Program-made: the position numbers and the translations under genes | IMG/VR virus record: IMGVR_UViG_3300032327_000300 | Span: 1-30,496 of that record | Reading direction: 5' to 3' (one strand) | Source of the DNA: a virus | Taxonomy: Duplodnaviria > Caudoviricetes | DNA length: 30,496 nt | The notes under the pieces: generated by a model | Seen by the model: the letters and a program-made list of their open reading frames with translations, nothing else | Told to the model about the DNA's origin: nothing | Database searches by the model: none | Shown: positions 1 through 30,496 of the stretch, in pieces | Layout of the letters: each line of letters starts with the position of its first letter | How positions within the stretch are numbered: position 1 is the first letter of the stretch

Positions 1-231
1 GCATGGACGCGTAAAGAGGGCAAAAACCCTTCTGGTGGGTTGAATGACAGAGGCCGCGCCTCTTTAAAAGCGGAAGGCCATGACATCAAAAGGCCACAGC
101 CTGAAGGTGGCTCTCGGAAAGACAGTTTCTGCGCCCGTATGACGGGGGTGAAGCGGAAGTTGACTGGTTCGGCAAAAGCCGCTGATCCTGACAGCCGTAT
201 CAATAAATCATTGCGTAAATGGGATTGCTGA
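1..231 (+). CDS. Small basic conserved phage protein (DUF6321-like), 5'-truncated
   Basis: Frame is open from base 1 (AWTRKEGKNPSGGLNDRGRAS...SFCARM...DPDSRINKSLRKWDC). The motif resembles a widespread small phage protein family; recognised from memory, not by search. Confidence 0.7.
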   Translation, partial: AWTRKEGKNPSGGLNDRGRASLKAEGHDIKRPQPEGGSRKDSFCARMTGVKRKLTGSAKAADPDSRINKSLRKWDC

Positions 232-232
232 C

Positions 233-400
233 ATGAGTGACAAACCTTTCTGGGAAAAAGACGCCCCCAAAGACGCGAAGGCAAAGCACCTGAACCGTCA
301 GCAGGTCCAGACCGCCAAGGCCAAAGCTCGCGCCGCAGGTCGGCCTTACCCAAACCTTGTAGATAACGCCGCCGTTGCCCGTGCAGGGAAAGGGAAATAA
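233..400 (+). CDS. Small basic hypothetical phage protein (55 aa; missing from ORF track)
   Basis: ATG 233 to TAA 398-400, MSDKPFWEKDAPKDAKAKHLNRQQVQTAKAKARAAGRPYPNLVDNAAVARAGKGK. It fills the gap between its neighbours with 1-nt spacing on each side. Confidence 0.8.
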   Translation: MSDKPFWEKDAPKDAKAKHLNRQQVQTAKAKARAAGRPYPNLVDNAAVARAGKGK

Positions 401-401
401 C

Positions 402-1163
402 ATGGCTACTCTTAACCCATCAATCACCCAAGCAGGTCGCTTTGAACCATTCGAACTTCAGGTTTCCAGAGGGCAAATTACCTTTCATTCTCCGCTATAC
501 TTGTTTGGGTTTACAACCTCTCTTGGTAGCACTGCTTATGGCCCGCTTTGGGAAGGGTTGACTGGTGCTGGCGGCAATTATGTTTACCCATCTTCTGCGG
601 TCGTAATGACGCTTGCCAGTTCTTCTGCGTCTGACACCGCTGTCGTTATCACGGTTAATGGGCTTGATGCGAACTATAATCAGATTTCTGAAAATGTGGC
701 ATTGAACGGCACAACCAATGTCAACACCACAAAGTCTTTTCTCCGCATCAACAACATGATGACATATTCTGGAAATGCTGTCGGGGCCGTAACTGCCATT
801 AACGGCGGGACAACATATGCTAAAATCACTGCTGGAAACGGCGACACGCAGATGTCCCTGTTTACTGTTCCGGCTGGTTACACGTTTTACCAGACGTATT
901 TCCAAGCAGACAGCAACACTTCAGTGACAAGCGGCGCATACGTTAAACTTCGCACATACTATGTGGACAATGCCGCTGGTGGCGTGATCCATGCGTCTGT
1001 GCAGTCTGTGTTCAACCAACAGCTTCAGGTTCCGCTTCAGTATCCTGTGGAGTTTCCAGAGAAGTGTGACATTCAGTATCAGTTGGTTGGCTCAGGTGGT
1101 GCAGGTGCAGTTGCTGATGTTTATGTTGGCGGTATTCTGGTGAAAACAGACGGCGCACTGTAA
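402..1163 (+). CDS. Conserved phage virion-associated beta-rich protein
   Basis: ATG 402 lies 1 nt after the upstream stop. FELQVSRGQI motif, beta-rich composition, position in the structural operon. Confidence 0.65.
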   Translation: MATLNPSITQAGRFEPFELQVSRGQITFHSPLYLFGFTTSLGSTAYGPLWEGLTGAGGNYVYPSSAVVMTLASSSASDTAVVITVNGLDANYNQISENVALNGTTNVNTTKSFLRINNMMTYSGNAVGAVTAINGGTTYAKITAGNGDTQMSLFTVPAGYTFYQTYFQADSNTSVTSGAYVKLRTYYVDNAAGGVIHASVQSVFNQQLQVPLQYPVEFPEKCDIQYQLVGSGGAGAVADVYVGGILVKTDGAL

Positions 1164-1174
1164 GGATTTCAGGC

Positions 1175-1996
1175 ATGGCAAATGTCACAATCTCTGGTCT
1201 TGCGGCAGGGACCGCCCTTGTAGGCACGGAGCCATTTCCCGGCGTTCAGGCTGGAAATACGGTCAAATTTACTGCGACCCAAATTGCCACCTTTGCTTGG
1301 ACAACGCCTGTTCTGACGGGTAACGTCTCGCTTTCGACGATTATCACTCCCGCGACCAATACCGATTTGACCGTTACACCAAATGGCACTGGATCGGTTT
1401 TGCTCAACTCAACCACCAATGTTGGGTTGAAATCATCGATCACCACGGTCGGGACTGGTTCGGCAGACGCCACCATCACCACCAAGGGTGCAAATAACCT
1501 GATCCTGCGCACGAATGACGCGACAGCGAATCAGGGCATCATCACGATCAATGACGGCGTGAATGGCGATATTTCCATTTCTCCTGACGGCACAGGCCAA
1601 TTGCTTGTTCTCAAAAATGTTCTTGGGTCAACAGCAATTCGCTCCAATAGCCCTACAAGCGGCGTTGGTTATGCCACTGGTGCTGGTGGGACGGTTACAC
1701 AAGCCACAAGCAAGGCCACTGGCGTGTCTTTGAGCAAGGTGTGCGGGGCAATCACTACCGCCGCTGACGCCCTTGCCGCAGACACCTCTGTGTCTTTCAC
1801 ACTGACCAACACTGCATCGGCGGCTGGTGATGTAATGATTTTGAACCATGTTTCGGGCGGCACAATTGGCGCATACACACTCAATGCGGCTTGCACGGCT
1901 GGATCTGTTTCAATCACAATCCACAATGTCACAACCGGGTCATTGAGCGAAACACTTGTTATTGGTTTTGTTCTTATCAAAGCCGTCACAGCCTAA
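1175..1996 (+). CDS. Fibre/decoration-like structural protein (273 aa)
   Basis: SD AAGGA upstream; Thr/Gly-rich. N-terminal motif resembles that of the 3455 fibre; C-terminal GYATGAGGTVTQATSKATGV domain. Confidence 0.6.
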   Translation: MANVTISGLAAGTALVGTEPFPGVQAGNTVKFTATQIATFAWTTPVLTGNVSLSTIITPATNTDLTVTPNGTGSVLLNSTTNVGLKSSITTVGTGSADATITTKGANNLILRTNDATANQGIITINDGVNGDISISPDGTGQLLVLKNVLGSTAIRSNSPTSGVGYATGAGGTVTQATSKATGVSLSKVCGAITTAADALAADTSVSFTLTNTASAAGDVMILNHVSGGTIGAYTLNAACTAGSVSITIHNVTTGSLSETLVIGFVLIKAVTA

Positions 1997-2006
1997 AGGG
2001 TGAAGC

Positions 2007-2720
2007 ATGGCCTCCAGCGGAACATACGCCTTCAATCCATCCCTTGGTGAGTTGACGCTTTACGCGTTTAATCTGGCGGGTGTTCGCAATACGGCGATCC
2101 TGCAAGAGCATATGTCCAGTTCGCGCATTGCCATGAACCTGATGCTCTCGCGTTGGGCCAACATGGGCGTGAACCTCTGGAAGGTTGATCTGGTCACGTT
2201 GCCACTGGTGACAGGCCAAACGGAATACACTGCTGGCACTGACGCCAATGATGCCAAGCGCACTGTGATGGTGCTTGATGCGTATGTGACAACGACACAG
2301 ACGGGCCAAAACATCGACCGAATCATTTTGCCTGTCAGCCGCACGGAATATGCTTCATACCCCAACAAACAACAGCAGGGGTTCCCGACAATTTACTGGT
2401 TTGACCGCCTGATCAGCCCAACCATGACAATATGGCCTGTGCCAAATACCGATAGTGGCCCAGCCACGATCAACTTTTACCGCGTGACACAGATTGAAGA
2501 CGCGAATGTCGCAGACGGTCAAACTGCGGATATTCCGTATCGTTGGCTTGATGCTTTTGCAAACGGTTTGGCGTATCGTCTTGCACGGGTATGGAACCCG
2601 CAGATGGTAGCGCAGTTGAAACCAGAGGCTGACGAAGCCTACGCAATTGCGGCACAGCAGGATGTTGAAGACGTTGATATGTTCATCTCACCACAAATGA
2701 GTGGGTATTGGCGCAATTAA
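2007..2720 (+). CDS. Head-tail adaptor / tail tubular protein A-like (P22 gp4 / T7 gp11-like)
   Basis: Helical N- and C-termini (MNLMLSRWANMGVNLW; IPYRWLDAFANGLAYRLA) flank a beta insertion (GFPTIYW..IWPVP). Size and context fit an adaptor. Confidence 0.65.
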   Translation: MASSGTYAFNPSLGELTLYAFNLAGVRNTAILQEHMSSSRIAMNLMLSRWANMGVNLWKVDLVTLPLVTGQTEYTAGTDANDAKRTVMVLDAYVTTTQTGQNIDRIILPVSRTEYASYPNKQQQGFPTIYWFDRLISPTMTIWPVPNTDSGPATINFYRVTQIEDANVADGQTADIPYRWLDAFANGLAYRLARVWNPQMVAQLKPEADEAYAIAAQQDVEDVDMFISPQMSGYWRN

Positions 2721-2729
2721 GGACGCATT

Positions 2730-3455
2730 ATGAGAGCGCACGGCAGAGCAAGGGTCAGTTCTAAAAACCCGCAGGCGTTCGCAATCTGTGACCGTTGCGC
2801 GATGCTTTACAACCATGTCGATCTGCAATGGCAGTATGACTGGGCTGGTGCATCTCTGATCAACAAGCGCATGCTGGTCTGCAAACCGTGCCTCGACACG
2901 CCGCAGGAACAACTTCGCGCAATTATTCTTCCCGCCGATCCCGTGCCAATCGTCAATCCTCGTGTCGAGCCGTATGCTTATGATTCCACGGACTACGAGA
3001 CAACAACTGAACCGCCAATCATTGACCCTACAACAGGCATCCCGATCCAGCAGGGCCAAAACATCATTACGCAGGATGGGCAGAATGTTGTCATGCAACC
3101 TGTCGGTGTCCCCACGGGATACACGGGCAATGCTGTCATGCCTATTCAAGAAGGGATTGTTTATGCACAAAACATTCCCTATTTGTCGGTCTCCTCAATC
3201 GGAACCAATGTCATCACGGTGACTTGTTCGACGCCGCACGGCTTGGCGACAAATGATCAGATTTCGGTGCAGGGTCTTACTGACCCGAAAGCATGCGGCA
3301 TGTTCAGCATCACTGTCACGACAGCCACGGCGTTCACATACAGCCCAACACAAATTATCCCTGCTGGGACGTTGCAACAGTCGTCAACTCAAATGATCAC
3401 TGCTATAATGGGCCTGCCATATGGGTTTGTCCAAATTCCGCAGGTAGGTGCTTAA
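2730..3455 (+). CDS. Phage protein with N-terminal CxxC...CxxC zinc-binding motif and C-terminal FCCH-like beta domain
   Basis: AICDRC and LVCKPCLD motifs; C-terminal ITVTCSTPHGLATNDQISVQG motif. Confidence 0.6.
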   Translation: MRAHGRARVSSKNPQAFAICDRCAMLYNHVDLQWQYDWAGASLINKRMLVCKPCLDTPQEQLRAIILPADPVPIVNPRVEPYAYDSTDYETTTEPPIIDPTTGIPIQQGQNIITQDGQNVVMQPVGVPTGYTGNAVMPIQEGIVYAQNIPYLSVSSIGTNVITVTCSTPHGLATNDQISVQGLTDPKACGMFSITVTTATAFTYSPTQIIPAGTLQQSSTQMITAIMGLPYGFVQIPQVGA

Positions 3456-6094
3456 TGTCGAATACAACCATTACCAATCTTCCTGTGGCAATTGCCCTTA
3501 CTGGGAATGAAGAAGTTCAAGTTGTTCAAAGCAATGTTTCGGTGCGGACGACCGTGCAGGACATTGCCAATCTCGCGCCCAATCAGGGAACAGTGACGCA
3601 GGTAAACACTAGCTCTCCGGTCACTGGCGGTCCTTTTACAGAAACTGGCACTATTGGCCTTGCGGTAAATGGTGTGACAAACACCTATCTTGCACCAATG
3701 CCAGCAAACACCTTCAAAGGGAATGCAGGCGGAACCGCGCTTACCCCCCAAGATTTAACTATCACTCAAACCCTTTCTGCGCTTGGTATTGGGAACATTG
3801 CCAGCAACACAATCCTTGGGAACATTTCGGGTTCCACGGGCAACCCATCAGCTTTTACGCTCTCGCAATACATCGACACGGCTATCAGCAATACGCAAGG
3901 TGCGATCTTGTATCGCAGTGGAACTGAATGGAACGCATTGCCGCCCGGCACAAATGGGCAACTTTTGCGGACAAATGGTAGCGGGGCAAACCCAAGTTGG
4001 TTTACAGCGGCAGGTTCTGGAACTGTTACGCAGATCAACACCGGAACTGGCCTTACTGGTGGCCCGATTACCAATTCTGGCACAATCAGCATCGCCAACA
4101 CAGCGGTATCTGCTGGGACATATGGGTCAGCAAGTTTAGTCCCAACATATCAAGTCAATGCTCAAGGTCAGTTGACCAATGCAACCAATGTTGCAATTGC
4201 GATTGATGCTTCGGCTGTCACCTCTGGAACACTTGCAGTTGCGCGTGGCGGCACTGGCACAGGGACCGCGCCAACAAATGGCCAGTTGCTGATTGGAAAT
4301 GGGACAGGATATTCACTGAATACGCTGACTGCTGGCACTGGCATTGGCGTGACAAATACTGCTGGGTCAATCTCTGTTAAAATTGCCGACACAGCGGTTA
4401 CTGCTGGTTCGTATGGAACATCGGCGGCTGTTGGCACGTTTACAGTTGATCAACAGGGCCGCATCACTGCCGCCTCCAATACGACAATCAATGCCGTTAC
4501 ATTGACCACGGGGACAATTTCCACAACCCCATCGAACGGCACTGATTTGGTCAACAAAAACTATGTTGATTCGGTTGCAAACGGCATCAATTTTCATCCC
4601 GCCTGTCAGTATGCGACAACGACCACACTGCCGTCATTTACCTACAATAACGGCGTAAGTGGTGTTGGGGCAACTATCACGGCAAATGCCAATGGCGTTT
4701 TGGTCATTGATGGTCACACTTTCACAACGACTGATGTTACAAACGGCGTTCGTATTCTTGTAAAGAACGAAACATCAGGCAACGCGCCATACAATGGTGC
4801 TTATGTTATTACGGCTCCCGGCAGTGCTATCACACCATTTGCCATGATCCGTGCAACTGATTATGACTCCAGCGGCACGGGTGCGAACGAAATTGATCAA
4901 GGCGATTTCTTTTACATTGCATCAGGGACAACCAACGCAAACACTTCATGGGTTCAGCAAACACCGCTCCCAATTGTTGTTGGCACAACTGCCCTTACAT
5001 TTATCCAGTTTGGCGCATCAGGCGTAACATATAGTGCAGGCACTGGGCTATCTCTTGTTGGGACGGTGTTCAGCATCACCAATACCGCTGTCACCGCTGG
5101 GTCATATGGCTCGGCATCATCTGTCCCAACTTATACGGTAAACTCACAGGGACAGCTTACAGCGGCTTCCAACACATCAATAGCCATTGACGCCTCGGCA
5201 GTGACAAGCGGCACGTTGGCAGTGGCACGGGGCGGCACAGGGCTGTCATCATATGCAGTTGGCGATTTGCTGTATGCCTCTGGGGCAACAACGCTTGCAA
5301 GCCTTGCAGATGTGGCGACTGGTTCGGTATTGGTTTCTGGTGGTGTGGGTGTTGCGCCTGCTTACTCGTCCACGCCATCGGTCAGCACCGTCACTGCCAC
5401 TGCTTCCAAAACAGCATCGTCAACGACTGGTGCGTTCAATTATGGGACAAACGGTTTTTCTGACACCAGCGTGTTGGCAAACTTTACCTCCAGCACAAAC
5501 GGTTACAATCAGATTACGATCCAGAACACCTCAAGCGGGGCATCTGCATCGGCTGAATTTGTTGCCTACAACAACAACGGGTCTGCGGCGACAAACTATG
5601 CCACGGTCGGGATCAATTCGTCTGGCTACACTGGCACGGGTTCAATCAACGCCGCTGGTTATGGGTATTTCCTGACGGGTTCGACTGATCTGGTGGTCGG
5701 GACCATTGGCGCAAATGCCATGCACTTTACAACCAATTCCAGTGCCACGGACTCTATGTTGATTTCGTCGGCTGGGCTTGTGTCATTCCCAACCACAACT
5801 GCGATTGTTCTGCCAAATGGAACGACAGCCCAGCAACCAACTGGCGCGTCAGGCATGTTGCGGTTCAATACCACAACAACTTCATTTGAAGGGTATAACG
5901 GCACGGCTTGGGGTTCCATTGGTGGCGGTGCAACTGGCGGTGGAACTGATCAGATTTTCTACCTGAATGGGCAGACAGTCACCACAAATTATAGTATACC
6001 TGCTGGTCAGAACGCTGGGACGTTCGGCCCTGTCACAGTCAACGGTGGTGCAACGGTCACCGTGCCATCTGGTTCAACTTGGAGCATTGTCTGA
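3455..6094 (+). CDS. Long tail fibre protein (879 aa)
   Basis: TAATG coupling gives a start at 3455 rather than 3293. T/G/S/A-rich, with internal repeats (TAVxAGxYG, SGTLAVARGGTG), a GMLRFNTTTTSFEGYNGTAWG motif and a C-terminal TVPSGSTWSIV cap. Confidence 0.85.
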   Translation: MSNTTITNLPVAIALTGNEEVQVVQSNVSVRTTVQDIANLAPNQGTVTQVNTSSPVTGGPFTETGTIGLAVNGVTNTYLAPMPANTFKGNAGGTALTPQDLTITQTLSALGIGNIASNTILGNISGSTGNPSAFTLSQYIDTAISNTQGAILYRSGTEWNALPPGTNGQLLRTNGSGANPSWFTAAGSGTVTQINTGTGLTGGPITNSGTISIANTAVSAGTYGSASLVPTYQVNAQGQLTNATNVAIAIDASAVTSGTLAVARGGTGTGTAPTNGQLLIGNGTGYSLNTLTAGTGIGVTNTAGSISVKIADTAVTAGSYGTSAAVGTFTVDQQGRITAASNTTINAVTLTTGTISTTPSNGTDLVNKNYVDSVANGINFHPACQYATTTTLPSFTYNNGVSGVGATITANANGVLVIDGHTFTTTDVTNGVRILVKNETSGNAPYNGAYVITAPGSAITPFAMIRATDYDSSGTGANEIDQGDFFYIASGTTNANTSWVQQTPLPIVVGTTALTFIQFGASGVTYSAGTGLSLVGTVFSITNTAVTAGSYGSASSVPTYTVNSQGQLTAASNTSIAIDASAVTSGTLAVARGGTGLSSYAVGDLLYASGATTLASLADVATGSVLVSGGVGVAPAYSSTPSVSTVTATASKTASSTTGAFNYGTNGFSDTSVLANFTSSTNGYNQITIQNTSSGASASAEFVAYNNNGSAATNYATVGINSSGYTGTGSINAAGYGYFLTGSTDLVVGTIGANAMHFTTNSSATDSMLISSAGLVSFPTTTAIVLPNGTTAQQPTGASGMLRFNTTTTSFEGYNGTAWGSIGGGATGGGTDQIFYLNGQTVTTNYSIPAGQNAGTFGPVTVNGGATVTVPSGSTWSIV
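4085..5243 (+). repeat. Internal protein-level repeats in the tail fibre (three copies)
   Basis: Copies at ~4085-4260 (IANTAVSAGTYGSASLVPTYQVNAQGQLT...SGTLAVARGGTG), ~4380-4490 (partial) and ~5070-5243 (ITNTAVTAGSYGSASSVPTYTVNSQGQLT...SGTLAVARGGTG). Confidence 0.85.
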
Positions 6095-7083
6095 TGCCGA
6101 TCAAACTTAACGGTTCTACGTCTGGTTACAGCCAGCTTCAGGCGGCGGCAGTTGCGGCAAGCAATACGCTTACCCTTCCAGCCAGCAATGGCGCACTTGT
6201 GGCACAAAGCACGACCACTGCGCCTACCAATGGGCAGATACCGATTGGGAACGGCACGGACTATACTGCCGCAACGATCACTGCTGGGACGGGTATCACT
6301 GTCACCAATGGGGCAGGGACAATCACGCTTGCAAGCACGGCGGGTTCCAACCCCACTGTGTTGACCTACAACTCCTCTAGCACATGGACTAAAGCAACAG
6401 ATGTTCCTGCTGGTTGCACTATGGCACTGATTGAAGTTTGGGGTGGGGGAGGCGGTGGTGGGCGTTCTACTTCTGTTGGTCAAACTGGCGGTGGAGGTGG
6501 TGGGGCTTATAATTATATTGTTATTCCTATCTCTTCTCTTGGTGCAACAGAAACTGTTACTGCAGGTGCTGCTGGACTTGGAGCAACAGCAACAGGCTTT
6601 GGCGGAACTGGTGGCACTTCGTCATTTGGAACATCGCCATATGTTACAGTATATGGTGGACGCGGTGGAAATTATGGCGGGGCGGGAACTACAGATGTAG
6701 GCTTGTCATCGACTGGGCAAGGCGGAGGCGGCACTACATTTTCTAATAAATATAATGGCGTAACAGTAGCAACAGATTTAACATCAGTTTTTTCATATCC
6801 ATTGCCAACACTAACTTACGGCGGGAATGGTGGCGGCTTCGCTGGACCAAATGCAACTTACGTAATTGCAGGGTCATCAACTTACGGTGGCGGCGGCGGG
6901 GGTGGCGGGGCAACTGCTCCTATGCAAGTTGCTGGAACTTCTACTTTCGGTGGTAATGGCGGCGCATCTGCGGCATCGCCGGGCGCAGGAACGCAACCCG
7001 CTGGCGGCGGTGCTGGTTCAACATCTGCTAACGTCAACGGCGCGGCTGGCGGTGCTGGGCGCGTCAAGATTACAATGTGGTGA
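6094..7083 (+). CDS. Gly-rich fibre tip / putative receptor-binding protein (329 aa)
   Basis: TGATG coupling at 6092-6096. IEVWGGGGGGG...GGAGRVKITMW polyglycine domain; shares the TAPTNGQ.IGNGT module with the long fibre. Confidence 0.75.
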   Translation: MPIKLNGSTSGYSQLQAAAVAASNTLTLPASNGALVAQSTTTAPTNGQIPIGNGTDYTAATITAGTGITVTNGAGTITLASTAGSNPTVLTYNSSSTWTKATDVPAGCTMALIEVWGGGGGGGRSTSVGQTGGGGGGAYNYIVIPISSLGATETVTAGAAGLGATATGFGGTGGTSSFGTSPYVTVYGGRGGNYGGAGTTDVGLSSTGQGGGGTTFSNKYNGVTVATDLTSVFSYPLPTLTYGGNGGGFAGPNATYVIAGSSTYGGGGGGGGATAPMQVAGTSTFGGNGGASAASPGAGTQPAGGGAGSTSANVNGAAGGAGRVKITMW

Positions 7084-7268
7084 TGGTCATGTATTATCTT
7101 CTCGTTAAAGACGGTGTGATCGTAAACGCAATTGACTGGGATGGTGTGTCGCCATACACGCCGCCAGATGGTTGTGAATTGGTTACGACCGATGAGTTTT
7201 TCAGCATTGGCTGGCTGTGGGTTGATGGGCATCCTGTCGATTCAAATCCACCCGCACCTAGCGCATAA
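7083..7268 (+). CDS. Small acidic protein, putative tail fibre assembly chaperone
   Basis: TGATG coupling. YLLVKDGVIVNAIDWDG...IGWLWVDG motif is typical of small genes following Gly-rich fibres. Confidence 0.6.
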   Translation: MVMYYLLVKDGVIVNAIDWDGVSPYTPPDGCELVTTDEFFSIGWLWVDGHPVDSNPPAPSA

Positions 7269-7277
7269 AGGTTAACC

Positions 7278-7718
7278 ATGACAATCACAGTTGACGGAAC
7301 CAACGGCGTTACGACACCTTCGGTATCCCTGCAAAACATTCAGGAAACCGCAACTGTGTCTGCCACGGCATCGACGGGGACGATCAACTATGATGTCGCC
7401 ACCCAGTCCGTGCTGTATTATACCACCAATGCCAGCGGCAACTTCACCGTCAACTTCCGTGGAAACAGCGGAACAACGCTAAACACCCTACTTGCAACTG
7501 GCAAGGCCTTTACTGCGGTGTTTTTGAATACAAATGGCGCAACGGCATATTACTGCACGGGCGTGTCAATTGATGGCGTGTCACAGACTGTGAAATGGCA
7601 GACTTCGACACCGACAGCAGGCAACGCCAGCGCGGTGGATGTCTATTCGTTCAGCATCATCAAGACAGCTTCCACGCCGACTTACACGGTTCTCGGAACC
7701 ATCAGCAAGTTCGTCTGA
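7278..7718 (+). CDS. Short fibre / fibre adaptor protein (146 aa)
   Basis: SD AAGG upstream. C-terminal [26 protein letters not shown] beta-sandwich motif common at fibre ends. Confidence 0.65.
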
Positions 7719-7725
7719 GGATAAC

Positions 7726-9717
7726 ATGCCAACAATTGTCACAGCAGGAGCGGCAACAGCAGGGGCTTATGGGTGGGCTATCAATGGCCTTGATCCGTAT
7801 TCCTATGATGTGTTGCTCGTTGCTGGTGGCGGTGGCGGGGGCTATACCCGCGCTGGTGGCGGCGGGGCTGGTGGTGTTCGCTACCTTGGCAATCAATCTA
7901 CCAATCACGGATCAACATATAGTTTTTCTGTTGGCTCTGGTGGAACTGGGGGAACAGCAGTTTCGGCTGTTGGAACTTCAGGCGGCGATACAACATATGC
8001 TGGCATCACTGTTTATGGCGGCGGTGTCGGTGGCAATACAACGGGGTCTCAAGGCCAATCTGTCCAACGGGCGCAAGTTACGGCAAGCATAACCACTACA
8101 ACTATGACCGTTACGGCTGTCCAATACGGAATGATCAAGGTTGGACAAGTTATCACGGGGACGGGTGTAACGGTTGGAACAACAGTCACAGCATTGGGAA
8201 CTGGTAACGGTGGCACAGGCACATATACTGTTTCTGTTTCGCAAACAGTGGCATCAACATCCATAACAACCACCTCTTCTCCTGTGACAACGGGTTCTGG
8301 CGGTGGTTCAGCAGATTATACAGCGGCAAGTTTTACGGCTTCTATTTCTGGAACAGTCATGACTGTTACGGCTGTTTCAAGTGGGACATTGGCGGTTGGT
8401 CAATATCTTGATTCCAGCGGAACCCAAGTTTACAATCCCAATACAATCCCTGAAGGCACATACATTGTGTCTTTTGGCACAGGGAGTGGAACCACGGGGA
8501 CTTACAATTTAAGCACATCATTTACCCTTGCAAGCACAGCCGTTCAGGCCGTTAGCAATGGCGGTCTTGGAACTGCTGGGCAGGGCAATAGTGGTGGCAA
8601 TAGCAGTTATTCTGCGACCTCCGCTTCTGGTGGTGGAGGCGGTGGTGCTGGCGCAGTTGGTGGGCGCGGGTTCCGTGGGTTGGCTGGGCATTATTCCAAT
8701 GGTGGCATTGGTCTTGTCACTTCAATTTATCCAAACTTTGTAGCATTCGGTGGCGGGGGTGGAGGCGGCGGCTACGGCACAGGCAACTCTTCGTCGTCAT
8801 ATGGTTTCGGTGGCCTCGGTGGAGGAGGGAGAGGCGGGTCTCCGGCGGCTTCTACATTTGCCGTAGGAACCGTCAATCAAACAACCACCACAATGACCGT
8901 AACGTCATTGCAGGCAAACTCCCTAACGGCCTCCATTTCTGGTTCTGTTTTGACCGTAACGGCGGCGACCGTGGGTCATCCGCTAATTGGGTCTGTGATT
9001 ACGGGGACTGGCGTTACTTCTGGAACCGTTATTACTGGCCTGTTGACGGGTTCTGGAACCGCTGGAACTAGCACATACAGCTTAAACAAAAGCTCAACAT
9101 CAACATCTGGCGCGTTAAATGCCGCCGCGCCAACATTTTTGCCGGGAGCATCATACACAAGCACGGGAACAACGCAGAAAGTTGTGTCTCAGCTTACGGC
9201 GACCAATACTGCGGTGTTGACAACAACCGCTACAGGAACAAGCGGGACTTATTATATTACGGTTGCAAGCACCGCTGGATTGACCGCTGGCATGTTTGTC
9301 CAGCCAATTTCTGGCGTTCCAGTCAACACGTTCATCAATGCGATCAACGGCACAACGCTTGAATTGACCAACGCGCTCACAGGCACGTTAGCTTCGGCAT
9401 CCATTAATTTTTATCCGCAAGGGATGCAAGGCACATACACAATGGATGTGTCCCAGCCGTTATCCGCTGTCGTTATGACTGCCACCGGAACAACTGCTGT
9501 CAATGGGTCAAATGGAATACAATATACTGGTGGTGGCGGTGGTGGCGGGTCTGGAAATGGCGGTGCTGGGGGAAATGGTGGTGATGGTTGCGTCATCATC
9601 CGCTATCCAACAGCATTCACCCAACCCACAATCACAGGCACATATTCATCTGTCACATCTGGCGTATATACGATATACTTGCTGTCAGGCAGTGGCACTG
9701 TCAAATGGAACCAATAG
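7726..9717 (+). CDS. Large Gly-rich fibre / putative adhesin with inserted Thr-rich beta repeats (663 aa)
   Basis: SD GAGGA precedes ATG 7726. [10 protein letters not shown]...[14 protein letters not shown] Gly-rich frame is interrupted by TASISGxVxTVTA repeats. Confidence 0.75.
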
Positions 9718-9726
9718 GAGGCCGTT

Positions 9727-10614
9727 ATGGGCTTGAAGGTTGATACGATCCAAAACCCCACATCGGCGACAGTCAATCTGACGCTTGATACCAGCGGCAA
9801 TACAACTGTCGGTGCTAACTTGGCCCTGTCAGGCACTGCCGCCCGCATCACTGGCGATTTTGGCAATGCGACAAATGCTAACCGTGTGATAATTCAAAAT
9901 AGCACGGTCAATGGTGGCACGCGCGTCAGCGCAATACCAAATGGCACAGCATCAAGTGCGGGTTTTGAGGCTTACAGCGGACCAAGCACCGATCCCAACA
10001 ATGCGTCTATTGCCGTAATGGCGGCACAGGGAACAACTGATGTTCGGTTTTCTTCCACTATTTCCGGCACAGGCACTTATCTGCCCATGACCTTCTACAC
10101 CAATGGGTCAGAACAGATGCGTATTTCTACCGCTGGCATTGTCACAGGCACTGCTGGCAATCTGATGCTGGTTCAGGGGACTTCACAGGCATCAACCAGT
10201 GGAACGGCAATCAATTTCACGGGTATCCCCTCTTGGGTAAAACGCATCACCGTCACTTTTGCGGGTGTTGCCAATGCTAACACTCCATTGGTTCAACTTG
10301 GAACAGGCGCAACGCCAACTTATACAACTTCTGGCTATGTTGGTGGGGCTGACAACCGTGCCGCCACTACTATAACAACCACTGGCTTTGCGGCGACTTA
10401 TAGCGCTGGATATACCATCAGCGGGCAAATGATTTTGTGTTTAAACAGCGCAAATACATGGACTCAATCTGTTATCACTTTTCAAACTGGTTTTGTTACA
10501 ACTTGGGGGGCGGGATATGTGGCTCTTGGGGCCGTGTTAACGGCTATTCGTGTTACAACTATAAGCGGCACAGATGCCTTTTCCGCTGGCACAATCAACA
10601 TCCAATACGAGTAA
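9727..10614 (+). CDS. Tail fibre-like protein (295 aa)
   Basis: SD AGGAGG upstream. MTFYTNGSEQMRISTAG fibre motif and C-terminal STSGTAINFTGIPSWVKRITV domain. Confidence 0.75.
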   Translation: MGLKVDTIQNPTSATVNLTLDTSGNTTVGANLALSGTAARITGDFGNATNANRVIIQNSTVNGGTRVSAIPNGTASSAGFEAYSGPSTDPNNASIAVMAAQGTTDVRFSSTISGTGTYLPMTFYTNGSEQMRISTAGIVTGTAGNLMLVQGTSQASTSGTAINFTGIPSWVKRITVTFAGVANANTPLVQLGTGATPTYTTSGYVGGADNRAATTITTTGFAATYSAGYTISGQMILCLNSANTWTQSVITFQTGFVTTWGAGYVALGAVLTAIRVTTISGTDAFSAGTINIQYE

Positions 10615-10617
10615 GCC

Positions 10618-10773
10618 ATGATCAACCTTTCGCTGTCCGTTGAACAAGTAAACCTGATCCTCGCCGCGCTGGGCCAGCGGCCTTATGTGGATGTGGCTGA
10701 CCTGATCCACCGCATCAAGATTGATGCTGAAACACAACTGGCCCCAAAGCCTCCAGAGCCTGACGAGGACTGA
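10618..10773 (+). CDS. Small hypothetical protein (51 aa; missing from ORF track)
   Basis: ATG 10618 to TGA 10771-10773, MINLSLSVEQVNLILAALGQRPYVDVADLIHRIKIDAETQLAPKPPEPDED. Fills the gap; the helical LxxxEVNxILxAL..PY motif is common after phage fibre genes. Confidence 0.75.
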   Translation: MINLSLSVEQVNLILAALGQRPYVDVADLIHRIKIDAETQLAPKPPEPDED

Positions 10774-10774
10774 T

Positions 10775-11008
10775 ATGGATTGGCAACATGTGATTGATTT
10801 TGCGGGTGGTGCAATGTTAGCCGTGATTGGTTGGTTTTGCCGTCAACTGTGGGACGCGGTCTCAGAACTTCGCAAAGATATCCACACGCTGGAAATCAGC
10901 CTGCCAATCCACTATGTCCGCAAAGATGAATTTTCGGACAGCGTGAAAGAAATCAAATCCATGTTGGAGAAGATTTTTGACAAACTTGATGGGAAGGCCG
11001 ACAAGTGA
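10775..11008 (+). CDS. Single-TM + coiled-coil protein (holin/antiholin-like)
   Basis: SD GAGGA precedes ATG 10775. One N-terminal hydrophobic segment followed by a coiled coil (YVRKDEF...KLDGKADK); directly upstream of the lysis genes. Confidence 0.6.
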   Translation: MDWQHVIDFAGGAMLAVIGWFCRQLWDAVSELRKDIHTLEISLPIHYVRKDEFSDSVKEIKSMLEKIFDKLDGKADK

Positions 11009-11529
11009 TGGACCTGTCAAAGATCGGTGGCCTTTTGGGCCAAATTGCTCCGACAATCGCAACGGCTATTGGTGGCCCAGTCGCAGGGATGGCGGTCAAG
11101 GCATTGGCTGGCGCATTGGGTCTTTCGCCGGAAGCATCAGCGGACGATGTTCAGACTGCCATGATGAATGCTACACCAGAGCAGTTGGCGGCGGTCAAGA
11201 AAGTCGATGCGGACTTCAAAGTTCAGATGAAGCAGTTGGACATCAACCTTGAAGAGATTGCCGCTGGTGACCGTAAATCTGCCCGTGACATGATGGTGCA
11301 GACGGGTGTGCAAACTCCTGCCGTGTTGTCCTATTCTGTCATCGTGGCGTGGGTCTTCATCCAGTATTACCTGTTCACGACCGTGATTGATCCAAGCATG
11401 CGAGAATTGATTGCTCGCGTATTGGGAACATTGGATGGCGCATTGATGCTGGTTTTGTCTTTTTGGTTTGGATCGTCCAGCGGATCACATGCCAAGGATC
11501 AGTTGATCAAGGACTTGGGAAACAAGTGA
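11008..11529 (+). CDS. Putative holin (3TM / GTA-type holin-like)
   Basis: IAPTIATAIGGPVAG N-terminus, DRKSAR motif, two C-terminal TM segments ending FWFGSS; adjacent to the endolysin. Confidence 0.65.
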   Translation: MDLSKIGGLLGQIAPTIATAIGGPVAGMAVKALAGALGLSPEASADDVQTAMMNATPEQLAAVKKVDADFKVQMKQLDINLEEIAAGDRKSARDMMVQTGVQTPAVLSYSVIVAWVFIQYYLFTTVIDPSMRELIARVLGTLDGALMLVLSFWFGSSSGSHAKDQLIKDLGNK

Positions 11530-12041
11530 TGAAAGACAATTTTGAACAATGCCTTGCATTGCTCCTGAAGCATGAGGGTGGTTACTCTAACAATGTTAAA
11601 GACCCCGGCGGCATGACCAATTTGGGCGTGACCAAGCGGGTTTATGAGGCATATGTCGGTCATCCTGTTGATGAAGCGACCATGAGGGCTTTGACACCAG
11701 ATGTGGTTGCACCGATTTACAAACGTGATTATTGGGACGCTTGCCGCTGTGACGATCTTCCTGATGGTGTGGATTATGCCGTCTTTGATCTGGCGGTAAA
11801 CAGCGGGACACGCCGCGCCGCGAAGATGTTGCAGAAATCCGCTGGTGTTCCTGATGATGGGTCTATTGGCCCCGCGACACTCAAGGCTGTTGCAGAGTGT
11901 AACCCACGCAACCTTGCCGCCGATATTTGCGAAAACCGCCTCGCTTTCTTGCAAGCACTGCCCACATGGGATACATTCGGCAAGGGCTGGGGTCGCCGTG
12001 TGGCTGAAGTCGAGCAGATGGCGTTCAATATGGTTGACTGA
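11529..12041 (+). CDS. Endolysin, glycoside hydrolase family 108 with peptidoglycan-binding C-terminus
   Basis: TGATG coupling. HEGGY catalytic motif, DPGGMTNLGVT, FDLAVNSG, DGSIGPATL and FGKGWGRRV. Confidence 0.92.
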   Translation: MKDNFEQCLALLLKHEGGYSNNVKDPGGMTNLGVTKRVYEAYVGHPVDEATMRALTPDVVAPIYKRDYWDACRCDDLPDGVDYAVFDLAVNSGTRRAAKMLQKSAGVPDDGSIGPATLKAVAECNPRNLAADICENRLAFLQALPTWDTFGKGWGRRVAEVEQMAFNMVD

Positions 12042-12052
12042 GGATTTCAGAC

Positions 12053-12772
12053 ATGGACTATGCCGCTTACAAAGAGCAGATTGCGACGATGGCGGTTGTC
12101 CCTGTAGATGATCCCAACTATTTGATTATTCTGCCGCAGATGATCAACTATGCCGAATTGCGTATCCAGCGCGAGTTGGATTTTCTTTCGACGCAGGTTG
12201 AGAACACTTCCTACAGCCTTACCGCCAATAGCAACACCCTGACCATCCCAACCAGTTCGTTTGTTACCTTGCAAACCTTACAGGTTGTTGATGGTGCTGG
12301 GTTGCGCCAGCCGCTGACATCGGTGACCAAGGATTTCCTGCAAAACATGTGGGGGAATGTCACGGGCGCATCTGTGCCAACATTCTTTGCGGTCTTTGGC
12401 GGTGATACTGCTACGGCTGGTAATACGTCACAGAAGATCATTTTTGGGCCTTGGCCTGATGCCGCATATCAGGTGGTTTTGACTGGCACGATCCGTTCGG
12501 CTCCGCTTGGGGATGGAACCAATGGAACGCAACAGAACACATTCATCAGCACCTATTTGCCTGACCTGATGATCATGGCATCAATGATTTATGTGTCCGC
12601 ATACCAGCGCAACTTTGGTCGCATGAATGACGATCCCCAGATGGCGCAGTCCTACGAGAGCCAGTATCAGGCACTGAAGGCTGGCGCGATGGTCGAGGAA
12701 TCACGCAAGAAGTTCCAAGCGGCGGCATGGTCCTCCATGTCTCCAGCCCCTGTCGCATCACCTACGAGGTAA
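12053..12772 (+). CDS. Second head-tail adaptor / tail tubular protein
   Basis: SD GAGGA. INYAELRIQRELD, GPWPDAAY and TFISTYLPDL motifs; lies immediately before the nozzle-like gene. Confidence 0.65.
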   Translation: MDYAAYKEQIATMAVVPVDDPNYLIILPQMINYAELRIQRELDFLSTQVENTSYSLTANSNTLTIPTSSFVTLQTLQVVDGAGLRQPLTSVTKDFLQNMWGNVTGASVPTFFAVFGGDTATAGNTSQKIIFGPWPDAAYQVVLTGTIRSAPLGDGTNGTQQNTFISTYLPDLMIMASMIYVSAYQRNFGRMNDDPQMAQSYESQYQALKAGAMVEESRKKFQAAAWSSMSPAPVASPTR

Positions 12773-12778
12773 TAACCA

Positions 12779-14938
12779 ATGCCTCACGGTTCGCTGAAAC
12801 TCATTCCGGGCATTGATACCGTCAAGACACCGACCTTAAACGAGGTTGCGATGTCTAAATCCAACTTGATCAGGTTTTTGCCAGATCGAAATGGTTTTGG
12901 TTTGGCGCAAAAATTGGGTGGATGGGTCAGCTATTACAACAGCCCAATTGATTCGGTTGTGCGTGAGTTGCATGCTTGGCAGGACTTGAATGAGAACAAG
13001 TGGCTTGCTGTCGGGGCTGAGAATAGCCTTGATACGATCAGCAACGGCAACCTTCAAAAAATCACCCCCCAATACAAGATAGACAATGTCGCACCAAATT
13101 TTACGGTTGAGGGCGGGGTTCTGCTTGGTGAAGGCACAGAGGCTGGGAAATACATCATCGGCGAAGGGACGCAGGCGGGCAACCAAATTTCAGTGTCCTC
13201 TGGCGGTTATATCGTCACGGTAGTTGACCCAAATTCTGATGCCTTTGTCGGCGATGTTGTTTGGATACAAACGCAGGTGTCTGTGGGCGGCGGCGTTCTG
13301 TTTGGTCCATATCCAGTCTACGCCCGCATCGACATCAACACATACCAGATCGGTATTCCGTTTGTCGCTACGGTTGACACAACGAATGGCGGGACATTGC
13401 CAATTTTCACCACGCTTGCAGGTGACGCCAAAGTCAATGTGAACATGATCAATCACGGGTATGCCGTGCAGGACATCGTGACATTTCTGGTTGCGACCAC
13501 TGTTGGCGGCGTAACAATTCTTGGCGATTATCTGGTGGACTCCGTCACAGATGCCAACAATTTCACCATTCGCGCTTCTTTTGCCGCAAACAGCAACGAC
13601 ACGAAAACCCTGAACAATGGCAATGTCCGCTTGTATTATTTCCTTGCCACTGGCGCATCTGGCGTGGGTTCGGGATATGGTCGCGGCGGGTATGGTCGCG
13701 GCGGGTATGGCACGGGATCGACAACACCTGATACCCGTGGCGGTTCTGGCATTACAACGTCTGATTGGTATCTTGCCAACTTTGGGCAATACCTGCTTGC
13801 AAGCCCCTACAATGGCCCAATCTACATCTGGCAACCCAATGGGGGTCAAAGCACCGCGCAGATACTGAGCGGCTCTCCTTTGGCCAATGCGGGCATGTTT
13901 ATCGCTATGCCTCAACGGCAGGTAATTGCGTTTGGATCGTCGTTCGCCGGAACGGCTGAACCATTGACCATCCGCTGGTCTGATGTGGGTGACCCAAATA
14001 ACTGGATTGCGTCATCGGTCAATCAAGCGGGATCGTATACAATCCCCGAAGGAAGCAGGATCGTCGCTGGTTTGCAGGCGACACAGCAGGCGGTGTTCTG
14101 GACAGACCAAGCCGTGTGGGTGATGCAATACACGGGTGACCCTACTTTGGTCTATGGTTTTAACAAGATCGGCGAGGGTGTCGGTGCTATCTCGCCCAAG
14201 TCGGTCGGTGTGATGAACAACGTGGTTTATTGGATGTCTCCCAGCCAATTCAACCTGCTGTCAAACAATGGCGTCCAGACAATTGCCTGCCCCGTATGGG
14301 ATAACGTGTTCCAAGACATGAACATGAACATCGACGCAAACGGTCGCCCATACACAGATCGGATTCGTTGCGCGGTAAACAGCCAGTTTGGGGAAATCAC
14401 TTGGTTTTACCCAACAACAGACAGCACCGATAACAATGCCTATGTGAAATATAACGCGCAAATTCAACAATGGGATTACGGATTGCTAGGTAGAACGGCT
14501 TGGGTTGACCAGTCTGTGTTGGGTTCTCCCATCGGAGCAGGTGTTGGCCCAAATTGGATTTACCAGCATGAAGTCGGCAATGACGCGGCTGTCGGAACAT
14601 CAACCACGGCGATGCAATCGTCATTCCGCACGGGTTATTTCCAAATAGGCGACGAGGGCGATCACCTGATTTTTGTTGACCAAATCTGGCCCGACATGAA
14701 GTGGGGCGATTACAACATGGTTGAGAATGCCACAGTCCTGCTTACATTTTATGGCACGAATTATTCGGGCGACACGCCAACCGTGTATGGCCCGTATGAA
14801 ATGACCAAAAACACGCAATACATTTCCACCCGCATCCGCAACCGCTTGCTGTCGATTGAGATTTCATCAAACGATGTTGGCACATTTTGGCGTGTGGGGA
14901 ATATGCGTTATCGGTTCCAACCAGATGGGCGGTTCTAA
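12779..14938 (+). CDS. Tail nozzle / DNA stabilisation protein (P22 gp10 / T7 gp12-like beta-propeller)
   Basis: 719 aa with propeller-type motifs (IRWSDVGDPNNW, VYWMS, EITWFYPT, RTAWVD) and C-terminal QPDGRF. Confidence 0.75.
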   Translation: MPHGSLKLIPGIDTVKTPTLNEVAMSKSNLIRFLPDRNGFGLAQKLGGWVSYYNSPIDSVVRELHAWQDLNENKWLAVGAENSLDTISNGNLQKITPQYKIDNVAPNFTVEGGVLLGEGTEAGKYIIGEGTQAGNQISVSSGGYIVTVVDPNSDAFVGDVVWIQTQVSVGGGVLFGPYPVYARIDINTYQIGIPFVATVDTTNGGTLPIFTTLAGDAKVNVNMINHGYAVQDIVTFLVATTVGGVTILGDYLVDSVTDANNFTIRASFAANSNDTKTLNNGNVRLYYFLATGASGVGSGYGRGGYGRGGYGTGSTTPDTRGGSGITTSDWYLANFGQYLLASPYNGPIYIWQPNGGQSTAQILSGSPLANAGMFIAMPQRQVIAFGSSFAGTAEPLTIRWSDVGDPNNWIASSVNQAGSYTIPEGSRIVAGLQATQQAVFWTDQAVWVMQYTGDPTLVYGFNKIGEGVGAISPKSVGVMNNVVYWMSPSQFNLLSNNGVQTIACPVWDNVFQDMNMNIDANGRPYTDRIRCAVNSQFGEITWFYPTTDSTDNNAYVKYNAQIQQWDYGLLGRTAWVDQSVLGSPIGAGVGPNWIYQHEVGNDAAVGTSTTAMQSSFRTGYFQIGDEGDHLIFVDQIWPDMKWGDYNMVENATVLLTFYGTNYSGDTPTVYGPYEMTKNTQYISTRIRNRLLSIEISSNDVGTFWRVGNMRYRFQPDGRF
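13676..13710 (+). repeat. 15-nt tandem repeat TATGGTCGCGGCGGG (about 2.3 copies) encoding YGRGG
   Basis: Exact copies at 13676-13690 and 13691-13705. Confidence 0.9.
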
Positions 14939-15438
14939 CCATGATTCGCAAACAACCCATGCAGTTGATTGGAAGCCTTTTTGTAAGCCTCATGGGCTTC
15001 TTCAGGCGTGGGAAAATTAGACCCCAGATTTTTGCTTCTTCCTGCGACTTTAATCCAAGCCCCCCATTTTTGGGTAGATTTGACAAAGGATACCCCTTTG
15101 TATCCGGACTTGTTGGAGGCAGATATTTTCCTGTTGGCTCCATTTTGGATAGAATCGGCTTGCCGAAGGTTGCTGGCTTGGTTGTTGGATGGGTTTCCAT
15201 CAATATGATCAATAAATTTTTCAGGCCAATTCCCAGAAATAAAAAGCCATGCAAGCCTTTGAGCATTATACAGACGGTAATCAATACTGATTCTAACGTA
15301 TCCGTTGGGGTGAATACACCCAGCAGACGTTCCTTTTTGCCGTCTGCCTCGGCGATTGATTTTCCAAGTGAAATCCCCCGTAATTGGGTTATAATCCAAA
15401 AGGTCGCGGGCGCGGTTTGCTGTAAATTCGTTTTCCAT
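14935..15438 (-). CDS. HNH homing endonuclease with C-terminal AP2-like DNA-binding domain
   Basis: LLDYNPITGDFTWK, IDHIDGNPSNNQASNLR and NKSGYKGVSF...WGAWIKV...LGSNF motifs. It is the only antisense gene within the structural operon. Confidence 0.92.
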   Translation of the reverse strand: MENEFTANRARDLLDYNPITGDFTWKINRRGRRQKGTSAGCIHPNGYVRISIDYRLYNAQRLAWLFISGNWPEKFIDHIDGNPSNNQASNLRQADSIQNGANRKISASNKSGYKGVSFVKSTQKWGAWIKVAGRSKNLGSNFPTPEEAHEAYKKASNQLHGLFANHG

Positions 15439-15444
15439 TCTCCA

Positions 15445-15473
15445 ATAATGTCATATCACATGACATTTGTCAA
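15445..15473 (-). promoter_or_regulatory. Sigma70-like promoter of the HNH gene with an operator-like inverted repeat
   Basis: TTGACA (15473-15468), 17 nt, CATTAT (15450-15445). An 8-bp inverted repeat AATGTCAT-N5-ATGACATT (15447-15467) spans the spacer and overlaps the -10. Confidence 0.6.
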
Positions 15474-15486
15474 ATAGGAGGTTGCC

Positions 15487-15864
15487 ATCGCCAGTCTTGA
15501 CGATATCCTGTCGGTTCAAAAGAACGGCGTTGTTGCGATCAACACGCTGAACACGAAGTTTACTGCGGCATTGCCAACCAATACGTCCGCAACCGTTGTC
15601 GCGTCTACTGTTCAGGTAAGCATCGGAAAGGGCGTTTTGCTCAATGTGTCAATTCCAGCGACATCTGGAACAAATCAGGTGCTTATATATGACGCGGCAA
15701 CCGTTGGAGATATTTCCTCTTCCAATTTGATTTACGCATCATTGCCAGCAACTGCCGCAAATTTTCTTTCGTATACACCCGTCTATCTGCGATATACCAA
15801 TGGACTTGTCGTTTTAAGTCAAACTGGAATGTCCGCTGTCGTATCATACACACCAAACGTCTGA
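15487..15864 (+). CDS. Small virion protein (125 aa), apparently ATC-initiated
   Basis: AGGAGG at 15476-15481, then ATC 15487 after 5 nt: (M)ASLDDILSVQKNGVVAIN... In-frame TAG at 15475 and no ATG until near the C-terminus. Confidence 0.65.
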   Translation: MASLDDILSVQKNGVVAINTLNTKFTAALPTNTSATVVASTVQVSIGKGVLLNVSIPATSGTNQVLIYDAATVGDISSSNLIYASLPATAANFLSYTPVYLRYTNGLVVLSQTGMSAVVSYTPNV

Positions 15865-15871
15865 GGTCATC

Positions 15872-17149
15872 ATGCCACTGAAACCCGGTTCTTCTCAAAA
15901 GACGATCAGCAAGAACATCAGTGAAATGATGCATTCTGGTCATAAGCAAGATCAATCCATTGCCGCCGCTTTGAACATCGCCAAGCGCACCAAGAAAATG
16001 GGTGGTGGCGCATTGAGCATGGATGCTCTCTATCAAGCCCTGATTGAAGGCCGCATCAACATGGACAAGTTTGTGCAGGGCATGGTTGATCTGGGGGTTA
16101 AACCACAGGTTGCCGCCGCACAGGCCCAATCAGTTGCACCGCCAGCAGTTCAGGCTCCTGCCGCCGTGGCACAAGAACCATCATTGATTGATCGCGGAAT
16201 GGCAATTGCTCGTCGCGTTTTGCCTATGGGCCGTTATGCGTCTCCTGCGGCGGCGGCTGGCATGGTTATGACGCCCACTCCGTTGAATATGGGCGAAGAG
16301 GAAGCCTTGAAGGCACGGCGCGTCAAAGAAGGCATGATGAATATGCCGATCTATCCTCAAATGCCAATGCCCAAAACAATGGATAGGGGTGAAATTGACC
16401 CATCCATTTTGCCCAATATCGACCGCAACGCATATACTGGTGTTCAGTTGGATCGTGAACGTGATCCAAACCTTCAGGCTTGGAAACAAACACAAACCCC
16501 CGAAGATAGCGATTTGGTTCTTAATCCAATTGCTGTTTATCCGCAAAAATCGCAAGGTGTCGGTGGCGCACGACCTGCCGCTCGGCCTGTCCCAATACCT
16601 CCGCAGCGTCCTGAAGCAAGCATTTGGGATAATTCCCGCATCCAGCGCACTGGTGGTGAAGAAAGCCCATTGGACTTCATCCGCAATGCTCCGCTGTATA
16701 AGGCCCGTGAGGCTGATCTGGCGGCTGGCAACTCACCTTATGCTTCTGGCGGTTATGCCAAGGGCGGCGATACTGGCAAGGTGCATGTAGGCCCGATCCC
16801 AAGCCCAGTTGCGGGGCGCACAGATCATCTTCCAATGCATGTCCCATCGGGTAGCTATGTCATTCCTGCGGACATTGTGTCCGCATTGGGTGAAGGCAAT
16901 ACCATGAACGGCTTTAAGATTGTCGATGACATGAATGCTGAACATCATGATGACGGTCGTTTTGCCAATGGCGGGACGGTTCCAATCGTTGCCGCAGGTG
17001 GGGAATATGTGATTCCTCCCCATGTGGTGGCTGGCGTTGGCAAGGGAAGTCTTGATACAGGTCATAAGGTGCTTGATGGATTTGTGAAGCATGTTCGGGC
17101 CAAGACCATCAAGACATTGAAGAAGTTGCCCGGACCTAAAAAGGATTAA
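15872..17149 (+). CDS. Putative internal virion / ejection-associated protein (425 aa)
   Basis: Basic N-terminal module (PLKPGSSQKTISKNISEM), low-complexity middle, C-terminal GRTDHLPMHVPSGSYVIPADIVSALG...GGEYVIPP domain; AxGG motifs. Confidence 0.55.
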   Translation: MPLKPGSSQKTISKNISEMMHSGHKQDQSIAAALNIAKRTKKMGGGALSMDALYQALIEGRINMDKFVQGMVDLGVKPQVAAAQAQSVAPPAVQAPAAVAQEPSLIDRGMAIARRVLPMGRYASPAAAAGMVMTPTPLNMGEEEALKARRVKEGMMNMPIYPQMPMPKTMDRGEIDPSILPNIDRNAYTGVQLDRERDPNLQAWKQTQTPEDSDLVLNPIAVYPQKSQGVGGARPAARPVPIPPQRPEASIWDNSRIQRTGGEESPLDFIRNAPLYKAREADLAAGNSPYASGGYAKGGDTGKVHVGPIPSPVAGRTDHLPMHVPSGSYVIPADIVSALGEGNTMNGFKIVDDMNAEHHDDGRFANGGTVPIVAAGGEYVIPPHVVAGVGKGSLDTGHKVLDGFVKHVRAKTIKTLKKLPGPKKD

Positions 17150-17159
17150 GGGGTCTTTC

Positions 17160-17732
17160 ATGGAACTGGTGCTGGAAAAAAAGCGTATTCGCCTCTCAAA
17201 GGGTCAACGGAAGCGGCGCGAAAAGCCTCAACTGATTACCACTGATGCGATTGTGCGTGTTGCTGGCCCTGAAGACGAAGACGGTATCATGCACTTGGCT
17301 CGCGTGAACCACAACGAAAACGGCCTGTTCAAGTTGAATGAGCAACGGGTTCTAAGTTATCTGCGCCCCGCACTGCACAAATTGGACGGTATTGTCGGGG
17401 TCATTGGACCCAAGGATAAACTAGAGGCTCTGATCCTTCTCAAGACATCGTTCTATTGGTATTCGGATGAACGGTTCTTGGAAGAGATGAGCATTTTTGT
17501 GCATCCAGATTATCGCCACGCAAAAGATTCACGGGTTCAAAAGTTGATTGCATTTGCCAAACAGGTTGCCGAAGGAACAGGTCTTCCTTTGTTAATTGGG
17601 GTTTTGTCAAATGATCGAACAAGTGCTAAAGTGGCTTTATACCAGAAGCAATTTGGCCCACCTGCTGGGGCATTTTTCTTGTATGGTCGAGAAACAGGTC
17701 ACTTTCAAGAAGACGCTGACACACAGCACTAA
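17160..17732 (+). CDS. GNAT-fold protein (position equivalent to T7 gp13 / P22 gp14)
   Basis: VRVAGPED..I and IFVHPDYR motifs; ALYQKQFG C-terminal motif; located between the nozzle and ejection genes. Confidence 0.7.
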   Translation: MELVLEKKRIRLSKGQRKRREKPQLITTDAIVRVAGPEDEDGIMHLARVNHNENGLFKLNEQRVLSYLRPALHKLDGIVGVIGPKDKLEALILLKTSFYWYSDERFLEEMSIFVHPDYRHAKDSRVQKLIAFAKQVAEGTGLPLLIGVLSNDRTSAKVALYQKQFGPPAGAFFLYGRETGHFQEDADTQH

Positions 17733-17748
17733 TTCTTAGGATATTGAT

Positions 17749-20700
17749 ATGAGTGGTGGCAAAGGCGGCGGAACAACGACTACAACCCAGTCCATTCCTA
17801 AGTGGGTTGAAGACGAATACAAGTATGTTGTTGGTCAAGCCAAGGACATCCAGAAAAACACACCCTTCACTCCATACGAAGGGGAATTTGTTGCGCCACT
17901 TTCTACTACCCAGCAGGCAGGCATTCAGAACGTCAATCAAGCGCAGGGAATGGCTCTCCCTGCGTATCAGTATGGCATGGGGCTGACATCGCAAGCCGCA
18001 CAGGGTGTTACGCCACAATTCAGCCAAGCTGGCCTCCAGCCGTATATGTCGCCATATTTGAACAATGTTGTCGGCGCGACTATGGCAAACCTGAACGAGC
18101 AGAACCGCCAGCAACAGCAACAGGCTGTCGGTTCCGCGATCCAGAAGGGTGCTTATGGCGGAGACCGCTACGGCATCCAGCAGGCGGAGATGGCCCGCCA
18201 GCAGGGTCTCGCAACGGGGCAGACCATCGGCAACCTATATCAGAGCGGCTACGGTCAGGCTCTTGGTCAATATAATCAAAACATCGCCCAGCAACAGGCA
18301 GATCAACAGCGGCGTTTGGCGGCTGGTCAGCAGTTTGCTCAATTGGGTGAAGGCGCACAGGGTTCTGTATTGCAGGGCGCACAAGCCCAGTTGATGGCTG
18401 GCGCACAGGAGCAGGCAACACAGCAGGCTTTGGATCAGGCCAAATACAATCAGTTCTTGCAACAGCAGGCCTATCCATTCCAGACCACATCTTGGCTGGC
18501 GAACATTGCGGAAGGTATTGGCTCACAGTCTGGCGGCACAAGCACGACAACTGCGCCGGGCCAGAGCGGTGCTGGCTCTTTCATTGGCCCCGTTCTTACC
18601 GCCGCCTCCATGTTCAAATGGTCTGACGAGCGCATGAAAGAAGACGCTGAAGTCGTGGGTAAAACCTTCGATGGTCAGCCAATCTACAAGTATCGCATGA
18701 AGGACGGCTCTGCTCCCGAATTGGGTCTTATGGCCCATGATGTTGAGAAGGTGCATCCAGAAGCCGTGCGGAATGTTGGCGGCTATAAGCAGGTCAATTA
18801 CGATGCCGCGACACACGATGCCGCAGAACGCGGCCACTTTGCCGCTGGCGGTGTTATTCCTATGGGCTTTGCCGCAGGTGGCAATCCTACTGCGCCGCAG
18901 TTTGGCATGATGCCTTATGTCGGCTTGGCTGGAAGCCTTGGTTATGTGCCAAATTCCAATATCCCTGTCGGCAAATCGACAATTCCAAAGCCGCCTCCAT
19001 CTCCACAGCAGGACAGCAATGCCGCGCAGATTGCCAAAGGTTTGCAGGCAATGCCTGATGCCGCAAAAAAACAACTTACCTCCAATGTGAAGGGTTTGTT
19101 TGACTCTGACGCATCAAAAATGTTTGGGCAGATGGGCGCAAAAGGTGATTTTAGCGGATTGAAAGCATCTGATGTTGCCCTTCCCAAAGATTTCTATGCT
19201 CCATCGGCTGATCCCTCTGCTTATGCTTCTTCTGGCGGGTTTGGTGATTGGCTGTCTGGCTTGTTTGGCGGCGGTGGGTTTGCAGATGGTGGTCTTGCTG
19301 GTGGTTACGCCTCTGGCGGTGTTGTGCCTCGTGGTCACTTTTTAGATGGCGGACCCGTTGATGACTTTGAGGCCCAGTTGGCTCGCATGAGAGCAACGAC
19401 TGCCGCAGTGGAAAGCAGTAACAACCCACGCATTACGGGGAAAGAAATACCATCTGGCCCATATGCTGGTGACAAGGCTTATGGTCTTTATCAGGTTATG
19501 GGGAAAAACATTCCTGATTGGACTGAAAAAGCATTGGGTCGCCGCATGACCCCAGAAGAATATCTGAATGACACAGAAGCCCAACATGCGGTCTATAACA
19601 AGATCGCTGGCGACAATCTGCGTAAATACGGAAACATCCCTGACGCCGTGTCTGTGTGGGCTTCCGGTCGCCCTCTGGGCGGCAACACAACCCGTGACCT
19701 TGTATCAGGCGTTCCCACAAGCGGATATGTCAGCAATTTCATGAAACGCATGGGCGAAAATCCAACTGGCGTTGTTGCCAATGACCCAGATATGCCTTCG
19801 CGCAAGGCCCAGCCTGCTGGCGGCTTTGTGATCCCGAACCCACCCGAAGCATGGACCCAGAAAGGTCTGGGCGAACGTCTTATGGACACTGAAGGCGCAC
19901 CCCGTTCACTGATCGAACGTGTTATCGGTTCCCCACTGTCTGATGAAGCCCGATCCGGCCTGATGGCGGCTGGCCTTGGCATGATGGCAAGCAAGGCGCG
20001 TCACGCTGGTCAACAGATCGGTGAAGGCGGTCTTGGTGGCCTCCAGACATACTACAATGCGCTTGCCAATAAGCAGGCTCAGGAAAAACAACAGGCTGAC
20101 ATTGGCTTCAAAGAGCGCGAAACGGCTGTTTCTGAAAAGCGTGTTGGTTTGGAAGAAAAGACAAAGAACCTTGAGGCTCTCAAGTTCTGGCAATCTCGCT
20201 TCATTCCAATCCCGACAGCGACAGGTGTCGTTTACCGTGACACTGTAAATGGGACTGAAATTCCAGAGGCAGAGTATCAGCGTCAGTTGCAGACGATCAT
20301 TCGTCAGTATGGTCTTTCCCCTGCCGAAGCTGGTGCATCCACATCCGCGCCATCTGGTCAGCCGCAGGTTTCACCACCAATCAAGATGGAACAGCCAAAG
20401 GTCACAACGGGCGAACCTGCTCCTACTACGACTGTGGCTCCAAAGGCTGGCGAACCAAAGCCAGAAGCGGGAAAACCAGAAGCGGGCAAGCCTGAACAGC
20501 CGCCTGTGAATGCGGATGTGTTCAAGAACGTCCACCCTGACTACAACCCCGATATCCTGCGGAACAAAGCGCGGGAGCAGGAGCAAATTGCCGCAAATGC
20601 CCAGCGCATCAAGGATGACAAGGCTGAAACATCTGCCCGCAATCTTGCCAAATATTATCGGGAAGAAGCCGAGAAGATTATGGCTGGCGATAAGAATGTT

Positions 20701-21462
20701 CGGTTTATGGATGGTTCGGTCGGCCCAGTCCCTGAACTTGCCGCCGCTAAAAATGCTCGTGTGGCTGATGAAAAATTTTCCGAGAAACAGGCAGAATCCA
20801 AGAGCAAGTTCACAGATGAGGCCAACAATTATTTGAAGTCGTATGACAGCCAACGGGCTTTGACGCAGAACCTGATCAATGTTTACCAGAAGGTTGAATT
20901 GAACAGGTTGTCCGAAGCAAAGGCCGACATGATTGGCATCATGAAGGAAATCCCCGGCGTTCGGAACTTTGTCGATGATTATATGAAGGCCCAACAGGCT
21001 GGAAATGATTTGGCAATGAAAGAAGCCGTCACATCTGCCTTCAAAGCCATTTCTGAAAATCAGGCGAACAAAGCACCCGCAACTGCATTGAAGGAAGCAT
21101 TGTTGACAGTTTCTCAGCCAAATATGGCGGCAGGAGCGAAATATGCACTGTTGACTGGTCAGTTGGCAAAGGCTGAGCAGGAAAAAGAACTGTATGAGGC
21201 TTGGATCAAAAGCGGCAAGAAAGGCGATCATGATGCTTTTGTGCAGAAGTTCCGCGATGAGCATCCTTATGAAAATTATGAAAAGGATATTGTCAACGGA
21301 ACCAAGTATTTCGCTGGCATGTCGCCGGGAGACATTGAAGTTTTGAGAAACAAACGCTCTTCCGAAACGGCTCCAGCCGCTAATCGGGCTGGCGGTATTA
21401 CTCAAGAACAAATTGATGCGGCTAGGGCTGAACTTGAACGGCGCAAGCAGGGGAGACCATAA
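17749..21462 (+). CDS. DNA ejection (pilot) polyprotein: Gln-rich N-terminus, internal S74 autocleavage domain, lytic transglycosylase, helical C-terminus (1237 aa)
   Basis: MSGGKGGGTTTTT start and Q/A/G-rich helices (YMSPYLNNVV, GAYGGDR). SDERMK at 18622, VES at ~19411, AYGLYQVM at 19477-19500. Confidence 0.8.
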   Translation: MSGGKGGGTTTTTQSIPKWVEDEYKYVVGQAKDIQKNTPFTPYEGEFVAPLSTTQQAGIQNVNQAQGMALPAYQYGMGLTSQAAQGVTPQFSQAGLQPYMSPYLNNVVGATMANLNEQNRQQQQQAVGSAIQKGAYGGDRYGIQQAEMARQQGLATGQTIGNLYQSGYGQALGQYNQNIAQQQADQQRRLAAGQQFAQLGEGAQGSVLQGAQAQLMAGAQEQATQQALDQAKYNQFLQQQAYPFQTTSWLANIAEGIGSQSGGTSTTTAPGQSGAGSFIGPVLTAASMFKWSDERMKEDAEVVGKTFDGQPIYKYRMKDGSAPELGLMAHDVEKVHPEAVRNVGGYKQVNYDAATHDAAERGHFAAGGVIPMGFAAGGNPTAPQFGMMPYVGLAGSLGYVPNSNIPVGKSTIPKPPPSPQQDSNAAQIAKGLQAMPDAAKKQLTSNVKGLFDSDASKMFGQMGAKGDFSGLKASDVALPKDFYAPSADPSAYASSGGFGDWLSGLFGGGGFADGGLAGGYASGGVVPRGHFLDGGPVDDFEAQLARMRATTAAVESSNNPRITGKEIPSGPYAGDKAYGLYQVMGKNIPDWTEKALGRRMTPEEYLNDTEAQHAVYNKIAGDNLRKYGNIPDAVSVWASGRPLGGNTTRDLVSGVPTSGYVSNFMKRMGENPTGVVANDPDMPSRKAQPAGGFVIPNPPEAWTQKGLGERLMDTEGAPRSLIERVIGSPLSDEARSGLMAAGLGMMASKARHAGQQIGEGGLGGLQTYYNALANKQAQEKQQADIGFKERETAVSEKRVGLEEKTKNLEALKFWQSRFIPIPTATGVVYRDTVNGTEIPEAEYQRQLQTIIRQYGLSPAEAGASTSAPSGQPQVSPPIKMEQPKVTTGEPAPTTTVAPKAGEPKPEAGKPEAGKPEQPPVNADVFKNVHPDYNPDILRNKAREQEQIAANAQRIKDDKAETSARNLAKYYREEAEKIMAGDKNVRFMDGSVGPVPELAAAKNARVADEKFSEKQAESKSKFTDEANNYLKSYDSQRALTQNLINVYQKVELNRLSEAKADMIGIMKEIPGVRNFVDDYMKAQQAGNDLAMKEAVTSAFKAISENQANKAPATALKEALLTVSQPNMAAGAKYALLTGQLAKAEQEKELYEAWIKSGKKGDHDAFVQKFRDEHPYENYEKDIVNGTKYFAGMSPGDIEVLRNKRSSETAPAANRAGGITQEQIDAARAELERRKQGRP

Positions 21463-23780
21463 TGGACTTCAGCAAAATGAGTGATGAGGAACTGGCAAAA
21501 ATTGCTGGCTCTTCACCTGCGCCCGCGCCAAATGTCTCTCAAATGAGCAATGAGGAATTGGCTCGTATTGCCAATACATCGCTTGCAGATCAAGAACATC
21601 AACAGCGCGTTGAGAAATACCGCCCTGCCGCCGCCGCCGAAGCACAAAGCGAATCGGGTGCAAACCTGTTGCTTCCACGCGCACAGGATGTGCCTATTCT
21701 TGGCCCCGCAATGCATCGTGGGATGGCCCGTGCCGCCACCGCATTGGGTGCTGGCGAAGGTGATACGGCTGAAGAGCGATACCGCAATTGGATGGCTCAT
21801 TCTCAAGCCAGAGAGCAGGAGCGCGAAAAGGTCAATCCAAAGTCATACAATTTCGCTCGTGGCACATTTGGTGCGGCATCTTCTTTAGCTTTGCCTGAAT
21901 TGGGCATTGAGAAGGGCGTGACACAGCTTGGGGAAATGGCGGCTCCTTTAGTTCAAAAGTATGCCCCATTTTTTGGCAAGATGGCTGAAAGTGGTGCTGT
22001 TGGCGGTCTGAGCGCGATGCCAGAGACAGTTCCGGGCGAAACACCAGAAGAAGCCGCAAAACGTGTGGCAACGGGAACTGCTATCGGCACTGTCGCGCCC
22101 GTGGCTGTCAAAGCAGTTACAACCGCTGTTTCTGCCCCTGCCAAAGCGTTGCAAAGCCTCTGGAACCCCATGTATGGGGAAGTCAATGCTCTCACCGAAA
22201 AAGCCAGTCAGGCGGCTTCTGCGGCCCCTTCTAAACGCGGTATGACAATTGAGGAATATAACGCCGCGAAGAACCGTGGCGAAGATGTTTCTATTGCGGA
22301 TATTCATGGCGCAAAGGATCGGTTGAATCAGGCGGCGGCTCGTCATCCAGAAGATCAGCGTGTTGCCGAAATCAATGACGATCTGGCTCGTCGTTTGTCA
22401 GAAAGCACCCAAAAACTGGGTCAATCAATTGATGGGGTTTTTGGCAAACCAATTGACACATTTGCATCCCGCGAAGCCGCCGCCGCAGAGGCCCGCACGA
22501 TCAATGGACCAGCCTACAAAGAAGCATTTTCTCATCCAAACGCACAAAACATTTGGAATGGTGAACTCAATTCTTTGATCAACACCAAAGAAGGTCAGAG
22601 CGCAATTGATTGGGCTGTTAACCAGTCCAACAAGGAAGCATACACCAAAGGCGCACCACCGTTTCAGAACCCATTTGTCAAAAATGACAATGGGCAGTGG
22701 GTTTTGCCGCCGAACACTGATCAGCCCAACTTGCAGTTTTGGGACTGGGTGAAGCGCGGGCTGAACGATACCACCAATCAGCAATTCATTTCTGGAAACA
22801 AATCAGCCGCCAATGCAACGGCTGAAATGACAAAGAAATTGACGGAAGACCTGAAGACCCTTGTTCCTCCATATCGTAATGCTGTGGACACCGCTGGGCG
22901 TTATATCAAGGCCGACAATGCGTTTGATGCGGGTAGCAACTTCTTTGATCTGGCAAATGTCGCTCGTCGGACGAATGACCCGTCTGAAGTGAACCGCCAG
23001 ATCAATGCGTTCAAAACCAAATTTAGCCCGCAAGAAAAGGCCAACATGGCTGAGGGTCTTGCCAACAACATCAAAGAAAACCCCGCTCAGGCGGCGAAGG
23101 TGTTTGCGGCAAACGACAAGGTAACGATGGATCGGTATAAAACCATCCTTGGTGAAGATGCCTTCAATGGGATTGATACGGCTTTGCGTATGAACCGCAT
23201 TGCCGCGATGACCAAAGAGATCGGCGCAAAGGCTGAAAACAAATCTCTTGCAAGCCAACTCGCTGTTGGCACAGGAACAGGTGCGGCTATTGGTTCTGCT
23301 GGTGCTTATGCTGTCGAGCATTTCCCTCAATTGTTGCAATATGCCAAAGACCCCGTGACCCTTTTGGGCGTATCAACCCTTGCCGCATTGGGTTGGGGGA
23401 CCAAAGGGGCTGTGAATTGGCAAACAGATCGTCGCGCAAGCACATTGCTTGATATGGCTCTGTCTGATGACCCCAAAATTCAACAGCAACTTGTGGATGC
23501 GGCGCGTGGAAATGAGCGCGTCCGTGTTGTCTTGACCAAGATGGAAGACGATCTTGCTAAATATTTTGCATCTCACCCCAGCATCGCATTGGGTCAGCAG
23601 GATCGGCAGGGACGCAAGGCAGGCGGTCGTGTGATGCGTGATGCCATTTCTCTGGCTCAGGACGCCGTTCGGACACGCAAAGCCATTGGCGGTAAAACAG
23701 AACAGATGCTGTCGATGCCAGATGATGCTATTGTCAGCGCACTTCACACCGCCAAGAAGACGCTCGGAGGTTCCATCTAA
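21462..23780 (+). CDS. Large helical DNA ejection / internal virion protein (772 aa)
   Basis: TAATG coupling. Duplicated N-terminal SxMSxEELAxIA motif, Ala/Gly-rich hydrophobic stretches; follows the pilot protein gene. Confidence 0.65.
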   Translation: MDFSKMSDEELAKIAGSSPAPAPNVSQMSNEELARIANTSLADQEHQQRVEKYRPAAAAEAQSESGANLLLPRAQDVPILGPAMHRGMARAATALGAGEGDTAEERYRNWMAHSQAREQEREKVNPKSYNFARGTFGAASSLALPELGIEKGVTQLGEMAAPLVQKYAPFFGKMAESGAVGGLSAMPETVPGETPEEAAKRVATGTAIGTVAPVAVKAVTTAVSAPAKALQSLWNPMYGEVNALTEKASQAASAAPSKRGMTIEEYNAAKNRGEDVSIADIHGAKDRLNQAAARHPEDQRVAEINDDLARRLSESTQKLGQSIDGVFGKPIDTFASREAAAAEARTINGPAYKEAFSHPNAQNIWNGELNSLINTKEGQSAIDWAVNQSNKEAYTKGAPPFQNPFVKNDNGQWVLPPNTDQPNLQFWDWVKRGLNDTTNQQFISGNKSAANATAEMTKKLTEDLKTLVPPYRNAVDTAGRYIKADNAFDAGSNFFDLANVARRTNDPSEVNRQINAFKTKFSPQEKANMAEGLANNIKENPAQAAKVFAANDKVTMDRYKTILGEDAFNGIDTALRMNRIAAMTKEIGAKAENKSLASQLAVGTGTGAAIGSAGAYAVEHFPQLLQYAKDPVTLLGVSTLAALGWGTKGAVNWQTDRRASTLLDMALSDDPKIQQQLVDAARGNERVRVVLTKMEDDLAKYFASHPSIALGQQDRQGRKAGGRVMRDAISLAQDAVRTRKAIGGKTEQMLSMPDDAIVSALHTAKKTLGGSI

Positions 23781-24385
23781 TGGTCGATACATACACGCTC
23801 ACAACCAATAAGCAGATCATCAAGCCCGACAACAACACCTATGTGAACAACTGGTCCACGCCCGTAAACAATGACTGGGACATCATTGACAAGGCCTTGG
23901 GTTCACAGGTCAGCAAGTCATCGACGGGCCTTGATGTGGCTCTATCAATCAGCGATGTGCAGAACCAGCGGGTTCTCATTCAGGGCGCATTGTCAAACAA
24001 CATTGTGGTCACGATTCCATTTATCAATGGAAGCACAACCGTTGCTGTTGGCGGTATGTGGGTTTTTGATAACCAGACAACTGGTGCATATACTGTCACC
24101 ATCAAAACGGTGGTCACGGGCAGTGTTGGGGTAACAATCGACCAACTAAAACGGTCTTTGGTTTACTCTGACGGAACCAATTGCTATTTTGCTGATGACA
24201 GAGCAGGAACAAGCCAACAGCCTGTTGGCGGTGGAACCAATAAAATCTTTTATGAAAACGATTTGACAGTGACGGACAGCTATTCAATTCCTGCCACTAA
24301 AAATGCAATGACGGCGGGTCCAATCACGATCAACTCAGGTGTTACCGTGACTGTCCCGCCGACATCTTATTGGACCATCGTTTAA
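23780..24385 (+). CDS. Short tail fibre / tail-anchored adaptor (201 aa)
   Basis: N-terminal WSTPVNNDWDIIDKAL anchor motif; C-terminal ~55-aa domain homologous to the C-terminus of the 3455 fibre. Confidence 0.7.
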   Translation: MVDTYTLTTNKQIIKPDNNTYVNNWSTPVNNDWDIIDKALGSQVSKSSTGLDVALSISDVQNQRVLIQGALSNNIVVTIPFINGSTTVAVGGMWVFDNQTTGAYTVTIKTVVTGSVGVTIDQLKRSLVYSDGTNCYFADDRAGTSQQPVGGGTNKIFYENDLTVTDSYSIPATKNAMTAGPITINSGVTVTVPPTSYWTIV

Positions 24386-24387
24386 AA

Positions 24388-24717
24388 TCATTCAGCGGCT
24401 TGCAGAGCGGCTTCGACGTCAGTCAGGAAGGCTTCCCCCACCTGCGGCATTTTCGGGGCCATAGCAAGCTCTGCGGCGATTGCAGAGTATACCGCAAGAT
24501 CGACATACGAATCCAAGTGCTGTGGGTTTGAGGTGATCCGCGCCTGCTTCAAGGCAATCATCACGATTGCAATATCGTGCGGGGTGATTGTCTTATCCAA
24601 AACCGTGCTGGAAATGGTGGCGATACGGGTAAACGATGTTCTGATTGCCCCGTATTCCTGACTGCGGTTAGCATAAGTGCGGTTGGCAAGAGCCAGAACC
24701 TCTTGTGCGGTTGTCAT
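24388..24717 (-). CDS. DUF6378-like protein (109 aa)
   Basis: SD AAGGA before the ATG at 24717. RSQEYG..SFTRIA, MIALKQARI and HLDSYVDLAVY motifs. Confidence 0.8.
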   Translation of the reverse strand: MTTAQEVLALANRTYANRSQEYGAIRTSFTRIATISSTVLDKTITPHDIAIVMIALKQARITSNPQHLDSYVDLAVYSAIAAELAMAPKMPQVGEAFLTDVEAALQAAE

Positions 24718-24728
24718 TGTATTTTCCT

Positions 24729-25094
24729 TCATCTGGGGACGATACTGCCGTCCATCTTCTTTTTGAATTTGCTGTTCTTCCCGAACGGCAGAGGCGTTTT
24801 CGAGGGCGACTTTAATCCAAGCGTGTTCGCTTTGGACCTCTTCGCCTTCGCCGCCGTTTGGTGGTCGGTTTTTGTTTTTTCTTTGGCGCAACCAAGACAT
24901 GTCAACCTAATGTTTTCATCTGTGTCCGCCCCGCCGAGTTCAAGCGCACGAACGTGTTCAAATATGAACCTGCCAGTTGTCAATTTGACATCGCAGATCA
25001 TGCATTTGCCGTGTTCCCTCTCCCAAATTGCCAGTTTGCGGCGTTGAGAGAGAGAGCCACGTTTTGTTGTGCCTACATCAGTTGGATGCGACAT
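24729..25094 (-). CDS. HNH endonuclease (zinc-binding CxxC type)
   Basis: GKCMICD, EHVRALELGGADTDENIRLTCLGCAKEKT; C-terminal KKKMDGSIVPR. Confidence 0.85.
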   Translation of the reverse strand: MSHPTDVGTTKRGSLSQRRKLAIWEREHGKCMICDVKLTTGRFIFEHVRALELGGADTDENIRLTCLGCAKEKTKTDHQTAAKAKRSKANTLGLKSPSKTPLPFGKNSKFKKKMDGSIVPR

Positions 25095-25356
25095 ATTTTT
25101 CATCGACAACCCAGAAGCGGAAAGCCTCTTTGTTCCCAATCACCCGACCGACCATCTGGATTTTGCGTTTGGATTTTTTGCGCCAATTGATAAACCCAAC
25201 ACGGATGGATGATGACGCCTTGTAGGCGCAGGTGAAACTTTGCCCGACCTTCAGTGTGGCGAAAAATTGGTCATACCGACTGCGCTTTTTCTGAAGTGGG
25301 TAGCGTGATGGCAACGGAACAGGAACGGTGTCCATTTTGACTGTTTCAATCAGCAT
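25078..25356 (-). CDS. Small basic putative DNA-binding protein (92 aa)
   Basis: SD AAGGAG before the ATG at 25356. SRYDQFFATLKVGQSF...FRFW motif; has its own upstream promoter. Confidence 0.6.
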   Translation of the reverse strand: MLIETVKMDTVPVPLPSRYPLQKKRSRYDQFFATLKVGQSFTCAYKASSSIRVGFINWRKKSKRKIQMVGRVIGNKEAFRFWVVDEKYVASN

Positions 25357-25397
25357 ATTGTTAGTCTCCTTTATGTCGTTTGGCATTAGTGCCGCTG

Positions 25398-25428
25398 TCT
25401 TTTTTAATGCTAGTCTATAAAATGTCAA
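25398..25428 (-). promoter_or_regulatory. Internal early promoter TTGACA-N17-AAAAAAGA
   Basis: TTGACA at 25428-25423 in a 75-bp AT-rich intergenic gap; same layout as the promoter at 28794. Confidence 0.55.
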
Positions 25429-25431
25429 CTC

Positions 25432-25893
25432 TTATTTCATTTTATCTTTCAATATTTGCATGTCTCTCAATTCGCACATCGGCATAACGTGCAAGAATAC
25501 GCCATTGTCCGTTAGCTTCCGTAACTGTCCACGGTGAATGATTTTCGACCATTGCCAGCCCAGCAACATGGCTCTGTCTGTCTCTGGGAAATATCGGGCC
25601 AGACAATAAATATCGGCCTTGTTTCGATTCGGTTCAGCGACAAGGTTGTATGGTTTTTTGCTGGTTTTGACGTTGATGGTATATCGTTTGCCATCAATGA
25701 ATATGTGCGAATCCTCGCCACCATCTCCGTGAACTTTGCTCTCAAAAGACGGCGCGATCCCAGTGAACTCACCAAGAGCAATCTCACCAGCCATCCAGAC
25801 GCGGACATAGTCTTTCGACCACACGCGCCCTTTGAAGCGTGGGTTTCTCTCCATATCTTTAGCCAGACGGCTGATGATTTCGTCTTTGCTCAC
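25432..25893 (-). CDS. PD-(D/E)xK nuclease-like protein
   Basis: GTG start overlaps the upstream stop. AGEIAL...DGGEDSHI...TINVKT pattern, with N at the usual D/E position. Confidence 0.6.
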   Translation of the reverse strand: MSKDEIISRLAKDMERNPRFKGRVWSKDYVRVWMAGEIALGEFTGIAPSFESKVHGDGGEDSHIFIDGKRYTINVKTSKKPYNLVAEPNRNKADIYCLARYFPETDRAMLLGWQWSKIIHRGQLRKLTDNGVFLHVMPMCELRDMQILKDKMK

Positions 25894-26228
25894 TGAAACT
25901 TGCTTCCTGCTCTGGCATTGGCCTGCTCAGACCGCCAAGCCTCGATGATGGCATCGCACCGATTACGTTCGGCCCGATAATATTCATCCAAGCGAATCAT
26001 CTCGCACTCAGCATCGACAGCCTCGGCATATCGCTGATCCGTCTCCGCATCTGCCTCGCGCAGAACGACTGATTTCTCCATTGAGTTGAGGATCAGGTTT
26101 GCCCTGACCCTCTTTCTTGCATGCTCGGCGCGGACACGATTGGCCCGCGCCTGAGCAAGATTTTCTGATGACATCGCAAGGAAGTCGAGAGCCTCCTCCA
26201 TCATCTGGTCGGTAATGAACTTAGTCAT
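25890..26228 (-). CDS. Helical coiled-coil protein, possibly a UvsY-like recombination mediator
   Basis: All-helical; READAETDQRY and IEAWRSEQANAR motifs; located in the ERF/SSB recombination cluster. Confidence 0.5.
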   Translation of the reverse strand: MTKFITDQMMEEALDFLAMSSENLAQARANRVRAEHARKRVRANLILNSMEKSVVLREADAETDQRYAEAVDAECEMIRLDEYYRAERNRCDAIIEAWRSEQANARAGSKFQ

Positions 26229-26427
26229 TTTCCACATGATCTGGATTATATGGGGCCAGAGTGATCCAGCATTCCCCATGTTCGTTGACGAGAGGCAAAA
26301 CCTCCAAGCAGACATTGATCACATCATTGTTCCGCAGGAAGGCTTTGCCGATTTTGGTTTTCCGCGTGAGGTTGTTCCGATCACGACGATAGAACAACAC
26401 CACCCATTCTTCGGTTTCATTGGTCAT
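26221..26427 (-). CDS. Hypothetical protein (68 aa)
   Basis: Tiles the leftward operon with short overlaps on both sides. Confidence 0.6.
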   Translation of the reverse strand: MTNETEEWVVLFYRRDRNNLTRKTKIGKAFLRNNDVINVCLEVLPLVNEHGECWITLAPYNPDHVEND

Positions 26428-26875
26428 ATTTTCTATGCTCTTTCATGTGGTGATCCTTGCAAAGCCAGATAACGTCCAGTTTTTTTGAATAATCAGTGTG
26501 ATGAGCATGGACTTTCAATTCACCACAAACGACACAAGGTTGTTTGATCAATTTCCCATTTCTTATTGCGGTCCTGACAGCAGTATGGGCCGCTCGTTTG
26601 CCGGGATTATTTTGAACCCATTTTTTTTGAGATTTTTTGATTTTCTCTGGGTCTTTCGGGTAAAGTTTGTTGGCTTCTTTGCGGTTTGGGTTGTTGTAAT
26701 ATCGAAAGCGGTCATAAGCACGAACATGATCGTTCTCTTTTCTATGGGCCTTCACCCTGTTTTTCACGCACTCTTTGCATTTATTCAAATAGCCATCAGC
26801 CATTCGTGCGTGAGTGTAAAATCCAGAGTGAAGGTCTTGTTCGATACCACAGCAACGACAAATCTTGGTTCCCAT
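26417..26875 (-). CDS. Zinc-finger HNH endonuclease (putative homing endonuclease)
   Basis: KICRCC...NKCKEC N-terminus; PCVVCG, HAHHTDYSKKLDVIWLCKDHH C-terminus. Confidence 0.85.
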   Translation of the reverse strand: MGTKICRCCGIEQDLHSGFYTHARMADGYLNKCKECVKNRVKAHRKENDHVRAYDRFRYYNNPNRKEANKLYPKDPEKIKKSQKKWVQNNPGKRAAHTAVRTAIRNGKLIKQPCVVCGELKVHAHHTDYSKKLDVIWLCKDHHMKEHRKYDQ

Positions 26876-26880
26876 AATAT

Positions 26881-26911
26881 CCTCTATGAGTTGGGTTTGA
26901 CCCCATAGAGG
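26881..26911 (-). promoter_or_regulatory. Hairpin sequestering the HNH ribosome-binding site
   Basis: Perfect 8-bp inverted repeat CCTCTATG (26881-26888) / CATAGAGG (26904-26911). The 3' arm on the mRNA contains the SD GAGG. Confidence 0.7.
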
Positions 26912-27208
26912 TTATTTAAAAGGGAGATCGTCGTCAAGAGCCTCCGCATTGGTCTTTGGCGGCGACTTCTTGCTGAGGGATGATGTGCCTTGGGTAATAG
27001 GACGCGCTTGACTGTTACCCGTGGCCTTCTCCTTCGGCGTGACCGACACAGACCAGAACTCACCCTTTGCGCCGCTCTTCGCCCAAATGCTCAACCAGTA
27101 ATCGGTTCCATCAACTTGGATCGACCCTTTAAAATCTGGGTGATTGTCTTTTTCTTTGCGGTCGTTGATGAAGAACGATCCGCTGTTGTCGCGTTGTTCG
27201 TAAGCCAT
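26912..27208 (-). CDS. Single-stranded DNA-binding protein (short phage type, DUF736-like)
   Basis: NSGSFFINDRKEKDNHPDFKG motif; acidic tail LDDDLPFK; directly downstream of ERF. Confidence 0.8.
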   Translation of the reverse strand: MAYEQRDNSGSFFINDRKEKDNHPDFKGSIQVDGTDYWLSIWAKSGAKGEFWSVSVTPKEKATGNSQARPITQGTSSLSKKSPPKTNAEALDDDLPFK

Positions 27209-27921
27209 TATTCAGCATCCTTTTTCAGTTCGGCAATGCGTTGTGCATGTGCGTTTTTCAACAATTTGAAAGCCTCGGAATTGTTGGCAATCCCTACTTT
27301 CTGGCGGTTTTCCGCCTCCTGTGTCCAGAAGGTTCGAATGGCCTTTTCGTCTGTCGCAGTTTCCAAGCCCAGTTTGATGACCGCGAGATAGGTCTTCAGA
27401 TCATCTGCGGCTGGCTCTACGGGTGGGGGTGGGGGTGGTGCGGCCTTGGTCGGGAATGCAGGCGGTGGTGCTTCCTGCGTATCGTTTTCAGGATCGTCAC
27501 CAGTTTCAATCTGGAACATCTTGAACAGAAGATATTTGTTTGCGCCAGTGATGGCCTTGTAAACACCTTTATCGCCGACAGCACCGTTCTTGGCGCGGTC
27601 ATTGCCGACACCAGCGGCACGGATCGTGTAGGGCCACACATCCCCGTCCTTGTGGACCAGTGTGTATTCCATTTCAACATGCGTATTGCCGTGATCATCA
27701 ATAGGTTTCACAAAACTGATGGACGGGATCAAGAAAATCCCTTCTTCAATCATTGCTGGGCGCAAGGCGGCAAGCAGTGCGGCCTCTGACGCATATCGAT
27801 ACCCGTGAAAGGCATTTTTACCGTCCTTCTGGACGTAAGACACCTTTGCCATGACAGCATGAAGGGCTTTTGCAATTTTGGTAGTGGGTGGCGATGGGAG
27901 CGGATGTGGCATTGTTTTCAC
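27208..27921 (-). CDS. erf: ERF-family single-strand annealing protein
   Basis: KDGKNAFHGYRYAS and DKGVYKAITGANKYLLFKMFQIETGDDPE motifs; Pro-rich linker. Start is GTG 27921 or ATG 27912. Confidence 0.88.
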   Translation of the reverse strand: MKTMPHPLPSPPTTKIAKALHAVMAKVSYVQKDGKNAFHGYRYASEAALLAALRPAMIEEGIFLIPSISFVKPIDDHGNTHVEMEYTLVHKDGDVWPYTIRAAGVGNDRAKNGAVGDKGVYKAITGANKYLLFKMFQIETGDDPENDTQEAPPPAFPTKAAPPPPPPVEPAADDLKTYLAVIKLGLETATDEKAIRTFWTQEAENRQKVGIANNSEAFKLLKNAHAQRIAELKKDAE

Positions 27922-28412
27922 CTGATTTGAATGGTTGTGCCGCCGTTTGACAACGTAGCACCTTCGATGGTTTCTCCCGCTTCAAGAGCGGCTTTGATGG
28001 CAGTCTTATTGGCTTCTTTTTTAATACGGAAATAATCGTCAGGGATTGCTCCCTCATTGGTGATGATCACTGACTTTGGCTTATTGGACAGGCTGATTGT
28101 GCCAAGAGCCAACTCCAATTTGCGGATGTCTGCCGTTTCCATCAATTGGCGAATCACTTCCCGATTGAACTCAACTCGCCGATCAAAACGATCACGGCGT
28201 TCTTTGATTTCAATGATGGCAATAGACGCCGCATTGGACAGATGGTGATCATCCTTGATCTTCCGCAACAAGCGGTCGATGGTTTCCACAAATGTGGTAG
28301 ACCCTTCAAGCATGTCGAGGCGCAGATCATCATCCAATTTCAATTCTGGATATGAATCATACAGGTTGTTGATGATCCGTTCCAGAATTGCCACTTCGTA
28401 AGGTTTTGACAT
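27918..28412 (-). CDS. Siphovirus Gp157-family protein
   Basis: DMLEGST, coiled coil, and IPDDYFRIKKEANKTAIKAALEAGETIEGATLSNG C-terminus. Confidence 0.88.
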   Translation of the reverse strand: MSKPYEVAILERIINNLYDSYPELKLDDDLRLDMLEGSTTFVETIDRLLRKIKDDHHLSNAASIAIIEIKERRDRFDRRVEFNREVIRQLMETADIRKLELALGTISLSNKPKSVIITNEGAIPDDYFRIKKEANKTAIKAALEAGETIEGATLSNGGTTIQIR

Positions 28413-28608
28413 CTTTCAGATATTCCTTTTCTGCTTTTGCCATCGCAAGATAAAAACGGGCTTCTTTGATGTTTTGTTTCATGTAACGCTTGTATTTGGC
28501 GGTTTCCCGCTTTCCCATTCGATAATCATTCAACATTTGAATGTATCGTTGGTTTGTTTGGCGCATGCCTTTGGCGGCATCAACCAGCGCATTATAAAGA
28601 TTACTCAT
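28357..28608 (-). CDS. Small basic helical hypothetical protein (83 aa)
   Basis: Strong SD GGAGG before the ATG at 28608 (MSNLYNALV...). Confidence 0.65.
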   Translation of the reverse strand: MSNLYNALVDAAKGMRQTNQRYIQMLNDYRMGKRETAKYKRYMKQNIKEARFYLAMAKAEKEYLKDVKTLRSGNSGTDHQQPV

Positions 28609-28741
28609 GATTTTCCTCCGCGATCTTTTCAAGAATCCACGCGATAATGTTGATCGTGACGATGAACACAATCACGCCGCAGATTAATTCGAGGAAGAGT
28701 TCGCAGGCCTGTTGGCCTTCAGGTGTTAAAATCGGTGTCAT
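28601..28741 (-). CDS. Small single-TM membrane protein (46 aa; missing from ORF track)
   Basis: SD AAGGAG; MTPILTPEGQQACELFLELICGVIVFIVTINIIAWILEKIAEENHE; stop overlaps the next start. Confidence 0.7.
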   Translation of the reverse strand: MTPILTPEGQQACELFLELICGVIVFIVTINIIAWILEKIAEENHE

Positions 28742-28763
28742 GTGCGTTGTTCTCCTTGCCCAA

Positions 28764-28845
28764 TCTTTTTTGCACTAAACGAAAATGATGTCAACCATCC
28801 ACACCCCAAATTGACATTTTGATGGTTAACCCTCATTTACAAGAC
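28764..28845. promoter_or_regulatory. Back-to-back divergent promoters
   Basis: Minus-strand TTGACA at 28794-28789; plus-strand TTGACA at 28811-28816 with CATTTA 17 nt downstream. Inverted repeat AACCATC (28793-28799) / GATGGTT (28821-28827). Confidence 0.7.
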
Positions 28846-29067
28846 ATGCAAACACAACATCCATTGCGTCAGTGGCGCGTAAGACACAAGATATCGTTGG
28901 TTGAATTGGCTGGAAGGGTCTCTTCAACGGCGGCGACCCTGTCCAGAATTGAGCGGGCTTTGCATCTGCCAAGAAAAGGTCTGCTCAGGAACATACATTA
29001 TGTGACGGGCATCTCCGGCAAAAGGTTGATGCTGGCCTATTTGGATAAAACTGATGATCAGGCTTGA
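28846..29067 (+). CDS. XRE/Cro-like helix-turn-helix regulator (73 aa)
   Basis: HPLRQWRVRHKISLVELAGRVSSTAATLSRIER..HLP HTH pattern; first gene after the divergent promoter. Confidence 0.85.
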   Translation: MQTQHPLRQWRVRHKISLVELAGRVSSTAATLSRIERALHLPRKGLLRNIHYVTGISGKRLMLAYLDKTDDQA

Positions 29068-29434
29068 ATTGCCTTTTCCACCAAGCGCAAATGCCATCTG
29101 GCAGGGGAACCGCCAAGGCAAGGTGTTCAAGTCGCCCAAATACAAAGAGTGGCTGGACGAGGCTGGCTGGCTGGTTAAACAGCAAACCCGCAAGATCGTC
29201 CTTGGCCCGTATGTTTTGCAGGTGCAGGCCGTTCGACCCGACAAACGCCGCCGCGATCTGGACAACCTGCTGAAGGCATCGAGCGACCTGCTGACAAAAA
29301 TGAACATCGTCGAAGATGATTCGATGTGCAAAGCCATTGCCGCAGAGTGGGTTGAAGACGGCCCGCCCATCACCCTTATCGTTTACTCACTGGAGGATCA
29401 GACATGGAAAATCCCAAATCTTTGGCTGAACTGA
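29054..29434 (+). CDS. rusA: RusA Holliday junction resolvase
   Basis: LPFPPSAN..W and PDKRRRDLDNLLKASSDLL...EDDS catalytic motifs. Confidence 0.93.
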   Translation: MIRLELPFPPSANAIWQGNRQGKVFKSPKYKEWLDEAGWLVKQQTRKIVLGPYVLQVQAVRPDKRRRDLDNLLKASSDLLTKMNIVEDDSMCKAIAAEWVEDGPPITLIVYSLEDQTWKIPNLWLN

Positions 29435-29832
29435 AAGCTCACTATCTGGCGGTGAAGAAACGGCTGGGCGGTGTAGCTGGCGGGACAGGTGTGGTTGCAC
29501 CAGCGGTTGTCTTCCGCGAGCCTGAGCCAGACAAAGAGCCGGAGAAACCCGTTGATTCGTTCTTGTTCGATATCAACGTGCCGCGATACAAGTTTGTTCA
29601 GATGTTGCGGGATGTCGCGCACATGCATGGGGTTGATCCGCAGGTGGTGCTGTCTCCCTGCGCCAAGAAAGCCATTGTGCAAGTTCGGCACGAGGTTCAA
29701 TACAAGGCCCGCAATGATCTTGGTATGACCCTGACCCAAATCGGGCGCATCTTCAACCGTGACCACACAACCGTGTTGAACGCTGTGCGGAGCCATCAGA
29801 AAAAGATTGATGCACAGGCAAACCACGCATAG
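29404..29832 (+). CDS. Protein with DnaA C-terminal (domain IV)-like HTH
   Basis: VQVRHEVQYKARNDLGMTLTQIGRIFNRDHTTVLNAVR matches the DnaA domain IV RDHTTV signature; no AAA+ domain. Confidence 0.85.
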   Translation: MENPKSLAELKAHYLAVKKRLGGVAGGTGVVAPAVVFREPEPDKEPEKPVDSFLFDINVPRYKFVQMLRDVAHMHGVDPQVVLSPCAKKAIVQVRHEVQYKARNDLGMTLTQIGRIFNRDHTTVLNAVRSHQKKIDAQANHA

Positions 29833-29835
29833 AGT
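29807..29835 (+). promoter_or_regulatory. Predicted promoter of the suhB/alpha-r8-like sRNA
   Basis: TTGATG (29807-29812), 17 nt, TAGAGT (29830-29835); predicted +1 near 29842. Confidence 0.5.
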
Positions 29836-29840
29836 GATCT

Positions 29841-29903
29841 GGCTCTAGTCTCAGAGCGTTTCCTCCCAAAACTTGGCTGGGCCTTCGCGGTCCAGCTTTT
29901 TTT
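29841..29903 (+). ncRNA. suhB / alpha-r8 (MmgR/GsrN)-like small RNA
   Basis: 5' hairpin GCTCT/AGAGC, single-stranded GTTTCCTCCC-AAAACTTGG, then an intrinsic terminator. Matches my recollection of the alpha-r8 UUUCCUCCC core and architecture. Confidence 0.65.
29876..29903 (+). terminator. Rho-independent terminator
   Basis: Stem GCTGGGCC/GGTCCAGC with loop TTCGC, followed by T7. Confidence 0.88.
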
Positions 29904-29905
29904 GT

Positions 29906-29934
29906 TTGACGGGATGCCACCAACTGTGCATTTT
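29906..29934 (+). promoter_or_regulatory. Predicted promoter of the replication gene
   Basis: TTGACG (29906-29911), 17 nt, CATTTT (29929-29934), immediately after the terminator. Confidence 0.55.
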
Positions 29935-29974
29935 AAAAGAAGAAGGGCCATCCAGCGGCAAACCGGATGACCCT
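29935..29974 (-). terminator. Minus-strand intrinsic terminator
   Basis: 12-bp stem AGGGUCAUCCGG/CUGGAUGGCCCU, with two G-U pairs possible only on the minus strand, followed by UCUUCUUUU. Confidence 0.7.
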
Positions 29975-30010
29975 GATTTCGGAACAGATGCGGTGTTCCG
30001 GTTGGATAAC
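29935..30010 (-). ncRNA. Putative counter-transcribed antisense RNA (~75 nt) to the replication-gene leader
   Basis: Minus-strand promoter TTGATC (30045-30040)-N17-TATATT (30022-30017); internal hairpin 29980-30000; minus-strand terminator 29974-29935. Confidence 0.6.
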
Positions 30011-30065
30011 GGTATCAATATAAAACCGTTCGCCCATCGGATCAACCAGAAAAAGGATGATTCAG

Positions 30066-30496
30066 GTGGCCAGCGCGATCCCATATATCCCCTTCTATCC
30101 CAGCGATTATCTGACAGACACTCAGCACCTGACAACTCAGGAGCATGGCGCATATTTTTTGCTAATCCTCCATTATTGGCAACGTGGTTGCGCCCTTGAG
30201 GATAACGACAAGAAGCTGTCGAGCATCGTAAAAATGGACCAATTTGACTGGGCAGAAGTGCGCCTTTCGTTGGAAGAATTTTTTGAAATTGATGGCGGTT
30301 TGTGGCATCATAAACGCATTGATCTTGAATTGCGGCGCGTCAAGGCGCGGGCGACCAAAGCGTCAAATGCTGGAAAAGCGTCTGCTCGTAAACGCTTGAA
30401 TGGCAAAGAAAATTTAACAGTCGTTCAACGGTCGTTCAATCCAAGTTCAACTTGGGACCAACAACCGTTCAACCATACAGATACAGATACAGATAC
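30066..30496 (+). CDS. DUF1376/YdaU-family replication initiator (lambda O-like position), 3'-truncated; missing from ORF track
   Basis: SD AAGGA precedes GTG 30066: MASAIPYIPFYPSDYLTDTQHLTTQEHGAYFLLILHYWQRG...LWHHKRIDLEL...AGKASARKR...HTDTDTD. Frame is open to the window end. Confidence 0.88.
   Translation, partial: MASAIPYIPFYPSDYLTDTQHLTTQEHGAYFLLILHYWQRGCALEDNDKKLSSIVKMDQFDWAEVRLSLEEFFEIDGGLWHHKRIDLELRRVKARATKASNAGKASARKRLNGKENLTVVQRSFNPSSTWDQQPFNHTDTDTD
30412..30496 (+). repeat. Putative replication origin iterons (11-bp period) plus (ATACAG)n
   Basis: GTTCAA at 30423, 30434, 30445 and 30467; degenerate copies at 30412 and 30456. ATACAG x3 from 30475. Confidence 0.75.

What the first reader, a model, noticed from the sequence alone, without database searches (positions are those of the whole stretch)
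29807..29903. Phage-encoded suhB/alpha-r8 (MmgR/GsrN)-like sRNA with an anti-Shine-Dalgarno seed
Seen: a complete ~62-nt transcription unit. It has a promoter (TTGATG-N17-TAGAGT) whose -10 overlaps the stop codon of the DnaA-C gene, a 5' hairpin starting at the predicted +1, an unpaired UUUCCUCCC tract (29859-29867) and a strong intrinsic terminator. Established: alphaproteobacterial alpha-r8/suhB sRNAs share a UUUCCUCCC core before a terminator; examples are Sinorhizobium MmgR (PHB/phasin control) and Caulobacter GsrN (general stress response). Inference: the phage carries a mimic of a host regulatory sRNA that could redirect host carbon-storage or stress regulons, or block GGAGG ribosome-binding sites.
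Basis: partly seen in the sequence, partly recalled or inferred. Interest (0 to 1): 0.85.

Follow-up and report, generated by a model that had tools for sequence, protein, structure and literature searches.

The report
Phage slot for host-type small RNA
This phage carries a copy of a known bacterial small-RNA family (alpha-r8: MmgR, SisA, SuhB) behind an early gene, and distant relatives keep the same short seed there even where the rest of the RNA differs, so the phage likely uses it to block ribosome-binding sites on host messenger RNAs.

Summary
Real. Rfam RF00519 (suhB/mmgR, alpha-r8) matches 29835-29912 at 43.8 bits, cut-off 41. The 14-nt core is invariant in five close phages whose four-fold sites are 75% polymorphic.

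What this window adds: among 41 distinct relatives picked by protein, 22 have a promoter-like site and a terminator behind the DnaA-C-type gene. 19 of those 22 keep CCUCC (4.9 expected), in several different scaffolds. 17 lack all three; 2 are truncated. The seed therefore appears selected, which favours a trans-acting anti-Shine-Dalgarno RNA over a bare terminator. Host homologues repress TonB-dependent receptor and PHB mRNAs.

Phage copies are common: 115 of 119 motif-selected viral records match the model. This scan has noted phage alpha-r8 copies before on other DNA. I found no paper on them.

Corrections: the papers read place GsrN outside alpha-r8, and the window's 10-mer ends in A, not U. 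Not shown: expression, host and targets. A separate antisense RNA candidate lies over the adjacent replication-gene leader.

The parts
29835..29912 (+). Rfam RF00519 (suhB/mmgR, alpha-r8) match; predicted RNA about 29842-29903 (62 nt)
   Evidence: 43.8 bits over gathering score 41; close relatives 44.3-47.1 bits
29807..29835 (+). Predicted sigma-70 promoter P1: -35 TTGATG inside the DnaA-C-type gene, -10 TAGAGT on its stop codon
   Evidence: 8/12 consensus; conserved in 5 of 5 close phages; promoter-like site in 22 of 22 terminator-bearing junctions; not listed
29842..29857 (+). Short 5' hairpin (5 bp)
   Evidence: fold; pairs never vary in 4 sequences, so no covariation support
29859..29874 (+). 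Unpaired anti-Shine-Dalgarno seed UUUCCUCCC, three variable bases, then ACUU
   Evidence: 29854-29867 0 of 14 columns variable, 29871-29874 0 of 4, 29868-29870 3 of 3
29875..29903 (+). Intrinsic terminator-like stem-loop and U7 tail
   Evidence: one double-sided change in 4 sequences, not above shuffles
29404..29832 (+). Upstream 142-aa gene with a DnaA C-terminal helix-turn-helix; carries P1 in its last codons
   Evidence: PF08299 E 7e-13; phrog_27829
28819..29434 (+). Cro-like HTH gene (28819-29067) and RusA resolvase gene (29054-29434), start of the operon
   Evidence: PF13560/PF01381 and PF05866; 'Cro-like' is my label from size and position
29906..29934 (+). Predicted promoter P2 (TTGACG-17-CATTTT) for the downstream replication gene, directly behind the terminator
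   Evidence: hexamers 1 of 12 columns variable, spacer 9 of 17; same site in distant L141
29935..30045 (-). Separate candidate antisense RNA over the replication-gene leader: -35 TTGATC 30045-30040, -10 TATATT 30022-30017, two hairpins, terminator 29974-29944
   Evidence: (z -5.2); found without alpha-r8 beside it in L146, L151, L156
30057..30494 (+). DUF1376 replication-type gene, cut by the contig end
   Evidence: PF07120 E 2e-22; PHROG primosomal protein

Best explanation
The stretch is a phage-borne member of the alpha-r8 (MmgR/SisA/SuhB) small-RNA family that is likely transcribed as a 62-nt RNA from a promoter in the end of the DnaA-C-type gene and likely uses its unpaired UUUCCUCCC seed, probably with host Hfq, to block ribosome-binding sites of host mRNAs. 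Shown: family match, anatomy, invariance of the seed in close phages, and persistence of promoter, seed and terminator in one slot across four deep lineages. Inferred: that it is expressed early in infection; that the host is an alphaproteobacterium; that the targets are those of the host homologues (TonB-dependent receptors, catabolic regulators, PHB synthesis). The gain would be fewer outer-membrane receptors for competing phages and carbon kept out of storage, whatever the host's own control of its copy. The terminator would also cut the replication gene off from upstream transcription, leaving it to promoter P2 and its antisense RNA.
For: Rfam match over cut-off. Four-fold sites are polymorphic at 43 of 57 in five close phages, the core at 0 of 14, while the discriminator (4 of 6) and the three bases after the seed (3 of 3) vary; a terminator does not need an unpaired conserved seed. 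Across 41 distinct junctions picked by protein: 22 have terminator and promoter-like site, 19 of them CCUCC versus 4.9 expected, and 17 have none of the three. The scaffold differs between lineages: open alpha-r8 form, shortened form, and a form with the seed in a hairpin loop whose stems differ in sequence. Path length from the window to rows outside its group is 1.3 changes per column or more. Host homologues: SisA represses a TonB-dependent receptor mRNA through this 10-mer, proven by compensatory mutation (PMC12559287); SuhB represses phbB and a TonB-dependent receptor with Hfq (bioRxiv 10.64898/2025.12.09.693200). No strong phage target in the window: best of 35 start regions -11.2 kcal/mol, level with the next two. 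Alphaproteobacterial host: the family is alphaproteobacterial and relative L146 encodes GcrA.
Against: No expression data and no host, so no target was tested. Only half the genome is held, so phage targets may lie outside it. The RNA is dispensable in the clade: 17 of 41 junctions lack it and the complete relative G130 has no RF00519 match. The seed has decayed in 3 of 22 slot junctions (L141, L170, L173). The 41 junctions are about five lineages with the slot and three without, so the counts overstate independence. Relatives beyond the close group do not reach the Rfam cut-off: 0 of 47 records, 7 of 47 at E <= 0.01. The upstream gene has a strong Shine-Dalgarno in 13 of 19 slot loci versus 3 of 15 others, which fits a self-target instead. 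Only 6 of 108 phage copies overall have a consensus promoter just upstream (1.9 expected), so the own-promoter layout is not general.
Confidence: 0.55

Rival explanations
1. The RNA is made but acts on the phage's own mRNAs, for instance the Shine-Dalgarno of the upstream DnaA-C-type gene or of strongly translated genes, to time the switch out of early expression.
For: The upstream gene's start region ranks first of 35 in the window. A strong Shine-Dalgarno there goes with the slot in 13 of 19 versus 3 of 15 loci. The slot is fixed next to this gene.
Against: The duplex is short (-11.2 kcal/mol) and no better than the next two sites. Lineage D and L181/L182 have the slot without that Shine-Dalgarno; L146, L184 and L185 have it without the slot. 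Rows are not independent. Alpha-r8 copies sit beside many unrelated phage genes.
Confidence: 0.17
2. The seed works as a decoy or sensor for a host sponge RNA of the CrfA type, or for Hfq: it soaks up the sponge so that the host's alpha-r8 regulon stays shut in starvation, or sponge binding alters read-through into the replication genes.
For: CrfA binds the alpha-r8 core and neutralises SisA under carbon starvation (PMC12559287). The cassette lies between the HTH gene and the replication or helicase gene, which are directly coupled in most slot-less relatives. In lineage D the helicase start is about 65-70 nt behind the stop and no consensus promoter was found in between.
Against: In the window the replication gene has its own conserved promoter P2, so read-through is not needed. 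The seed does not overlap the terminator stem in the fold. No sponge of the unknown host was searched.
Confidence: 0.15
3. A captured terminator cassette: the phage needs only the terminator, or makes the RNA merely as the 3' end of the early operon, and the seed is a passenger.
For: L141 keeps promoter, terminator and downstream leader with only a degenerate seed. Many phage copies sit at operon ends, for example behind major capsid and lysis genes.
Against: The seed is more conserved than the terminator stem and than synonymous sites. It survives across scaffolds at 19 of 22. The promoter-like site co-occurs with it and is missing in 17 of 17 slot-less junctions.
Confidence: 0.1
4. The alpha-r8 gene is an attachment-site remnant (attP) or host DNA flanking a prophage.
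For: In a few other records the copy faces an integrase gene (L007, L048, L080; L129) and some records are proviruses.
Against: In the window it lies inside the replication module with phage genes on both sides and no integrase among the 34 ORFs scanned. The slot is syntenic across the clade. All 8 motif-selected records with direct terminal repeats hold a match, 4 over cut-off.
Confidence: 0.03

Closest known systems
alpha-r8 / suhB family (Rfam RF00519): MmgR of Sinorhizobium meliloti
   Same: Model match over cut-off; weak 5' helix, unpaired core and terminator as described by PMC1273637 (passages) and PMC12559287 (passages).
   Different: Phage-borne; not beside an FGase gene; 10th core base is A; MmgR's NtrC/AniA control (PMC7143759 passages) has no tested counterpart here.
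SisA-D of Caulobacter crescentus and their sponge CrfA (PMC12559287; passages and sections 8, 9 read)
   Same: Same seed, shown there to pair with the leader of a TonB-dependent receptor mRNA.
   Different: Chromosomal; no phage copy is mentioned in the passages found for 'phage'. Targets of the phage RNA are unknown.
SuhB of Sphingopyxis granuli (bioRxiv 10.64898/2025.12.09.693200; abstract, passages, sections 18 and 20 read)
   Same: MmgR homologue that represses phbB, thnR and a TonB-dependent receptor at the Shine-Dalgarno, with Hfq.
   Different: Chromosomal and LysR-activated; 'phage' occurs 0 times in the text.
GsrN of Caulobacter (PMC5869019; passages read)
   Same: C-rich seed that pairs with G-rich mRNA sites.
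   Different: A different RNA: seed in a 5' loop, sigma-T controlled, BLAST hits limited to Caulobacteraceae, no mention of suhB, MmgR or alpha-r8.
Phage-encoded trans-acting sRNAs such as lambda PreS (10.1101/2024.10.31.621285, search listing only; the name PreS is recalled) and prophage anti-sRNAs AsxR/AgvB (named in PMC12559287)
   Same: Phage RNA predicted to act on host gene expression by base pairing.
   Different: As I recall them, those are phage-specific sequences; this one is a homologue of a core host regulator.
ctRNA of repABC plasmids (PMC7610768, passages), for the neighbouring antisense unit only
   Same: Small counter-transcribed RNA over the leader of a replication gene.
   Different: No Rfam ctRNA match at E <= 5 in 29700-30150; phage DUF1376 gene instead of repC.

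Membership tests
alpha-r8 / suhB (RF00519) | Covariance-model score at or above the gathering cut-off | tested here: met
   43.8 versus 41 bits, full model 1-77
alpha-r8 / suhB (RF00519) | Single-stranded 10-mer UUUCCUCCCU behind a weak hairpin | tested here: met
   9 of 10 bases in the window (last is A); full 10-mer in close relatives L124 and L138; unpaired in the fold
alpha-r8 / suhB (RF00519) | Rho-independent terminator at the 3' end | tested here: met
   9-bp stem and U7; a prediction from sequence
alpha-r8 / suhB (RF00519) | Own promoter (independent transcription unit) | tested here: inconclusive
   8/12 site, conserved and co-segregating with the slot, but below the scan's threshold; no start site observed
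alpha-r8 / suhB (RF00519) | Expressed, Hfq-bound, represses mRNAs at the Shine-Dalgarno | not testable with these tools
   needs RNA data and reporters
alpha-r8 / suhB (RF00519) | Linkage to the N-formylglutamate amidohydrolase gene (typical of the main host copy, not of paralogues) | tested here: not met
   neighbours are PF08299 and PF07120 genes; SisB-D also lack the link, so it is not required for membership
alpha-r8 / suhB (RF00519), for the diverged slot RNAs of relatives | Score over the gathering cut-off | tested here: not met
   0 of 47 records; 3 of 12 loci scanned give RF00519 at E 0.015-0.13 and no other bacterial sRNA family matches; I call them alpha-r8-like only
GsrN | Sigma-T promoter, 5' C-rich loop, sequence similarity to GsrN | not tested
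   no GsrN sequence was compared; the window's seed is not in a loop and the papers read treat GsrN separately
repABC ctRNA (neighbouring antisense unit) | Rfam match to a ctRNA family | tested here: not met
   no such match at E <= 5; it may still work alike

The most novel reading that the evidence does not exclude
A clade of alphaproteobacterial phages keeps a dedicated small-RNA slot at the end of its early operon, in which a captured host master regulator has been rebuilt into several scaffolds around one anti-Shine-Dalgarno seed. The RNA overrides the host's feast-famine switch: it shuts TonB-dependent receptors (superinfection exclusion) and storage-polymer synthesis and outcompetes the host's starvation sponge. 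This would be the RNA counterpart of auxiliary metabolic genes.
Probability: 0.3. Interest if true: 0.8.

Novelty: new variant of a known kind. Interest (0 to 1): 0.52.

Why it matters
Phages are known to carry host protein genes to steer metabolism. A phage homologue of a core host regulatory RNA, kept under selection on its seed, would be the RNA version of that strategy and is invisible to protein-based annotation; five of the six GenBank phage matches have no feature annotated under them or only a hypothetical gene. Because SisA, SuhB and MmgR have validated targets or phenotypes and reporters, the idea can be tested at once, also with cultured Bradyrhizobium phages that carry a copy. The score is held down because the family is known, phage copies are common and already noted by this scan, and no function is shown.

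Tried and rejected
RNA runs for 28800-30496: no RNA holder listed; this is no evidence either way.

Host identification failed. blastn of the region found only short Pseudomonas phage matches. tblastn of a virion protein found nothing among isolated phages; ERF gave only distant hits. The window's variant core matched four genome records, three Methyloligella and one uncultured alphaproteobacterium, with other flanks.

Recent capture by microhomology at the stop codon: considered because CATAG/CATAAG resembles the CATAGG motif of late-leader copies; dropped because the slot is clade-wide.

A TGCA-N5-TGCA operator on the -35: perfect in L174, L182 and L194, but also in slot-less L208, and absent in the window; not supported.

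Covariation in the window's close group: too little variation, 120 of 500 shuffles as high.

The loop-type scaffold outside this clade: 11 of 22 pattern hits lie in the slot; the other 11 lack the gene and show no terminator and were set aside as chance coding matches.

The leader pattern gave 13 hits: 6 real (3 close relatives plus L151, L156, L157) and 7 chance.

Literature searches that found no report of phage alpha-r8. The family phylogeny cited as ref. 42 in PMC12559287 was not seen and may mention phage copies; Rfam's member list was not seen; no supplements were read.

Full report
Setting. The window is a whole virus record, linear, about 51% complete, 51% GC. It holds virion, tail and lysis genes on the plus strand, recombination genes (Gam-like, ERF, SSB) on the minus strand, and a right-end operon: small HTH gene, RusA, a 142-aa DnaA-C-type HTH gene, the feature, then a DUF1376 replication-type gene cut by the contig end. 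No integrase or CI repressor is among the 34 ORFs scanned, so the lifestyle is open. The host is not identified; an alphaproteobacterium is inferred from the family's range (PMC12559287) and from a GcrA gene in relative L146.

Observation. RF00519 matches 29835-29912 at 43.8 bits over the cut-off of 41 and is the only gathering-level Rfam match in the window. The promoter scores 8 of 12, was not listed by the built-in scan and is not rare by itself (70 sites in 60,932 positions; 3% of shuffles). The family 10-mer is UUUCCUCCCU; the window has A in the last place, which is T in 100 of 109 distinct phage copies (four loci without a model match and one duplicate were dropped first) and in two close relatives.

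Close relatives. Four close phages (L122-L124, L138; 91-100% identity in the upstream protein) all keep the RNA. Four-fold sites of the upstream gene are polymorphic at 43 of 57, yet 29854-29867 (0 of 14) and ACUU (0 of 4) never change, while the discriminator (4 of 6) and the three bases behind the seed (3 of 3) do. Synonymous variation drops in the last 14 codons, where the -35 lies (4 of 12 versus 68 of 92, p 0.007); the window and L122 are identical over this stretch, so the figure is generous. Covariation in so few rows is not informative.

The clade. To avoid selecting on the RNA I collected relatives by RusA (120 found, best 80 kept; I used the 50 with 43% identity or more, of which 46 have the DnaA-C-type gene) and by the DnaA-C-type protein. 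After removing 10 duplicates and leaving out truncated or spurious rows (L139, L144, L145, L183), 41 distinct junctions remain. 22 have a terminator and all 22 a promoter-like site by a loose rule, with the -10 on the stop codon in 10. 19 of the 22 hold CCUCC within 75 nt, against 4.9 expected from shuffles; the other three have degenerate cores. 17 junctions have none of the three features, and in most of them the gene overlaps a helicase gene directly; 2 are cut by contig ends. The scaffolds differ: the window's open form; a shortened form (L180, L189, L194); a longer open form (L170, L173, L179); and a form with the seed in a hairpin loop followed by a constant stretch ending in GACU (L167, L168, L171, L174, L175, L181, L182), whose stems pair with different sequences. 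None reaches the Rfam cut-off (0 of 47 records; 7 at E <= 0.01; 3 of 12 loci at E 0.015-0.13), so they are alpha-r8-like rather than proven members. On a protein tree the absence needs three changes, which may be one gain and two losses; one origin is not excluded and not shown, and long branches meet at one join. The independent evidence is thus about five lineages with the slot and three without. A complete relative (G130) has no match at all, so the RNA is accessory.

Other phages. The exact core pattern occurs in about 240 viral stretches (120 fetched), against 7 for the reversed pattern. Of 119 IMG/VR records behind these loci, 115 match RF00519 at E <= 0.001 and 84 exceed the cut-off; of 6 GenBank phage records followed up (four Bradyrhizobium, two labelled Microcystis), 6 match and 3 exceed it. 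These sets were selected on the motif and give no prevalence. Of 145 roughly called neighbour ORFs at 74 loci, 47 have a PHROG match, among them major capsid, terminase, portal, repressor, integrase, endolysin, DNA polymerase and, five times, a NusG-like antiterminator ('NusG-like' is my reading of phrog_6386). I did not screen these loci for host genes, so some proviral records may show the host's own copy; the 8 records with direct terminal repeats all match. Only 6 of 108 copies have a consensus promoter just upstream (1.9 expected). This scan holds 26 earlier findings with these search words; 6 of the 8 shown concern phage or prophage copies. None concerned this stretch or this protein.

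Mechanism. An unpaired seed that outlasts its scaffold, travels with a promoter and ends in a U-tailed terminator is the anatomy of a trans-acting Hfq-type RNA. In hosts the same seed represses a TonB-dependent receptor mRNA by direct pairing (SisA), represses phbB and another receptor with Hfq (SuhB), and limits PHB (MmgR); CrfA sponges it in carbon starvation. I therefore put 0.55 on repression of host mRNAs. That TonB-dependent receptors often serve as phage receptors is recalled, not from a call, so superinfection exclusion is a second-level inference. Self-targeting has 0.17: the upstream gene's start ranks first but only barely and the association across the clade has exceptions both ways. 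Decoy or sensor for a sponge has 0.15, a passenger seed 0.10, an attachment site 0.03. Expression, Hfq binding, host and targets are all untested.

Neighbouring element. Directly behind the terminator lies promoter P2, and the leader of the replication gene carries on its minus strand a 9/12 promoter, two hairpins and a terminator (z -5.2). Both hexamers are nearly invariant with a variable 17-nt spacer in nine aligned loci; the first hairpin never varies and the second has double-sided changes at 5 pairs but also breaks in the alignment. It occurs without alpha-r8 in L146, L151 and L156. It looks like a counter-transcribed RNA of the kind that controls repC in repABC plasmids (PMC7610768 passages) but matches no such Rfam family. 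It implies that the replication gene here does not depend on read-through of the alpha-r8 terminator.

Comparison and novelty. The RNA is a member of RF00519 by score, core and terminator. GsrN is a different RNA according to the passages read. My searches found no paper on phage-borne alpha-r8, but the library lacks most subscription papers, including the family phylogeny, and I read no supplements. Verdict: a real, new phage variant of a known family; the clade-wide slot with a conserved seed is the new evidence; interest 0.52.

Noticed in passing
window 29935-30045, minus strand; also L141, L146:5724-5845, L151, L156: Conserved candidate antisense RNA of about 75 nt (promoter, two hairpins, terminator) over the leader of the replication gene; resembles plasmid ctRNA control and has no convincing Rfam family (weak BjrC68 hits in L141 and L146). 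Worth its own follow-up.
   Followed up: partly
window 29906-29934 +: Second promoter-like site directly behind the terminator, conserved hexamers with a variable spacer.
   Followed up: partly
L167:3265-3365, L168, L171, L174, L175, L181, L182: Loop-type anti-Shine-Dalgarno RNA with no Rfam match, found only in this slot; several slot RNAs show a second CU-rich stretch in the terminator loop.
   Followed up: partly
L022, L035, L045, L063, L081, L126 and others: A large group of phage alpha-r8 copies sits behind a hairpin, U-run and CATAGG motif, several of them between an antiterminator-like gene and the packaging genes; they may be the end of a terminated late leader.
   Followed up: partly
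L128 (PP395640) and L129 (OM681334): Two phages recorded as infecting Microcystis carry RF00519 over the cut-off, a family described as alphaproteobacterial; their true host may be an associated alphaproteobacterium.
   Followed up: no
L007, L048, L080, L129: Alpha-r8 converges on the end of an integrase gene; could mark an attachment site in those phages.
   Followed up: no
window 29404-29832: Stand-alone DnaA domain-IV-like protein, conserved in 46 of 50 RusA-selected loci; it may bind DnaA boxes of phage or host. Function not examined.
   Followed up: no
G046, G047, G043, G083, G093, G111, G008: Seven viral records hold two or three RF00519 matches, some in tandem.
   Followed up: no
window 17749-21462: 1237-aa protein with a DNA-ejection-type N-terminal part and an internal Peptidase_S74-like hit.
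   Followed up: no

Follow-up and report, generated by a model that had tools for sequence, protein, structure and literature searches.

A conserved cassette in the leader of a likely replication initiator gene is most likely an antisense-controlled translational attenuator of the phage replication operon. It is described here for the window, i.e. the whole stretch of DNA that was analysed (30,496 nucleotides), a 30.5-kb virus record with podophage-type virion genes. In this cassette, an antisense RNA of ~75 nt would shut off translation of the initiator by switching the fold of the leader, as in plasmid pSK41; judged from the sequence, we assign this reading a probability of about two in three. 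The plasmid-style antisense control of the original prediction is well supported in silico, since the cassette is conserved, its wobble pairs are strand-specific and a fold with two states recurs among its members, whereas the two models that it had invoked, the OOP RNA of phage lambda and the repABC plasmids, do not fit.

Genomic context of the cassette

The gene blocks of the window are a leftward one with ERF and SSB and a rightward one with an HTH gene, RusA, a gene with a DnaA C-terminal-type HTH domain and the DUF1376 gene, which is cut by the contig end (Table 1). In the divergent early region (28741-28819) a Cro-like HTH gene is found; the left arm is without a CI-type repressor. The host is probably alphaproteobacterial, as suggested by a suhB/mmgR RNA, by GcrA in a complete relative and by the helicase, whose best match among plasmids is on a Methylobacterium plasmid. 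The complete relative (G002) encodes, besides the GcrA homologue, a protein with an RNA polymerase alpha C-terminal domain (E 5e-17; L376:1013-1642, L375:8109-8648).

Table 1. Positions of the cassette elements and their neighbours in the window
Feature	Position	Strand	Basis or remarks
Gene with DnaA C-terminal-type HTH domain, upstream of cassette	29404..29832	+	Pfam PF08299, E 7e-13; context only
suhB/mmgR (alpha-r8)-like small RNA	29835..29912	+	Rfam RF00519, 43.8 bits (gathering cut-off 41)
Predicted sense sigma70-type promoter of the replication operon	29906..29934	+	TTGACG 29906-29911, N17, CATTTT 29929-29934; conservation
Predicted antisense RNA, ~75 nt	29934..30010	-	Promoter, terminator and two-hairpin fold
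P1, putative intrinsic terminator of antisense RNA	29934..29974	-	13 pairs (29974-29944), U-rich tail; G-U strand specificity
P2 hairpin, CGGAACA/TGTTCCG, variable loop of 6-7 nt	29980..30000		Folds on either strand
P3, long stem of nascent mRNA, predicted ON state	29992..30047	+	Fold prediction; plus-strand G-U bias
Predicted antisense promoter	30017..30045	-	TTGATC 30045-30040, N17, TATATT 30022-30017
P4, anti-RBS paired with Shine-Dalgarno (SD) and start, predicted OFF state	30034..30069	+	Fold prediction
DUF1376/YdaU gene, likely replication initiator, cut by contig end	30066..30496	+	Pfam PF07120
Iteron-like repeats (three 14-nt copies, spacing 11 and 33) and GATACA-repeat tract	30416..30496	+	Within gene

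The alpha-r8-like RNA noticed earlier beside the cassette is recovered by Rfam, and its terminator (29875-29904) would shield the replication promoter from transcription coming from upstream. The packing of two small RNA genes, to which significance had been attached, is incidental: the suhB/mmgR RNA lies outside the conserved cassette and occurs in 4 of the 20 member loci scanned, all within the window's own subgroup. A fixed link between the two was rejected on this count and because the suhB/mmgR core motif is found in ~240 viral stretches (L171-L290) in many contexts, usually followed by a terminator and often directly before apparent HNH or packaging genes. Phage-borne copies of this sRNA family look common.

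Predicted facing promoters and antisense RNA

The promoters previously read from the sequence, TTGACG-N17-CATTTT on the sense and TTGATC-N17-TATATT on the opposite strand, are both present. Sense transcription is predicted to start at ~29941; a generic consensus scan did not list this promoter, and its support is its conservation. The -35 of the antisense promoter sits within the segment that can pair with the ribosome-binding site (anti-RBS). The predicted antisense RNA, whose 5' end would lie ~55 nt from the start codon, consists of a short 5' tail, a recognition hairpin (the complement of P2), the terminator hairpin and a U tail. In agreement with the ~75-nt RNA first proposed, the stretch 30011-29934 folds as two hairpins with z = -4.41, and none of 200 shuffles was equally stable. 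The claim that the terminator favours the minus strand also holds: the fold energy of P1 is -22.1 kcal/mol on this strand versus -13.3 kcal/mol on the plus strand. When 29900-30070 was shuffled 1000 times with dinucleotides kept, a unit of promoter and terminator spanning 50-120 nt, on either strand, appeared once.

Conservation of the cassette

Two distant loci from the DUF1376 searches share a hairpin and a downstream motif. A viral pattern built on those two motifs only gave 45 loci, 23 of which were judged members; a second viral pattern, with the -10 included and the P2 5' arm omitted, gave 23 loci with 17 members, none of them new and each containing P2, and a metagenome pattern without the -10 gave 20 loci with 18 members. 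Together with the window, 27 distinct cassettes are at hand, 47-91% identical to that of the window (median 55%); folding tests use 26 of them, since one ends before the RBS. Cassette features occur all together or none at all: among 16 other distinct pattern matches, the -10, the terminator, the sense promoter and P3 were each found in 0/16, and P4-like pairing in 4/16, a contrast that is partly circular because members and chance matches were sorted by eye using hairpins and the downstream ORF, i.e. some of the features compared.

The P2 stem formed part of both main search patterns, by which P2 and the base of P3, both almost without variation, were partly selected; the antisense -10, the sense promoter and the strand bias of P1 are features outside the first viral and the metagenome pattern. 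The antisense -10 is kept in all 27 members, as TAnnnT (six variants) 17 nt from TTGATC in 24 and as TATAAT at 16 nt in the remaining three. A sense promoter TTG...-N17-YAnnnT is found at the same offset, 72-76 nt before P2, in 26/27, the 27th having a 16-nt spacing. The sequence of P1 varies freely among members; nevertheless, its minus-strand form is the more stable one in 26/26 and has a U-rich tail behind it, with 51 G-U pairs on the minus versus 11 on the plus strand, and in 22/26 no arm from another group pairs as well as the cognate one. The predicted antisense RNAs of the 26 members measure 68-75 nt (z = -4.3 to -7.3); in these length figures, as in those on folds and RBS opening, the antisense start of L354, L363 and L366 is 2 nt off, a promoter spacing of 18 nt having been assumed where the actual one is 16.

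That all these motifs are due to chance or are mere inherited sequence, with no antisense transcript, is hardly credible: the search itself did select some of them, but the unit was matched by 1/1000 shuffles, and both spacing and strand bias are kept at ~50% identity.

In P2, the G-U pairs are strand-symmetric (4 versus 4), which is the expectation if both RNAs need this hairpin; it is likely the first contact point for the antisense RNA. A YUNR U-turn is found in none of the sense loops and in one antisense loop among the 26 members. The P2 stem is invariant, whereas the loop is of 15 distinct types among the 26 members, a variability that may hint at exclusion as the main role: a resident antisense RNA would block the initiator of co-infecting or superinfecting relatives with a matching loop, and control of the phage's own copy number would be a side effect. 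Plasmid ctRNAs are described as incompatibility determinants in the available parts of PMC10194956 and PMC6090056, and the complete member genome is without a detected CI-type repressor. Drift, however, could explain the loop variation, and the loop GATGCGG is common to five members of different subgroups, so that exclusion as the main role appears improbable. It is compatible with the switch favoured here, since the same molecular device would be used.

Classical covariation is sparse. P2 never varies, the base of P3 and P4 vary one-sidedly apart from one cell, and P4 has no two-sided compensatory change; for P3a, the upper part of P3 (30008-30030), only 59% of cells are paired when a single register is imposed. 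For the whole ON structure, 15 two-sided changes are counted, a number reached by 3 of 500 shuffles. RNAalifold on a MAFFT alignment recovered P2 only.

The cassette is not a general feature of DUF1376 genes, its motif being found in only L011-L013 of 160 DUF1376 loci examined. A covariance model matched only L012 and L013 among 81 viral DUF1376 loci and only two loci, both known members, among 83 helicase-linked ones; it gave no match in three bacterial genomes, and the cassette pattern was absent from two samples of 401 genomes each, which is weak evidence. In Rfam scans of the window region and of 20 member loci suhB alone matched; ctRNA families were not found up to E 10 in 28500-30496, nor at the gathering score in the 20 member loci. 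With blastn, three leaders gave short chance matches only against phage and plasmid records.

Two predicted, mutually exclusive folds of the leader

The third leader stem of the original prediction is present in its AACGGT/ACCGTT part (30008-30013 paired with 30025-30030), which holds the antisense -10 in its loop, but the enclosing helix, P3, is longer than had been described; moreover, an exclusive fourth helix that buries the SD and the GTG, P4, had been missed. P4 is formed by 30034-30047 with 30055-30069 (SD 30053-30059, GTG start 30066-30068). The two helices compete for the conserved segment CATCGGATCAACC, which is complementary both to the upstream arm (P3) and to the SD and start codon (P4). 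The invariant segment TCGGATCAAC contains the antisense -35 and is the partner of the upstream TTCCGRT arm in P3 and of the SD/start in P4. The 5' arm of P3 is at the same time the second arm of P2, so that formation of P3 rules out P2 as well as P4. The part of the mRNA covered by the predicted antisense RNA, 29941-30010, includes this P3 5' arm, so that the antisense RNA would force P4.

Translation most likely starts at GTG 30066, since a 94% identical relative has its ATG at the aligned position. This makes ATG 30057 the weaker candidate; both codons lie within P4. Two other modes of control were rejected. A leader peptide is disfavoured because the ORF 29873-30199 is in frame in P0001 but not in the window, and because members carry differing indels. 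Terminator-type attenuation was discarded because P4 has no U-tract: among the nine bases after the start codon there are no U residues in the window and at most five in any member.

P3 has 47 G-U pairs on the plus versus 18 on the minus strand. Its plus-strand form is the more stable one in 24/26 members, and that of P4 in 19/26. In prefixes that end before the RBS, the probability of P3 exceeds 0.5 in 26/26 members (mean 0.94), and in this nascent fold P3 keeps the anti-RBS segment off the ribosome-binding site, whereas at full length P4 exceeds 0.5 in 25/26. The duplex of the anti-RBS with its own start region reaches z = -1.8 to -5.0 against 93 control starts; two member genomes supplied these controls, one of which is probably a cognate start. 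The own start beat the best control in only 6/26.

The leader folds were compared with and without antisense coverage, as suggested originally. When the covered part is masked, the mean cost of opening the RBS rises from 10.5 to 13.9 kcal/mol; the increase exceeds 1 kcal/mol in 21/26 (median 3.6, window 4.3) and is below 1 kcal/mol in 5/26. At equilibrium, however, the full-length leader is predicted to be OFF without the antisense RNA as well. The ON fold lies 6-14 kcal/mol above the OFF fold and the barrier is only 3-8 kcal/mol, so that ON can only be a kinetic state, with a short predicted lifetime. Translation would depend on ribosomes loading on the nascent RNA, given that the leader is OFF at equilibrium.

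The two states could control the initiator in the following manner: P2 would form first in the nascent mRNA. If no antisense RNA is bound, P3 would hold the anti-RBS as the RBS emerges, opening a brief window for the ribosome. An antisense RNA that contacts the P2 loop and zips over 29941-30010 would block P3; P4 would then immediately hide the RBS and start codon, the initiator would not be made, and the helicase and primase encoded downstream would perhaps also be lost, by polarity. The outcome would be negative feedback on origin firing, because the level of antisense RNA would follow template number.

A simpler scheme would dispense with the refolding: the antisense RNA would lower the initiator via duplex formation and RNase III cleavage or via promoter collision, with P4 as a constant damper of translation. 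The full-length leader being OFF with or without antisense RNA suits this scheme, as does the complete overlap, for ~70 nt, of the transcripts predicted from the facing promoters; RNase III cleavage is, moreover, the route proposed for OOP in the available part of PMC5869508. It leaves unexplained, however, the occurrence of P3 in 26/26 members, its plus-strand G-U bias and the exact pairing of the anti-RBS, and we consider it unlikely compared with translational switching by the antisense RNA.

The presumed target gene, its operon and the likely origin

In the 94% identical relative, the DUF1376 protein comprises 154 aa and is followed by an SF2 helicase and a primase. The same order recurs elsewhere: in 16 loci the cassette is followed by a short ORF of 103-171 aa, an SF2-type helicase comes next in all 15 loci with enough downstream sequence, and a primase follows where the locus reaches that far, the helicase and primase families having been confirmed for some loci only. 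Ten short ORFs were tested and fall into three PHROG groups, DUF1376/primosomal, phrog_3926 initiation protein and phrog_26426 replication protein. Three pairs of cassettes that are 84-92% identical sit before different initiator-like groups, which indicates exchange of the gene, from its start codon on, behind a retained switch; P4 follows the RBS of whichever gene is present.

An initiator role is likely, as suggested by the family labels and by a generic winged-helix fold. The DUF1376 domain of the window was modelled as a winged helix (pLDDT 85), and its structure matches, which include ORC2, Cdc6, a multidrug-resistance plasmid initiator and DnaD, are generic (best Z 6.5, none at 8 or above). 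Atlas matches for this domain are Lin1244_N and Phage_rep_org_N at 0.86-0.91; a PDB sequence search found nothing, and Foldseek gave no match at E 0.001. The short genes (window 30066-30496, L344, L336, L346, L354) consist of an N-terminal winged-helix domain and a repeat region, without the C-terminal domain of the PHROG profiles of 270-345 positions, and several of the short proteins have acidic-aromatic ends, e.g. EEDFL or EDESF. A module of RusA, short DUF1376, helicase and toprim genes is located on the Methylobacterium indicum plasmid pVL1_2 (L380:4642-8443; 128-kb circular record), where no cassette was found.

The repeat tract within the gene is the likely origin. Initiator-like genes of relatives have repeats with a period of 11-12 nt, and these are DNA elements, because in L346 they lie beyond the stop codon. 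Iteron-like repeats at a distance of ~350 nt could be taken to mean that the hairpins act as DNA or as primer, P3a being an operator or cruciform at the antisense -10 and a minus-strand RNA priming or opening replication. The centre of P3a does coincide with the antisense -10 box, OOP was initially taken for a primer (PMC12197685, available part), and RNA-based origins are known in phages (PMC7157519, available part). Nevertheless, the opposite-strand G-U bias of P1 and P3 indicates two RNAs rather than DNA palindromes, the antisense RNA has a strong terminator and is directed away from the repeats, the phages have their own primase, and P4 follows the RBS even where the gene is swapped; a DNA or primer function is thus quite improbable.

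Related layouts exist in sister phages. In two of them (L383:1696-1860, L385:1890-2105; helicase 62-64% identical), a cassette of similar layout and unrelated sequence stands before a different short initiator-like gene; it consists of a minus-strand terminator-like hairpin, a small hairpin and a minus-strand promoter-like site in a long stem, and the covariance model gives it no score in either phage. A second recurring layout (L395, L402, L399, L392, L393) upstream of a short pre-helicase gene comprises an A-rich run with a GC-rich hairpin behind it, followed by a small hairpin with a GGAGG site; L395 and L402 have a short leader ORF there as well. In L395, a minus-strand TTGAAA/TATATT promoter and a terminator define ~84 nt. 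The sister phages L387 and L388 have no short initiator gene; AT-rich, repeat-rich non-coding DNA lies directly before their helicase.

Implications for phage lifestyle

Tyrosine integrase (PF00589) was found in none of four member records and PF00239 resolvase in neither of the two tested, the two largest (G001 and G002), of which G002 is the only member rated as a complete genome. Direct searches of G001 and G002 for ParA (AAA_31) and S24 peptidase domains found neither, and Pfam scans of all their 145 ORFs of at least 62 aa likewise detected no resolvase, no ParA and no S24 peptidase or repressor domain. Five sister records without the cassette are also without integrase. As no integrase, resolvase, ParA or S24 repressor domain was found, the gene content argues against ordinary lysogeny, and likewise against a plasmid prophage of low copy number. 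Compatible lifestyles are a lytic phage with a brake on its own initiator or, as the less favoured reading, a multicopy carrier state.

Antisense copy control is a hallmark of plasmids, and self-braking of an initiator is unexpected in lytic phages. A fixed switch with interchangeable initiators, where no integrase, partition system or CI was found, points to an unrecognised limit on intracellular phage replication, candidate roles of which are a carrier state, the timing of replication modes and the exclusion of kin. A far-reaching version, tentative and rather doubtful at present, would be that in this integrase-less and repressor-less podophage clade antisense copy control is the whole lysogeny system, with a multicopy carrier state, replication-immunity groups set by the P2 loop and initiators and origins swapped behind the fixed switch. 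Because the cassette comprises ~165 bp and has natural loop variants, the model can be tested by reporter fusions without culturing the phage.

Comparison with known systems

A literature description of the cassette, or of such a device on a phage replication gene, was not found, most subscription papers lying outside the search. In IMG/VR, the unannotated candidate structured RNAs DNAVirus_4653, DNAVirus_230 and DNAVirus_187 are located at most 25 nt upstream of DUF1376 (Fremin et al. 2023, PMC10690425), and the leader may be one of these and thus catalogued without function; the entries, in the available part of this source, give no function, promoter or antisense RNA. DNAVirus_4653 (43 sequences, mostly freshwater, flagged palindromic) has 124 nt and the cassette leader 119-126 nt, a comparison made by description only.

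Among phages, mycobacterial plasmid prophages are described as having RepA or RNA-based origins together with parABS (PMC7157519, available part). OOP, too, is a small antisense RNA of a phage; it has a promoter and a terminator to itself and lies directly before an initiator gene. Its target is cII, which it represses and whose 3' end it overlaps by 52 bases (PMC5869508, PMC12197685, available parts); in contrast, the cassette RNA would end at ~29934, the upstream ORF ends at 29832, and it covers only the untranslated leader of the downstream gene, so that control of the OOP type is not borne out.

The ctRNAs of repABC plasmids (RepE, IncA, p42d inc-alpha; ~50-59 nt) are encoded between repB and repC; in the accessible accounts (PMC3155836, PMC6090056), a large stem-loop frees the SD and start in their absence, and in their presence the leader refolds into a terminator upstream of the repC RBS (also PMC10194956). 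A counter-transcribed RNA in an initiator leader and refolding of that leader are thus shared, but the cassette has a promoter of its own for the leader, its off-helix hides the RBS and start and is without a U-tract in the window, and the repABC model put forward earlier fails on this difference. RepA, RepB or RepC were not found at E 0.001; the downstream gene belongs to DUF1376 or other phage families. In pT181 (RNAI) and pIP501 (RNAIII), a pre-emptor pairs with the 5' arm of an RBS-containing stem unless the antisense RNA is bound (PMC5703833, available part). The P3 5' arm would take this role in the cassette; the induced stem of these plasmids is a terminator, whereas no U-tract follows the start codon in the window.

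The closest parallel is pSK41, a staphylococcal RepA_N plasmid. Its RNAI, ~83 nt long with a 5' tail and two stem-loops, contacts the rep leader ahead of the RBS; the proposed effect is a stem-loop that sequesters the RBS, with no termination of transcription (PMC5703833, available part). The predicted logic is the same: a ctRNA gene lies over the untranslated leader, the RBS is not covered, and two exclusive leader folds are predicted in 26 members, the free fold being metastable. The cassette differs in belonging to a tailed phage of a probable alphaproteobacterial host, in the length of its RNA (68-75 nt), in its antisense -35 that doubles as anti-RBS and in its target, a short DUF1376-type gene before a helicase and a primase. 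Although it matches no Rfam family and no sequence relation to pSK41 was found, the cassette would, by analogy, work most like the pSK41 switch.
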